Virus record (IMG/VR): IMGVR_UViG_3300045988_175547
Coordinates: 1-38,361 of that record
DNA: 38,361 nt
Reading direction: 5' to 3' (one strand)
Origin: a virus
Shown: piece after piece, positions 1 through 38,361 of the stretch
Numbering within the stretch: the stretch's first letter is position 1
Layout: each line of letters begins with the position of its first letter
The notes under the pieces: model-generated
The model's input: only the letters and a program-made list of their open reading frames with translations
What the model was told of the DNA's origin: nothing
The model's database searches: none
Translations under genes and position numbers: made by a program

Positions 1-78
1 CGCTCGGTCTCCGGCAGAAGCGTCGTGAGGTCGTAGAAGGTGCGGTAGAAGTTCATCCGCTTTTCCTCAGCCATCGTC
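1..78. repeat. Exact 78-nt copy of the last 78 nt of the window (38284..38361): circular-assembly overlap or terminal redundancy
   Basis: Direct comparison shows bases 1-78 equal 38284-38361. The repeat contains the start codon (74 = 38357, minus strand) of the replisome-organizer-like CDS. So 1..74 is a duplicated 5' gene fragment, not a separate gene. Confidence 0.9.
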
Positions 79-522
79 CTCACCTCTGAACCTTGTCGTA
101 TCGAGGTCACTCTTGCCGAGGTTGCATTCGGCGCAAGCCGTCACGAGGTTGCTCATGTCGCTCGTGCCGCCCTTTGATACGGGCACAATGTGATCTATGT
201 GCAGCTCCGCTCTCGGCGCTTTAGCCCCGCAGTACTGGCATGTGTAGCCGTCGCGCTCAAGTACCATGTAACGTGTTCTAGCCGGTATCGGGTCACGCTT
301 CCCGTAGGCCTGCTGGCCCGTTGAGCCTCCTGCGATAATCCTCGCCCTGCTGGTTTCCAGATCGTGGCGCATGGCCTCCCATGCGATCTTCTGCATCGTG
401 TGAAGCCTTTTCGGTTCCTCGCCGGTTCTGAGATAGCGGGCGATGGCGCCGAGAAGAACGTTGCCATCCTTCTCGGCGGGTAGGCTCAAGGCAACGTCGA
501 TGAAGCCGTCCTTGATTTGCAT
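67..522 (-). CDS. HNH endonuclease with N-terminal helical domain
   Basis: The C-terminus YTCQYCGAKAPRAELHIDHIVPVSKGGTSDMSNLVTACAECNLGK is a classic HNH motif flanked by CxxC pairs. The ORF-track start at 525 is TTG; an ATG lies at 522. The stop overlaps the next gene start by 8 nt. Confidence 0.85.
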   Translation of the reverse strand: MQIKDGFIDVALSLPAEKDGNVLLGAIARYLRTGEEPKRLHTMQKIAWEAMRHDLETSRARIIAGGSTGQQAYGKRDPIPARTRYMVLERDGYTCQYCGAKAPRAELHIDHIVPVSKGGTSDMSNLVTACAECNLGKSDLDTTRFRGEDDG

Positions 523-531
523 CAATGCCCC

Positions 532-1092
532 CTAGAACGGGATGTCGCCGTCGTAGAGCTCCGGCTGGACCGGCTGCGGCGCGTAGGCCTGCGGGGCCGC
601 CTGCGGGGCCGCCTGCGGGGCCTGGGCGGGCGCCTGGGGCCGCTGCGGGGTCGTCGCGGGCGGGTTCCGGTACGCCTGCTGCGCGGACCACTGGGGCGCG
701 GGCTGCGGCGCGTAGGCCTGCGGGCGCTCCGCGACGTAGGGCGGGTTGCCCTGCTCCGCGTGCTGGCGGCTGCTCATGAGCTCGATCTCGTCCACGATCA
801 CCTCGAGCTTGCTGCGGCGCTGGCCGTCCTTCTCCCAGCTCGAATAGCGCAGCTTGCCCTCGATCGCGACCTTCGTCCCCTTGGAGAGGTAGCGGCTCAC
901 GGCCTCGGCGCGGTTGCCGAACATCGTGCAGTCCACGAAGTTCGGGTAGTCCTCCCATTCGCCGGTCTGCTGGTTGCGGCGGCGGTCGTTCACCGCCACG
1001 CCGAAGCCCAGCACCTGCATGCCGCCCGCGGTGGCGCGCAGCTCCGGGTCGCGGGTGAGGTTCCCGCTGATGTTCACTCGGTTGATCGACAT
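532..1092 (-). CDS. ssb: Single-stranded DNA-binding protein
   Basis: OB-fold SSB motifs are present (NRVNISGNLTRDPELR, GKLRYSSWEKDG). A Pro/Gln/Ala-rich linker is followed by the acidic tail DGDIPF. Confidence 0.95.
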   Translation of the reverse strand: MSINRVNISGNLTRDPELRATAGGMQVLGFGVAVNDRRRNQQTGEWEDYPNFVDCTMFGNRAEAVSRYLSKGTKVAIEGKLRYSSWEKDGQRRSKLEVIVDEIELMSSRQHAEQGNPPYVAERPQAYAPQPAPQWSAQQAYRNPPATTPQRPQAPAQAPQAAPQAAPQAYAPQPVQPELYDGDIPF

Positions 1093-1440
1093 CTAGTAAC
1101 TCCCTTCGCCCGTCCCGTTCGACCAGGTGCGCTTCATGTCCTCGTCGACGGTTCGGATCTTGAGCTTGTATACGTTTATCGCCTCTTGGCTCGCCTTGTA
1201 GAGCGCTTCGGAGCAGTCCCTGCGCTGCTTCAGCTCGGCTATGTCCTCCCGGCCTCGGCAGAGGTCGCTTATCACCGTCACGGGCGTGCCCTTGGACCGC
1301 TCCTCAAGGATCGCGACGCGCAGCGCCTTGCGGTACTCGGCCTCGTTCTCGGCGTACTGGCTCCCGCTGTTGCGCAGCGCCTGGAGCTCGTCCATGAGCC
1401 TGTCGAAGAGCTGCATGCGCTCGGCGTAGAGGTCTTGCAT
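1093..1440 (-). CDS. Hypothetical protein of the recombination module
   Basis: This 115-aa ORF has coding-like composition and its stop directly abuts the ssb ATG. No motif recognised. Confidence 0.6.
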   Translation of the reverse strand: MQDLYAERMQLFDRLMDELQALRNSGSQYAENEAEYRKALRVAILEERSKGTPVTVISDLCRGREDIAELKQRRDCSEALYKASQEAINVYKLKIRTVDEDMKRTWSNGTGEGSY

Positions 1441-1443
1441 CGC

Positions 1444-2013
1444 CTACACGACCTGCCATGCGGGGGACGGGCAGCACCCGGGGTTGGCCTTGAACTGCTC
1501 GTACTGCTGGCGGCTCTCGAACTGGTAGGAGGTGCCGCAGCTCTTGCACTTCGCGACGAACTGGCCGAACTCGGGCGGCTCCTTCTCGGCGGGCTTCTCG
1601 GTTCCCATGAGGGTGTCCGGGTCGCTCGTGCCGTCTATGTCGAAAGCTCCGCAGAGCGCGTACTTTCTGGCATAGCTGGATGCGCTGCCCGTGACCTGCG
1701 CCTCGTTCATTCCCTTCTGGCTCAGAGGCTCGCGGGCGTAGGCCGTAACGTCCAGGGGATCGCCGTGGCCGTCCTCGAAGAACAGGCGGCACGTGGCCTT
1801 GACGTAGTAGCGCTCGCCGATCTGCTCGATGCTGTCGTTGAGCGTGAAGGCTATGCCCGCCTCCTTGCACGGCTCCTTGAGCGCCGCCACGATGTCCTCC
1901 ATCGAGCGATAGTAGAAGTTGCCGTGGGCGTTGTAGCGTGCCTTTGGCACCACCACGGATCGCTGCACCTGGGCCACTGCCTCGGCCAGCGTCATGTGCT
2001 TGTCTTCTGCCAT
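1444..2013 (-). CDS. erf: ERF-family single-strand annealing protein
   Basis: ERF-like motifs are present (YNAHGNFYYRSMEDI, GSASSYARKYALCGAFDI). The gene sits in the common DUF1351-ERF-SSB order. The C-terminal tail is Cys-rich (CKSCG...CCP). Confidence 0.85.
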   Translation of the reverse strand: MAEDKHMTLAEAVAQVQRSVVVPKARYNAHGNFYYRSMEDIVAALKEPCKEAGIAFTLNDSIEQIGERYYVKATCRLFFEDGHGDPLDVTAYAREPLSQKGMNEAQVTGSASSYARKYALCGAFDIDGTSDPDTLMGTEKPAEKEPPEFGQFVAKCKSCGTSYQFESRQQYEQFKANPGCCPSPAWQVV

Positions 2014-2016
2014 CGT

Positions 2017-3024
2017 CTACTCCGTCCTCTCTGCCACCTGGGCGGGCGTGCCCCGGCGGATGCTTCCGGTGATCCCCTGCGCCTTGAGCAGGGATGCCAG
2101 GCGCTCCATCTGCGATCGCGTCGCGCTAGGCACCTCGACCGTCCATGCCTCCAAAGGCTCGGCGACCGGCGCGGGCGTCGGTGCCGGCGCGGGCGCGGGC
2201 ATGGGGGCCGGCGCGGGCGCGGGCATGGGGGCCGGCGCGGGCATCGGCTCAGGCTCCGCGATCGGCTCGGGCTCTGGTTCCGGTTCCGGCTCGGGTTCGG
2301 GCATCGGCTCAGGCTCGGGTGCCATGGCGGCCTTCAGCTCGGCGATGCGCCGGTCCTCCTCGTCGGCCAAACGCGCCGCGTTCAAGGCGGCTCCGAGGTC
2401 GAGCGTGCGGAAGAACTCGCGCTCCGCGTCGGCGTAGTGCGGCATGGCCTCCTGCTGGGCCTTGAGCGTCTCCCAGTCGCGGGCCACGTCCGAGACCTTG
2501 GCCTCGAGCGCCTGCTGCGCCTTTATCTCGCCGAAGGTCTTGTTGAGCCACTGGTCCTCGTGCAGGCGCTCGTACGGCACCACCGGAACCAGAAGCCCCG
2601 CGAACTCCTCGTAGTGCTGCTGTAGGCGCGAGTAGAGCGCGTCCTTGCGCGCCTGCTCGGCCTCGTCAAGCTGCGCCTTGATGGCATCGGAGGACTCGTC
2701 GATGATGGCCGTGATCCGCTTGCAGCGCCTCTCGAATGCGTCGAGCGGTTTGCTGTACTCGCGCTTCACGGCCTTGCGGCGCTCCTCGATCTCCTTCTTG
2801 ATGCCGTTGAGGTAGCTGCGGTCGTGCTTGGCCTCCTTGACGGCCTGTGCGCTGGTGAGGTCGTAGACTGCGCCGTCGTACTCGGACACCACCTTGCGCA
2901 CGTGGGCCTCGAGCGCATCGAAGTTCGACGCGATCGTCGCCTCGGTGTATGTCACCTCGAGTGTGGTGGCCTTGTTCTCGATCACCTCGGCCTCGACCTC
3001 CTGCGCGGCCTGCTCCCTATCCAT
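2017..3024 (-). CDS. DUF1351-like phage protein with PEPEP/PAPAP low-complexity linker
   Basis: The coiled-coil N-terminal two-thirds resembles DUF1351 proteins that accompany ERF. A (PE)n/(PA)n tract is encoded by GC-rich tandem repeats at about 2160..2320. Confidence 0.65.
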   Translation of the reverse strand: MDREQAAQEVEAEVIENKATTLEVTYTEATIASNFDALEAHVRKVVSEYDGAVYDLTSAQAVKEAKHDRSYLNGIKKEIEERRKAVKREYSKPLDAFERRCKRITAIIDESSDAIKAQLDEAEQARKDALYSRLQQHYEEFAGLLVPVVPYERLHEDQWLNKTFGEIKAQQALEAKVSDVARDWETLKAQQEAMPHYADAEREFFRTLDLGAALNAARLADEEDRRIAELKAAMAPEPEPMPEPEPEPEPEPEPIAEPEPMPAPAPMPAPAPAPMPAPAPAPTPAPVAEPLEAWTVEVPSATRSQMERLASLLKAQGITGSIRRGTPAQVAERTE

Positions 3025-3478
3025 GGATCTCTCCCGTCTTCTCGTCGGTCGTTATGGTTATCTCTGTTCTCGGGTTCGCCTTGTCGATGGCGAACGCGGT
3101 GTCGTACGGGGTGCACAGGTTCCAGGTGTCGTTCGGTATCACGCCCGCTATCTGGAGCGCGTCGAGGACGAACTTCTTTGCGAACGCCACGTTGTCCTTG
3201 TCGGTGCGCCTGTCCGGCCTGTACCAGGCGAAGAGCACGGTCACGGGCTCGGTGAAGCTCGGGTGCTCCCCCAGCGCGGCGAGCACCTGCTCGTGCGCCC
3301 TCCTCTTCAGGCTCGCGGCGGCGAACCGGTTGGCGCGTTCGACCCGGATGAAGTCGTTCAGGCTGGGGAGCTTCCCGGGGACGGAAAAGGCGAAGCGCTC
3401 AAGCTGCCCTTGCGCCCTCGGGCACCGGCGGCCCGATGTGTGGAAGCTGGGGGCGCTCGCTTTCTTTTCGGTCTGCAT
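3017..3478 (-). CDS. rusA: RusA-family Holliday junction resolvase
   Basis: The product aligns by eye to E. coli RusA: LPSLND, PVTVLFAWYRPDRRTDKDNVAFAKKFVLDALQIAGVIPND, RTEITIT. An AAGGAGAAGG RBS precedes the ATG. Confidence 0.8.
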   Translation of the reverse strand: MQTEKKASAPSFHTSGRRCPRAQGQLERFAFSVPGKLPSLNDFIRVERANRFAAASLKRRAHEQVLAALGEHPSFTEPVTVLFAWYRPDRRTDKDNVAFAKKFVLDALQIAGVIPNDTWNLCTPYDTAFAIDKANPRTEITITTDEKTGEIHG

Positions 3479-3506
3479 ATCCTTCTCCTTTCATTGTTTT
3501 CGCAGG

Positions 3507-3887
3507 TCAATCCTGGTGTGGCTTTTGGGGTGGCTTTTTTGAAACTTTTTTCGCTCGGCTCTTGGCCGAATAATGGCGCTGCCGCTCGCGGTCGTTCCTC
3601 TTCGCCCTCGCGGCCTCTTCCCTCATCGCGTCGGCCTGCTCCTTGAGGTCTGACATGTGAAGCTCCTTGGTGCACTCGACGCACCAGCCGTTGACCCGGT
3701 TCAGCGGCTTGAAGGTCATGCGCCCGCAGTTGGGGCACTGCCAGCGTCGCCGCAGCGAGATGCCGCAGTTGCGCGCCTGCCACTTCACCGCATCGGTCGA
3801 GCGTCCGAGGGCCCTGGCTATGTTCCTTGCGCCGTCCCCGGCGTGCTCCCCGAGGTATCTGAGCTCACGTGTGGACCACTGCCTCAC
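3507..3887 (-). CDS. Hypothetical DNA-binding protein (HTH-like N-terminus, CxxC..CxxC zinc ribbon, basic tail)
   Basis: GTG start. Recognisable elements are ARNIARALGRSTDAVKWQARN, CPNCG...CVEC and a Lys/Arg-rich C-terminus. Confidence 0.6.
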   Translation of the reverse strand: MRQWSTRELRYLGEHAGDGARNIARALGRSTDAVKWQARNCGISLRRRWQCPNCGRMTFKPLNRVNGWCVECTKELHMSDLKEQADAMREEAARAKRNDRERQRHYSAKSRAKKVSKKPPQKPHQD

Positions 3888-3909
3888 GCCCTCCGCGCCT
3901 CCCTTCCCG

Positions 3910-4059
3910 TCACAGCCCCCACAGCACGGCCGCCGCGAGCGCCGCGGCCACGGCCAGCGCCGTGAGCGCGCCCCAGGCGAAGCCCGAGGCGAAGATGCGC
4001 CGCTCCCTCGCGAGCCTCACGTCCGAGGGCAGAGCGTAGTGCCTTCCCTGGTCTCTCAA
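3910..4059 (-). CDS. Small predicted membrane protein (about 49 aa)
   Basis: An internal TTG at 4059 is preceded by a GGAGG RBS. The C-terminal hydrophobic segment is FAWGALTALAVAAALAAAVLWGL. The upstream part of the 78-aa ORF is Arg/Ser-rich and looks non-coding. Confidence 0.4.
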   Translation of the reverse strand: MRDQGRHYALPSDVRLARERRIFASGFAWGALTALAVAAALAAAVLWGL

Positions 4060-4069
4060 CGCGTACCTC

Positions 4070-4189
4070 CTAGCAGCGCCCAAGCGCCCTCGCGACGGCG
4101 ATGACCGCCGCCTCGAACAGCTGGATGCCAGCCATGAGGAGGCCACCCGAGGCGAGCAGGATCAGGCCGCGCAGCGCTCTCTCATCCAT
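4070..4189 (-). CDS. Small predicted membrane protein (39 aa, below ORF-track cutoff)
   Basis: Hand translation gives MDERALRGLILLASGGLLMAGIQLFEAAVIAVARALGRC. A GGAGGTGG RBS lies 4 nt upstream of the ATG. The ORF fills the gap between neighbouring genes. Confidence 0.45.
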   Translation of the reverse strand: MDERALRGLILLASGGLLMAGIQLFEAAVIAVARALGRC

Positions 4190-4202
4190 CTGTCCACCTC
4201 CA

Positions 4203-4442
4203 TCACGCCGTCTCCCTTCTCCTCATGTATTCCGGTATCGCGGACGTCCTTATGAGCGTCTTCGACCTCCCGACCCGCATCTGCGGGATGGGGTCGGCGC
4301 GGCTCCTCACGTACTCGTACATGCGGTCGCGCCCGATGCCAGCGAGCTTGGCGGCCTGCTCCACGCTCACGTAGAGCGGCAGCCCCGGCGGCACGGGCCA
4401 GGTGCCGGACGGGATGCCCGATGCGGGCTCCTTGTCTTCCAT
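4203..4442 (-). CDS. Excisionase-family / MerR-type HTH DNA-binding protein (candidate Xis)
   Basis: VSVEQAAKLAGIGRDRMYEYVRS...IPQMRVGRSKTLIRTSAIPEYM matches the HTH_17 excisionase-like pattern. Confidence 0.65.
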   Translation of the reverse strand: MEDKEPASGIPSGTWPVPPGLPLYVSVEQAAKLAGIGRDRMYEYVRSRADPIPQMRVGRSKTLIRTSAIPEYMRRRETA

Positions 4443-4452
4443 GGTCCCCCCC

Positions 4453-4662
4453 CTACAGCCGGTCGCTGGACGCGACGTCGCGCATGAGCGCGCGCAGCGA
4501 GTCGCCCGTCACGCATACCGGCGCGCCGTCGACGTCGACGAACTCCTCGCCGCCGCGCATGGAGTAGGCGAGCGGCCTCTCGCGCAGCCAGTCGTACCGG
4601 CCGCCGCCGAACTCGGCGAGCGCCGCGCTCAGGGCGCGGACGAATCCCTCTTTGTCTTCCAT
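4453..4662 (-). CDS. Hypothetical early protein
   Basis: This 69-aa ORF has a strong AAGGAGGA RBS. No motif recognised. Confidence 0.6.
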   Translation of the reverse strand: MEDKEGFVRALSAALAEFGGGRYDWLRERPLAYSMRGGEEFVDVDGAPVCVTGDSLRALMRDVASSDRL

Positions 4663-4694
4663 GGGTTCCTCCTTGACATTCGGCTAAACCGAAT

Positions 4695-4910
4695 CTAGTC
4701 GACAAAAAAATTTGAGATTCCTTCGACAAGGATTCGCTTGCCGAGGTCGGTCAGACAGTCGTGAAGCCCCATCAGCTCGCATAGGCGAAACTGGTCGGGA
4801 TGCTGCTCTCTTTGCAGGTAAGTGACTTTAGAAAGCCCGCAAACAGTGGCAGCCTCCTCAACGGTGACCTTGGATGCTCGGCGGGCCGCGCCGATTACGT
4901 CGTCGTTCAT
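4695..4910 (-). CDS. Cro-like XRE-family HTH regulator
   Basis: HTH segment: VTVEEAATVCGLSKVTYLQREQ. It is the first gene of the leftward early operon and is divergent from the CI-like gene. Confidence 0.75.
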   Translation of the reverse strand: MNDDVIGAARRASKVTVEEAATVCGLSKVTYLQREQHPDQFRLCELMGLHDCLTDLGKRILVEGISNFFVD

Positions 4911-5022
4911 TAGCCTCCTTTCGTTGATTTTAGTATATACGTCCTTCGGTTAAACGCAATAAGTTTTTTGGAAAACCTAATTTACCGATTGTATAATTCG
5001 GTTTAGATGGAACGGAGGCAAG
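4911..5022. promoter_or_regulatory. Divergent immunity-switch region (candidate P_cro, P_cI and operators)
   Basis: Plus strand: TTGGAA (4968..4973), 18-nt spacer, TATAAT (4992..4997), upstream of cI. Minus strand: TTGCGT (4954..4959), 16-nt spacer, TATACT (4932..4937), upstream of cro. TTCGG-containing repeats at 4945..4959 and 4997..5011 overlap these promoter elements. Confidence 0.6.
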
Positions 5023-5685
5023 ATGGGTATCCCCGAGAACATAGATGCTTTGCTGGTTAAGTTCGACATCACGCAGGAAGCTCTGGCGAGAATTGCCGGG
5101 GTTGCTCCCTCTTCGGTGAATGGCTGGAGAAACGGAGCGGTGCCAAGAAAAAACGCTATTGAGCGCATGTGCGAGGCACTGGAGATTTCAAGAGATGACA
5201 TCATGTCCGACGAGTATGGCCTCGCCGCCAAGGAACACGGGCGTTACGCCATACCCGACGGCGCCATGCCCGTGGTCCCGTCCTCCGCGACCGTCCCGCT
5301 GCTCACCCTCGGCCGCGTCCACGCCGGGGCCATGACGGACGAGGAGGAGGTCGCGCACCGCGTCGAGGTCCCCGCCTCGGTGTGCGAGAACCACCCGCGC
5401 GCCTTCGCGCTGGAGGTCGAGGGGGACTGCATGGACCGCGTCATACCGGAGGGCAGCCACGTGCTGGTCGACCCGGACCGCGAGCCGGGCAACGGCTCCA
5501 TCGCGGTGGTCGAGACCGAGGCGTACCGCGCGGTCATGCGCCGCTGGTACCGGGGGAGCAGCACGCTGATGCTCACGGCCGACAGCCACGCCGAGCAGGA
5601 GGACATGGTCTTCGGGCCGGAGGACGGCCCCGTGCGCGTGGTCGGCACGGTGGTGTGGTGGCAGGCACCGGCGGAGATGGAGTAG
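5023..5685 (+). CDS. CI/LexA-like repressor (XRE HTH + S24 peptidase-like domain with non-canonical catalytic positions)
   Basis: The N-terminal HTH is ITQEALARIAGVAPSSVNGWRNG. The C-terminal S24 fold reads VEGDCMDRVIPEGSHVLVDPD...AVMRRWY. GDCM replaces GDSM and RR sits where the catalytic Lys is expected. Confidence 0.85.
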   Translation: MGIPENIDALLVKFDITQEALARIAGVAPSSVNGWRNGAVPRKNAIERMCEALEISRDDIMSDEYGLAAKEHGRYAIPDGAMPVVPSSATVPLLTLGRVHAGAMTDEEEVAHRVEVPASVCENHPRAFALEVEGDCMDRVIPEGSHVLVDPDREPGNGSIAVVETEAYRAVMRRWYRGSSTLMLTADSHAEQEDMVFGPEDGPVRVVGTVVWWQAPAEME

Positions 5686-5712
5686 AGGATATGACGGAGA
5701 AAGGAGTCTGAA

Positions 5713-6576
5713 ATGCCGCCAAAGGAAACAATCGAGAAGATCAACGCACTCGGAATAGCCATCGGAATCTCATCGACCGGGGGCGATGACGATTACATAT
5801 CGCTTACGGACATCGCGAGGTACAAGAGCGACGAGCCGAAGATGGTGGTCCAGAACTGGATGAGGAACAGGAACACCATCGAATTCCTCGGTGTCTGGGA
5901 ATCGCTTCACAACCCAGATTTTAAAGGCATCGAATTCGATGCCTTTAGGGAGCAGGCCGGTCTCAACTCCTTCACCCTGACGCCCACGAAGTGGGTTGCG
6001 GAGACCAACGCCATCGGCATGAGGACGAAAAGGGGCAGGTACGCAAGCGGGACGTATGCTCACAAGGACATCGCGTTCGAGTTCGCATCGTGGATCTCGC
6101 CGGAGTTCAAGTTATACGTCATAAAGGACTACCAACGCCTGAAGAACGACGAGAACAGCAGGATTTCTGGCGAGTGGAATGAGAAGCGGCTGTTCACGAA
6201 GATCAACTATCGCATTCACACCGATGCGGTGAAGGAGCACCTGGAACCGCTTGCCAGGGGCAAGGCGAAACAGTTCGTCTATGCCAATGAGGCCGATGTT
6301 CTGAACGTCGCTCTGTTCGGAATGACGGCAAGACAGTGGCGCGATGCCAATCCTGCTGAAAAGGGGAACGTCAGGGATGGCGCGACGCTGCACCAGCTCA
6401 TTGTGCTCGCAAACCTTGAGAGCATGAACGCGCAGCTCATCAAGGAGGGGCATTCCAGAGAGGAGAGGGTTGTCTACCTGAGGGAAATGGCCTCCCAACA
6501 GCTTGACGCGCTGATGGAGAATCCGACTATCAGGTCGCTTGGCGGGGCCGTCCTTCCTCCTGCTGCGGAGGAATAG
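5713..6576 (+). CDS. KilA-N domain protein
   Basis: ISLTDIARYKS...GTYAHKDIAFEFASWISPEFKLYVIKDY is the KilA-N DNA-binding domain pattern. The gene has an AAAGGAG RBS and lower GC than the cI gene. Confidence 0.8.
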   Translation: MPPKETIEKINALGIAIGISSTGGDDDYISLTDIARYKSDEPKMVVQNWMRNRNTIEFLGVWESLHNPDFKGIEFDAFREQAGLNSFTLTPTKWVAETNAIGMRTKRGRYASGTYAHKDIAFEFASWISPEFKLYVIKDYQRLKNDENSRISGEWNEKRLFTKINYRIHTDAVKEHLEPLARGKAKQFVYANEADVLNVALFGMTARQWRDANPAEKGNVRDGATLHQLIVLANLESMNAQLIKEGHSREERVVYLREMASQQLDALMENPTIRSLGGAVLPPAAEE

Positions 6577-6667
6577 GCCTCACCGCGGGAGTATGCCAGC
6601 GGTGCTGGAGTTCACGGAGCTTCTAGAGATCACCGAGGGCGTCAAGCTCCGGTAGGCCGTCACTTTC

Positions 6668-6740
6668 GACGGACAACTCGATTTGTCCGTCAGAAGTGGC
6701 TGAATTTGACGGACAACTCGATTTGTCCGTCAGAAGTGGC
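6668..6740. repeat. Two tandem exact copies (6668..6700, 6708..6740) of a 33-nt unit, each with a 9-bp-stem palindrome
   Basis: GACGGACAACTCGATTTGTCCGTCAGAAGTGGC occurs twice with a 40-nt period. Inside each copy, GACGGACAA and TTGTCCGTC pair around a 6-nt centre. Confidence 0.9.
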
Positions 6741-6828
6741 AGGCGATGTTGATTCTGCTTGGAGGCTGGATAGACGGGCACGCTACTTTGTCCGGGCGGG
6801 GCGGCATGCTCGGGCTCGGAGGTGCCAT

Positions 6829-6933
6829 ATGTTCGGGAGGTTCGTCTTGGATTCGAAGACCGTTACCGTCCAGTTTGGTGGCCAGGCCGAGGCGGTCGAT
6901 ATCGGAACGTTCACCAGGATGTTGCTAGATTAA
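6829..6933 (+). CDS. Small ORF (34 aa) upstream of the DinD-like gene
   Basis: A GGAGG RBS (6818..6822) lies 6 nt before the ATG. The product is MFGRFVLDSKTVTVQFGGQAEAVDIGTFTRMLLD. It could be a real micro-protein or a gene remnant. Confidence 0.35.
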   Translation: MFGRFVLDSKTVTVQFGGQAEAVDIGTFTRMLLD

Positions 6934-6966
6934 TCGTTCGTTTGTACGGAATTTGGAGGCTGAGAG

Positions 6967-7821
6967 ATGGAGAGTGGCGAGATCGAGAGGCGCAGCTCGA
7001 TGTTCGACGAGTACGCGCACGAGGAGGGCGGGGTCGAGTTCTGGTATGCACGCGACCTCATGAAACCGCTGGGGTATGCGCAGTGGAGGAACTTCGAGGC
7101 CGCAATCAGGCGCACCATGGCTTCCATGGACTCGGCTGAAACCCCTGTTCAGGACCATTTTGCCGAGGTGCGCAAAATGGTTCGGCTCGGGTCTGGGGCG
7201 GAGCGTGAGGTGACCGACTACAAGCTGACGCGCTACGCTTGCTACCTCATCGCGATGAATGGCGACACGCGCAAGCAGGAGATAGCCTTCGCGCAGGCCT
7301 ACTTCGCCGTGCAGACGCGCAAACAGGAGGTTATAGAGCAGAAAATCGCCGAGATACAGCGCGTGCAGTCAAGGAGGGCGCTCGCTGAATCGGAGAAGCA
7401 GCTGTCCGCCATCGTGTACGAGCACGGCATGAGCGACCGTGGGTTCGGGATAATGAGGTCGCGTGGGGACGCCGCCCTGTTCGGCGGGCGCACGACGGCC
7501 GCCATGAAGGAACATCTCGGCGTGGCGAAGGGCAAGCCCTTGGCGGACAAGCTGGCCGATGTGGCAGTCAATGCGAAGGCGCTTGCGAACTCCATGACCT
7601 CATACAACGTCGAGGACAAGGACCTCCACGGGGACACGCCCATCATCAACGAGCACATCGGAAACAACCAGAGCGTCAGGAGCACGCTCGTCGAGCGCGG
7701 CATCTACCCGGAAAGCCTCCCGCCCGCAGAGGACACGAAGAAGCTCGAACGGCGCCTGAGGGCAGACGAGCGGAAGCTCAAGAAGGGGTCGCAGAGATTT
7801 GGCGACGCCTCAAACCCCTGA
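6967..7821 (+). CDS. dinD: DNA-damage-inducible protein D (DinD) family protein
   Basis: The product aligns by eye to E. coli DinD: WYARDLMKPLGY, HFAEVRKMVRLGSGAEREVTDYKLTRYACYLIAMNGDTRKQEIAFAQAYFAVQTRKQE. Confidence 0.8.
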   Translation: MESGEIERRSSMFDEYAHEEGGVEFWYARDLMKPLGYAQWRNFEAAIRRTMASMDSAETPVQDHFAEVRKMVRLGSGAEREVTDYKLTRYACYLIAMNGDTRKQEIAFAQAYFAVQTRKQEVIEQKIAEIQRVQSRRALAESEKQLSAIVYEHGMSDRGFGIMRSRGDAALFGGRTTAAMKEHLGVAKGKPLADKLADVAVNAKALANSMTSYNVEDKDLHGDTPIINEHIGNNQSVRSTLVERGIYPESLPPAEDTKKLERRLRADERKLKKGSQRFGDASNP

Positions 7822-7912
7822 TTGGCGGAAAGGCCCCGCGCATACGGGCGGCAACCCTGCGCGAGGCCATGCAAGTACCAACCGAATACGGAAGGCAAGG
7901 TGATTGTACATC

Positions 7913-9025
7913 ATGGCGGTCCGGAAGCTGAAGAGCGGCAAGTGGGCGGCCGACGTCACGGTCGGCGTCAGGTGGGACGGCTCGCGCGACAGGCGCGTCG
8001 AGACGTGCCAGACGAAGGGGCAGGCCCGCAAGGCGGAGACCCGCCTGCTCATGGAGAAGGAGCGCCTGCGCGGGCGCGTGACGGCGCGCATCACGCTGGC
8101 GGAGTTCGTCGACGAGGTGTACTGGCCGCAGAAGGCGGGGCTGCGCGCGAACACGAGGCAGGGCTACGAGCGCGACCTCAGGAGGCGCATCCTGCCCGCG
8201 CTGGGCAACATGGAGCTCGAGCAGATAAACAAGCTGAACATACAGCGCATGATATCGGGGTGCCCCACGCGAAAGACGGCGACCAACGCCCGCGAGACGC
8301 TGTCCTCGGTGCTGGGGTGCGCCGTCGAGATGGGCATGATTCCCGTGAACCCCGCGTCGTTCCGCTACACCTATCCCGGCGACGGCGCGGCCGACCCCGA
8401 GCGCGGCGGCGTGTGGCTCACCACCTTCGCCGAGCATATGCGCCTGCTGGGCCTCCTGCGCGAGACGCAGCCGGGCTCGTGCGTCGAGCGCATCTGCGTG
8501 ATCGGGCTGTGCGAGGGGCTGCGCAAGGGCGAGGTGCTCGCCCTGCGCTGGGAGGACGTCGACCTCGCGCGGCGCGAGCTCACGGTGCGCGGGACCTACA
8601 CCCAGGGCATCGGCGGCGCCCACGAGACCGACCCGAAGAACCGCAACGCCCGGCGCACCATCCCGCTGCGCGCCTACGCGGCGGAGCGCATGGCGGCGTG
8701 GGGGCCAGGCGAGGGGCCGATCGTCTCCGGGACGGGCGGCGGGCTGCTGAGCCCCGTCACGGCGGGGGAGCGCATGCGCCGCTTCACGGCGGGGAGCTAC
8801 CCCGACGGGGAGCCGCTGCCGCGCGTGACCATGGCGAGCCTGCGCCACAGCTTCGCGACGGCCTGCGTCAACGAGGGCATGGAGGTCTCGAAGCTGTCGC
8901 GCATCATGGGGCACGCGGACGTCAAGACCACGATGCGTTACTACGTGCGCCAGAAGCTCGGCGACCTCAAGGCGGCGGTCGATGCCATGGACGGTGCGCG
9001 CGATAAAACCGACAAGTCTTTATAA
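7913..9025 (+). CDS. int: Tyrosine site-specific integrase
   Basis: Catalytic-domain motifs are GLRKGEVLALRWEDVD, LRHSFATACV and GHADVKTTMRYY. The ORF-track start at 7904 is TTG; the ATG at 7913 gives the typical MAVRKLKSGKW start. Confidence 0.95.
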   Translation: MAVRKLKSGKWAADVTVGVRWDGSRDRRVETCQTKGQARKAETRLLMEKERLRGRVTARITLAEFVDEVYWPQKAGLRANTRQGYERDLRRRILPALGNMELEQINKLNIQRMISGCPTRKTATNARETLSSVLGCAVEMGMIPVNPASFRYTYPGDGAADPERGGVWLTTFAEHMRLLGLLRETQPGSCVERICVIGLCEGLRKGEVLALRWEDVDLARRELTVRGTYTQGIGGAHETDPKNRNARRTIPLRAYAAERMAAWGPGEGPIVSGTGGGLLSPVTAGERMRRFTAGSYPDGEPLPRVTMASLRHSFATACVNEGMEVSKLSRIMGHADVKTTMRYYVRQKLGDLKAAVDAMDGARDKTDKSL

Positions 9026-9030
9026 TTATG

Positions 9031-9058
9031 TTGCATTTTATTGGCAAGTGTTTATAAT
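9031..9058 (+). promoter_or_regulatory. Candidate sigma70-type promoter of hicAB
   Basis: TTGCAT (9031..9036), 16-nt spacer, TATAAT (9053..9058). It lies 22 nt upstream of the hicA GTG. TTTATAATT occurs twice (9019..9027, 9051..9059). Confidence 0.55.
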
Positions 9059-9079
9059 TTATAGGCGAAGGGAGGAACG

Positions 9080-9268
9080 GTGCCCACGGAACAGGAAGTC
9101 AGGCACGTGCTCAAGCGCCTGAAAAAGGAGGGATGGGAGCTCGAGAGCGGAAAGGGGAGCCACGTGGTCGCCAGGAAAGACGGCAAGATGGTGACGGTAC
9201 CCACTGCAAAGCGCGAGATACCCATCGGGACGTACAGGAACATAGCCAAGGGCGCGGGCTGGGAGTAG
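9080..9268 (+). CDS. hicA: HicA mRNA-interferase toxin
   Basis: 62 aa. LKKEGWELESGKGSHVVARKDGKMVTVPTAKREIPIGTYRNIAKGAG matches the HicA/YcfA pattern, including GSH. GTG start after a GGAGG RBS. Confidence 0.9.
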   Translation: MPTEQEVRHVLKRLKKEGWELESGKGSHVVARKDGKMVTVPTAKREIPIGTYRNIAKGAGWE

Positions 9269-9297
9269 GCCCGCCCCGAAAGGGGCATCGAACAGAT

Positions 9298-9747
9298 ATG
9301 GGAAAGTACATCTACCAGGTGCTGCTGACGCCCGAGGAAGATGGCGGGTACAGCGTCGAGGTCCCGGACCTGCCCGGGTGCTTCACCTACGGGGACACCT
9401 ACGAGGAGGCCGCGCTCATGGCGGCTGACGCGGCGCGGACCTATGTCGCGTCGCTCCTGAAGCACGGCGACGAGGTTCCCGCACCGACCGTGCGCGACGC
9501 GGGCGGCCAGACCCTCATGGTGTTCTTCGAGGCGGAGGAGAGCTACATCGTGGACGGCGAAACGGTCTCGGCCGCCAAGGCGTCCCGCATGCTCGGGGTG
9601 AGCGCCGGGCGCGTGACGCACATGCTCGACTCGGGCATCCTGGACGGGTTCCGCAGGGGTCGCAGGACGTACGTCTCCGTGAAGTCCATCGAGAAAAGGC
9701 TGGCATCCAACCCCGGCGCAGGGAGGCCCAAGGCGGCCGTCGCATAG
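9298..9747 (+). CDS. hicB: HicB antitoxin with C-terminal HTH
   Basis: YQVLLTPEEDGGYSVEVPDLPGCFTYGDTYEEAALMAADAARTYV is the HicB fold. The C-terminus VSAAKASRMLGVSAGRVTHMLDSGIL is an HTH. The ATG at 9298 is in frame with the longer 9133 ORF. Confidence 0.85.
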   Translation: MGKYIYQVLLTPEEDGGYSVEVPDLPGCFTYGDTYEEAALMAADAARTYVASLLKHGDEVPAPTVRDAGGQTLMVFFEAEESYIVDGETVSAAKASRMLGVSAGRVTHMLDSGILDGFRRGRRTYVSVKSIEKRLASNPGAGRPKAAVA

Positions 9748-9820
9748 CACGCAATCGGCCGTGTTTGGCAATCGATGGCAATCGTTTTAGACGTAACCGC
9801 AGGTAGACGGCTTGTCATGC

Positions 9821-9847
9821 TGGGGTCGAATCCCCAGCTCTCCGCCA
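9821..9847 (+). other. tRNA-like 3' end fragment (T-arm + acceptor strand + G + CCA); likely attP core, not a complete tRNA gene
   Basis: The sequence is TGGGG-TCGAAT-CCCCA, then GCTCTCC, G, CCA. Acceptor strand GCTCTCC with discriminator G is Ser-like. The T-loop is one nt shorter than the canonical TTCGAAT. No matching 5' acceptor strand (GGAGAGC) lies upstream. Confidence 0.5.
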
Positions 9848-9859
9848 GTCGAAATGATA

Positions 9860-9900
9860 CGTCCCCTGAGTTATCGCAGCTCAGGGGACGTTTTCTTTTT
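9860..9900 (+). terminator. Rho-independent terminator just after the tRNA-like CCA end
   Basis: An 11-bp stem pairs CGTCCCCTGAG (9860..9870) with CTCAGGGGACG (9880..9890) around a 9-nt loop. The tract TTTTCTTTTT follows. Confidence 0.85.
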
Positions 9901-9994
9901 ACTGTATCTTCCTGCCGCGCCCTGTAAAAATGGCAATTTTTGGCAAGAATGGCAAGAATTTGGCAATCGGGCCAGACCGTCCGGACACATAGAA

Positions 9995-10042
9995 AGCGCC
10001 CCTCCACCGCATCCCGGCGGCAGAGGGGCGCTGCGCGTTTTT
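9995..10042. terminator. GC-rich hairpin terminator (best on plus strand; convergent with the NYN gene)
   Basis: AGCGCCCCTC (9995..10004) pairs with GAGGGGCGCT (10023..10032), with an inner CCGC/GCGG pair. GCGCGTTTTT follows on the plus strand and TTCTATGTGT on the minus strand. Confidence 0.65.
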
Positions 10043-10137
10043 ACGGAAACGCAAAATAAGTGGTTGGAGGTTGTTAAACCATAGGTTGAGAGGATTGGGC
10101 TCGATGTCGGATTGCGGACGCTGATTTAACAAATGGC

Positions 10138-10794
10138 CTATTTCCTCTTCGCCGGGTTTTTCCACGGGGTGAACATACCGTCGACGTGTATACCGAGGTC
10201 GCTTCTGAACGGGTGCCACATCGGGTCAAGGATGAAGTCGACCCCGTTCCTGCGAGCGAACTTCGCGGCTGGGACAAAATCGCTGTCTCCGGTGATGAGG
10301 ACGATCTGGTCGGCGTAGCGATTCATCGCTATCAATGCGACATCGAGCCCTATGCGGACATCGACGCCCTTCTGCTGCACATCGAGAATGTAATCGCTGT
10401 CGTCGAGGCTGCCGACGTCCCGCTTCCCGCGAACGAGGTCTTTCGAGACCGAGCTTTTGAGCACGAACTCACCCGACGTCTCTAGCGTCTGCCCTTTTCG
10501 TATAGCCAGTTTCCGAATCTTCGCAAGCTCGTCGAAGAACGACGTCTTCCAGGCGTACTCAGGGGTTTTGGACTGGTCGAACGTCCTGTTGTGCAGCGGG
10601 TGGAAGACCTTCTTAGCGATCGGGTCGCAGTCGTAATAAAAGATGCGGTAGAGTTCGGCATTCTCATGGTTCGCATGGGCTCTGCAGTATCTAGCGAGCT
10701 CCGATGCCCTTTCTTTCGGGTCTAGCTCGCCTCGGAGGTTCTTTGCCCTCTTGAGGTAGAACCCGCCGTCAACCAGTACGGCCATCTTGTGCAT
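10138..10794 (-). CDS. NYN-domain (LabA/DUF88-like, PIN-fold) putative ribonuclease
   Basis: MAVLVDGGFY, QKGVDVRIGLDVA and IVLITGDSDFVPA carry the conserved acidic residues of NYN/PIN nucleases. A GGAGA RBS precedes the ATG. Confidence 0.8.
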   Translation of the reverse strand: MHKMAVLVDGGFYLKRAKNLRGELDPKERASELARYCRAHANHENAELYRIFYYDCDPIAKKVFHPLHNRTFDQSKTPEYAWKTSFFDELAKIRKLAIRKGQTLETSGEFVLKSSVSKDLVRGKRDVGSLDDSDYILDVQQKGVDVRIGLDVALIAMNRYADQIVLITGDSDFVPAAKFARRNGVDFILDPMWHPFRSDLGIHVDGMFTPWKNPAKRK

Positions 10795-10813
10795 CTAAGG
10801 TCTCCGTTCGCCT

Positions 10814-10875
10814 AAACAGTAAAATCCCCCTAGGCTCGGCTCTCTCAGAGATTAGAGGAGCGTACTGCTAGGGGG
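10814..10875 (-). promoter_or_regulatory. Leader hairpin plus U-tract between candidate promoter and the NYN start (attenuator or second terminator)
   Basis: CCCCCTAG (10826..10833) pairs with CTAGGGGG (10868..10875), with inner GCTC/GAGC and CTCT/AGAG pairs. On the minus strand the hairpin is followed by ATTTTACTGTTT, 20 nt before the ATG. Confidence 0.5.
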
Positions 10876-10927
10876 TAGAGGACGACAGGAGCAGGGATAC
10901 GAGGAGTATCTTTCTCTGTCTACCTGA

Positions 10928-10957
10928 ATCTTACCCTATCGGGCGATGAAGTGCCAA
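10928..10957 (-). promoter_or_regulatory. Candidate sigma70-type promoter for the NYN gene
   Basis: The minus strand reads TTGGCA (10957..10952), 18-nt spacer, TAAGAT (10933..10928). It lies downstream of the late-operon terminator. Confidence 0.45.
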
Positions 10958-11006
10958 GGGCGCGGTTCGGAAGATGGCTGTGCGATGTCGGATGTGCCCT
11001 GGATTT

Positions 11007-11040
11007 TGGCAATCGTGGCAGACCGCCCGGATACGAAGAT
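11007..11040 (+). repeat. Imperfect direct repeat of 9961..9994 (27/34 identical, ungapped)
   Basis: TGGCAATCGTGGCAGACCGCCCGGATACGAAGAT compares with TGGCAATCGGGCCAGACCGTCCGGACACATAGAA. The two copies flank the NYN gene cassette. Confidence 0.75.
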
Positions 11041-11046
11041 GCTTGG

Positions 11047-11079
11047 AAATATAAAAATTCTCCCAGCCGAAGCGGGGAG
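11047..11079 (-). terminator. Rho-independent terminator ending the late (lysis) operon
   Basis: The minus strand reads CTCCCCGC-TTCG-GCTGGGAG, a UUCG tetraloop hairpin at 11079..11060, followed by AATTTTTATATTT. It starts 8 nt after the endolysin stop. Confidence 0.85.
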
Positions 11080-11086
11080 GAGATCG

Positions 11087-11965
11087 CTACACGGTGTGGT
11101 TGCTCGCGAGGTGCAGCGCGTGGATGCAGCCGTCGGTATCCTTGCCGAGGATGCCGTCCTGCTCGATGCCGAAGCCGGCCTGGATGCGCTTGACCATGGC
11201 GTCGTGCGCGGCCTTGGACCTGATGCCCCAGATGCCGTCCGGCGTGGTGCCGATGACCTTCTGGGTGTACTTGATCCCGTAAGGGAACTGCGTGCCGTGG
11301 TACATGCTCGCCATCTGGATCGCACCGACGCGCGCGCCTGTGTCGGGTCCCCAGATGTTGTCCGCCGTCGCGCCGACGATTCGCTGGAGCCATCGGCAGT
11401 CGGCGTACTTGGAGGCCGTGCCGGACGGCGCGCTCGGCTTGGCTGCAGGGGCGCTACCGCCCTTGGCCATGGCGTCGTACCACTCCTGTGCGCGCTTCAT
11501 GTACGCGTCCTTCTGGGAGGACTGCAGCGAGGCCGGGCAGGCGGTCGAGCTGAAATGGCTGTGGGGGAAGACGTTCTTTCCCCACTGGGGGCGGCCGAGG
11601 CCGTAGGCGAGGCAGAGCGCCGCCACGAGGTGCGCGCCGGACTCGAGGCACTTATCGGAGATGCGCCACGGGCTGGAGCTGATGTCGGCGTGCTCGATGT
11701 TGATCGAGCGGCAGTTCGCGTCGAAGTCGCCGAGCGCCCATGCGGTATCGCAGTCGTGCACGAGCTGGCCGATGATGCCGTCGCTCTGCACCTGGTAGTG
11801 CGCGGACGCCTGGCGGGACTGCCAGACGTTCCAGCAGCCCTGCACGGTCAAGTTGCCGGCGTTGTGGTGGATGCCGATGTACTGGATCTTGCGTCCGCGG
11901 CGGCCCGGCGTGTAGTGCTTGGAGAGCCACTTGTCGACGTCGGCGTGTAATCCCTTGAAGTCCAT
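11087..11965 (-). CDS. Endolysin: N-acetylmuramoyl-L-alanine amidase (Amidase_2/PGRP) + two PG_binding_1 repeats
   Basis: Amidase motifs are IGIHHNAG, AHYQV, NCRSINIEH and HSHFSSTACP. C-terminal repeats GATADNIWGPDTGARV and GTTPDGIWGIRS...QDGILGKDT are present. The ATG at 11965 is preceded by a GAGGAGG RBS. Confidence 0.9.
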   Translation of the reverse strand: MDFKGLHADVDKWLSKHYTPGRRGRKIQYIGIHHNAGNLTVQGCWNVWQSRQASAHYQVQSDGIIGQLVHDCDTAWALGDFDANCRSINIEHADISSSPWRISDKCLESGAHLVAALCLAYGLGRPQWGKNVFPHSHFSSTACPASLQSSQKDAYMKRAQEWYDAMAKGGSAPAAKPSAPSGTASKYADCRWLQRIVGATADNIWGPDTGARVGAIQMASMYHGTQFPYGIKYTQKVIGTTPDGIWGIRSKAAHDAMVKRIQAGFGIEQDGILGKDTDGCIHALHLASNHTV

Positions 11966-11966
11966 G

Positions 11967-12065
11967 CTAGTCCTCCTCACCCTTGCATCCATCCAGGTGC
12001 CCGAGCGTCTCCTCGCTCAGGCTCTCGCCGGTCTCGTCGACCGGCAGCGTCTTCTCTTCGCTCAT
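11967..12065 (-). CDS. Small acidic ORF (32 aa) between holin and endolysin
   Basis: Hand translation gives MSEEKTLPVDETGESLSEETLGHLDGCKGEED. The ATG directly follows the holin stop and the stop precedes the lysin ATG by 1 nt. Confidence 0.35.
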   Translation of the reverse strand: MSEEKTLPVDETGESLSEETLGHLDGCKGEED

Positions 12066-12302
12066 CTATTCCTCCTTCGTGGTCGATGCGAGCGGGCTCT
12101 TGCCGCCCGCCACCTCCGGCAGGCCCGCCACGGAGGTGAGCAGGCTCACCACTGCGGCGACGCCGGACACGCTCGCGATCTGCAGCCAGTCGAGGTCGGT
12201 GAAGCCGACCGCGCCGGTGCCGATGAGCGAGACGGCCGTCTGCGCCGCCGTCTTCACCGCTCGCGTGAGGGCCGCGACGGCCCAGTCCCTGTACTCGTCC
12301 AT
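12066..12302 (-). CDS. Holin (two hydrophobic segments)
   Basis: 78 aa, with TM-like segments AAQTAVSLIGTGAVGF and IASVSGVAAVVSLLTSVAGL and a charged C-terminus. The gene lies immediately upstream of the endolysin. Confidence 0.7.
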   Translation of the reverse strand: MDEYRDWAVAALTRAVKTAAQTAVSLIGTGAVGFTDLDWLQIASVSGVAAVVSLLTSVAGLPEVAGGKSPLASTTKEE

Positions 12303-12319
12303 GTGAAAGCTTCCTTTCC

Positions 12320-12622
12320 CTAATCGGTCCCGCCCGTGTGGAACCGTGCGTCACAGTTGTCCTCGACCCGCTCCACCCGCGCCGCCAGCGCCTGCACCTG
12401 CTGCTCGACGCGGGTCAGCCGCTCTGAGTGGTCGTCGAGCTTCCTGCTCATCTCGCGCACCGCGTCGCGGGTGTCGCTGCACGTCTCCCAGATGCGGTCG
12501 AGCCGTTCGCTCATGCGCGTCTTGTCGCTCACCTGATCCCTCATGGCCGTGAGCCGCCCGAAAAGGAAGGTGGCCACAGCGATGGAGACGCTTACCGCGG
12601 CCGTGATCTCGCCAGGTGTCAT
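12320..12622 (-). CDS. Membrane-anchored coiled-coil protein of the lysis cassette
   Basis: An N-terminal TM segment (ITAAVSVSIAVATFLFG) is followed by a coiled coil. The ATG at 12622 overlaps the upstream stop (ATGA). Confidence 0.6.
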   Translation of the reverse strand: MTPGEITAAVSVSIAVATFLFGRLTAMRDQVSDKTRMSERLDRIWETCSDTRDAVREMSRKLDDHSERLTRVEQQVQALAARVERVEDNCDARFHTGGTD

Positions 12623-13452
12623 ACCGTACACGCCCTCACCTTCCCGTCAGGCCCGTACGCGCTCGGCACGCACCTGCGGCCCGCGCCATCCGAGTCGTAC
12701 GCGGTCACCGCGCCGACCCTCGCCGCGCCGGTCCCGTCGTACACGGTCACCGGCGGGCAGACGCGCACCGTCACGGTCGCGCACGCCTCCGGGTAGGTCC
12801 CGTACCACTCGTGCACGCTCTTGACGGTGATGTCCAGGTCGCCGCCGCCCGGCGCGTAGTCGCTCGGGACGATCGACAGGGTCTCGCTGCGGTTGCTCGT
12901 GTGGTCGGTCGCGCCTTTCGCGGCGAGCTTGCCGCCGCACCAGATCTCGAAGTGGTCCATCTGCGCCTTGCTGGCGCCGCTCGAGTCCGTGACCGTCAGC
13001 GACACGGGCTCTCCGGGCAGGACCGCGGCCTTGTCCGCCACGGCGCTCACGGCATGGACCGGTGAGGTCATGCGCGGGATCGTCACGGAGGCGTCGAGCC
13101 TGCCGTGATACTTCACCGGGTTGGAGTCGCTGTACCGGCACCACACGGCGAGCGTCGTGTCCTTCCCCCAGGCGCGCGGCACGGTCACGGTGCGCTTGAG
13201 GCCCCCGCTCGGGACCTTGGTCGTCGTCGACCATCTGGGATGCGTCTTGCTCTCGCCGTTGATGCCGGATGCCCCTAGCACGGTGCCGTTCCCGACCCAC
13301 AGGTCGAATCCCCACGCGTCCACGATGTCCGACCACGAGTAGCCGGTGAGGCTCACCGTGGCCTGCATGTCGTTGGCGTTCGTCACGGTGGCGTCCAGGC
13401 TGCACACGGTTCTTCCCGTGCGCTGGCACACCCCGCCTTCCCAATGAGCCAT
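12619..13452 (-). CDS. Tail fiber/receptor-binding-associated structural protein (hypothetical)
   Basis: 277-aa beta-rich sequence downstream of the tail fiber gene. The overlapping Arg-rich ORF (12647..13459) was rejected. Confidence 0.6.
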   Translation of the reverse strand: MAHWEGGVCQRTGRTVCSLDATVTNANDMQATVSLTGYSWSDIVDAWGFDLWVGNGTVLGASGINGESKTHPRWSTTTKVPSGGLKRTVTVPRAWGKDTTLAVWCRYSDSNPVKYHGRLDASVTIPRMTSPVHAVSAVADKAAVLPGEPVSLTVTDSSGASKAQMDHFEIWCGGKLAAKGATDHTSNRSETLSIVPSDYAPGGGDLDITVKSVHEWYGTYPEACATVTVRVCPPVTVYDGTGAARVGAVTAYDSDGAGRRCVPSAYGPDGKVRACTV

Positions 13453-13462
13453 GGCGCACCCC

Positions 13463-14305
13463 CTAGAGCATCTTGATGTAGACCGAGCCGGGAGCGCCCG
13501 TCTCCGGCGCGTCGGCCTCGCCGACGGTCACGCCGAGCGCGGCGAGCGCTTCCGCCGCCGTGGCCGCCCCGGTGCCGCCGTTGGCGATTGGCAGCGCGCC
13601 GGTCGTGTCTCCGAGACCGAGCGCATTGCGCGCGCCCGCAGCCGTCGCGGCACCCGTGCCGCCGTTGGAGATTGACAGCACCCCGCTCGTAATGTCAGAC
13701 GCGTCGTGCTTGTGGCCGATGGATGCGAAAGCCGCCTTGAGCTTCGTCCAGAGGTACGTGAGGCCCGTGAGCGAGAGGACGGAATCGCCCTGCTCGCTCG
13801 CGCCGCCCACGATGCTATCGATCTGGTCCGTGGTGATGTTGGAGAACTCGGCGGTCGTGATGCCCATTTTCTCCCATGCAGAACCGACCCACATCCACTC
13901 GACGTACTTGTTATCGTCTGCGGACTTCATCGGCACGAAGTACGTTCGGTTCGGTTCGCCCGTGATGGTCGGCCTATGGGTGGCCGCGTCGTACTGGCCC
14001 GCGTTCAGGACTACCGGGCTAAGCTTCTTGATCGCCTCGTTGTTGAGGGCCTGGTCGGCGTTGTTCTTCGCCTGGTCGGTCGCGCGCTGCGTCTCGGCCG
14101 CGATGCGCTCGTTCTCAGCGCTCGCGCGGGCCGATTCCGCAGCCGCCCTCGATTCCTCCGCAGCCACGCGCTCTGATTCAGCGGCCTTGCGTTCCGCCTC
14201 GGCTTGGCCGTCGGCGCCCGCGATGCCGTAGACCACGCCGTCTACCACGACTGCGTAGACCTGGCCCGCGACGTCCTTCAAGAATTTAGCTGGTGTATTA
14301 GCCAT
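13463..14305 (-). CDS. Tail fiber protein (coiled-coil stalk, duplicated NGGTGAATA motif)
   Basis: MANTPAKF starts at 14305 after an AGGAGG RBS. Features are an Ala/Glu-rich coiled coil and repeated ISNGGTGAATAAGARNALGLG / IANGGTGAATAAEALAALG, typical of phage fibers. Confidence 0.7.
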   Translation of the reverse strand: MANTPAKFLKDVAGQVYAVVVDGVVYGIAGADGQAEAERKAAESERVAAEESRAAAESARASAENERIAAETQRATDQAKNNADQALNNEAIKKLSPVVLNAGQYDAATHRPTITGEPNRTYFVPMKSADDNKYVEWMWVGSAWEKMGITTAEFSNITTDQIDSIVGGASEQGDSVLSLTGLTYLWTKLKAAFASIGHKHDASDITSGVLSISNGGTGAATAAGARNALGLGDTTGALPIANGGTGAATAAEALAALGVTVGEADAPETGAPGSVYIKML

Positions 14306-14315
14306 GCATGACCTC

Positions 14316-14570
14316 CTATGCCAGTATCCCGTCGACGACAGATTCCGCGCCGACCGTGACCACGCGCACGCGGTCACCGACCGACGCCCCCGCGCAGTGC
14401 GCCATCATGGGCAGGCCGTCGAGCCTCGCCCCTCCCACGCGCACGTCCATCGTCCTCTCGCCGACGGCCAGCACGTCCCCGTACCGGACCGTCGGGACGG
14501 GCACGGCGGGCCGCGCGGAGCCGTCGTAGATCATGTCGCCGACGGCCAGCAGCGTCGTGTTCACATCCAT
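14316..14570 (-). CDS. Small tail-tip associated protein (hypothetical)
   Basis: 84-aa ORF, with its ATG immediately after the upstream stop. Confidence 0.55.
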   Translation of the reverse strand: MDVNTTLLAVGDMIYDGSARPAVPVPTVRYGDVLAVGERTMDVRVGGARLDGLPMMAHCAGASVGDRVRVVTVGAESVVDGILA

Positions 14571-15644
14571 CTATCTCGCCGCCCTCTCGAATCTCCTGAG
14601 CTCGGCGCGGACCATGCAGCCCGCCCCGAGGGTCAGCTCCTGCGTGCGCACGGCGAACCTGCCGCTTATGTCGCGGTATGCGAACGTGACCGCGTCGTAG
14701 CACGCCACGTGGGGCGCGTAGACGTGCGAGACGGTCACGCGCCTGGTCACGGACGCCTGCTCAGCCAGCAGCCTCGCGGCCTCGGCGTCGGCCTCGGCCT
14801 GCGTAACCTCGTCGTCGTACTTGTACTCCTTGACGCGCCTGCGCCCTATTGCTGCGGTGGAGTACGGGCTGCCCGGGTCGTCGTCGACGGCAACGCCGAT
14901 GACGGTCGCCTCGGGCGTCTCGTAGACCGCGCGCACGACGTTCGCCACGCCGCTGGCGTCGCGCTCGTCCACGCACTCGTCCAGGAACCTCGCGTCGGCG
15001 CCCTCGCGCCACTCGGCGGCGAGGGGGCGGGCATCAGGCTCCGCGTACCTGCGCATGAGCACGGTTCCCATCGGGTCGGTGACGGCTGACGCGAACCCCG
15101 CGATGCCGAGCAGGGCGTTGACGGCGCGGAGCTTGCTGCCGCCCTCGCCGTCGCTCGTCTCGGACAGGCCGAACGTCCACGCGGTGGAGAGCCTGTAGGC
15201 GCTCACGTCTGCCGACACGGCCAGCCCGCACGCGCGGCATATCGCCGCAGCCTCCGCAACTGGGTCGGAGCCAGCAGGAAGCGAGAAGGGCGCGTCGAAC
15301 GCGTCCTCGGCCAGTTCGGACAGCCTGCCCTGCATCGACACGCTGGCGCGGTCCACCTCGCCCGACACGTCGCGCTTGGGCACGCTCGGGACGAAGGTGC
15401 CCAATGCCACGCGCTCCACCTCGCCGCCGAAGTCGGCGTCCAGGTAGACGCGAACGAGGTCGGCACCCACGTCGAGGCCGCCCTCGCACGTCGCCGAGGC
15501 GCTCTCGTATACGTCGGTGTCGAGGTTGCGGGAGATAGAGCCGCCCGTCTCGAAGCCCTCCAGCTCGGAGACCTCCGCGCCCGTGGCGCGGCTGACGCGC
15601 ATGAAGCGGTACGAGGCGTCGAACTCGCGGAGCCAATCAGCCAT
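14571..15644 (-). CDS. Minor tail / baseplate-like protein
   Basis: 357-aa ORF in the post-tape-measure position. It overlaps the upstream gene by 8 nt. No catalytic motif recognised. Confidence 0.6.
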   Translation of the reverse strand: MADWLREFDASYRFMRVSRATGAEVSELEGFETGGSISRNLDTDVYESASATCEGGLDVGADLVRVYLDADFGGEVERVALGTFVPSVPKRDVSGEVDRASVSMQGRLSELAEDAFDAPFSLPAGSDPVAEAAAICRACGLAVSADVSAYRLSTAWTFGLSETSDGEGGSKLRAVNALLGIAGFASAVTDPMGTVLMRRYAEPDARPLAAEWREGADARFLDECVDERDASGVANVVRAVYETPEATVIGVAVDDDPGSPYSTAAIGRRRVKEYKYDDEVTQAEADAEAARLLAEQASVTRRVTVSHVYAPHVACYDAVTFAYRDISGRFAVRTQELTLGAGCMVRAELRRFERAAR

Positions 15645-17868
15645 TCGCGGCCTCCATCCACCTGACCTCCTCGGCGTCGATGGACACCGAGTGGAGGTCC
15701 CTCACGACCATCGACGTGCCGACAGACACCCTCGCGCGGAGCCTGCGGCCCATCGGGTCGCGCAGCCACGCCACGGCGTGCTCGCGGAACATCGACTCGA
15801 CCTCCGTGACCTCGGATGCGCTGAGCAGATTGAAGCCGAGCGACATCTTTGAGCTGACGCCGCCGTCGCCGTAGAACATCGGCAGCCCGCCGCCCGCGAA
15901 GCGTAGCAGCTCGCCCGTGCGGGACACGTCCACGCTGGACGACGGGGACAGCTCGAACAGCCGCCCGCCCTGCGCCGCCGGGCCGAAGTTGACGGCCCAG
16001 CAGCGGCTCTCGACCCTCATGGGGACGGTGAGCGTGGAGACGGCGCCCGACTGGGCGCGGGCAACGACGAGGTAGCTGTAGTCGGTGTTGATGGGCGGCA
16101 GCGGGTCGATGCACGACTCGCCGTCGGCCATGCCGTCGGCGACCACCCACTGGGAGCCGTCGGGCATGACGCGCACCACGTCCACGCTCTCGGTGGCTGC
16201 GGTGTCGCCTATCTCGGCCGCGCCGTCTACCACCTCCGCGCCCGCGCTGATGGGGATCGCGTCATCCTCCACCTCGTACTCGGGCGACATGAGGCCCGTG
16301 CCGACCACGCTCCATCCGTCGCCGCCGAAGCGCACCGTGACGGACACCGACAGCAGCTCGCCCACGACCGCCTCTGCGGCCGGGATGGCGGGGGCGGCGT
16401 ACTCCACGGAGCAGGTTCGCTCTGCGGTCGTGCGGAGCGTCGAGGTGCCCACGACCTCGAGCGCGACAGTCATGACCTCCCCGCTCGCCGGGAAGAGGCT
16501 GTCGCGCCCGATGGAGAGCGACCTGGCGCCTGCGGGCAGCTGGGCGCTGTACGACGCCGCGCCCGCCGTGACGCGCACCGTGGTGGAGGCGTCGGGGGTC
16601 TCGGGCGAGACCTGCCACTCGATGGAGAACGGCAGCTCGGACATCACGTCGTCGTCCGACGCGGGGCGCGTGATGACGACCTGCGGAGGGACGGCGGTGG
16701 CGCAGAGCGCCGGTGCGGACCACGCGCCCCAGTCCTCGTGCGCGCCCTTGGTGCGGACGCGCACGGACCACGAGTGCGGGGTTCCGTCATCCGGGATGAC
16801 GGCAGACGCCGCCGCGCCCTCCACGCCCAGCACGGCCTCGGTGCCGCCGTCGACCGTGTAGCCGACCTGCGCGGCCTCCTGCGCGGAGCCGTCGGGGTGG
16901 TTGGGCGTCCACGACACTCCCACTCCGCCGCCGACGGGCATGACCGCCGCCGCGAGCGCGACCTTGGGTGCAAGCGGGGGCGTGATGGCCGCTATCCGGT
17001 CGGATACCGCCCATGCGCTCGCGAGCGAGCCGCGCAGCGACTGCACGCGGTAGGAGACCATGCCGGCCGCGCCGGTGTCGTCGTAGGGGAAGGACGCAGC
17101 CTCGGAGACCTTTGCCCACTCCCCGCCGTCCACGCTCCGCTCGATGGCGTACGAGGTGGCGGTGTTGACGTTGGCCACGTCGGCGTCCACGCGCACGGTG
17201 CCAGCCGAGACGAGCGAGGCCGCGACCGACCTCGGGGCTGCGGGGGTGTTGTACACCGTGCCCGCCGTCACGTAATCGCTGTACTTGGTGTTCGCCGCGC
17301 GGAGCCTGTAGGCGTAGGCGTGGTTCGCGGTGACGCCGTTGTCGATGTAGTTGGTGACGTCCCAATTCAGGGCGGCGATCTGCGAGTAGCTGCCGCCGTC
17401 CGTGGAGCGCTCGACGTAGACCTTGTGCCAGTGACGGCCAGAGGCGTTGTCCCAGTTGCTCCCCCACGTGACCTTCGCCTGGGTGTCCGAGACGCGCGCC
17501 ACGGCGGGGTTCTTCGGCGGGTAGGGCTTGTTGAACTCGGCTGCTGGCGTGTTCGCCGTGGCGTAGACGGGGTTGCCCGTGTTGGTTCCGTTGCTCGACC
17601 AGCTGAGGTCTGCCGACACGTGGCAGCTGAAGCTTCTGGCGTCGTATGACGTGCCAACGGAGTAGTAGTCGCTGAAATCGTAGCTGCCGCCCCTGGTGCC
17701 GATGCTGGCGGTGTGGCCGCGCGAGCCGTAGCCGTTCACGCCAGTCTCGACGTGGAAGCCGTTGGCGTTGTAGGAATTCCGTCCGAGCTTCACGCGGCCG
17801 TTGACGCGGAAGCCCGTCGCGGATACCTCTGTGATCCAGATAGAGAGGTCGTGGTCGTAGGAGGACAC
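15637..17868 (-). CDS. Tail protein with fibronectin type III-like repeats (distal tail/tip component)
   Basis: 743 aa, GTG start right after the tape-measure stop. It contains repeated FN3-like segments (for example PPKNPAVARVSDTQAKVTW...YAYRLRA, PAAPRSVAASLVSAGTVRVDA...YRVQS). Confidence 0.7.
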   Translation of the reverse strand: MSSYDHDLSIWITEVSATGFRVNGRVKLGRNSYNANGFHVETGVNGYGSRGHTASIGTRGGSYDFSDYYSVGTSYDARSFSCHVSADLSWSSNGTNTGNPVYATANTPAAEFNKPYPPKNPAVARVSDTQAKVTWGSNWDNASGRHWHKVYVERSTDGGSYSQIAALNWDVTNYIDNGVTANHAYAYRLRAANTKYSDYVTAGTVYNTPAAPRSVAASLVSAGTVRVDADVANVNTATSYAIERSVDGGEWAKVSEAASFPYDDTGAAGMVSYRVQSLRGSLASAWAVSDRIAAITPPLAPKVALAAAVMPVGGGVGVSWTPNHPDGSAQEAAQVGYTVDGGTEAVLGVEGAAASAVIPDDGTPHSWSVRVRTKGAHEDWGAWSAPALCATAVPPQVVITRPASDDDVMSELPFSIEWQVSPETPDASTTVRVTAGAASYSAQLPAGARSLSIGRDSLFPASGEVMTVALEVVGTSTLRTTAERTCSVEYAAPAIPAAEAVVGELLSVSVTVRFGGDGWSVVGTGLMSPEYEVEDDAIPISAGAEVVDGAAEIGDTAATESVDVVRVMPDGSQWVVADGMADGESCIDPLPPINTDYSYLVVARAQSGAVSTLTVPMRVESRCWAVNFGPAAQGGRLFELSPSSSVDVSRTGELLRFAGGGLPMFYGDGGVSSKMSLGFNLLSASEVTEVESMFREHAVAWLRDPMGRRLRARVSVGTSMVVRDLHSVSIDAEEVRWMEAANG

Positions 17869-17869
17869 C

Positions 17870-20437
17870 TTACCTCATCCCCTTCCTGGCCTTGACGCGC
17901 TCGGCGACCGCCATGAGCGCTGACGCGAGGCGCTCGTCATCTGCGACCTGCGCGCCGTCGATGTAGAAGGTGTAGGACGGGCCTGCCGCGACCGCGCGCG
18001 GGCTGGCCGCGATGCCGGGCTCTGCCATGGCCGTGACACGCGACAGACGGGACATGCCCGCCTCGAAGTCGCCCACGGCGCCAGGTACGGCCCGCGCGAA
18101 GCCCTCGCCGAGCGCCTCGGCGATGGAGATACCCGAGTAGAGCACCCAGCCGTGGCCCGAGAACGGTCCCTCCTTGGCGGGTGAGAACGGGAAAAGCCCG
18201 CGGATTTTCTCAAGTCCGCCCTTCACGGTGTTCACCACGCCGCCGATTGCGTTGCTGATGCCGCGTCCGAGGCCGTCAAGCATCGCTTTTCCGGAATTGA
18301 CAAGCCATTCGCCCGCACCGGCGAAGAATCCGAGAATCTTGTCCTTAATCGATTTGACCGTGTTGTACACTGCGTCAACGCCGGATTTGGCCGCGCTCTT
18401 GATGCCGTTCCAAATCGAGCTAAAGGCGCTCTTGATGCCGTTCCAGCAGGAATCCCAAGCGCCCTTGATGGTGCCGAGCACAGAGCTGATGATGCCTGAG
18501 ATAGCGTTGATAACTGAGCTAACGATATTCTTGATACCGTTCCACACCGTGGAGGCAATGGCTTTAATGCCCTCCCACACGCCAGACCAATTACCTTGTA
18601 TAGCCGCGAGCACTGTACCGATAACGGCGTTAATGACCTGCATAACGGTTGTGATAACCGTTTGGATAACGGGCCAAACAGCATTGATAACCGCAGCGAT
18701 AACCGCGCATGCAGTGGAGAAGACCGTTTGGATAATCGGCCACACAACGGAGATAACCGCCATGATAACGGTCATCACAGTAGTGATGATGGTTTGAATC
18801 ACGGGCCACACCGCATTGATAACGGCCATGATAACCTGGCACGCCATCGAGATGTAGTTCTGCACCGTGGGCCAGACCTGCGTAACGATGAGCTGGATAG
18901 CGCTCATAACGACGGAAACGACGGCTTGAATCACGGGCCAAACAGCCTGGATGATGCTTTGAATCACGGAGCAAGCCGTGGTAAAAGCCGCCTGAATCGT
19001 CGGCCATGCCGCCACGACGAAATCCTTAACAGCACCCATTACCTGCGTTACGACCTGTTGGATAACGGGCCAGTATTGGGTAACAGCGCCCTGAATCACG
19101 GAGCAAGCCGTGGTAACTGCCTGCTGGATGTAAGGCCACACCTGAGCCGCCGCCGCTTGGATACCAGACCAGGCAGAATTAATGGCGTTGCGCACGTCCT
19201 CGTTTGTGTTATAGAGCGCCGCAAGGCCGACAACGACCGCCGCGATTGCAGCGATTATCAGGCCAACAGGACCACCGGCAACGGCAGAAAGCGCAGCGCC
19301 AAGCGATTTGAAGCCGGATACGATACCGAAAACCTTCTGCATACCACCCATGACGGGCAAAAGCAGAGTGAATGCCGTGATAGCGGGCATGATGGCGGGT
19401 GCAAGCTGGTTGAAAGCGTTAACGATTCCATCAAGAAAACCGCTAGGCAACGCGCTCTTGATTTGGCCGAAAACGGAAGCGATGCCGCTCGCGCCTTTTG
19501 ATACAACATCCTTGATGCCGTAGATAACCGTAGCGATCGCATCAGCGGTCTTGCCGAAGCTGCCGCTAAAGGCGTTAATCGCGCCGGAGATGTTTTCTGC
19601 TCCAAACGCATTGATAATCGTCTGAACGGCTTTCGCAACGCGGTTCGAGATATTATCGAGCGCGGTGCCGATGCCCTGCGTCGAATCCTTGGCCTGCTGC
19701 GCGAACGACGCGAAACCATCCACGCCTTCTTGGTCGAGCTTCAGAACGGCTGCGTTGAAGTCATCCATCGTAATGGAGCCGTCTTTTAGGGCATTGTATA
19801 GGTCTTTAGAGTTAGCGGTCGGGCCGATAAGCGCCTTTGCAACCTGGTTAAGCTGTCCGGGCATGACCTCTTGCAGGGTCTTCCAGTCTTGCAGTTCGGG
19901 CTTGCCTTTGCTCAGGATTTGGCTGTACTGCTGCATCGCGCGAGAAACGTCTGCTGTCGATGCACCGGAGGCCAAGCACATATCGTTAAAGGCGATGCCG
20001 ATATTCGTCGCTTCATCAAGGGAGCCGCACAATGGCGCAAGCTGCTGCACCATGGATGTAAGCCCAGGCAACGATGTAGGCAGGCCGTCGATAGACGCAG
20101 ACATCTTTTTAATCGACGCTTCGGCTTCTTGGCTCGAATACCCAAGGTTCTTCATGACCTTCGGGAAATTGTTCATGGTGTCAACGCGGCTAATTGCGCT
20201 GCCAAGCGAGTTGCTAATAGCTGTAAACGCCTTGCTCGAAATCGAGGCAACAAGACCGGCGACCGCGCCAGCCTTGGCGCTCAGACCATCGCTAAAGTTC
20301 GTTCCGGTCTGCGCGCCCGCCTTCGAGCCAATGGCGCTAGCACCTGAAAAAGCGCCGTTCAACTGCTCAGTAATCGAACCGGTAAGGTTATCGAATTTAG
20401 GGGTAAGCAGCACTGAACCGCGCGCCACATCAGCCAT
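17870..20437 (-). CDS. Tail tape measure protein
   Basis: 855 aa, helical and Ala/Ile/Val-rich, with regular Trp-containing repeats. It sits in the canonical position after the frameshifted chaperones. Confidence 0.9.
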   Translation of the reverse strand: MADVARGSVLLTPKFDNLTGSITEQLNGAFSGASAIGSKAGAQTGTNFSDGLSAKAGAVAGLVASISSKAFTAISNSLGSAISRVDTMNNFPKVMKNLGYSSQEAEASIKKMSASIDGLPTSLPGLTSMVQQLAPLCGSLDEATNIGIAFNDMCLASGASTADVSRAMQQYSQILSKGKPELQDWKTLQEVMPGQLNQVAKALIGPTANSKDLYNALKDGSITMDDFNAAVLKLDQEGVDGFASFAQQAKDSTQGIGTALDNISNRVAKAVQTIINAFGAENISGAINAFSGSFGKTADAIATVIYGIKDVVSKGASGIASVFGQIKSALPSGFLDGIVNAFNQLAPAIMPAITAFTLLLPVMGGMQKVFGIVSGFKSLGAALSAVAGGPVGLIIAAIAAVVVGLAALYNTNEDVRNAINSAWSGIQAAAAQVWPYIQQAVTTACSVIQGAVTQYWPVIQQVVTQVMGAVKDFVVAAWPTIQAAFTTACSVIQSIIQAVWPVIQAVVSVVMSAIQLIVTQVWPTVQNYISMACQVIMAVINAVWPVIQTIITTVMTVIMAVISVVWPIIQTVFSTACAVIAAVINAVWPVIQTVITTVMQVINAVIGTVLAAIQGNWSGVWEGIKAIASTVWNGIKNIVSSVINAISGIISSVLGTIKGAWDSCWNGIKSAFSSIWNGIKSAAKSGVDAVYNTVKSIKDKILGFFAGAGEWLVNSGKAMLDGLGRGISNAIGGVVNTVKGGLEKIRGLFPFSPAKEGPFSGHGWVLYSGISIAEALGEGFARAVPGAVGDFEAGMSRLSRVTAMAEPGIAASPRAVAAGPSYTFYIDGAQVADDERLASALMAVAERVKARKGMR

Positions 20438-20447
20438 TTAATCACCC

Positions 20448-21274
20448 CTATTCGCCTTCCTCATCCACCTCCGTTGTGGTGGCGGAAGACCGCGCGCCGA
20501 ATAGAAGCGCGTCGATTCTCGCCTTATCAACGTTGAGATGGGTTTTCTTCTTTTTCTTCTTCTTCGCCTTGGGTTTAGGAATCGGCTTCGGCTTCTTGCC
20601 CTTGCCGCCGCCCAGGCCATAGGAGATGTTTGCAAGCTGGTCTACGATGAGCGCGAGCAGGTAGGTGCTCTCGTCCCATTCCAGCTCAGGGTGTAGGCGT
20701 ATAAAGGTGCGCGATTGCGCCGGGAGCTGCGCGGTAAGAGTCGCAATTGCCGCGAAGCGCCCAGCATCCATCATCGCGTTTAAATCCAGCCGGTAATACT
20801 GCTGGAAATCTGCCGTGAGCTCGTCCCGATAATCGAGAAGTATCGGAGCGAGCGCCGCTAGTTTTTTACTTCGAGGTGGTTGAACAGCTCGTTTTCGATG
20901 CGCATAATCTCTTCGAAGTCCTCATAGCCCATCTTGGCCTTAACGACCTCGCACACCTTGTCATCCACCTTGCCGCCGAACACGAAGTCATAGAGCGCCA
21001 GGGCGCACGAAATCGGAGCGTCCTCGCCCTTGCGCTCGTAATCCTGGAACTCGGCGAACATGCGGATGAACTCGCGGGACTTGATTCGACGCATATCGAC
21101 GCGGTACGTCTCGCCCTCGAACTCGATATCGTTCTCATAGGGCTGCTTATCGTCAGGGACGATGTTGAACCTAGGCTCACGGTCCATGTAACGCGCCGTA
21201 ACGGTCTCGCGCTGCATTTCCTTCGCGGTGGCGTACTCGCGGAGCTGCTCAGGGGTCATATCCTCGATATTCAT
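20448..21274 (-). CDS. Tail assembly chaperone, -1 frameshift fusion product (G-T-like)
   Basis: After a slip at A_AAA_AAC, the -1 frame reads LAALAPILLDYRDELTADFQQYYRLDLNAMMDAGRF... with no stop. It runs in frame with ORF 20448..20774. Confidence 0.7.
20858..21274 (-). CDS. Tail assembly chaperone (G-like, zero-frame product)
   Basis: Acidic 138-aa protein between the major tail and tape-measure genes. The ATG at 21274 has an AAAGGA RBS (the ORF-track start 21298 is GTG inside a hairpin). It ends ...GAA GTA AAA AAC TAG. Confidence 0.8.
   Translation of the reverse strand: MNIEDMTPEQLREYATAKEMQRETVTARYMDREPRFNIVPDDKQPYENDIEFEGETYRVDMRRIKSREFIRMFAEFQDYERKGEDAPISCALALYDFVFGGKVDDKVCEVVKAKMGYEDFEEIMRIENELFNHLEVKN
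20861..20867 (-). other. Slippery heptamer A_AAA_AAC for -1 programmed ribosomal frameshift
   Basis: The minus strand reads GUA AAA AAC UAG. The heptamer fits X_XXY_YYZ in the zero frame, immediately before the stop. Confidence 0.7.
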
Positions 21275-21295
21275 TTTCAATCCTTTCGGTAGGCC

Positions 21296-21358
21296 CACGG
21301 AGGACGGTAAGGACGGCTTTAGCGCCTACTACCAAAGCCGCCGTTGCCGCCCTCCGTG
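21296..21358 (-). other. Long imperfect stem-loop in the major-tail / chaperone intergenic region
   Basis: The outer stem pairs CACGGAGG (21296..21303) with CCTCCGTG (21351..21358). Inner pairs are ACGG/CCGT and CGGCTTT (21314..21320) with AAAGCCG (21334..21340). No U-tract follows. Confidence 0.6.
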
Positions 21359-21379
21359 CGGAAAAGCGGTAGTTGCAGC

Positions 21380-21988
21380 CTAGGCGGCAACAGTGGTCGT
21401 GTCGTAGATGTACTCGCGCATGCAGTCGCCCTCGAAGAAATCGGAAGGCAGGCACTTGATGGTGGGCGTGTATCCGGCGAGATCGGAATTGTTCATCTCT
21501 TGATCGTCGCGCTCAGTGATAATGCCGTTAGGGATAACGACGCGCTTAACCTTGGTGTCGGACACGACAGCATCGAAGATGAAGAGGTGAGCGCCCGTGA
21601 AATTCTTGTTATGGCGAACGGTGGTGGTGCCCTTGCCGTCAGTAGTTACGTTCGCGTCGCCGTAAACGGTCTTGAGCACGGTGTCGCGTGCTTCGAGGAA
21701 AGTCACCTCAACGCCCTCGGAATAAGAGGTCATGGGCGAAACGATGGTCACGCCGCTCCAATCGGTCTTGTCGTCGGTGTCGGTATCGGTCGTGACGGTG
21801 ACGCCGTCCTCGGAGATGTAACCAAGGGATTTGAGAACCGCGCTGGGTGCCTTGCAGAGCTCTGCAAGGGTCTTGGTCATATCGATAAACGGGGTTGGGT
21901 CGGTGCCAGCCGGGGCAACGCAGGCGTAACCGCCCTCACGGCCCTTGGCGATACCGACGTTGGAAGCGTCAAGCATGTTTTCAGCCAT
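21380..21988 (-). CDS. Major tail protein
   Basis: 202 aa, Thr/Val-rich beta protein. It has the size, composition and position (before the chaperones) typical of phi13/TP901-type major tail proteins. Confidence 0.8.
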   Translation of the reverse strand: MAENMLDASNVGIAKGREGGYACVAPAGTDPTPFIDMTKTLAELCKAPSAVLKSLGYISEDGVTVTTDTDTDDKTDWSGVTIVSPMTSYSEGVEVTFLEARDTVLKTVYGDANVTTDGKGTTTVRHNKNFTGAHLFIFDAVVSDTKVKRVVIPNGIITERDDQEMNNSDLAGYTPTIKCLPSDFFEGDCMREYIYDTTTVAA

Positions 21989-22004
21989 TTTGCTAATCCT
22001 TTCT

Positions 22005-22036
22005 AAAGAAAAAAGCCGCTACGCTCTCGTAACGGC
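22005..22036 (-). terminator. Hairpin + U-tract upstream of the major tail gene (overlaps the end of the preceding CDS)
   Basis: The minus strand reads GCCGTTACG-AGAG-CGTAGCGGC followed by TTTTTTCTTT. It shares the 12-mer AAAAAAGCCGCT (plus strand) with the elements at 24851 and 29290. Confidence 0.55.
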
Positions 22037-22366
22037 CGTGAAATCGAGTTGATAGCGGTAGCACCTGCTATCAGGGTCGGGGAAGCTGTAAATTCCGCCC
22101 ACGGAACATGAGCAGACGTTCGGGCAGGTCTCGCGCATGTTGGTCAGCACCTCGCGCGCCATCAGGGCGAGGGTGTAGGCCTCCGCCTCGCTCTCGGCCC
22201 AGCACTGCACGGCAAGATTGGGTGCATCGCGGCAAAGCGAATAGCCGCCGCCCGTGCGCTCAACCGTCGTGAAGCGCTGCGGTCGGTCTGCCGGGACGAT
22301 AGAGCTGGACGGCACGCCCAGACCTTTTTCGAGCGCCGCGCAGGTTGCGGCGATAACGTCAAACAT
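22019..22366 (-). CDS. Head-tail joining / tail terminator-like protein
   Basis: 115 aa from the ATG at 22366, which overlaps the upstream stop (TGATG). The call rests on its position in the connector block. Confidence 0.6.
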   Translation of the reverse strand: MFDVIAATCAALEKGLGVPSSSIVPADRPQRFTTVERTGGGYSLCRDAPNLAVQCWAESEAEAYTLALMAREVLTNMRETCPNVCSCSVGGIYSFPDPDSRCYRYQLDFTAVTRA

Positions 22367-22659
22367 CAGATGCCACAACCTTTCTTAAGCGTGTTGTTGC
22401 GCAGGTTGTCAACGTAAGCGTCAACGTTGGCAACGCCGATGCGAACGCCGTTGCACCAACTCAGCGGCTTTACCTGCACATCGTATTCGGGGTGCCCGTG
22501 CGGAAGGCTTGCCAGCGAATTGCAGCGCGCCGCATATCCAGCGCCCTGCTCGTAGAGCATCCCGGTAACGCCGTCGCTCTTCGTGATGGAGACAACGCCG
22601 CTGTCTATGTGCTTCACGCGCCCTTTGAGCTTCATCTTTAACGTGAATCCGCTACCCAT
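22366..22659 (-). CDS. Head-tail connector block protein (hypothetical)
   Basis: 97-aa ORF that overlaps both of its neighbours. No motif recognised. Confidence 0.6.
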   Translation of the reverse strand: MGSGFTLKMKLKGRVKHIDSGVVSITKSDGVTGMLYEQGAGYAARCNSLASLPHGHPEYDVQVKPLSWCNGVRIGVANVDAYVDNLRNNTLKKGCGI

Positions 22660-23002
22660 TGCACACCTCGCATTCGACCGTGCGATTCCAATCGCCCGGG
22701 CAATTTGCGTTTAGGTACGGTTGCGGGTCTCCGATAACCGAGTATTCGGCTTCAAGATATTTGACCCTGCAACCGCGCAAAGCATGCTCGTAGGTCTTCG
22801 GAAAATGGAAGGTCATCGCAACCTTTACGCCGTCCGGCCTAGAAGCTTCGAGGTCGCTCGTCGCGCCGGGTTGCGGCAAGACGTTTTCGACGGTTTCAGC
22901 CGTCCATCTGCCGGGCACAGCGTTACCGTGCGAATCCTTACTAGCGGCAGTTCGCCGCAAGACCTCGACCGCAACGCCGCTAATCAGATTCATTTCAATC
23001 AC
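22652..23002 (-). CDS. Head closure / head-tail adaptor protein
   Basis: 116 aa. Its pattern and position resemble SPP1 gp16-like head-closure proteins (...YSVIGDPQPY...). Confidence 0.6.
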   Translation of the reverse strand: MIEMNLISGVAVEVLRRTAASKDSHGNAVPGRWTAETVENVLPQPGATSDLEASRPDGVKVAMTFHFPKTYEHALRGCRVKYLEAEYSVIGDPQPYLNANCPGDWNRTVECEVCNG

Positions 23003-23366
23003 CCGCCATCATCCGGCATGAGAGAACCGCGCCGGAGGAAAGCCCGAGCAAGTCAAGCTCAGATGGAAGGGGGCGCATGTACTGGTCGAGCAGCGAGACG
23101 GAAGCCGTGTAACTCCCGGCGGTCTGCGAATACTGCGATACGCCGGAAAGCCCGGCAGGCGTGGAGAGTGCGCGATTGACCATCGCCATGCACACAGTGG
23201 CCGCATTGAGGTCTAGCACCTCGTCCACACCCGCCGTATACCCGTCCATCTTGCCGAGAAGGTAGCCCGTGGCGCGAAGCAACAGCGCTTCAAGCCGCTT
23301 CTCGTCGGCTACCGCGCCATATGCCGCCGTGTATTCCTCGGGTGTAGCAAATGCCTTGATAGCCAT
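22995..23366 (-). CDS. gp6-like head-tail connector protein
   Basis: ATPEEYTAAYGAV...LEALLLRATGYL is typical of the phage gp6-like connector family. The gene lies directly after the capsid gene. Confidence 0.7.
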   Translation of the reverse strand: MAIKAFATPEEYTAAYGAVADEKRLEALLLRATGYLLGKMDGYTAGVDEVLDLNAATVCMAMVNRALSTPAGLSGVSQYSQTAGSYTASVSLLDQYMRPLPSELDLLGLSSGAVLSCRMMAGD

Positions 23367-23378
23367 CGTGAATCACTC

Positions 23379-24260
23379 CTAGGCAGAAGCAACGCCGTTG
23401 TCGATGCGCACGAAATCTGCCATGTCGCGGATAACGAAGCCAACCTCGAACTCGCAGCGGACTGCGAACATGTTGCGCTGCCACAGGTTGAGCGTCTTAG
23501 AGCCGCTGGTAAGTGTTGCCTGGTCAGAGATGGAGATATTAACGTCCTTGACCACGCCGTAACGGGCCGCGCTCCAATCGCCGCCGAAACCGAGCACCTC
23601 GGCTGCCTTGCCAGCAGCGGCCTTGTGGGCAGACTTGGTGAAGTGCGTGGGAACGGAGAGGACGTGACCGACAGCGCCGTCGGTCTGGACGTTGTTGATG
23701 AACAGCGGTCGGTTGGTGGTGTCCTTGGTCTTCAGAAGCAGGGTCTTTGCCTGCGGGGACAGGACGAAGGCGTTGAGGTCGCTGTCGTTCTCGGCGACCT
23801 TGCCGATCGCATCCACAAACGCATCGTAGGTCTTGGTGGAAGCATCGACGGCATTCGTCACGCCAGCGAGGGTATCGAAACCGGTACCGGGAGCGGTACC
23901 GAACATGCACGTCTCGTCGAACTTCTTGGCGATAGCGAACGGCAGGCGGGAGACAAGCTCGTTGTAAAGCGCCTCGGTGTTGTCGCGGAACTGGTTAGAG
24001 AACGGCTCGATGATAGCCAGGGTGTAACCCTTCATCTCCTTGGTGGCAAGGGTGTGCTGAGAGACGGGCTTGTCCTCGGTCTCGGTGACCCAATCGGCGG
24101 CAGGCTCACCGGTGATAACCGGGATGGTCAGGCCGTTGCCGGGGAGGTCGATACGCTGAGCGAGCTGCATGATTGCGGAGCTCTCAAGCGTCTTTGCCCA
24201 AATCTCGTTGGAAACGGAAGAGGGCAGGGTGATAGAAGTCTTGTTGATGCCTTCGGCCAT
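23379..24260 (-). CDS. Major capsid protein (HK97 fold)
   Basis: 293 aa. IMQLAQRIDLPGNGLTIPVITGEPAADWVTE...LAIIEPFSNQF matches HK97-family capsid patterns. It has a strong AAGGAGA RBS. Confidence 0.9.
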   Translation of the reverse strand: MAEGINKTSITLPSSVSNEIWAKTLESSAIMQLAQRIDLPGNGLTIPVITGEPAADWVTETEDKPVSQHTLATKEMKGYTLAIIEPFSNQFRDNTEALYNELVSRLPFAIAKKFDETCMFGTAPGTGFDTLAGVTNAVDASTKTYDAFVDAIGKVAENDSDLNAFVLSPQAKTLLLKTKDTTNRPLFINNVQTDGAVGHVLSVPTHFTKSAHKAAAGKAAEVLGFGGDWSAARYGVVKDVNISISDQATLTSGSKTLNLWQRNMFAVRCEFEVGFVIRDMADFVRIDNGVASA

Positions 24261-24277
24261 GGTTGTTTCTCCTTGTC

Positions 24278-24775
24278 TTAGTTAAAGGCGGTTTTCATGA
24301 AGCGCGAAAAATCGTCCTTCGCGCTACCCGTTTCCTTGATGTCGGCATGCTTGCCGTCACCGAGCACCACGGGCACGGTTGCAGTGTTTGGGGTCGAATA
24401 ACGGTCTTTAAGACCCTCGGCCTTGCTCATGAGGTCATCACGATCACTTGCGGAAATCAGGCTCAGAAGGTCGGCGGGAACGCCCGTAGCCTTAGAGGCT
24501 TCGGCTACCCATTCCGTGCGGTCCTTCTCCGCCTGGAGCGCGTCAGCACGTGCCGTCGCGTCCGCGAGCTGCTTCTGAAGCTTTTCCGACTCGCTCATTT
24601 GGGATTCCTTGAGCGCTGCCAGCTCGTCAGCCGCGCCCTTGCGCTGCTTGGCGAGCTTTTCCCACTCGCGGGAATGCTTCTTAAGCTCGTTGTACTTGGC
24701 TTCCCAATCGACGGACGGTGTAGCTTCGCCGTTCGGCTCTGCCTGTTCATCCATCTTTTTGTTGGTCTCGTCCAT
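24278..24775 (-). CDS. Scaffolding protein
   Basis: 165 aa, acidic coiled coil (KYNELKKHSREWEKLAKQRK...). It lies immediately upstream of the capsid gene. Confidence 0.7.
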   Translation of the reverse strand: MDETNKKMDEQAEPNGEATPSVDWEAKYNELKKHSREWEKLAKQRKGAADELAALKESQMSESEKLQKQLADATARADALQAEKDRTEWVAEASKATGVPADLLSLISASDRDDLMSKAEGLKDRYSTPNTATVPVVLGDGKHADIKETGSAKDDFSRFMKTAFN

Positions 24776-24850
24776 GAGTGACCTCCTTACCGCGCCGTTC
24801 GGCGCTGTCCCCCGCTGCCGTTCGGCTGCGGGATACGACGGATAGATATG

Positions 24851-24872
24851 AAAAAAGCCGCTCGAAAGCGGC
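24851..24872 (-). terminator. Hairpin + U-tract between the MuF-like and scaffold genes
   Basis: The minus strand reads GCCGCT-TTCG-AGCGGC followed by TTTTTT. Confidence 0.7.
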
Positions 24873-24877
24873 CTTAA

Positions 24878-26038
24878 TCAGCGTGTAACCCTTCGCATGG
24901 GCGTTAGTCCTGTTTCCTTATCGATGCGATTCGGGTCGATAAGAATCGCCGTCTCGCCAGGGGCGAGGGCTTCTAGCGCGTCTTTCCGCGCCTGGTCTAT
25001 ATCATCCACAAGCATTGCGTAATGGCCTGCCGTGGCGGTTCCTCCATCAACGCGGGCTTGCCGCATGGATGAAATGCTTTCGCCGACGTTTCCGCCGCCT
25101 GAGATATCGTCAACGCCCCACGAGAGGCCGTTCATGCGCACCGGCGCGCCGGGCTTGGTGGTTGTGGACGTGGCGAACCCATGCGCCGCGAGCTGCGACG
25201 TGACGGGCGAATACTCGTTGTCTTCGTAAGCGGGGGCCTGGTTATCCCAGCTCCATGCTTTCGCGCGCTTGTTAATCTCGTTGCAAATCGAGTCCGTGAT
25301 TCGCTTGTTGATAACGTCCGCGTGCTCCCCGCGCATGTCCTTGCGGATTTGCTCAGGGTCTACCGCTTTTCGCGCATCGAGGTAGACGGAATAGAGCCAA
25401 TCAGGGTCATAGCCTTCCACCTCTGTGAACTCATCGCCCGCGACAACGCGGCAATCACAGCGGTCGTGGAATCGGTTGAAACCGAACCCCATATCGCCCG
25501 CCGATTGACGGCTCTTGTAATCGAACCCGCGAGACGCGAGCATGACGCAAAAGCCGCAGGTCTCCTTGCCCGTGGGAACGCGAGCGTATCGCGCGCCCTT
25601 CGAGTAGTCGCGCTCTGCGTTTTTGATCGTCGTGTCGTTCGCCGCACGCCCAACGTCGTTATAGGCGCGCTCAGCCATAGCCTGAGCGAATGCGTTAAAG
25701 TTGTCGGGCGTGACGTTATGCACGAAATAATTGACGGTCGCTTGCGCCTTGGGAACGCTCACCGGGTTGTGGATTTGCGCCGGGCTGGTATCGATGCCCA
25801 GCTCATCCATCGTCACATCGTAGGCTGAGCACGCAATGGAAGCCGCCGCATCACCGAACTCCCTACGGCACGTGATGAACGTCTCCAACGCGAACTCGCG
25901 CATGGTCTCGTCATCGATAGCGCCGCCGTTCAGCTCGTAAAAGGTGCGCAACGACGTTTGCATGAAGTTGAACGCGGCCCTTTGCTGCGCATTGAGCGCC
26001 TGCGTATAGGCTTCGAGCCTACTTGCTGGTATCTGCAT
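24878..26038 (-). CDS. MuF / SPP1 gp7-like minor head protein with about 180-aa C-terminal extension
   Basis: The core motif ETCGFCVMLASRGFDYKSRQ...FHDRCDCRVV follows the portal gene. Residues after about aa 202 have no recognised motif. Confidence 0.8.
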   Translation of the reverse strand: MQIPASRLEAYTQALNAQQRAAFNFMQTSLRTFYELNGGAIDDETMREFALETFITCRREFGDAAASIACSAYDVTMDELGIDTSPAQIHNPVSVPKAQATVNYFVHNVTPDNFNAFAQAMAERAYNDVGRAANDTTIKNAERDYSKGARYARVPTGKETCGFCVMLASRGFDYKSRQSAGDMGFGFNRFHDRCDCRVVAGDEFTEVEGYDPDWLYSVYLDARKAVDPEQIRKDMRGEHADVINKRITDSICNEINKRAKAWSWDNQAPAYEDNEYSPVTSQLAAHGFATSTTTKPGAPVRMNGLSWGVDDISGGGNVGESISSMRQARVDGGTATAGHYAMLVDDIDQARKDALEALAPGETAILIDPNRIDKETGLTPMRRVTR

Positions 26039-27452
26039 CGCTTATACCTTCTGCCTGCGGTGTAGCCTGCTGTTGGGAAACCTGAGCAGATGCCTGCGCC
26101 GCCGCCTGCACGATTTGCGTATATCGAACGTCGCGCAGAATCGAATCGATGGTCGATTCGGAATAACCCAGGTCGCGCCAGAATTGACGGGTGCCGGAAT
26201 AGGCGGGAACAGCCGAATTGACCTTGATAGCGAAATCGGCGTTTGCGGCCTTGGACGGGCGCAGCACGTCGGCGAAACGCGGCGTGATGTCTGCCGTGGC
26301 GAAATCCGCAGCATCGACGGCACCTAGCGCCATTCGTGCGATGTTGCCGAGTGCGATGCCGTTCATGCGGTTCACGTGCTCAGCTTCGACGATTAGCCGC
26401 TGCTGAGCCGCGAACATCGCCTCGCTTGACGTTGGGTTATCGAAGACGATTCCCACCTCATCCAGCGGGATGCATGCCTCGCTCGCAAACTGCTTGCCCA
26501 ACATCTCCAAGTGGTCGATATGGGGCTGCATGGTCATCTGCGATAGCTGCCCGAGCTGCGGGACATCGCCGTTTTTATTCGGCGTGACCAAGAGCATCGA
26601 ATCGGCGTACATCTCGACCTTGCGCTTGCTCATGCTCTCGGCGGTCTTCTTGTCAACGCCTAACAGGTAGCGTTGCGGCCACGTATAGAATGTAGCGGCG
26701 ATTTCAGTTCGAGCGCCAACGCACAGCGCGCGGTCGATAAGGCTTCGCACCGTGCGGTTAATACGCGACTTGCCAAACGGGCGCGTCAAAGACGGGCGGT
26801 ATCGCAAGGGCTCCATGAGCGGGCGGCCAAACGGGTTTGCCACTTTCTCAGCAACCCAGGAATCGCCAACCTTACGGCATGAATACGTGTACTCGTCCGT
26901 GTACATGTTCACCCACGTGGGCACGCGCAGCCCGCTCGAATCAACGTCGATATCAACGACGCAGATACCGGCCTTGATTCGCTTCTTGCGCTCGTCCCAG
27001 ATAGCCGCCGCGTCGAGCGCGGAATGCGCCGACACGATCACATCCGGTTCACCTGCAAGGCCCTTAGAGACGGTCAGGAACGCGCACGAATCCGTAAGCT
27101 CAGACGTTACCGCCTGCTCGTAAATCTCGACAAGGCTGTCAAGCGTCACGATGTCTGCCATCGCGTCGGCGTTTTCGCCATCGAATCCGGCGAGAACGGA
27201 ACGGTTTGCGAGAACATCGACGCATTTACCGCCCCAGCCCATAACGATGTTTAGGTCAACCAGGTCTTTTGGCATGGATGAGTCTGTCGTAACCGGCTTT
27301 ACCTCGCCTTTGTAATAGGCTTCGTTGCGGATGTTCGAGCCTATATGGCGCTGCCATTCCGCCAAGAGGGCGTTGAATACGCTTACCTCCTCGCCCGTCA
27401 GGTTCATCATGGACGGGTCAACTTGGTAAAGCGTAGGGTTATCGTTCGTCAT
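26019..27452 (-). CDS. Portal protein (SPP1 gp6-like)
   Basis: About 477 aa in the canonical position after terL. The ATG at 27452 overlaps the terL stop (ATGA). Confidence 0.9.
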   Translation of the reverse strand: MTNDNPTLYQVDPSMMNLTGEEVSVFNALLAEWQRHIGSNIRNEAYYKGEVKPVTTDSSMPKDLVDLNIVMGWGGKCVDVLANRSVLAGFDGENADAMADIVTLDSLVEIYEQAVTSELTDSCAFLTVSKGLAGEPDVIVSAHSALDAAAIWDERKKRIKAGICVVDIDVDSSGLRVPTWVNMYTDEYTYSCRKVGDSWVAEKVANPFGRPLMEPLRYRPSLTRPFGKSRINRTVRSLIDRALCVGARTEIAATFYTWPQRYLLGVDKKTAESMSKRKVEMYADSMLLVTPNKNGDVPQLGQLSQMTMQPHIDHLEMLGKQFASEACIPLDEVGIVFDNPTSSEAMFAAQQRLIVEAEHVNRMNGIALGNIARMALGAVDAADFATADITPRFADVLRPSKAANADFAIKVNSAVPAYSGTRQFWRDLGYSESTIDSILRDVRYTQIVQAAAQASAQVSQQQATPQAEGISDADTSK

Positions 27453-28960
27453 AGAATCACACATCCCCCGTCAGGGTCGCGTTTTGTCGTTTTTGCGGCC
27501 CAGTAGGCGATAACAGCCGCTTCTATCGGTGTGGACGAATCGCCGCCGTATGCCCATCCACCGTCTGAGCCAATCGGGCGCTTGCGGGCTTCGAGCGCGC
27601 TCGCGTTAAATGCCTGCTGCGCGTTGTCTTCGCCGCCGTCCCAATGGGTCAACGTCTTATCGATGAGCGCTTGCGAGAACAGCGTCGTTGCGTTGATAAC
27701 GTCCTTGGTGGTGGTGGAAAAGAGGGCTTGGCGCGGGTAATACTCGCGCAAGCGGTCGAGCAGCGCCGCCGCGCCGTTCCGCCCATCCACTGCAATTGCT
27801 GCGGTGGTATCGGCCATATCGTCGGTACAGAGAAAATCGGTTAGCCAAGAAAGGCCGTCTGCCAAAGTGCCTTGCCCGATATGCTCAACGTATCCGTTGC
27901 CTTCCTCACTCAATCTGCAAGCGCACAGCGCGATTTGGCTACCGTCCGGCGAGAACTTCACGCCGAAGGTCTTCTTGCCGTCTGTGGGCACCTGAGCGCG
28001 CGGGATAGCCAGAGACAGCCATAGCGATTCATCGATAGCGCTTGCGCTGCTCGAACCGCTCCACCAATCCAAGCGCTCGTGCGCGAAGCCGGAGATATTT
28101 CCCTTGGCTCCCGCGAACTCGCTTTCGGTGTAACCCTCATCCAGCACGTATCCCATGGATGGGTTCGATTCGTAAATCTCATCCAGGATGTCGGCGAACG
28201 TGCAATCCTTTGGCGGTAGCTTCTCACACGCCCAGGATGCCCAGCACATGCGCCGCATGCCGCCATCCAGTACAGACTTGCGCACGCGGGCGAAAACAGT
28301 GCCCGCGCTGCGCTCGTTCGGCGGTGTCCCCATGTAAAGGATTTGGCGCTCGCCTGTGGAAGACGCAGCCAGGGTGTACGCGATAGCGTCATATTGCGTA
28401 TCGGTAAGCTCCTGAGCCTCGTCGTACACGACCAGCTGGATATCGTCGAAACCGCGCGCCGTGCCGTTGGTTCGGGCGATAAATTCGATTGAGCCGCCGT
28501 TTTTCAGGAAAATTGCCTCTTCGCCGTTCGTTCGGCGAATACGCTCAACCAGCTCGCATAGCTCTGGATGCCGCTCGTCGGTGAAGTAGCGCACGAGGCG
28601 CATGAACGACTTCTTGGCGGTCTTGACGCGGTGCGCCGTGTGGAGCACGTGCCAGCCGCACACGGCGATGCGGTAGAGCTCGTAGACCTCAAGGGCCGCG
28701 TTCTTGCCGTTCTGGCGCGGAACGTCCAGGCCACAGGTCACATAGGCTGGCTTGCCGCGCTCGTCGCACGCGCACCAATCGGTCAAGATGCCGCGCTGCC
28801 ACGGGAACGGAGAGATGCCCAAGTCCTCGCCGAGGGCGATGGCGTCCTCGGCTTCGGTGTAAGACACCTCGCCGTTCCGGTAAGCCCTACGCGGTTCCTG
28901 CCTGCCTCTGCGCACGGTTTCCCGAGACGATGGAGAGGATGCTTGCTCGCTTTGCGCCAC
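27449..28960 (-). CDS. terL: Terminase large subunit
   Basis: A Walker A-like segment (GLDVPRQNGKNAA) and a Walker B-like segment (LVVYDEAQE) are present, with a C-terminal nuclease-like region. The start is uncertain. A GTG at 28960 follows a GAGGAGG RBS; alternatives are TTG at 28993 and GTG at 28867. Confidence 0.9.
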   Translation of the reverse strand: MAQSEQASSPSSRETVRRGRQEPRRAYRNGEVSYTEAEDAIALGEDLGISPFPWQRGILTDWCACDERGKPAYVTCGLDVPRQNGKNAALEVYELYRIAVCGWHVLHTAHRVKTAKKSFMRLVRYFTDERHPELCELVERIRRTNGEEAIFLKNGGSIEFIARTNGTARGFDDIQLVVYDEAQELTDTQYDAIAYTLAASSTGERQILYMGTPPNERSAGTVFARVRKSVLDGGMRRMCWASWACEKLPPKDCTFADILDEIYESNPSMGYVLDEGYTESEFAGAKGNISGFAHERLDWWSGSSSASAIDESLWLSLAIPRAQVPTDGKKTFGVKFSPDGSQIALCACRLSEEGNGYVEHIGQGTLADGLSWLTDFLCTDDMADTTAAIAVDGRNGAAALLDRLREYYPRQALFSTTTKDVINATTLFSQALIDKTLTHWDGGEDNAQQAFNASALEARKRPIGSDGGWAYGGDSSTPIEAAVIAYWAAKTTKRDPDGGCVIL

Positions 28961-29267
28961 TCTCCACCTCCTCGTGGGTGTCGCAGATTCCAAGCTGCTT
29001 GTTCAGCTGCCGAATCTCCGCGCTTGCTGTTTTCAAAGTTCCGATTTGCGGGAACGCCTTCAAATCGCCCATGTCGTTCGAGTAGGCCGTCTGCCCGCCG
29101 AAATTGTCTAGCTCTTCCTGAGCTGTCTCAGCGATTTTGTACCATTGGCAAAGCAGGGAGAGCGCAGGCACATCGGACTGCGAAAACGCGCGCCCCTGCG
29201 TCAGCTCGTCCCATTTCGCGGATTTGAAAGCATCCGATTCGATGCCAGATGGCTTTATGATGGGCAC
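28887..29267 (-). CDS. terS: Terminase small subunit (P27-family-like)
   Basis: 126 aa, GTG start. KWDELTQ...SDVPALSLLCQWYKIAETAQEEL...LNKQLGI resembles P27-family TerS. The gene lies upstream of and overlaps terL. Confidence 0.75.
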   Translation of the reverse strand: MPIIKPSGIESDAFKSAKWDELTQGRAFSQSDVPALSLLCQWYKIAETAQEELDNFGGQTAYSNDMGDLKAFPQIGTLKTASAEIRQLNKQLGICDTHEEVESGAKRASILSIVSGNRAQRQAGTA

Positions 29268-29288
29268 GCGATCACATCCAATCGGTAA

Positions 29289-29314
29289 TAAAAAAGCCGC
29301 TACGAAGGACGGCT
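29289..29314 (-). terminator. Hairpin + U-tract between the AT-rich island and terS
   Basis: On the minus strand AGCCG pairs with CGGCT (29314..29295), followed by TTTTTTATTA. It shares the AAAAAAGCCGCT 12-mer. Confidence 0.55.
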
Positions 29315-29388
29315 GTTGGAAAGCACTCGGAATTGCACCGGGGTTTCTCCAACAAGGGGACTGCTAACTGTGCTTTTTGGCGATTTTG

Positions 29389-29748
29389 CTACTCGATGAA
29401 CTTCTCGACATAGCGGCGAACGATCGTCTCGCAGATGTCTTTTAGAAGCGGATAAGGCATGTCAACGCCCGCAGCCTTGAGAGTGTGAATGCAGATACGC
29501 CAAACATCGGGCTGCTCAATCATCCGCAGGAAATCGTCACCGCCATCCGTAAGCCCGTGAACCGAACCTCCTAGGCATATATCGCCGTTGAACTCTAGCG
29601 AACTGGAAATAAGCCCCTCGCGCTTCATGCGTTTAAGTTCATCAACCACGGTGAAGCGATCAATGAAACCAGAGAACTCATCGAACGACAGCTCATTGCT
29701 TTTGGAGATGAATGTGAGCAATGAGCGCATTGTTTCGTAATCACGCAT
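29389..29748 (-). CDS. DUF2513-like winged-helix protein
   Basis: 119 aa. The overall pattern (MRDYETMRSLLTFI..., LTDGGDDFLRMIEQPDVW...) resembles DUF2513 proteins. The coding sequence is AT-rich. Confidence 0.55.
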   Translation of the reverse strand: MRDYETMRSLLTFISKSNELSFDEFSGFIDRFTVVDELKRMKREGLISSSLEFNGDICLGGSVHGLTDGGDDFLRMIEQPDVWRICIHTLKAAGVDMPYPLLKDICETIVRRYVEKFIE

Positions 29749-29750
29749 GG

Positions 29751-30029
29751 CTAATCACCATCAAATTGCTCAATAGGGATTTCTGTAAATTTGCCATCTA
29801 GGCTCATTTTGTAATCGTGAAGCTCATCACCGATTTCATCAAGAACGGCAGCGAAATTCAATGTGCTGCCATCGTTCTTCATGACAGCACACGGCCCGTT
29901 CCCACCAATGCTCATGTCATCATATTTACTGAAAACAAATGCATTCTCATACTCAGTGCAAAAGTCGAAAAAAGCTTTATCGCTCATCTTGCTAAGCGCT
30001 ATATCTCTTGCAATGTTGATATCAACCAT
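29751..30029 (-). CDS. Small acidic protein, candidate immunity/partner of the upstream toxin-like gene
   Basis: 92 aa with an AAGGAG RBS, AT-rich. Its size, acidity and position directly 3' of the toxin-like gene suggest an immunity role. No family identified with confidence. Confidence 0.4.
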   Translation of the reverse strand: MVDINIARDIALSKMSDKAFFDFCTEYENAFVFSKYDDMSIGGNGPCAVMKNDGSTLNFAAVLDEIGDELHDYKMSLDGKFTEIPIEQFDGD

Positions 30030-30040
30030 AGAGCACTCCT

Positions 30041-30691
30041 TTAATACTTGCGTGAAGTGACAGAATCTTTCGCCCTATCAGATATCCGCAGGTTATCCGT
30101 CCTGACGATGTTCACGCTTCCCGGCTTCGCTCTTTTCTGAATCTCAGCAGCAGTATACCGCTTATTCCTTTGAGCATCTATGTATAGCGTCTTTCCATTT
30201 TGTCTTTCAAGATTAAAGACGTGCGCACCGCCGTTGCGCCACATCACCTGAAGAACGGCTCTTGAGCCATTCCCGTACTCAGCCATCTTGCTATCAACTT
30301 TAGCAATCATTTTTTGCCCAGTACCAGCTCCAACGTATTCTGTTTTTGCGTTTGAAAATGCGCGAGTCCATCGTGATTTATAAATGCCATTCTTGCGGTC
30401 AACATAAGCGATCTCACCCACCTTGTCACCTTTATATGTTGGCTGAGCGGAGACTTTATAGCCACGCCTACGCAACTCGTATGCGACAACGGCCCGTTGG
30501 CAATTTTCAGAATACTCCGAGTATGCGCGAGAATAATGCGGATTAGCATTGCGCATTGCACTAGCAATGGATTCAGGTTCTCCCTTAACACCGAGCGCTT
30601 GCTTCAACGTTTCATCGATTCTTGTTCCAAGCCCGCCAGAAAAACGGTGCGGACCATTATTCGAAAAACTAGCAACCCCTCTACCGCCCAT
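30041..30691 (-). CDS. Papain-fold toxin-like protein (Tox-PL1 / toxin glutamine deamidase-like domain)
   Basis: SENCQRAVVAYELRRRGYKVSAQP (Cys) and NGGAHVFNLERQNGKTLYIDAQ (His, Asp/Gln) match the remembered Tox-PL1 signature. The ATG at 30691 has an AAGGCAGG RBS and overlaps the end of the upstream gene. Confidence 0.65.
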   Translation of the reverse strand: MGGRGVASFSNNGPHRFSGGLGTRIDETLKQALGVKGEPESIASAMRNANPHYSRAYSEYSENCQRAVVAYELRRRGYKVSAQPTYKGDKVGEIAYVDRKNGIYKSRWTRAFSNAKTEYVGAGTGQKMIAKVDSKMAEYGNGSRAVLQVMWRNGGAHVFNLERQNGKTLYIDAQRNKRYTAAEIQKRAKPGSVNIVRTDNLRISDRAKDSVTSRKY

Positions 30692-31694
30692 GAAATCCAC
30701 CTGCCTTGTACTCGACGACCTCGCAGCCGCCGAAATCGAATCCCATGTTCTTGCCGTACAGCAGCACGCGCGACGGCTCCAGGCGCCTCATGGCCTCCCT
30801 CATGCCGTCGTGCCACACCTTCTGGGCATCCCTGTCGCGTGCCACGCCGACAGTGGACGTTGCCACGGTCGAGTGCTTGGGAATGCCATTGAAGCAGAAT
30901 CTGTAGCTGGACGGTTGCGCCCACGAAAGCGTAGGAACAACCGTGATACCGTTCTGCGCCCAGAACCAGCCCAGCGCCGCGCTGCGGTAACGGTTCCACT
31001 CCTGCATCGCGTCGGGCATGTCCATGTACAGGCTGAAATCCGGCGTGAGCACGCATTTATAAGGCTTCAACACGTCCAGGTAACGCGCAGGGCGCTGCCA
31101 AAGCCGCTCGAACTGATAATCGTCAATGAAGAAATGACAACCGAGGTCGGCTTTGTCTTCCGCCTTGGTTGTCTTCGCGTAATTGAAGCCCTGAAGCTCG
31201 CGCGGCCCCTCCACATCCACGTTAGGTAGTGGTGGAAAGCCGTCACGCCCGCAGCAATAGCGATTGATCGTATCGAGGTTATACGCGCGGTCTGTTTTCA
31301 ACCGCTCCGCGCCGTAATCGAGTTTCTTACTCTTAAAGTCAATGCCGAATCGCGTCATATCGAAGTCTTTCAGGCTCCGAACTTCCTCACGCAGCATTGA
31401 TTTGTTATACGTGGCAATATCGCCCGTTTTGTTGTCTGCGATACGAAACGCCTTGATTTGCTCAGCGCTCAAATCGTCGCAAAACTCGATTTTCGAATCC
31501 GGTATCTCCGTCCAGCCTAGCGACTTGCACGCCGCCACGCGGGTGTGTCCGAACACGATAACGGGGTTTTCCGGCGATTCCAAACCGATAGTTCCGCGCA
31601 AACCGAACTCACGAATTGACTCCGCAACCTTCGGAATCGCACGCTCATTGTGGCGCGCGTTGCGCTCATACGGGATAATCTCTGAAATGAGCAT
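30681..31694 (-). CDS. ParB-like nuclease N-terminal domain + DUF4417 protein
   Basis: The N-terminus (ISEIIPYERNARHN...IVFGHTRVAACKSLG) is ParB/Srx-like. The C-terminus (HFFIDDYQFERLW...LTPDFSLYMDMP...VVPTLSW) is DUF4417-like. The ATG at 31694 follows an AGAGGTGG RBS. Confidence 0.75.
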   Translation of the reverse strand: MLISEIIPYERNARHNERAIPKVAESIREFGLRGTIGLESPENPVIVFGHTRVAACKSLGWTEIPDSKIEFCDDLSAEQIKAFRIADNKTGDIATYNKSMLREEVRSLKDFDMTRFGIDFKSKKLDYGAERLKTDRAYNLDTINRYCCGRDGFPPLPNVDVEGPRELQGFNYAKTTKAEDKADLGCHFFIDDYQFERLWQRPARYLDVLKPYKCVLTPDFSLYMDMPDAMQEWNRYRSAALGWFWAQNGITVVPTLSWAQPSSYRFCFNGIPKHSTVATSTVGVARDRDAQKVWHDGMREAMRRLEPSRVLLYGKNMGFDFGGCEVVEYKAGGFHGR

Positions 31695-31835
31695 GCACAC
31701 CACCTCTGAGCTGCTAAAACTTCAATGGCCCGATTTTTTCCACACTTGGGGGGTATTTCGGCCCATGCGCGAAGGGGGCCGTGAACACCAGGGGGAGGGT
31801 AACCCCCACCCCGCTTTTGCACCGGGTTTTGTTAA

Positions 31836-31851
31836 CACTAGTAAACTAGTG
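31836..31851. repeat. 16-nt near-palindrome CACTAGT-AA-ACTAGTG in the HNH/ParB intergenic region
   Basis: Read directly: CACTAGT and ACTAGTG are reverse complements separated by 2 nt. Confidence 0.8.
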
Positions 31852-31876
31852 GGAATTAGGCATTATCAATGAAAGG

Positions 31877-32281
31877 TCAGGAAGACCAATCTTGCGATGC
31901 TTTCGGTTTCAATTGCGGTTCGCGCGCGCTGGGCGCGGGCGCGTCGGCAACGTAACCTATGCGGTTTCCTTTGCGCTCGTTGCAGATGCGGTGAGCAGGT
32001 TGGACGTTGTCAGGGTCAAGCTCTGAGCCGCCGAGTGAAACGGGAATGATTTCATCCAGCTCATAGCTCCATGGGTCTAGCGCGGGCAGTGTGTAATCAA
32101 TGGGCGCGCCGCATATGGCGCACGGTAAGCCAAGGGCCTTGACGCGGGCGCGTAGTATGCGCCGCCTGTGCCCGTTGCGATCGTTACGGGATATGCGTAT
32201 CACCACCGAAGGGGCGCGGGCTATATGCGCGAGGGGGGCGCGCTTATTGAGGGATAGCCGGCTGTATAGACTGCTGTGCAT
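31877..32281 (-). CDS. HNH endonuclease (packaging-associated type, first late gene)
   Basis: CAICGAPIDY...DEIIPVSLGGSELDPDNVQPAHRICNERKGNR is an HNH motif. The ATG at 32281 is preceded by GGGGAGGG. The longer 199-aa version has a non-coding-looking N-terminus. Confidence 0.8.
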   Translation of the reverse strand: MHSSLYSRLSLNKRAPLAHIARAPSVVIRISRNDRNGHRRRILRARVKALGLPCAICGAPIDYTLPALDPWSYELDEIIPVSLGGSELDPDNVQPAHRICNERKGNRIGYVADAPAPSAREPQLKPKASQDWSS

Positions 32282-32373
32282 GTGCGCAGCCCTCCCCTTT
32301 GAGATAAGGGCGTGTCGGGTACTCCCCAAACGCGCGCCACCATATTTATACGGCATTATCGATACGCATTGCA

Positions 32374-32430
32374 GCGAAATTGAGCGTAGGTTACCGCAGG
32401 TTAGCGCATGTGTGCGAAATAGTGCGAAAT
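32374..32430 (-). promoter_or_regulatory. Three copies of ATTTCGC (minus strand) upstream of the late operon; candidate late-activator sites
   Basis: The plus strand has GTGCGAAAT at 32412..32420 and 32422..32430 (10-nt period), plus GCGAAAT at 32374..32380. A TATAAA -10-like box (minus strand, 32350..32345) lacks a good -35. Confidence 0.4.
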
Positions 32431-32446
32431 GAAACATGGGGTCATT

Positions 32447-32483
32447 AAAACAAAAAAGCCCCGCATGCCTGAGCACACGGGGC
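32447..32483 (-). terminator. Rho-independent terminator separating the regulator gene from the late operon
   Basis: On the minus strand GCCCCG pairs with CGGGGC (32483..32458), followed by TTTTTTGTTTT. Confidence 0.8.
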
Positions 32484-32489
32484 TATATG

Positions 32490-32948
32490 TTAGTTAAATA
32501 GGGCTGTTTGGCCCATGCCGCTTTTTGCTTGCGCTATGCCTACTGAATCAATCCAGTCTAGCGCGGTCGATATATCAAGCTGGGCCTGGCGCTCTGAGAT
32601 TCCTAGCGCGTTGGCCGTCTGGTACCAGGTCATATCCTCTACGTAATGTAGCTCTAAAGCATCTGCCCAGCGCTGCGTTGCGTTGGCGGCCCGCACGCCA
32701 CGGCAGAGCTCGCGGCCCTCTTCCACTTCCGCGCGCATGTCGGCGAGGTCTGAAAGGGCCGCATTTTCCGCGTCGATTCGTATATCGGTGGCGCGCATAA
32801 CGTCCTTGTTGCCTGTGGCGTGTCCGATTGCATCGTAGGTTTGGGCGCGCACCTCCTCGCGGGCGCGCATCGACGCGAGGACGGCCAAGCGCCTATCAAT
32901 GGCTCTCTGGCACGCCCTCACGCCTTCGAAATACTCTTTCGCCGTCAT
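32490..32948 (-). CDS. Sigma-70 region-4-like HTH protein (candidate late transcription activator)
   Basis: ALELHYVEDMTWYQTANALGISERQAQLDISTALDWI resembles sigma region 4 and RinA/ArpU-type late regulators. The gene lies directly upstream of the packaging genes. The ATG is at 32948 (the track start is TTG). Confidence 0.6.
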   Translation of the reverse strand: MTAKEYFEGVRACQRAIDRRLAVLASMRAREEVRAQTYDAIGHATGNKDVMRATDIRIDAENAALSDLADMRAEVEEGRELCRGVRAANATQRWADALELHYVEDMTWYQTANALGISERQAQLDISTALDWIDSVGIAQAKSGMGQTALFN

Positions 32949-33006
32949 GGCATTAACCCCCAAATTATGCCGTTTAACTGCATAATTGTATCAAAATACC
33001 AGCGGT

Positions 33007-33294
33007 TTACCATGAACTGGCATCATCTCTAATCATCATGTCGTATGGGATTTTGGTCACGCGGTGGATTGCCGCTAGTGTCCTGAGAGATGGGTCCACG
33101 TATTCACCCGTGATTTTCTTTATCGTGCCAGGAACAACGTCTATCATCTCGGCAAACTGCACGCGGTCTATGTCGTGGCGCTGCATCCATTTCAACAGCG
33201 GGCGCGGGTTGAACGTCTTCATGCGTCCCTCCATTCGACGTAAAGAATCAACGCGCTCCTGCACCATGGCCGCTTCTTCACTAGGTGAGGTCAT
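33007..33294 (-). CDS. HTH DNA-binding protein (XRE-like)
   Basis: IDRVQFAEMIDVVPGTIKKITGEYVDPSLRTLAAIHRVTKIPYDMM is an HTH pattern. A GGGGGAG RBS precedes the ATG. Confidence 0.6.
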   Translation of the reverse strand: MTSPSEEAAMVQERVDSLRRMEGRMKTFNPRPLLKWMQRHDIDRVQFAEMIDVVPGTIKKITGEYVDPSLRTLAAIHRVTKIPYDMMIRDDASSW

Positions 33295-33298
33295 GCGA

Positions 33299-33499
33299 TC
33301 ACTCCCCCCGCTTCATGAATTCAGCCCCGCACGCCGGGCAATAGCTCATGTCTTGTATCCCTGGAACATCGTTCTCGTCCATTGTGGTCACGAAGTCGTC
33401 TTGGAACCACGTCCCGCAGCAGGTGCATTGGTAGTCACGGTGAACCTTGTCGTAGCGCAGCTCACCTGTCTTGCGCCATCTAATTGACACTGTCTTCAT
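33299..33499 (-). CDS. Zinc-ribbon protein
   Basis: CTCCG...YCPACGAEF. The ATG at 33499 overlaps the upstream gene end. Confidence 0.55.
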   Translation of the reverse strand: MKTVSIRWRKTGELRYDKVHRDYQCTCCGTWFQDDFVTTMDENDVPGIQDMSYCPACGAEFMKRGE

Positions 33500-33818
33500 C
33501 AAGCACCTCCGCTCCACATGACGGGCAGTATTCGGTCTTGCCTTCGTTCACGAACCATCCGCATCTGCTGCACCTGTAGACCTCGGTCGGGTAAATCTCG
33601 TCTCCGCTTAGCTCCGGTCGGTACTCCATGCTGCATGTCGGGCGGTCGATGAGTTCGGCCAGCAGGTGAAATATATCGCCCTTGCCCACGACGGCGCGGA
33701 TTGCTCGCAGCAACATTGCGTCGTGCTCCAGCGGGCGGGATTCGCCCCGCTCGTCAATTGACTCGTCAAGTCCGCGAAGGGTTCGCACCACCTCTCGGCG
33801 CTTCTCGTCGCTAATCAT
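33480..33818 (-). CDS. Zinc-ribbon protein, paralog A
   Basis: MISDEKRREVVRTLRGL...LLAELIDRP...CSRCG...YCPSCGAEVLDED. It shares its architecture with 33811..34092. Confidence 0.65.
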   Translation of the reverse strand: MISDEKRREVVRTLRGLDESIDERGESRPLEHDAMLLRAIRAVVGKGDIFHLLAELIDRPTCSMEYRPELSGDEIYPTEVYRCSRCGWFVNEGKTEYCPSCGAEVLDEDSVN

Positions 33819-34092
33819 CGATAACCCCCGCTCCGCAGTATGGGCAACGCTCGAACATGATGTCGGATGGCCACTCGCCGCCGCATTTCTCGCAGATGTA
33901 AGGTGTTGTCTGAGGGTCGATTAGGTCGGCGAGGAGCTTATAGACGTCCTCTGGCTCGCGAAATGTGTTCACGGGGTCTGCGATGCTGATGGCATCACGG
34001 ATGTTCTCCACAACCTCTTCGCAGTAGTAGGTTGTGTGCCGTAATTCGCGCAGCTCTTGCGCCACCTCTCGGCGCTGGTTATCGGTAATCAT
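33811..34092 (-). CDS. Zinc-ribbon protein, paralog B
   Basis: MITDNQRREVAQELREL...LLADLIDPQ...CEKCG...CPYCGAGVIDD. Its start overlaps the upstream stop (ATGA). Confidence 0.65.
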   Translation of the reverse strand: MITDNQRREVAQELRELRHTTYYCEEVVENIRDAISIADPVNTFREPEDVYKLLADLIDPQTTPYICEKCGGEWPSDIMFERCPYCGAGVIDD

Positions 34093-34535
34093 TCGGCATC
34101 ACCGCACAGATGGTTCACGCGGGCGGCAACATCCTTGATCACTGCTGTCAAGCAGGTGTCTGTCAAATCGCTGAACTTGCAGCCGGCGCAAGTGAATCCT
34201 TTGCGGCGGCCCGCATAAGCGCACGACGGTGTTGGGTAGCCGTTTTCACTCTTGTAATTGACCGCCCTGTTGAGATCTTCCGCGAGCTGCTCAAGGCTGT
34301 CGGGCGGGGTGAGGTACAGGCTGTCTGTCGGGAGCATTCCATCGTCCTCGCCCTTAATATCCGGGCTAAACACTTTCCACTGTGACCAAATACTGAGTAC
34401 ATCGCACTTGTACGTAAAGCTGGTGATGCGCAGCTTTTTGCCGTTGGCGTCATACAATACCTCGGTGCTCCTCGGAATCTTTCGCCCCTCGGCATCGCGG
34501 GGCAGCTCGATTCGATTGCTACTCTTCATCGTCAT
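34089..34535 (-). CDS. Hypothetical early protein (Cys-containing C-terminus)
   Basis: MTMKSSN starts at 34535 and overlaps the upstream stop (ATGA). The Arg/Gly-rich N-terminal extension of the 214-aa ORF was rejected. Confidence 0.6.
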   Translation of the reverse strand: MTMKSSNRIELPRDAEGRKIPRSTEVLYDANGKKLRITSFTYKCDVLSIWSQWKVFSPDIKGEDDGMLPTDSLYLTPPDSLEQLAEDLNRAVNYKSENGYPTPSCAYAGRRKGFTCAGCKFSDLTDTCLTAVIKDVAARVNHLCGDAE

Positions 34536-34822
34536 CGAACCCCCTTCCATCTCTCGCACCAGTCCTCCTGCATGTCCTTGTAGTTGTCGACGATCCAGCC
34601 GAACGCCCACTCGGCGGCCTCCCATGCCGCCAGGCGCTCGCGTGCCTGCTGCTCCTCGAAGGCCTCCTCGAATTCCAACTCGCATATCCCGTAGTCGCAG
34701 CAGCCCTCCAGCAGGTGGCGGCAGTCCCCGCACGTCGGCACCCTGCCGAACTCCCGGTCGATGTCCTCGTCCATGCAGCCTGGCGGGAGGTTCCGCCCGC
34801 TCGCCGGCTCGTAGCTAGTCAT
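34532..34822 (-). CDS. Cys-rich hypothetical protein
   Basis: 96 aa. TCGDCRHLLEGCCDYGICE. Translationally coupled on both sides. Confidence 0.6.
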   Translation of the reverse strand: MTSYEPASGRNLPPGCMDEDIDREFGRVPTCGDCRHLLEGCCDYGICELEFEEAFEEQQARERLAAWEAAEWAFGWIVDNYKDMQEDWCERWKGVR

Positions 34823-35015
34823 CCTCGAACCTCCTCCCGCACACCGGGCAGAAGACGACGTCCGCCCCCAGCATGTCGCTGAACGCAGTGTACTCGTAGA
34901 CCATCCCGTGGAACCCGCACGCGGAGCACTCCACGAACCCCGGGGTGCGCCGGTACTCGCCCGTGAACGGGTCGACCCTCTTCATCACGAGGTTTCGCGC
35001 GGTGCCTTCACTCAT
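34815..35015 (-). CDS. Zinc-ribbon protein
   Basis: CSACG...FCPVCGRRFEDD, with the same C-terminal ribbon-plus-acidic-end layout as the paralogs downstream. Confidence 0.6.
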   Translation of the reverse strand: MSEGTARNLVMKRVDPFTGEYRRTPGFVECSACGFHGMVYEYTAFSDMLGADVVFCPVCGRRFEDD

Positions 35016-35271
35016 CGTCGAGCACCCCCATGATCCCCTCGGCGATGACCCTCTCGGTCTCCCTGGCCACCTCGGTGGCGTTCTCCGTGAGTCCCACGCG
35101 GTAGGCCCTGCGCACCATGTCCTCGCATGCGCACTGCATGGCAGTGTCGTCGCATCCGCGGGCCACGCGGCGCTCCCTCAGGTAGTCGTGGGCGCGCTCC
35201 TGGGGCTTCCTCTCGTCGAAACGGAACACCGCCGCGCAGTCGGCGACGACGTCGTCTATGCTCTCCTCCAT
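35008..35271 (-). CDS. Hypothetical early protein
   Basis: 87-aa acidic ORF, translationally coupled (TGATG) to the upstream gene. Confidence 0.55.
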   Translation of the reverse strand: MEESIDDVVADCAAVFRFDERKPQERAHDYLRERRVARGCDDTAMQCACEDMVRRAYRVGLTENATEVARETERVIAEGIMGVLDDE

Positions 35272-36254
35272 CAGCTCTCCTTCCTAAGCGACTTCTGGAG
35301 CCTCCAGCTCCACTTCGGCGCGGCAGCGATGCACTCCGGGCAGCGCCACTGGTTGCTCTGCGTCGCGCCGAACCTCTTCCCGCAGACCTTGCATGCGCGG
35401 GTCTCCTTGACGCTTCTGGTCCCGCGCGCCTTGCGGCCCCTCGCCACGCATTCCGGGCAGGTGACGGCGCAGCGCCTCGACCTCGCGAACCTGCTCCCGT
35501 CGGGCGGGACGAAGGTCCTGCCGCACACCTGGCACGTGCGCGGCACGCTCGCCTCGGCGGTCGCGATGGCGGCGTTCAGCTCGCACCACGCGAGGGCCGC
35601 CTCCAGGCTCTCCCGGTCGTGCCACTCCGGCGCGTCCCGGGAGTTGAGCCGGGCGATCATCCTGTGCGGCACGGCCACGAGGTTGTCAGGCGAGAGGTTC
35701 GCGGGGTCCCCGTCGGCCCGCAGCACGTCGTACCCCTCCGGCACGGGCCCGTGGACGGCCTCCCAGGCGAGCACGTGCTTCGCCCGCCAGTTGTCCTTCG
35801 AGCCCGGGACCTCCGGCCTCTCGGCCACCTTGACGAGGACGTAGCCCTTGCCCGTGTCCCGCTCGGTGCCGATGGGGGCGAGGGCGCCGCCGTAGGACCT
35901 CTTGGTCTGCCTGCCGCGCGATGAGCGCCAGGCGCATATCTGCTGCCTGGCGAGCGGGAAGCCGAAGCGCTCGGCGAAGGCGGCGGAGAGCGACATGAGG
36001 GACTGCCCCTCGTCGTGATCTGCCATCCACGCGTCCATCTCCGGCTCGCTCGACCACCTCACGGTCCGGGCGGCCCGGTCGGGCAGGTCGCGCGGGACCT
36101 TGCGCAGGCCGAGGCCGCTGGCCTTCTGGGCCATCGCCTCCTCGCTCACCTGCCTGCCGAACCTCCAGGCGAAATGGCGGCACAGGACGCGGGTGCGCTC
36201 GTACGGGTAGCGCTCGCGCAGCCACGCCTCCTGCTCCTCCGTCCAGCGCCTCAT
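35271..36254 (-). CDS. HNH_3-like (homing-endonuclease-like) protein with N-terminal Myb/SANT-like repeats and C-terminal zinc ribbons
   Basis: GYVLVKV...KHVLAWEAVHGPVPEGYDVLRADGDPANLSPDNLVAV resembles HNH_3, but Arg sits where the first motif His is usual. The N-terminus has RWTEEQEAWL and RWSSEPEMDAWM repeats. The C-terminus has two CxxCG...CPEC ribbons. Confidence 0.6.
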   Translation of the reverse strand: MRRWTEEQEAWLRERYPYERTRVLCRHFAWRFGRQVSEEAMAQKASGLGLRKVPRDLPDRAARTVRWSSEPEMDAWMADHDEGQSLMSLSAAFAERFGFPLARQQICAWRSSRGRQTKRSYGGALAPIGTERDTGKGYVLVKVAERPEVPGSKDNWRAKHVLAWEAVHGPVPEGYDVLRADGDPANLSPDNLVAVPHRMIARLNSRDAPEWHDRESLEAALAWCELNAAIATAEASVPRTCQVCGRTFVPPDGSRFARSRRCAVTCPECVARGRKARGTRSVKETRACKVCGKRFGATQSNQWRCPECIAAAPKWSWRLQKSLRKES

Positions 36255-36484
36255 TCGCCCAGCAGCCCCTTCGGCAGCTTCACGGCCTCGCCCGCGGCCA
36301 CGCCCGCCTTGGCCACGTCGAGCACGAGGCGGCCGTTCTCGATGACCTTGCCCGCCACCTGCTGCACCGCCTTGCTGCGCGCGATCTCGGCCTGCATCGC
36401 CTTGGCGTCCGTCCTGTCGACCGACTCCAGGCGGTCCAGCTGTCTGAAAAGGACCTCGTTCACTCCGGCGATTCCCCTGTTCAT
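36251..36484 (-). CDS. Hypothetical small protein
   Basis: MNRGIAGVNEV starts at 36484 after an AAGGAGA RBS, giving 77 aa. No motif recognised. Confidence 0.6.
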   Translation of the reverse strand: MNRGIAGVNEVLFRQLDRLESVDRTDAKAMQAEIARSKAVQQVAGKVIENGRLVLDVAKAGVAAGEAVKLPKGLLGE

Positions 36485-36588
36485 GCCTGGTCTCCTTCCG
36501 TCTTCTCCCATATCGATTCCGCGAATTCCCTCATGTCCACGGGGACGGCGCGGTCCGCCCCCGTGAAGCCGTCCAGCTCGCCGCCCAT
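36481..36588 (-). CDS. Micro-ORF (35 aa, acidic), translationally coupled at both ends
   Basis: The product is MGGELDGFTGADRAVPVDMREFAESIWEKTEGDQA. Its start overlaps the upstream stop (TGATG) and its stop overlaps the downstream ATG (ATGA). Confidence 0.45.
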   Translation of the reverse strand: MGGELDGFTGADRAVPVDMREFAESIWEKTEGDQA

Positions 36589-37043
36589 CACATCGCCTCC
36601 CTGAACATCTCGTTGCCGTATCTGTCGGTTATCAGCCAGCAGCCGAATTCGTACAGGCCCGGGTGGTGCGGGCCGTATTCCCGGAGAAGCTCCCCGGACC
36701 ACCACGCCTCCTCGTAGACGGAGGAGCGCCACGCCCACTCGGCCTTGAGCCGCGCCCCGCCGTGGAACCCGTCGTGGCACCCGGTGGTGCCGCTGCCGCA
36801 CAGGCAGAACAGCGGGCTCCGCAGGTCCCAGGTGCCGCGCGGCGTCACCAGGCGGAAGGTCTCGCCCCACGAGCGGCGCGCCACGTGGTGCACGCTTCCG
36901 GCGCGCCTGCCGCAGACGCAGCATCTGGGAGACAGCGCCTCGTATGCCCTGCCGTGGGTGTAGCGCGCCCCCAGGTGCGGCTTGCCGTAGAGCTCGGCCC
37001 GCTCCTTCGGGAAGCCGCGCAAGATGCCTGCATCGAGGATCAT
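36588..37043 (-). CDS. Cys/His-rich protein, tentative His-Me finger (HNH-like) nuclease
   Basis: 151 aa from the ATG at 37043 (ATGA overlap with the upstream stop). CCVCGRRAGSVHHV...CLCGSGTTGCHDGFH resembles an HNH layout, but no clear Asn is seen. Confidence 0.6.
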   Translation of the reverse strand: MILDAGILRGFPKERAELYGKPHLGARYTHGRAYEALSPRCCVCGRRAGSVHHVARRSWGETFRLVTPRGTWDLRSPLFCLCGSGTTGCHDGFHGGARLKAEWAWRSSVYEEAWWSGELLREYGPHHPGLYEFGCWLITDRYGNEMFREAM

Positions 37044-37753
37044 CGCAGCCTCCCGTCCGGGCCGTCGAAGTGCACGACCCTGGCCCCGCCCCTGAGCCGC
37101 GACACGATGGCCTTGGCTGTGTCGGGGTCTCCCTGCTCGGCGAGCCTGCGCACGAGGTCGCTCGGCCTGTACTGCGTGGTCACCAGCGTGGGCAGCATCG
37201 CCGAGTAGCGCTGGTCGATCAGGCTGAACAGGCTGTCGAGCACGAAGCCCGTGGGCCTGCGCTTGCCCAGGTCGTCCACGACCAGGTAGCGCACCTCGGC
37301 GTAGCGCTTGAGCGGGTCGCCGCCCTCGTGGAAGCTGCGCTGGATCTCGTCGAGGATGCGGTACATCGGGGCCATGAGCACCGGCCGCCCGCCGCCCGCC
37401 AGCCGCTTGGCCACGGCCGCGGCGCACGTGGTCTTGTGCGTCCCCACGTCGCCCCAGAGGTAGACCCACTGGCCGCGCTCCATGCCGTCGGCGATCTCTG
37501 CGGCCAGCGGGTGGTCGAGGCTCATGTAGCGCTCGGGCACGCCGGCGCGCTTCCAGTCGCGCATGGCCTTGTCCTGAACCGCCTTGCGTGCGGCCTCCGC
37601 CTCGGCCCGGCGCTCCTCCTCGCGCTCGGCCTCGGCGCCCGGGCACCCGCACTGCTCGTATCCGCAGAACAGGCGCCTGGTGCCCAGCTGCGTGTAGCGG
37701 GCCTTGAGCGCCGCGCCACAGTGCGGGCACTCAGTCGTAGGCCGAGAATCCAT
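37040..37753 (-). CDS. DnaC/IstB-like AAA+ ATPase (helicase loader) with N-terminal zinc ribbon
   Basis: Walker A is WGDVGTHKTT and Walker B is YLVVDDLG, followed by PTLVTTQY. The N-terminus has CPHCG...CGYEQCGC. Confidence 0.8.
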   Translation of the reverse strand: MDSRPTTECPHCGAALKARYTQLGTRRLFCGYEQCGCPGAEAEREEERRAEAEAARKAVQDKAMRDWKRAGVPERYMSLDHPLAAEIADGMERGQWVYLWGDVGTHKTTCAAAVAKRLAGGGRPVLMAPMYRILDEIQRSFHEGGDPLKRYAEVRYLVVDDLGKRRPTGFVLDSLFSLIDQRYSAMLPTLVTTQYRPSDLVRRLAEQGDPDTAKAIVSRLRGGARVVHFDGPDGRLR

Positions 37754-38357
37754 CGTCCGGTACCTCCTTCACGCTTCCGTTTCTCGGCCTTGAGGTGCGC
37801 AGCCAGTTGCGCACCGTGGCCCTCCAGTCCTTCATGTGCGATCGCCCGACCATCCAGCCCTTCTGGGCGTAGAAGTCGACGAACCGCTCTGGGTCGAAGT
37901 CGAGGGCGGTGAGGTCGAGGCCCTTGTCCGCAGCGAACCGCTGGGCGTATTCGGCGACCTCGGCGGGAGAGGGGGCGCGGAAACGCGCCGTTTTCCCACT
38001 CTCCTTAGCTCCTTCCTTATCTACTTCTCTTTCTCTTTCTCTCTCTGGGAGTGGTTCCGTAGGAGCGTCCGAAGCATCGTCCGCAGAGTTGTTCGTATCA
38101 ACATTCGTAGGCTCGTTCGTAGTCTTCGAATCGCCGTACCGATTGGCCACGTTTGCGGCGTTCGTCCTGCTTTTCGAAATGCGCCCCTCGCAGCCCTTGA
38201 AAACCTTCATCCCGCTTTCGCTCAAGCCCTTCGGTTCGATGCCTTCGAAGAAGTAGTCGAGGAGGGCCGTGTTCACCTTCCTGCGCTCGGTCTCCGGCAG
38301 AAGCGTCGTGAGGTCGTAGAAGGTGCGGTAGAAGTTCATCCGCTTTTCCTCAGCCAT
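37731..38357 (-). CDS. Replisome-organizer / replication-initiation-like protein
   Basis: An N-terminal helical domain is followed by an acidic linker. The C-terminus (AEVAEYAQ...FVDFYAQKGWMVGRSHMKDWRATVRNW) is typical of phage replication proteins. The gene lies upstream of the DnaC-like gene. Confidence 0.6.
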   Translation of the reverse strand: MAEEKRMNFYRTFYDLTTLLPETERRKVNTALLDYFFEGIEPKGLSESGMKVFKGCEGRISKSRTNAANVANRYGDSKTTNEPTNVDTNNSADDASDAPTEPLPEREREREVDKEGAKESGKTARFRAPSPAEVAEYAQRFAADKGLDLTALDFDPERFVDFYAQKGWMVGRSHMKDWRATVRNWLRTSRPRNGSVKEVPDDGFSAYD

Positions 38358-38361
38358 CGTC
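38284..38361. repeat. Second copy of the 78-nt terminal repeat
   Basis: Identical to 1..78. Confidence 0.9.

Follow-up and report, generated by a model that had tools for sequence, protein, structure and literature searches.

The locus examined here raises the question of why a small nuclease gene, preceded by a leader that folds into hairpins, sits between the endolysin gene and the attachment site of a phage, and whether leader and gene act together. The window is the whole stretch of DNA analysed, 38,361 nucleotides (nt) of the IMG/VR record IMGVR_UViG_3300045988_175547. An original prediction, made from the letters only, had described the gene as an independently regulated cargo gene expressed from the prophage; every feature that it named is present in the window, in place or displaced by a few bases. 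The parts of the locus other than the leader are as follows.

10040..11086 (approximate), minus strand: inserted moron block of about 1,047 bp
11053..11079, minus strand: T1 hairpin after the endolysin stop codon, with a UUCG loop (11060-11079) and a U5 run (11053-11057)
11002..11039, unstranded: direct-repeat copy A, which includes TTGGCAATCG and is part of the insert
10928..10957, minus strand: sigma-70-like promoter from a sequence scan, TTGGCA (10952-10957), 18-nt spacer, TAAGAT (10928-10933)
10138..10794, minus strand: NYN (PIN-like) nuclease gene, 218 aa, assigned to PHROG 5783 by profile matches
9995..10032, minus strand: T2, a GC-rich hairpin and resident terminator
9956..9993, unstranded: direct-repeat copy B, resident, adjoining the attP arm and present as one copy in every relative
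9765..9969, unstranded: attP, with arm-type (T)TGGCAA(TCG) repeats flanking a tRNA-Ser core

Comparison with related phages revealed that the NYN gene is missing from the close relatives L192 and L190, in which the endolysin stop codon is directly joined to ...CGCGCAGC... and the GC-rich terminator. The insert thus separates the endolysin gene from the resident terminator and attP arm; one edge falls right after the endolysin stop codon, the other lies at about 10040, and the insert carries, in order, T1, repeat copy A, the promoter, the leader RNA, the NYN open reading frame (ORF) and a 3′ untranslated region (UTR). The block has a promoter-like site of its own and terminators on its flanks, and its GC content is about 55%, against 65–72% in the flanks. 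Because it is absent from close relatives and lower in GC, the cassette is a true moron adjoining the tRNA-Ser attP, a roughly 1-kb add-on to the prophage of a gut bacterium, which bears out the independent organisation claimed for the cargo gene.

The attP arm repeats occupy 9765-9784 and 9931-9969, and the core between them (approximately 9819-9847) matches the 3′ end of tRNA-Ser(GCU). A complete tRNA-Ser stands at the junction of an integrated relative (L191), and a tRNA scan of the window found no tRNA gene, which fits attP and not attL or attR. The phage is temperate and integrates at tRNA-Ser, and its host probably belongs to the Eggerthellaceae.

The cassette had also been described as bracketed by 34-nt direct repeats. 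The repeat is real and slightly longer (38 nt): copies A and B are identical at 31 of 38 positions, whereas the best matches in 60 shuffles averaged 23.8 and reached 25 at most. Exact TTGGCAATCG occurs at only three sites in the 38-kb window (9765, 9960 and 11006), the first of them placing the motif in an attP arm as proposed, and in a pattern scan two repeat copies were found only in the NYN-carrying contig. The repeats are, however, not the boundaries of the cassette, as the comparison with NYN-less relatives puts the ends of the indel elsewhere: copy A lies inside the insert and copy B about 45 nt outside it. Simple repeat-mediated deletion therefore does not account for the relatives without NYN. 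Two other origins of the repeat pair were considered and rejected, namely a target-site duplication (the copies are only 82% alike, against more than 95% for the flanks among relatives, and the indel end-points are not in the repeats) and import of copy A from another phage lineage (in IMG/VR the pattern is confined to the present lineage).

Of the hairpins that border the gene, T2 folds as predicted, with 16 pairs and z = -4.1; it follows the endolysin gene in NYN-less relatives and the NYN gene in the window. T1, put forward as the UUCG terminator of the lysis operon, does exist with its U5 run but is weak by energy (-11.8 kcal/mol, z = -0.5); it occurs in the window and in L007 and is missing from L192 and L190, that is, it was seen in NYN-carrying genomes only. 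The promoter-like site was recovered by the scan with a score of 9/12.

We then considered the protein. All three acidic motifs ascribed to the ORF (VDGGF, GVDVRIGLD and GDSDF) were confirmed. PHROG 5783, a family of unknown function, matches over the full length (residues 1-208, E = 3.2e-71), and Pfam NYN (PF01936) matches residues 140-186 only, with 37 bits against a cut-off of 24.2. In alignments of 27 and 40 homologues the acidic residues D9, D145, D151, D170 and D172 are invariant. A profile search of the PDB gave no sequence match to a solved structure. The AF2 model (pLDDT 92.9) has a NYN/LabA-type alpha/beta fold, for which the best Foldseek matches were the LabA-like protein 2qip and the Marf1 NYN domain 5yaa (probability 1.0, target-normalised TM 0.62-0.66), and contains an inserted subdomain of about 60-70 residues between elements of the NYN core. 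The protein is probably an RNA-cutting enzyme, predicted to be a metal-dependent endoribonuclease. It has more than 7,700 homologues at E<=1e-10, and 48 records of Stx2a-converting phages carry the gene.

The leader is about 105 nt long, starts at once after the promoter and has two hairpins; the ribosome-binding site is listed with them.

10879..10925, minus strand: P0, first leader hairpin, GACAGAG...CUCCUGUC, from folding
10819..10878, minus strand: TEG147-family RNA motif, with the P1/P2 hairpin at 10826-10875, from covariance model R1
10802..10805, minus strand: Shine-Dalgarno GGAG, read from the sequence, 6 nt (10796-10801) before the ATG at 10792-10794

P0 folds with -14.4 kcal/mol (z = -2.1), and its arms GACAG/CUGUC are kept in a chromosomal island (L011) and another phage (L012), which share nothing with the window except the leader and the ORF. 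The P1/P2 hairpin folds as originally described, with -25.1 kcal/mol and a modest z of -2.7; the internal loop reads CAGUAC / CGAGC and the U-rich tail covers 10814-10825. Between promoter and ORF there is an attenuator-like arrangement of an 8-bp P1 and P2 followed by AUUUUACUGUUU. The U-tract is interrupted in the window. A non-systematic inspection of the leader found no obvious alternative pairing that could serve as an antiterminator, and the leader holds no tandem repeats. Long-range pairing within the NYN mRNA was also considered, on account of a 19/21 inverted match between the 3′ UTR and the coding region, and was discarded as not above chance.

Covariation of the leader among homologues, which had been named as a check, strongly supported the hairpin. 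Among 96 distinct sequences, 92.9% of cells were paired, and covariation was seen in all 15 pairs; double changes were observed in 335 cells, against 81 in shuffles, and none of 500 shuffles reached that number, while slid controls paired at 27–60%. Throughout the family the P1/P2 hairpin covaries and has an AGUA/GA internal loop that resembles a sarcin-ricin loop; as a rule a strong promoter lies upstream of it and a U-tract downstream. With model R1 the window copy reaches 48.1 bits (E = 2e-11). Matches lie directly 5′ of the NYN gene and on the same strand in 85 of 90 phage or viral sources, or 85 of the 88 that could be evaluated (about 97%; two are truncated upstream), and at 68 of 80 genome loci (85%). 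Actinobacterial and enteric clades have variant hairpins (CCGUUGA/CCGAUGA), and of the 12 genome loci at which the model found no match, 10 carry a variant. Nearly all loci have a single match (L141 has a weak second one of 19.6 bits), and about 1 Mb of flanks held no strong match elsewhere. The 9 nt that follow P1 contain five or more T at 88 of 100 loci; the U-tract is weak in the high-GC actinobacterial variants, so what is conserved may be something other than termination. At 74 of 99 loci a -10 box that agrees with the consensus in 5 or more of 6 positions lies 20–60 nt upstream of P1, and the family as a whole is enriched in an upstream hairpin (mean z = -1.72 versus -0.28 in controls, p = 1e-9).

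These data bear on an alternative in which the hairpin acts only as a second terminator, stopping transcripts that run on from the lysis operon, and repeat, promoter and leader are incidental. Its position downstream of the weak T1 and its U-rich tail would suit that role, but the same hairpin with its conserved non-Watson–Crick loop recurs in many phyla downstream of genes that are unrelated, a promoter of its own lying in between, and is conserved beyond a GC-rich stem and U-tract. We regard this explanation, which had been listed as a possible refutation, as very unlikely, to the point of being almost negligible.

The wider family includes an RNA already on record. Rfam covers it only by the narrow Staphylococcus model RF03535 (TEG147), for which a sarcin-ricin loop was predicted by JAR3D (PMC13085918). 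Teg147 is an approximately 60-nt small RNA (sRNA) of S. aureus, where it is counted among the bona fide sRNAs (PMC5826253); it is also called sRNA85 or srn_0960. The literature on TEG147 that we found assigns it no function and draws no link to NYN. An Rfam search at gathering thresholds returned no match for the window leader, and RF03535 did not match it (10790-10920) even at E<=10. The first link to TEG147 came from a Firmicute phage copy that scored 40 bits against full-length RF03535, and a copy directly upstream of a NYN gene in S. hominis scored 63.9 bits, against a gathering score of 56.1; the latter receives 61 bits from model R1. The window is connected to TEG147 solely through the broader covariance model made here, by way of intermediates that share both structure and gene context. 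Judged by sequence and covariation, the hairpin of the leader belongs, as a divergent copy, to a widespread family of RNAs that includes TEG147. This membership in a pan-bacterial family, which also precedes other genes, is new and had escaped the first reading of the locus. That leader RNA and NYN gene recur together in phages and in bacteria from many phyla points to a module of RNA plus RNase that has so far gone unstudied.

A conserved terminator-shaped RNA element travels with the gene, and control of NYN at the level of the leader, as first proposed, is therefore very plausible; the staphylococcal homologue is moreover a detected short RNA. Pattern scans also identified motif copies without NYN, 17 of 62 that could be evaluated (27%), followed by genes for integrases, AbiD, PDC-S42, an NTase/HEPN-like protein, DUF4160 or terminase, some of them defence or toxin genes, or by no evident ORF. 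These copies rule out the RNA as an exclusive partner of NYN and so weaken the idea of a NYN-specific one. They would be expected if the RNA were an independent prophage sRNA or a generic insulator marking moron slots, with NYN merely using the read-through and no specific RNA–NYN interaction, as would the two motif copies that L256 carries before different genes. We nevertheless consider that explanation unlikely: RNA and NYN have moved jointly, to chromosomal sites outside phages and to different positions in phages, where nothing else in the flanks is shared, and variant forms of the RNA track NYN clades.

Next, we asked where the gene resides. Its typical sites are moron slots of lysogeny modules. 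Lambdoid and P22-like phages have it downstream of a CI-like repressor gene, which in lambdoids is the rex position; in Javan85 it lies between repressor and integrase, and in phiE202 beside a toxin–antitoxin (TA) pair and an integrase. In IMG/VR, 50 of 80 copies are within 2.9 kb of a contig end on the 3′ side, and the downstream gene was an integrase in 10 of 10 sampled cases. NYN might accordingly be read as an accessory of lysogeny or recombination and not of defence, one that degrades int/xis or lytic transcripts, for instance, since almost every copy either directly follows the CI repressor gene or has as its same-strand neighbour an integrase gene, from one of two unrelated families. 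In the window, however, NYN and int are convergent, with attP and HicAB between them; close relatives use the same tRNA without NYN, and stand-alone chromosomal copies have no integrase, all of which makes this accessory role quite improbable. The suggested role in defence or superinfection exclusion fits the recurrent position in lysogeny modules, a circumstantial agreement, but finds little echo in known systems: PADLOC-DB 2.0 gave no significant full-length match, only partial and weak ones (NYN 2.5e-5, HEC-09 2.3e-3), and the literature held nothing relevant on Cpp15 or on NYN with defence, type III TA or structured RNA. On the circumstantial evidence of position and cargo company, the cassette probably serves defence.

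Taken together, we favour, at a probability of roughly 0.45, a moron module in which a NYN RNase expressed in the lysogen is throttled by a TEG147-family leader and serves the prophage. The unit would be a conserved mobile module of two parts, a sigma-70-type promoter with the leader RNA and then the NYN gene. The promoter would be active in the lysogen; most transcripts would end at the hairpin and yield a short RNA, as is shown only for the staphylococcal homologue, and a minority would read through to give a small amount of NYN. The non-Watson–Crick loop and the apical loop may form a surface for protein recognition, with the NYN protein as the most likely partner, so that the leader RNA would both throttle and tune the RNase. 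To judge from position and cargo company, the RNase could provide the prophage with an anti-phage, exclusion or addiction function.

A rival explanation would make the locus a type III-like TA or abortive-infection system, in which an abundant short RNA binds and neutralises a NYN toxin, possibly by mimicking its cellular RNA target, and loss of the RNA at phage takeover or with the cassette frees the RNase. The layout of promoter, RNA, terminator and RNase ORF is that of ToxIN; NYN is almost never found without its cognate hairpin, and in divergent clades the RNA changes with the protein clade. The RNA also occurs alone, like orphan antitoxins, and the strong consensus promoters point to an abundant RNA product. 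PIN-family VapC toxins cut the sarcin-ricin loop and tRNAs (PMC5175351), and the leader bears a loop of the sarcin-ricin type. Against this stand the absence of tandem RNA repeats, a toxin fold unrelated to ToxN and the presence of the identical RNA family before unrelated genes, integrases included, and we hold the type III-like system to be possible but doubtful. Similarly tentative is the proposal that TEG147-type RNA is a dedicated NYN partner, an antitoxin or decoy that perhaps mimics a target of the sarcin-ricin or anticodon-arm type. If it is, the locus would represent a new and very widespread class of RNA-controlled toxin or abortive-infection system, type III-like but non-repetitive and built on the PIN/NYN fold, with carriers that range from prophages of Eggerthellaceae to Stx2a phages and include the S. 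aureus genomic island from which Teg147 is expressed.

For the favoured reading, of a lysogen-expressed RNase throttled by its leader, the module may show a new means by which prophages restrain a dangerous RNase. The large NYN family in lysogen-expressed slots gains a concrete system of two components that is open to cloning and testing, the orphan S. aureus sRNA Teg147 is given a genomic role, and a Staphylococcus-only Rfam family is widened to many phyla.

Each part of the module has counterparts among known systems. The protein shares its fold and acidic active site with VapC toxins, Rae1/YacP, Marf1 and Regnase-1, the last of which acts on stem-loops, one of them in its own mRNA; unlike these PIN/NYN RNases, it has the inserted subdomain of about 60-70 residues, and its cassette is without a protein antitoxin gene. 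As a cargo, the cassette resembles lambda rexAB, the lactococcal sie genes and Ltp, lysogeny-module morons that lie between or beside repressor, integrase and attP, have their own expression signals and are variably present among close relatives; their proteins are unrelated to NYN, and we know of no conserved structured leader RNA in them. With the type III TA systems ToxIN, CptIN and TenpIN it shares carriage on mobile elements and the series of promoter, small structured RNA, ratio-setting intrinsic terminator and endoribonuclease ORF; in the window a putative RNA gene and terminator stand upstream of a predicted endoribonuclease gene. It differs from them in that its RNA is a single unit and not a tandem repeat, its nuclease is NYN/PIN-like and not ToxN-like, and RNA of the same type also precedes other genes. 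The leader itself has an extra 5′ hairpin, P0, that sets it apart from RF03535 TEG147, with which it has in common P1, the AGUA/GA internal loop, P2, the U-tail and, in Staphylococcus hominis, the place directly 5′ of a NYN gene.

The predicted PIN-like RNase gene of the window (NYN) retains all three motifs ascribed to it by the original prediction (VDGGF, GVDVRIGLD and GDSDF). The elements proposed around it were recovered as well, the promoter-like site and the GC-rich hairpin by consensus scanning and the leader hairpin, followed by AUUUUACUGUUU, by folding. The UUCG hairpin said to terminate the lysis operon is present after the endolysin stop codon together with its U5 tract, but folding predicts it to be thermodynamically weak. 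The cassette and its surroundings comprise:

7904–9025 (+), int
9080–9268 (+), HicA
approximately 9298–9747 (+), HicB with an HTH domain
9995–10032 (−), GC-rich hairpin
10138–10794 (−), NYN ORF, 218 aa
10826–10875 (−), leader hairpin (P1/P2)
10879–10925 (−), additional leader hairpin 5′ of P1/P2, from folding
10957–10928 (−), promoter-like site TTGGCA-18-TAAGAT
11087–11992 (−), amidase endolysin

The 3′ half of the endolysin gene (11143–11379) contains a diverged repeat in three 31-nt copies, with spacings of 81 nt and 123 nt; these are probably repeated peptidoglycan-binding units.

Judged by comparison of related phages, the cassette is a moron, as had been proposed. Relatives L185/L192 lack NYN despite 94% (int), 97% (HicA), 99% (HicB) and 92% (endolysin) identity to the window, L188/L190 have neither NYN nor HicAB, and L007 carries NYN and lacks HicAB. 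In the NYN-less phages, a GC-rich terminator directly follows the endolysin stop codon and is succeeded by a single repeat copy (copy B, 9956–9993). NYN-positive genomes hold an additional block of approximately 1,047 bp (approximately 10040–11086), arranged as the UUCG hairpin, a further repeat copy (copy A, 11002–11039), promoter, leader, NYN and 3′ UTR, across which GC content is approximately 0.55 versus 0.65–0.72 in the flanks. The HicA toxin/HicB-HTH antitoxin pair (9080–9747, +), located between int and attP, is a second moron that varies independently, being present in the window and L183–L185 and absent from L007 and L190.

The imperfect direct repeat around NYN is real and spans 38 nt, with 31/38 identities between the two copies compared with at most 25/38 for the best match in 60 shuffles. 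It shares TTGGCAATCG with the attP region, and every exact site of this motif in the window falls within one 1.3-kb stretch around the cassette and attP. Scanning IMG/VR for the repeat pattern returned only four contigs, all of the same lineage as the window; the pattern occurs twice only in the NYN-positive contig, and the second copy is therefore specific to the insert. Contrary to the earlier suggestion, the repeats do not bound the cassette; the indel instead ends at the endolysin stop codon and at approximately 10040. The attP core (approximately 9819–9847) is the 3′ end of tRNA-Ser(GCU) and is flanked by arm-type TTGCCA/TGGCAA repeats; in the integrated relative L191, the entire tRNA is present at the core junction and divergence from the window starts exactly there. 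In the window and L192, the tRNA-derived core lacks one T-loop base at approximately 9826 (GGGGATTCG-ACCCC), where the sequence in L007 and in the bacterial tRNA reads GGGGATTCGAACCCC; depending on the crossover point, integration could result in a tRNA-Ser with a 6-nt T-loop. A promoter-like site (TTTACA-16-TACAGT; 9901–9928, −) lies within the attP arm and is directed at the core, and a strong hairpin with a T-run at 9859–9891 (+) is probably the hicAB terminator.

The protein has an NYN fold and its active-site residues, with D9, D145, D151, D170 and D172 invariant. It matches PHROG 5783 over its full length (3e-71) and Pfam NYN above the cut-off with partial coverage only, and its PADLOC matches are weak. 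The AF2 model (pLDDT 92.9) contains an inserted subdomain and is structurally closest to the LabA-like protein 2qip and the Marf1 NYN domain; no solved structure was found among its sequence relatives. Homologues number more than 7,700 at E ≤ 1e-10, the closest named ones being from Ellagibacter and Eggerthellaceae. NYN lies downstream of a CI-like repressor, the rex position, in ev099 and Brookers, between the repressor and int in Javan85, and beside a TA pair and int in phiE202; it also occurs in 48 records of Stx2a-converting phages and as stand-alone chromosomal copies. Among IMG/VR proviruses, a contig end lies within 2.9 kb on the 3′ side of NYN in 50 of 80 copies and on the 5′ side in 6, and the downstream gene was an integrase in all ten cases sampled (six tyrosine, four large serine). 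Skipping-rope RNA (RF02924) was found a few hundred nucleotides 3′ of NYN at three mutually unrelated loci (L025, 3822–3890; L122, 4015–4083; L111, 3887–3967), and in Moraxella phage Mcat4 (L005, 4283–4470) NYN is closely followed by matches to isrK and C4 antisense RNA.

The leader forms a structured RNA that is conserved and coupled to the NYN gene. Conservation between the window, a glycosyltransferase island (L011, 85% amino acid identity) and a further phage with the gene upstream of terminase (L012, 78%) is confined to the ORF and the approximately 105 nt preceding its ATG, and is absent from both the promoter side and the downstream side. Leaders were searched for with nhmmer and then with R1, a covariance model derived from 50 gapless sequences. 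R1 placed the hairpin directly upstream of NYN and in the same orientation in 85 of 90 phage or viral sources (two were truncated upstream) and at 68 of 80 genome loci from many phyla, gave 48.1 bits (E = 2e-11) for the window copy, and had no strong matches elsewhere in approximately 1 Mb of flanking sequence. Across 96 distinct sequences, pairing is kept in 92.9% of cells (27–60% in slid controls) and all 15 pairs covary, with 335 double-change cells versus 81 in shuffles (reached in 0/500), for a seed chosen by a P1-pairing filter and an alignment fitted to the model; the P2 pairs, outside that filter, likewise covary. The unpaired loop 5′-YAGUA / GA-3′ and an apical CCC...AU...GGG are conserved, at least five T residues occur within 9 nt after P1 at 88/100 loci, and a good −10 box lies 20–60 nt upstream at 74/99, often in a perfect TTGACA-17-TATAAT promoter, with an extra hairpin enriched between the −10 box and P1. 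Of the 12 genome loci missed by R1, ten (Corynebacterium, Actinomyces, Brevibacterium and Varibaculum) keep the P1/P2 design with the loop CCGUUGA/CCGAUGA rather than CAGUA / GA:

approximately 75–130 nt upstream of NYN, actinobacterial variant leader (L103, L109, L118, L124, L131, L138, L149, L152, L166, L168)

This variant, with its retained design and mostly weak U-tract, suggests that structure matters more than termination. Enteric lambdoid copies have a different long hairpin and a U7 run.

Rfam returned no match for the window leader. A Firmicute copy matched TEG147 (RF03535) over its full length at 40 bits, under the gathering score, and the copy in Staphylococcus hominis, immediately upstream of the NYN ORF there, exceeded that score (63.9 bits). 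Teg147, approximately 60 nt long and atypically GC-rich, is listed among the bona fide sRNAs of S. aureus (PMC5826253), so that a short RNA has been detected in Staphylococcus. It is expressed from a genomic island (PMC3053349), and according to JAR3D its internal loop is a predicted sarcin-ricin motif (PMC13085918). Our literature search found no link of Teg147 to NYN or to phages.

TEG147-type RNA also occurs without NYN. IMG/VR was scanned with two exact patterns, which yielded 62 evaluable copies, 45 of them followed by NYN. Among the remaining 17, five are followed by large serine recombinases and the rest by a tyrosine-integrase-like gene, AbiD, the PADLOC candidate PDC-S42, an NTase/HEPN-like protein, DUF4160, terminase or no evident ORF; the five NYN-less copies from the first scan and all 17 loci checked from the second scored 38–79 bits with the covariance model. 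One provirus (L256) carries two copies with near-identical promoters (3845–3905 and 6216–6275, both −), one upstream of small ORFs and AbiD (Abi_2/HEPN) and the other upstream of a 288-aa protein. The association is asymmetric: NYN is nearly always accompanied by the RNA, but the RNA can also occur by itself or ahead of other, often toxic, cargo.

We tentatively favour, at a probability of about 0.45, an attenuator-guarded RNase expressed in the lysogen. The promoter would be active in the lysogen, transcription would terminate at the hairpin with limited read-through into NYN, and a protein, most economically NYN itself, would recognize the RNA loop; the RNase might serve defence, exclusion or addiction. 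That the RNA is instead a true type III-like antitoxin or decoy seems unlikely, and other explanations share the remaining probability. The original observation is confirmed and its interpretation supported in part. In form, the cassette is an ordinary moron; what it carries is an uncharacterized and very widespread RNA–RNase pairing that merits experimental work.

Follow-up and report, generated by a model that had tools for sequence, protein, structure and literature searches.

The island described here lies in the late operon of a viral DNA (IMG/VR record IMGVR_UViG_3300045988_175547), the whole analysed stretch of which, 38,361 nucleotides, is referred to as the window. Three packed minus-strand open reading frames (ORFs) were present between a ParB/DUF4417 gene and terS, as described in the initial annotation. 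The genes and features of the region are as follows:

30681..31703, minus strand: ParB_N-DUF4417 protein, 340 aa; left anchor of the slot (Pfam DUF4417, 197.8 bits; phrog_940 and ParB PHROGs)
30041..30691, minus strand: free-standing Tox-PL1 / Gln_amidase enzyme, 216 aa (Pfam PF15644, 59.2 bits)
30665..30691, minus strand: GGRG leader of the enzyme, M-G-G-R-G-V-A-S-F; predicted disordered; common to unrelated proteins
29751..30029, minus strand: acidic partner, 92 aa, putative inhibitor/immunity protein; orphan family
29389..29748, minus strand: winged-helix-like (wHTH) protein, 119 aa; sub-threshold DUF2513 match; phrog_585, E = 4e-6
29283..30683: segment swapped relative to the closest relative, L280 (hypervariable slot; blastn breakpoints)
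29295..29314, minus strand: weak terminator-like hairpin (6-bp stem) and T-run in the wHTH-terS spacer
28887..29267, minus strand: terS (terminase small subunit), right anchor of the slot (Pfam Terminase_4, 30.8 bits; phrog_83)

The enzyme and partner genes belong to the late operon, as originally proposed: they are co-oriented with it, and the ATG of the enzyme gene overlaps the stop codon of the DUF4417 gene by 11 nt, an overlap that had also been noted. The longest enzyme ORF begins at a GTG codon (30700), but the ATG was taken as the start, and 216 aa were counted from it, because the N-termini of homologs support the ATG. An 11-nt gap separates the enzyme stop codon from the 92-aa ORF, which has an SD sequence (AGGAG) 8 nt upstream. 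No promoter-like signal belonging to the cassette was found in consensus scans, which carry little weight for actinobacteria; the probable host is Collinsella, a gut actinobacterium. Sites such as the hairpin at 29295-29314 were not above shuffled expectation in the region, and its significance as a terminator is doubtful. Searches of a cultured-phage collection for near and distant DNA matches to the region returned only a 130-nt match to a Bifidobacterium phage.

The island has a GC content of 0.467, compared with a window mean of 0.62 (SD 0.06, 1300-nt windows). It is the global GC minimum and the only stretch below 0.50 in the window, in agreement with the AT-richness reported earlier, for which the hand counts were exact (0.350 at 29761-29820 and 0.633 at 28561-28620). 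GC3 was 0.43 for both the enzyme and the 92-aa genes, 0.61 for the wHTH gene and 0.70-0.79 for the neighbours. The foreign GC3 of the cassette (0.43 versus at least 0.70) points to recent acquisition. The possibility that the cassette is generally AT-rich was rejected (mean cassette-minus-flank GC -0.006, 48 loci); only in high-GC hosts, that of this phage among them, is the cassette low in GC.

The 216-aa product had been recognised by eye as a Tox-PL1 papain fold, and this was borne out by profile search. PF15644 matched residues 66-179 well above its gathering cutoff of 24.1 bits, and the catalytic signature is intact, consisting of N63-C64 (Cys codon 30500-30502), H157 (30221-30223) and D172-x-Q174 (Gln codon 30170-30172); both peptide strings quoted in the initial annotation occur in the product. 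Loss of the Cys and His in homologs had been named as grounds for abandoning the assignment; in a 36-sequence alignment N63, C64, H157 and Q174 were invariant, while position 172 was D or E. A conserved C-terminal motif, R-x-D-N-L-x-x-S-x-R, lies beyond the Pfam domain. The enzyme is basic (pI 10.16), and Pfam detected no Phage_Mu_F, Phage_min_cap2 or VG15 domain in it; distant, fused homologs have Phage_Mu_F or Phage_min_cap2 at the N-terminus. An AF2 model had a pLDDT of 89 and a pTM of 0.88, with residues 1-12 below pLDDT 50. Foldseek found no close solved structure in the PDB, the top matches all being papain-fold effectors (AvrPphB, BpJOS, OspI and RavD) but weak (E about 1e-2, best ~9e-3; TM 0.26-0.39). 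In BFVD, a phage protein named 'Papain fold toxin 1', also free-standing, matched with a TM of 0.89, and further predicted Tox-PL1 proteins of phages matched strongly. These data assign the enzyme to the papain-fold Cys-His Tox-PL1 proteins, as a predicted protease or glutamine deamidase. Our literature search returned no data on peptidase or deamidase activity, or on toxicity, for any family member; we infer that the enzyme may be toxic.

The free-standing form, which had been considered unusual, is common. We found at least 239 clusters of free-standing homologs of about 215-240 aa, and all 120 homologs listed carry PF15644. UniProt/BFVD auto-names for such proteins already exist, and free-standing Tox-PL1 phage genes are already known with 'toxin' and 'immunity protein' annotations, in the mycobacteriophage Piro94.

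With a pI of 4.10 the 92-aa protein is acidic, and the immunity-like size and position ascribed to it are matched by a conserved, co-diverging family encoded directly downstream of the enzyme. Partner homologs directly follow 58 of 68 free-standing and 40 of 61 MuF-fused PF15644 genes, at a spacing of -40 to +33 nt apart from one gap of +86 nt. Conversely, all 103 partner-family matches adjoin a PF15644 ORF (5 of these ORFs being broken). Enzyme and partner distances co-vary (r = 0.74, against 0.56 for enzyme and flank). Enzyme and 92-aa protein form a conserved pair, which moves as a unit. Pfam gave no fold for the window protein or for 64 diverse members, including no match to Imm35 or SUKH, and a PDB profile search gave no match. 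Single matches to PepSY (E = 0.002) and Imm-NTF2-2 (0.018) were unconvincing, and an AF2 model was of low confidence (pLDDT 59), with uninformative Foldseek results. The charges of the two proteins are complementary (pI 10.2 versus 4.1). We regard the 92-aa protein as a putative inhibitor, which in the producing cell or lysogen most likely binds the enzyme and neutralises it.

Synteny with related phages, which had been suggested as a check for an indel, revealed a replaceable cassette. Homology to L280 (~90-91% identity) breaks off at 30684 and picks up again at 29282; the cassette is absent from L280, where the slot is filled by another insert, of 1.56 kb, with a leader ORF whose body is 184 aa long. 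The slot spans the end of DUF4417 to 15 nt upstream of terS, and the boundaries of the replacement are sharp. Chimeric terS-N/DUF4417-C scar ORFs were found in L001, and TerL-like genes come after the slot in most loci. In L086, a Collinsella contig, enzyme and partner genes share 96-97% nucleotide identity with those of the window, compared with 70-72% in the flanks. Horizontal acquisition, as originally suggested, is supported by these identities as well as by the GC3, and the pair was exchanged recently between diverged Collinsella phages.

In contrast, the three-gene arrangement did not survive comparison. L086, which has enzyme and partner, has no wHTH gene, and the gene is unconserved in synteny maps of homologs. 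A third-position wHTH was seen only in L005/L006, where the product belongs to YjcQ and BLAST detected no similarity between it and the 119-aa protein. The DUF2513 resemblance proposed for the latter was detectable but sub-threshold (23.2 bits, cutoff 29.6), and no PDB relative was found. Because the wHTH gene is absent from L086, unconserved and intermediate in GC3, it is a separate insertion; the island comprises two independent insertions, with the wHTH gene as an unrelated passenger. The original interpretation therefore stands for an acquired, toxin-like papain-fold enzyme with its partner, but not for membership of the wHTH gene or rarity of the free-standing form. The common GGRG leader, the DUF4417 linkage and the polymorphic slot had been missed.

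The leader is 9 residues long and has the family consensus M-GGRG-[A/S]-[S/G]-S-G. Within the 36-sequence enzyme alignment G2, G3 and R4 are invariant, and a flexible Gly/Ser-rich stretch follows. We identified 202 unique leader ORFs, which fall into 36 unrelated body clusters. One body is a bona fide ADP-ribosyltransferase (ART; PF03496 32.7 bits, cutoff 23.4, with ART PHROG matches); others are JAB-like or HExxH-like, and many are orphans. In a leader-first DNA search an SD-like sequence was present at 122 of 130 matches, and 124 of 130 began an ORF of at least 60 aa. Leader codons vary synonymously, which indicates selection at the protein level. Leader-bearing phages come from gut, oral and soil sources; cultured examples are Streptococcus phage A25/Str01, Roseburia phage Jekyll and cluster-A mycobacteriophages including Piro94. 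Leader genes occur singly or in tandem in the slot.

As in polymorphic toxins, variable bodies are carried on a conserved N-terminal module and cassettes recombine, which suggests a trafficking role for the leader. Cognate immunity is represented for Tox-PL1 by a partner identified by position. Many tandem leader genes, for example those of L251, have no small ORF between them, so that 'toxin needing immunity' does not cover the whole leader family. Among the 120 homologs listed, 24 start with M-x(3-10) followed by a Prp-type extension, (D/N)(L/I)Q(F/L/Y)F, directly before GGRG. The window enzyme has no such extension and begins directly with M-GGRG; Prp-type cleavage would expose the same GGRG end in some of the other versions. 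Nothing relevant to the leader was found in the literature, and it is apparently undescribed. The only virion proteome that we found in the literature for a leader-bearing phage is that of Str01 (PMC6195288), in which the leader protein APZ81907, which has a different body, is not listed in Table 4, a stringent and insensitive survey; a low-abundance MuF-like protein and some contaminants are listed.

DUF4417 was encoded upstream of 101 of 108 leader genes (94%) in the leader-first, unbiased sample, and upstream of 38 of 40 leader-type PF15644 genes compared with 0 of 62 MuF-fused genes. In a DUF4417-first sample leader linkage was about 36/46, and the same arrangement is present in the cultured phages A25, Jekyll and Piro94. 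DUF4417 is often fused to a ParB-type NTPase. It was rejected as a cryptic MuF (hhalign probability 0.1%), and sequence and profile searches found no PDB relative. The literature on DUF4417 function or phage Tox-PL1 yielded nothing relevant beyond Zhang (2012; PMC3482391), Jamet (2017; PMC5576092) and a 2025 ParB preprint, which gives the ParB-DUF4417 fusion without a function. No function is known for DUF4417, and no relation to MuF could be detected, so any role is a guess from synteny; the linkage makes it a candidate functional partner of the leader.

The closest known systems are the MuF-Tox-PL1 fusions, for which the toxin/immunity concept was developed by Zhang (2012) and Jamet (2017). 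These share with the window PF15644 together with its N-flank and the RxDNLxxSxR motif (HMM coverage 28-47 to 213-217), a small partner ORF directly downstream, a temperate siphovirus head/packaging context, and polymorphic C-terminal bodies including ART. The window enzyme differs in having the 9-aa leader in place of a MuF-type domain, in its DUF4417 linkage, and in being encoded upstream of terS rather than after portal. The same module is recognisable in Mycobacterium phage Piro94/Centaur gp1-gp4, annotated in GenBank as 'nuclease', 'VIP2-like toxin', 'immunity protein' and 'HNH endonuclease': we detected DUF4417 (245 bits), an MGGRG-leader Tox-PL1 protein (52.7 bits; BFVD structural match to the window enzyme, TM 0.69) and a partner-family protein, with HNH nearby. 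The 'VIP2-like toxin' label has no Pfam support. Differences are the low identity (24-30%), a 70-aa Gly/Pro linker with a C-terminal extension, and a position at the left end of the genome, not directly before terS. The role of the Piro94-type module has been given as unclear (PMC7302621). Bacterial Tox-PL1 polymorphic toxins (T7SS WXG, SpvB/TcdB and Rhs; Zhang, 2012) have the same NC-H-DxQ signature and papain-like fold, but carry other trafficking domains and have Imm35 or SUKH immunity proteins, as opposed to the orphan partner family here. OspI, RavD and BpJOS, weakly similar by Foldseek, are deamidases and clippases with a papain fold.

A functional parallel may be drawn with phage T4. 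The T4 internal proteins and Alt carry an N-terminal capsid-targeting sequence and depend on the prohead protease gp21 and the scaffold core. This targeting has been reviewed (PMC9026906; PMC9503650). Both systems place a short N-terminal peptide on unrelated cargo, including ART, with late expression and proteolysis that exposes a new N-terminus; packaging and co-injection are proposed for the leader proteins. The two systems have no sequence similarity. In the leader family the optional motif corresponds to Prp, from host or phage, Met removal would be enough for most members, and it is DUF4417 to which the genes are linked. Prp cleaves procapsid proteins (capsid and scaffold) of phage 80alpha, and Firmicutes L27 extensions are likewise Prp-processed (PMC5744158). 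The homolog extensions fit the published motif, MLxx(D/N)LQ(F/L)F'A (PMC9405229), up to the scissile bond, but have Gly instead of Ala/Ser at P1', and cleavage is putative. One MuF-Tox-PL1 phage has its own Prp gene two genes downstream.

We consider it reasonably likely that the island contains a mobile cassette of Tox-PL1 enzyme and inhibitor in a polymorphic phage effector slot, routed by its leader, probably for co-injection. The cassette is the free-standing counterpart of the Tox-PL1 warhead and small ORF at the C-terminus of MuF/minor-capsid-protein-2 toxins of temperate phages, with the GGRG leader replacing the MuF domain on the enzyme. Slot contents are swapped between phages by recombination in the conserved flanks. 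The mature N-terminus would be a free Gly-Gly-Arg-Gly, exposed when Met is removed or, in certain phages, when Prp cleaves the protein. The leader, probably with DUF4417, would route proteins to where a MuF fusion would place them, the likeliest destination being the procapsid, followed by injection with the DNA. The sequence comparisons establish the domain and its catalytic signature, the pairing, the mobility, the polymorphism behind the leader and the linkage to DUF4417, whereas toxicity, neutralisation by the 92-aa protein, the roles of leader and DUF4417, and delivery in virions are inferred.

It is also conceivable that the enzyme is a head-maturation protease that processes capsid, scaffold and other head proteins, held temporarily in check by the 92-aa protein and not directed at the host. 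The gene is a late-operon gene adjoining packaging genes, actinophage annotations call genes with this domain 'capsid maturation protease' or 'capsid maturation protease and MuF-like fusion protein', and Zhang (2012) suggested that MuF-fused Tox-PL1 might process proteins during assembly or release. L280, however, is ~90% identical across terS, terL and the portal region and yet has an unrelated leader protein instead of the enzyme; because an essential maturation protease would not be exchanged, such a role is improbable. Moreover, the slot can also be occupied by ARTs and by further unrelated bodies, the foreign GC3 indicates recent acquisition, and the VG15 protein encoded after portal in the window already matches 'head maturation protease' PHROGs. 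Equally small is the probability that we assign to a prophage moron (a toxin-antitoxin, abortive-infection or superinfection-exclusion system acting in the lysogen, with the wHTH protein as regulator). It would account for an acquired, AT-rich, toxin-like enzyme with a small acidic partner and a wHTH gene next to it, and lysogen protection by immunity proteins has been discussed (Jamet, 2017). The cassette, though, lies co-oriented in an overlapping late operon, where no promoter-like signal belonging to it was found, the wHTH gene is absent from L086 and unconserved, the same enzyme-partner pair occurs fused to capsid-internal MuF proteins, and a simple toxin-antitoxin model does not accommodate the leader or the linkage to DUF4417.

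Less easily set aside, though still unlikely, is a late action in the producing cell, where leader proteins, together with ParB-DUF4417, might modify factors of the host or phage at the packaging stage, or might counter defences that detect terminase or portal, with the partner setting the timing. The tight operon coupling to ParB_N-DUF4417 and terS fits such a role, as does the failure to detect the leader protein in Str01 virions, and for ARTs with genes next to those for packaging the same alternative was put forward by Iyer et al. (2022). Against it, other phages carry the identical domain and partner pair as a fusion to MuF/min_cap2, propeptides of the Prp type are known elsewhere from procapsid proteins (PMC5744158), and nothing found points directly to a packaging-stage target.

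Many anti-defence factors, toxins and enzymatic tools can be drawn from effectors that phages deliver and from the inhibitors of these effectors, but stand-alone ones are hard to spot. The rule 'DUF4417, then leader gene(s), then terS', together with the 9-residue leader, picks out hundreds of candidate effectors, mostly of unknown function, and gives DUF4417 a testable function. It also exposed errors in GenBank, namely the start of A25 gp23 and the 'VIP2-like toxin' name in Piro94. We raise as a tentative possibility that, beyond the effector cassette favoured above, DUF4417 and the GGRG leader form an unrecognised siphovirus cargo system, in which DUF4417 would recognise or process the free Gly-Gly-Arg-Gly end of interchangeable effectors (proteases or deamidases, ARTs, JAB-like and metallopeptidase-like enzymes and numerous orphans) and load them for delivery with the genome. 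Candidates are found in phages of Actinobacteria and Firmicutes, with matches also on contigs binned to Bacteroidota. Such a system, if real, would provide an alternative to covalent MuF fusion and a function for a widespread phage DUF.

Three closely packed minus-strand ORFs lie between the ParB_N-DUF4417 gene and terS, as the initial annotation had described:

30681..31703, ParB_N-DUF4417 gene, one border of the three-ORF island
30041..30691, minus strand, enzyme ORF, 216 aa
29751..30029, minus strand, partner ORF, 92 aa
29389..29748, minus strand, winged-helix (wHTH) ORF, 119 aa
28887..29267, terS, opposite border of the island

The DUF4417 stop codon and the enzyme ATG overlap (11 nt). The enzyme gene is separated by 11 nt from the 92-aa gene, which has an AGGAG Shine-Dalgarno sequence and is itself followed after 2 nt by the 119-aa gene. 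Past terS, the gene order is terL, portal, VG15 protein, scaffold protein and major capsid protein. The island was correctly recognized as AT-rich: its GC content of 0.467 is the lowest in the whole window (mean 0.62, SD 0.06), and the original hand counts were exact on recount (0.350 and 0.633). Third-position GC was 0.43 in both the enzyme and 92-aa genes, 0.61 in the wHTH gene and 0.70–0.79 in all neighbours.

Several other features of the window were recorded. A strong terminator-like hairpin (32457-32484, minus strand; 12-bp stem, 8 GC pairs, T-run), at which the late operon may begin, sits between a sigma-70-region-4-like gene (32490..32963) and an HNH gene. Because it overlaps the start of the longest HNH ORF (GTG at 32476), the true HNH start is probably further downstream. 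In the 386-aa protein past the portal (24878-26038, minus strand), residues 5-222 form a VG15 domain (PF25310), and the protein has 'head maturation protease' PHROG matches; its C-terminal ~160 residues, without an assigned domain, occupy the place where MuF toxins carry their warhead. Outside the structural module, a 218-aa protein (10138-10794, minus strand) has an NYN ribonuclease-type domain (PF01936, 37 bits).

Residues 66-179 of the enzyme matched PF15644 (Gln_amidase/Tox-PL1) in Pfam at 59.2 bits (cutoff 24.1). Across 36 aligned homologs, N63-C64-Q65-R66, H157 and Q174 did not vary and position 172 was D or E, matching the NC-H-DxQ signature that defines Tox-PL1 (Zhang et al., 2012; PMC3482391). 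The AF2 model was confident (pLDDT 89, pTM 0.88), with residues 1-12 disordered. Its best PDB matches, although weak (E about 1e-2, TM 0.26-0.39), were all papain-fold effectors: AvrPphB, BpJOS (a Josephin-type clippase), OspI (a glutamine deamidase), RavD and the C39 peptidase of PCAT1. Among predicted viral structures, a phage protein of 224 aa, also free-standing, ranked first (TM 0.89); next came a 'VIP2-like toxin' from a mycobacteriophage, then MuF fusions. With the proposed profile search now run, the assignment of the 216-aa protein as a Tox-PL1/PF15644 papain-fold domain, a putative protease or deamidase, stands. Its free-standing form had been presented as a departure from the usual C-terminal warhead; this form is in fact common, PF15644 being the sole domain in at least 239 clusters of proteins about 214-245 aa long, and the fused form is the one previously known. 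Remoter homologs (28-40% identity) are C-terminal domains of 300-750-aa proteins with an N-terminal Phage_Mu_F or Phage_min_cap2 domain, and the MuF-Tox-PL1 architecture has been described (Zhang et al., 2012; PMC3482391), also generically (Jamet, 2017; PMC5576092).

Homologs of the 92-aa partner adjoined every enzyme homolog first checked, at 57%, 57% and 41% identity, in step with enzyme divergence. An iterated HMM search yielded a family of 103 members in about 150 loci, all of which adjoin a PF15644 ORF (five of these ORFs are frameshifted) with gaps of -40 to +33 nt and a single case of +86 nt; this consistency of position guards the family against profile drift. The partner lies downstream of 58/68 free-standing and 40/61 MuF-fused PF15644 genes, and since it follows both forms, the pairing is older than the split between them. 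Pairwise distances correlated with r = 0.74 for enzyme and partner and r = 0.56 for enzyme and flanking DUF4417. With a pI of 10.2 the enzyme is basic, whereas the partner, at pI 4.1, is acidic. No relatives of the partner were found in Pfam or PDB, and its AF2 model was poor. Adjacency, correlated divergence and charge all favour the earlier suggestion that the 92-aa protein is the partner of the enzyme; the two bear the hallmarks of a toxin-immunity or enzyme-inhibitor pair, in which the small protein would bind and neutralize the enzyme. In Collinsella and viral contigs (L132 4749-5927 and L082), a 392-aa PF15644 protein with a partner-family gene downstream has another N-terminus, with a short DUF7211 motif (YGILGMKWGVRR) and a stretch predicted to be hydrophobic, and may represent a third way to deploy the domain.

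Nearly all enzyme homologs carry an N-terminal leader, M-GGRG-(A/S/V)-S-S, either directly (68/120) or behind an N-terminal extension (28/120). In 24 of the 28 extended homologs the extension ends ...(D/N)(L/I)Q(F/L/Y)F right before GGRG, in agreement up to the scissile bond with the published Prp cleavage motif, MLxx(D/N)LQ(F/L)F'A (PMC9405229); Prp, a host protease, trims both L27 and, in phage 80alpha, the capsid and scaffold proteins (PMC5744158). Given this match, the direct and extended forms would both mature to a free N-terminal Gly-Gly-Arg-Gly. Unrelated ORFs nearby open with the identical leader, and synonymous sites in its Gly and Arg codons are free to vary, so selection acts on the peptide. 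A DNA search of viral contigs for the leader gave at least 130 matches. Among the 130 listed, an SD-like sequence accompanies 122, and 124 begin an ORF of 60 aa or longer; their bodies form 18 clusters, none of them Gln_amidase. With all samples merged, there are at least 202 unique leader ORFs in at least 36 unrelated clusters, with as many as six at one locus. One of the bodies is a genuine ADP-ribosyltransferase (PF03496, 32.7 vs 23.4 bits, with ART PHROG matches), others have JAB-like or HExxH motifs at motif level or sub-threshold only, and most could be placed in no family; phrog_9479, a His-rich protein about 131-137 aa long, is the commonest among the matches listed. Several leader genes have no small ORF downstream, so not all bodies behave as toxins needing immunity. 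At three loci (L251 342-983 and 987-1712; L305 2579-4397; L188), tandem leader genes abut with no small ORF between them, as where a JAB-like body comes after an ART-like one; in contrast to the Tox-PL1 body, they apparently have no partner gene of their own downstream.

At 30/40 loci, the gene upstream of the free-standing enzyme gene is DUF4417, which includes a ParB_N domain in 15; most of the loci have a large terminase gene downstream. Among the matches listed from the leader search, a same-strand DUF4417 gene occurs within 2.5 kb upstream of 101/108 leader genes (55 adjacent or overlapping) and a TerL-like gene within 4 kb downstream in 64/81. When loci were instead sampled by DUF4417, a leader gene directly followed it in about 36 of 46, frequently overlapping it by 11 nt, as the enzyme gene does in the window; the bodies were of 13 different kinds, never Gln_amidase. 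DUF4417 is present at 38/40 leader-type enzyme loci vs 0/62 MuF-fused loci (8 of the 62 strictly assessable), and on this distribution it tracks the leader rather than the toxin domain. We found no described function for DUF4417 in the literature, and searches detected neither a relative of solved structure nor any relation to MuF. Judging by the many polar positions that do not vary, it may be an enzyme. Short free-standing PF15644 proteins (183-185 aa) in Clostridia genome contigs (L101, L104, L106, L108, L109) have neither GGRG leader nor partner gene and mostly no DUF4417 upstream.

Comparison with related loci revealed how the slot is filled. In the closest relative, L280, whose flanks are about 90% identical, homology ends at 30684, at the leader ATG, and returns at 29282, 15 nt before terS, with a different 1.56-kb insert between. 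In L086, a Collinsella MAG contig, the enzyme and 92-aa genes are 96% and 97% identical to the window, vs 72% for DUF4417 and 70% for terS; the wHTH gene is absent, and homology stops exactly at 29751. By these identities and this absence, the enzyme-partner pair was swapped recently as a unit between diverged phages and the wHTH gene arrived separately, so that the island comprises two insertions. Horizontal acquisition, as first proposed, is thus borne out by the L086 identities and the sharp breaks against L280, for a cassette of two genes only: the suggested three-gene unit does not hold, as the wHTH gene is missing from L086 and not conserved at this position in relatives. The 119-aa protein does resemble DUF2513, but at 23.2 bits it falls below the threshold of 29.6; no solved relative was found. 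Two copies of a 52-aa chimeric ORF (L001 1103-1261 and 2722-2880; also L002) each precede more leader genes. Its first ~17 residues are like the N-terminus of terS (MxIxKPxGIESxAFxSA) and the remainder is the C-terminus of DUF4417 (...YKAGGFHGR-stop); the ORF looks like a scar left when the conserved flanks recombined unequally and cassettes became stacked in tandem.

Cultured phages share this arrangement. Streptococcus phage A25 has the order DUF4417 (gp22), gp23, terS, terL, portal and minor head protein, and Roseburia phage Jekyll is similar. The true start of A25 gp23 (L276 4465-4875, NC_028697), MGGRGASSG (ATGGGTGGTAGAGGAGCAAGCTCTGGA), is 27 nt upstream of the GenBank ATG and overlaps gp22; the start of STR01_54 of Str01 (L326 1492-1875) is probably mis-called likewise. 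In Mycobacterium phage Piro94, gp01 is DUF4417 (245 bits), gp02 (L278 1313-2317) joins an MGGRGG leader and Gly/Pro linker to Tox-PL1 (Gln_amidase 52.7 bits), gp03, a match to the partner family, is annotated 'immunity protein', and gp04 encodes an HNH endonuclease. Pfam detected no ADP-ribosyltransferase domain in gp02 despite its 'VIP2-like toxin' label, perhaps a name carried over from other members of a gene family (pham) with leader and linker in common. From the gp02 and gp03 annotations, curators had already read the pair as toxin and immunity; the role of such a pair has been called unclear (PMC7302621). In Acutalibacter phage Fontainebleau, the genes for a MuF-Tox-PL1 protein and the partner are directly followed by one for a phage-encoded Prp cysteine protease (L279 5813-6109; Peptidase_Prp, 50.6 bits), ahead of the scaffold and capsid genes.

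The best-supported reading, which we consider probable, is a polymorphic phage effector locus whose products are presumably delivered by the virion. The Tox-PL1 enzyme would be one interchangeable effector, restrained by its cognate partner, and the GGRG leader, probably with DUF4417, would stand in for covalent MuF fusion as a means of routing. Analogy to MuF toxins, as well as to Alt and the internal proteins of T4, which bear a capsid-targeting sequence, would make the procapsid the likeliest destination of leader proteins, for co-injection. The main counter-evidence is the Str01 virion proteome, an insensitive survey in which the leader protein of that phage, one with another body, is not listed; the leader genes with no small ORF downstream also count against the reading. 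Late intracellular action together with ParB-DUF4417 ranks below delivery, and we regard it as unlikely. Still less credible is a maturation protease, given that the gene is dispensable in L280, and a TA module that the lysogen expresses under the control of the wHTH protein is just as improbable, the wHTH gene not being linked and a promoter-like signal being absent.

Under the effector reading, the toxin-immunity pair is of the MuF/Tox-PL1 kind already known, and its relatives are annotated so. We found no description in the literature of the leader or its Prp-compatible version, of the link with DUF4417, or of the hypervariable slot; together these constitute a new form of phage polymorphic effector systems.
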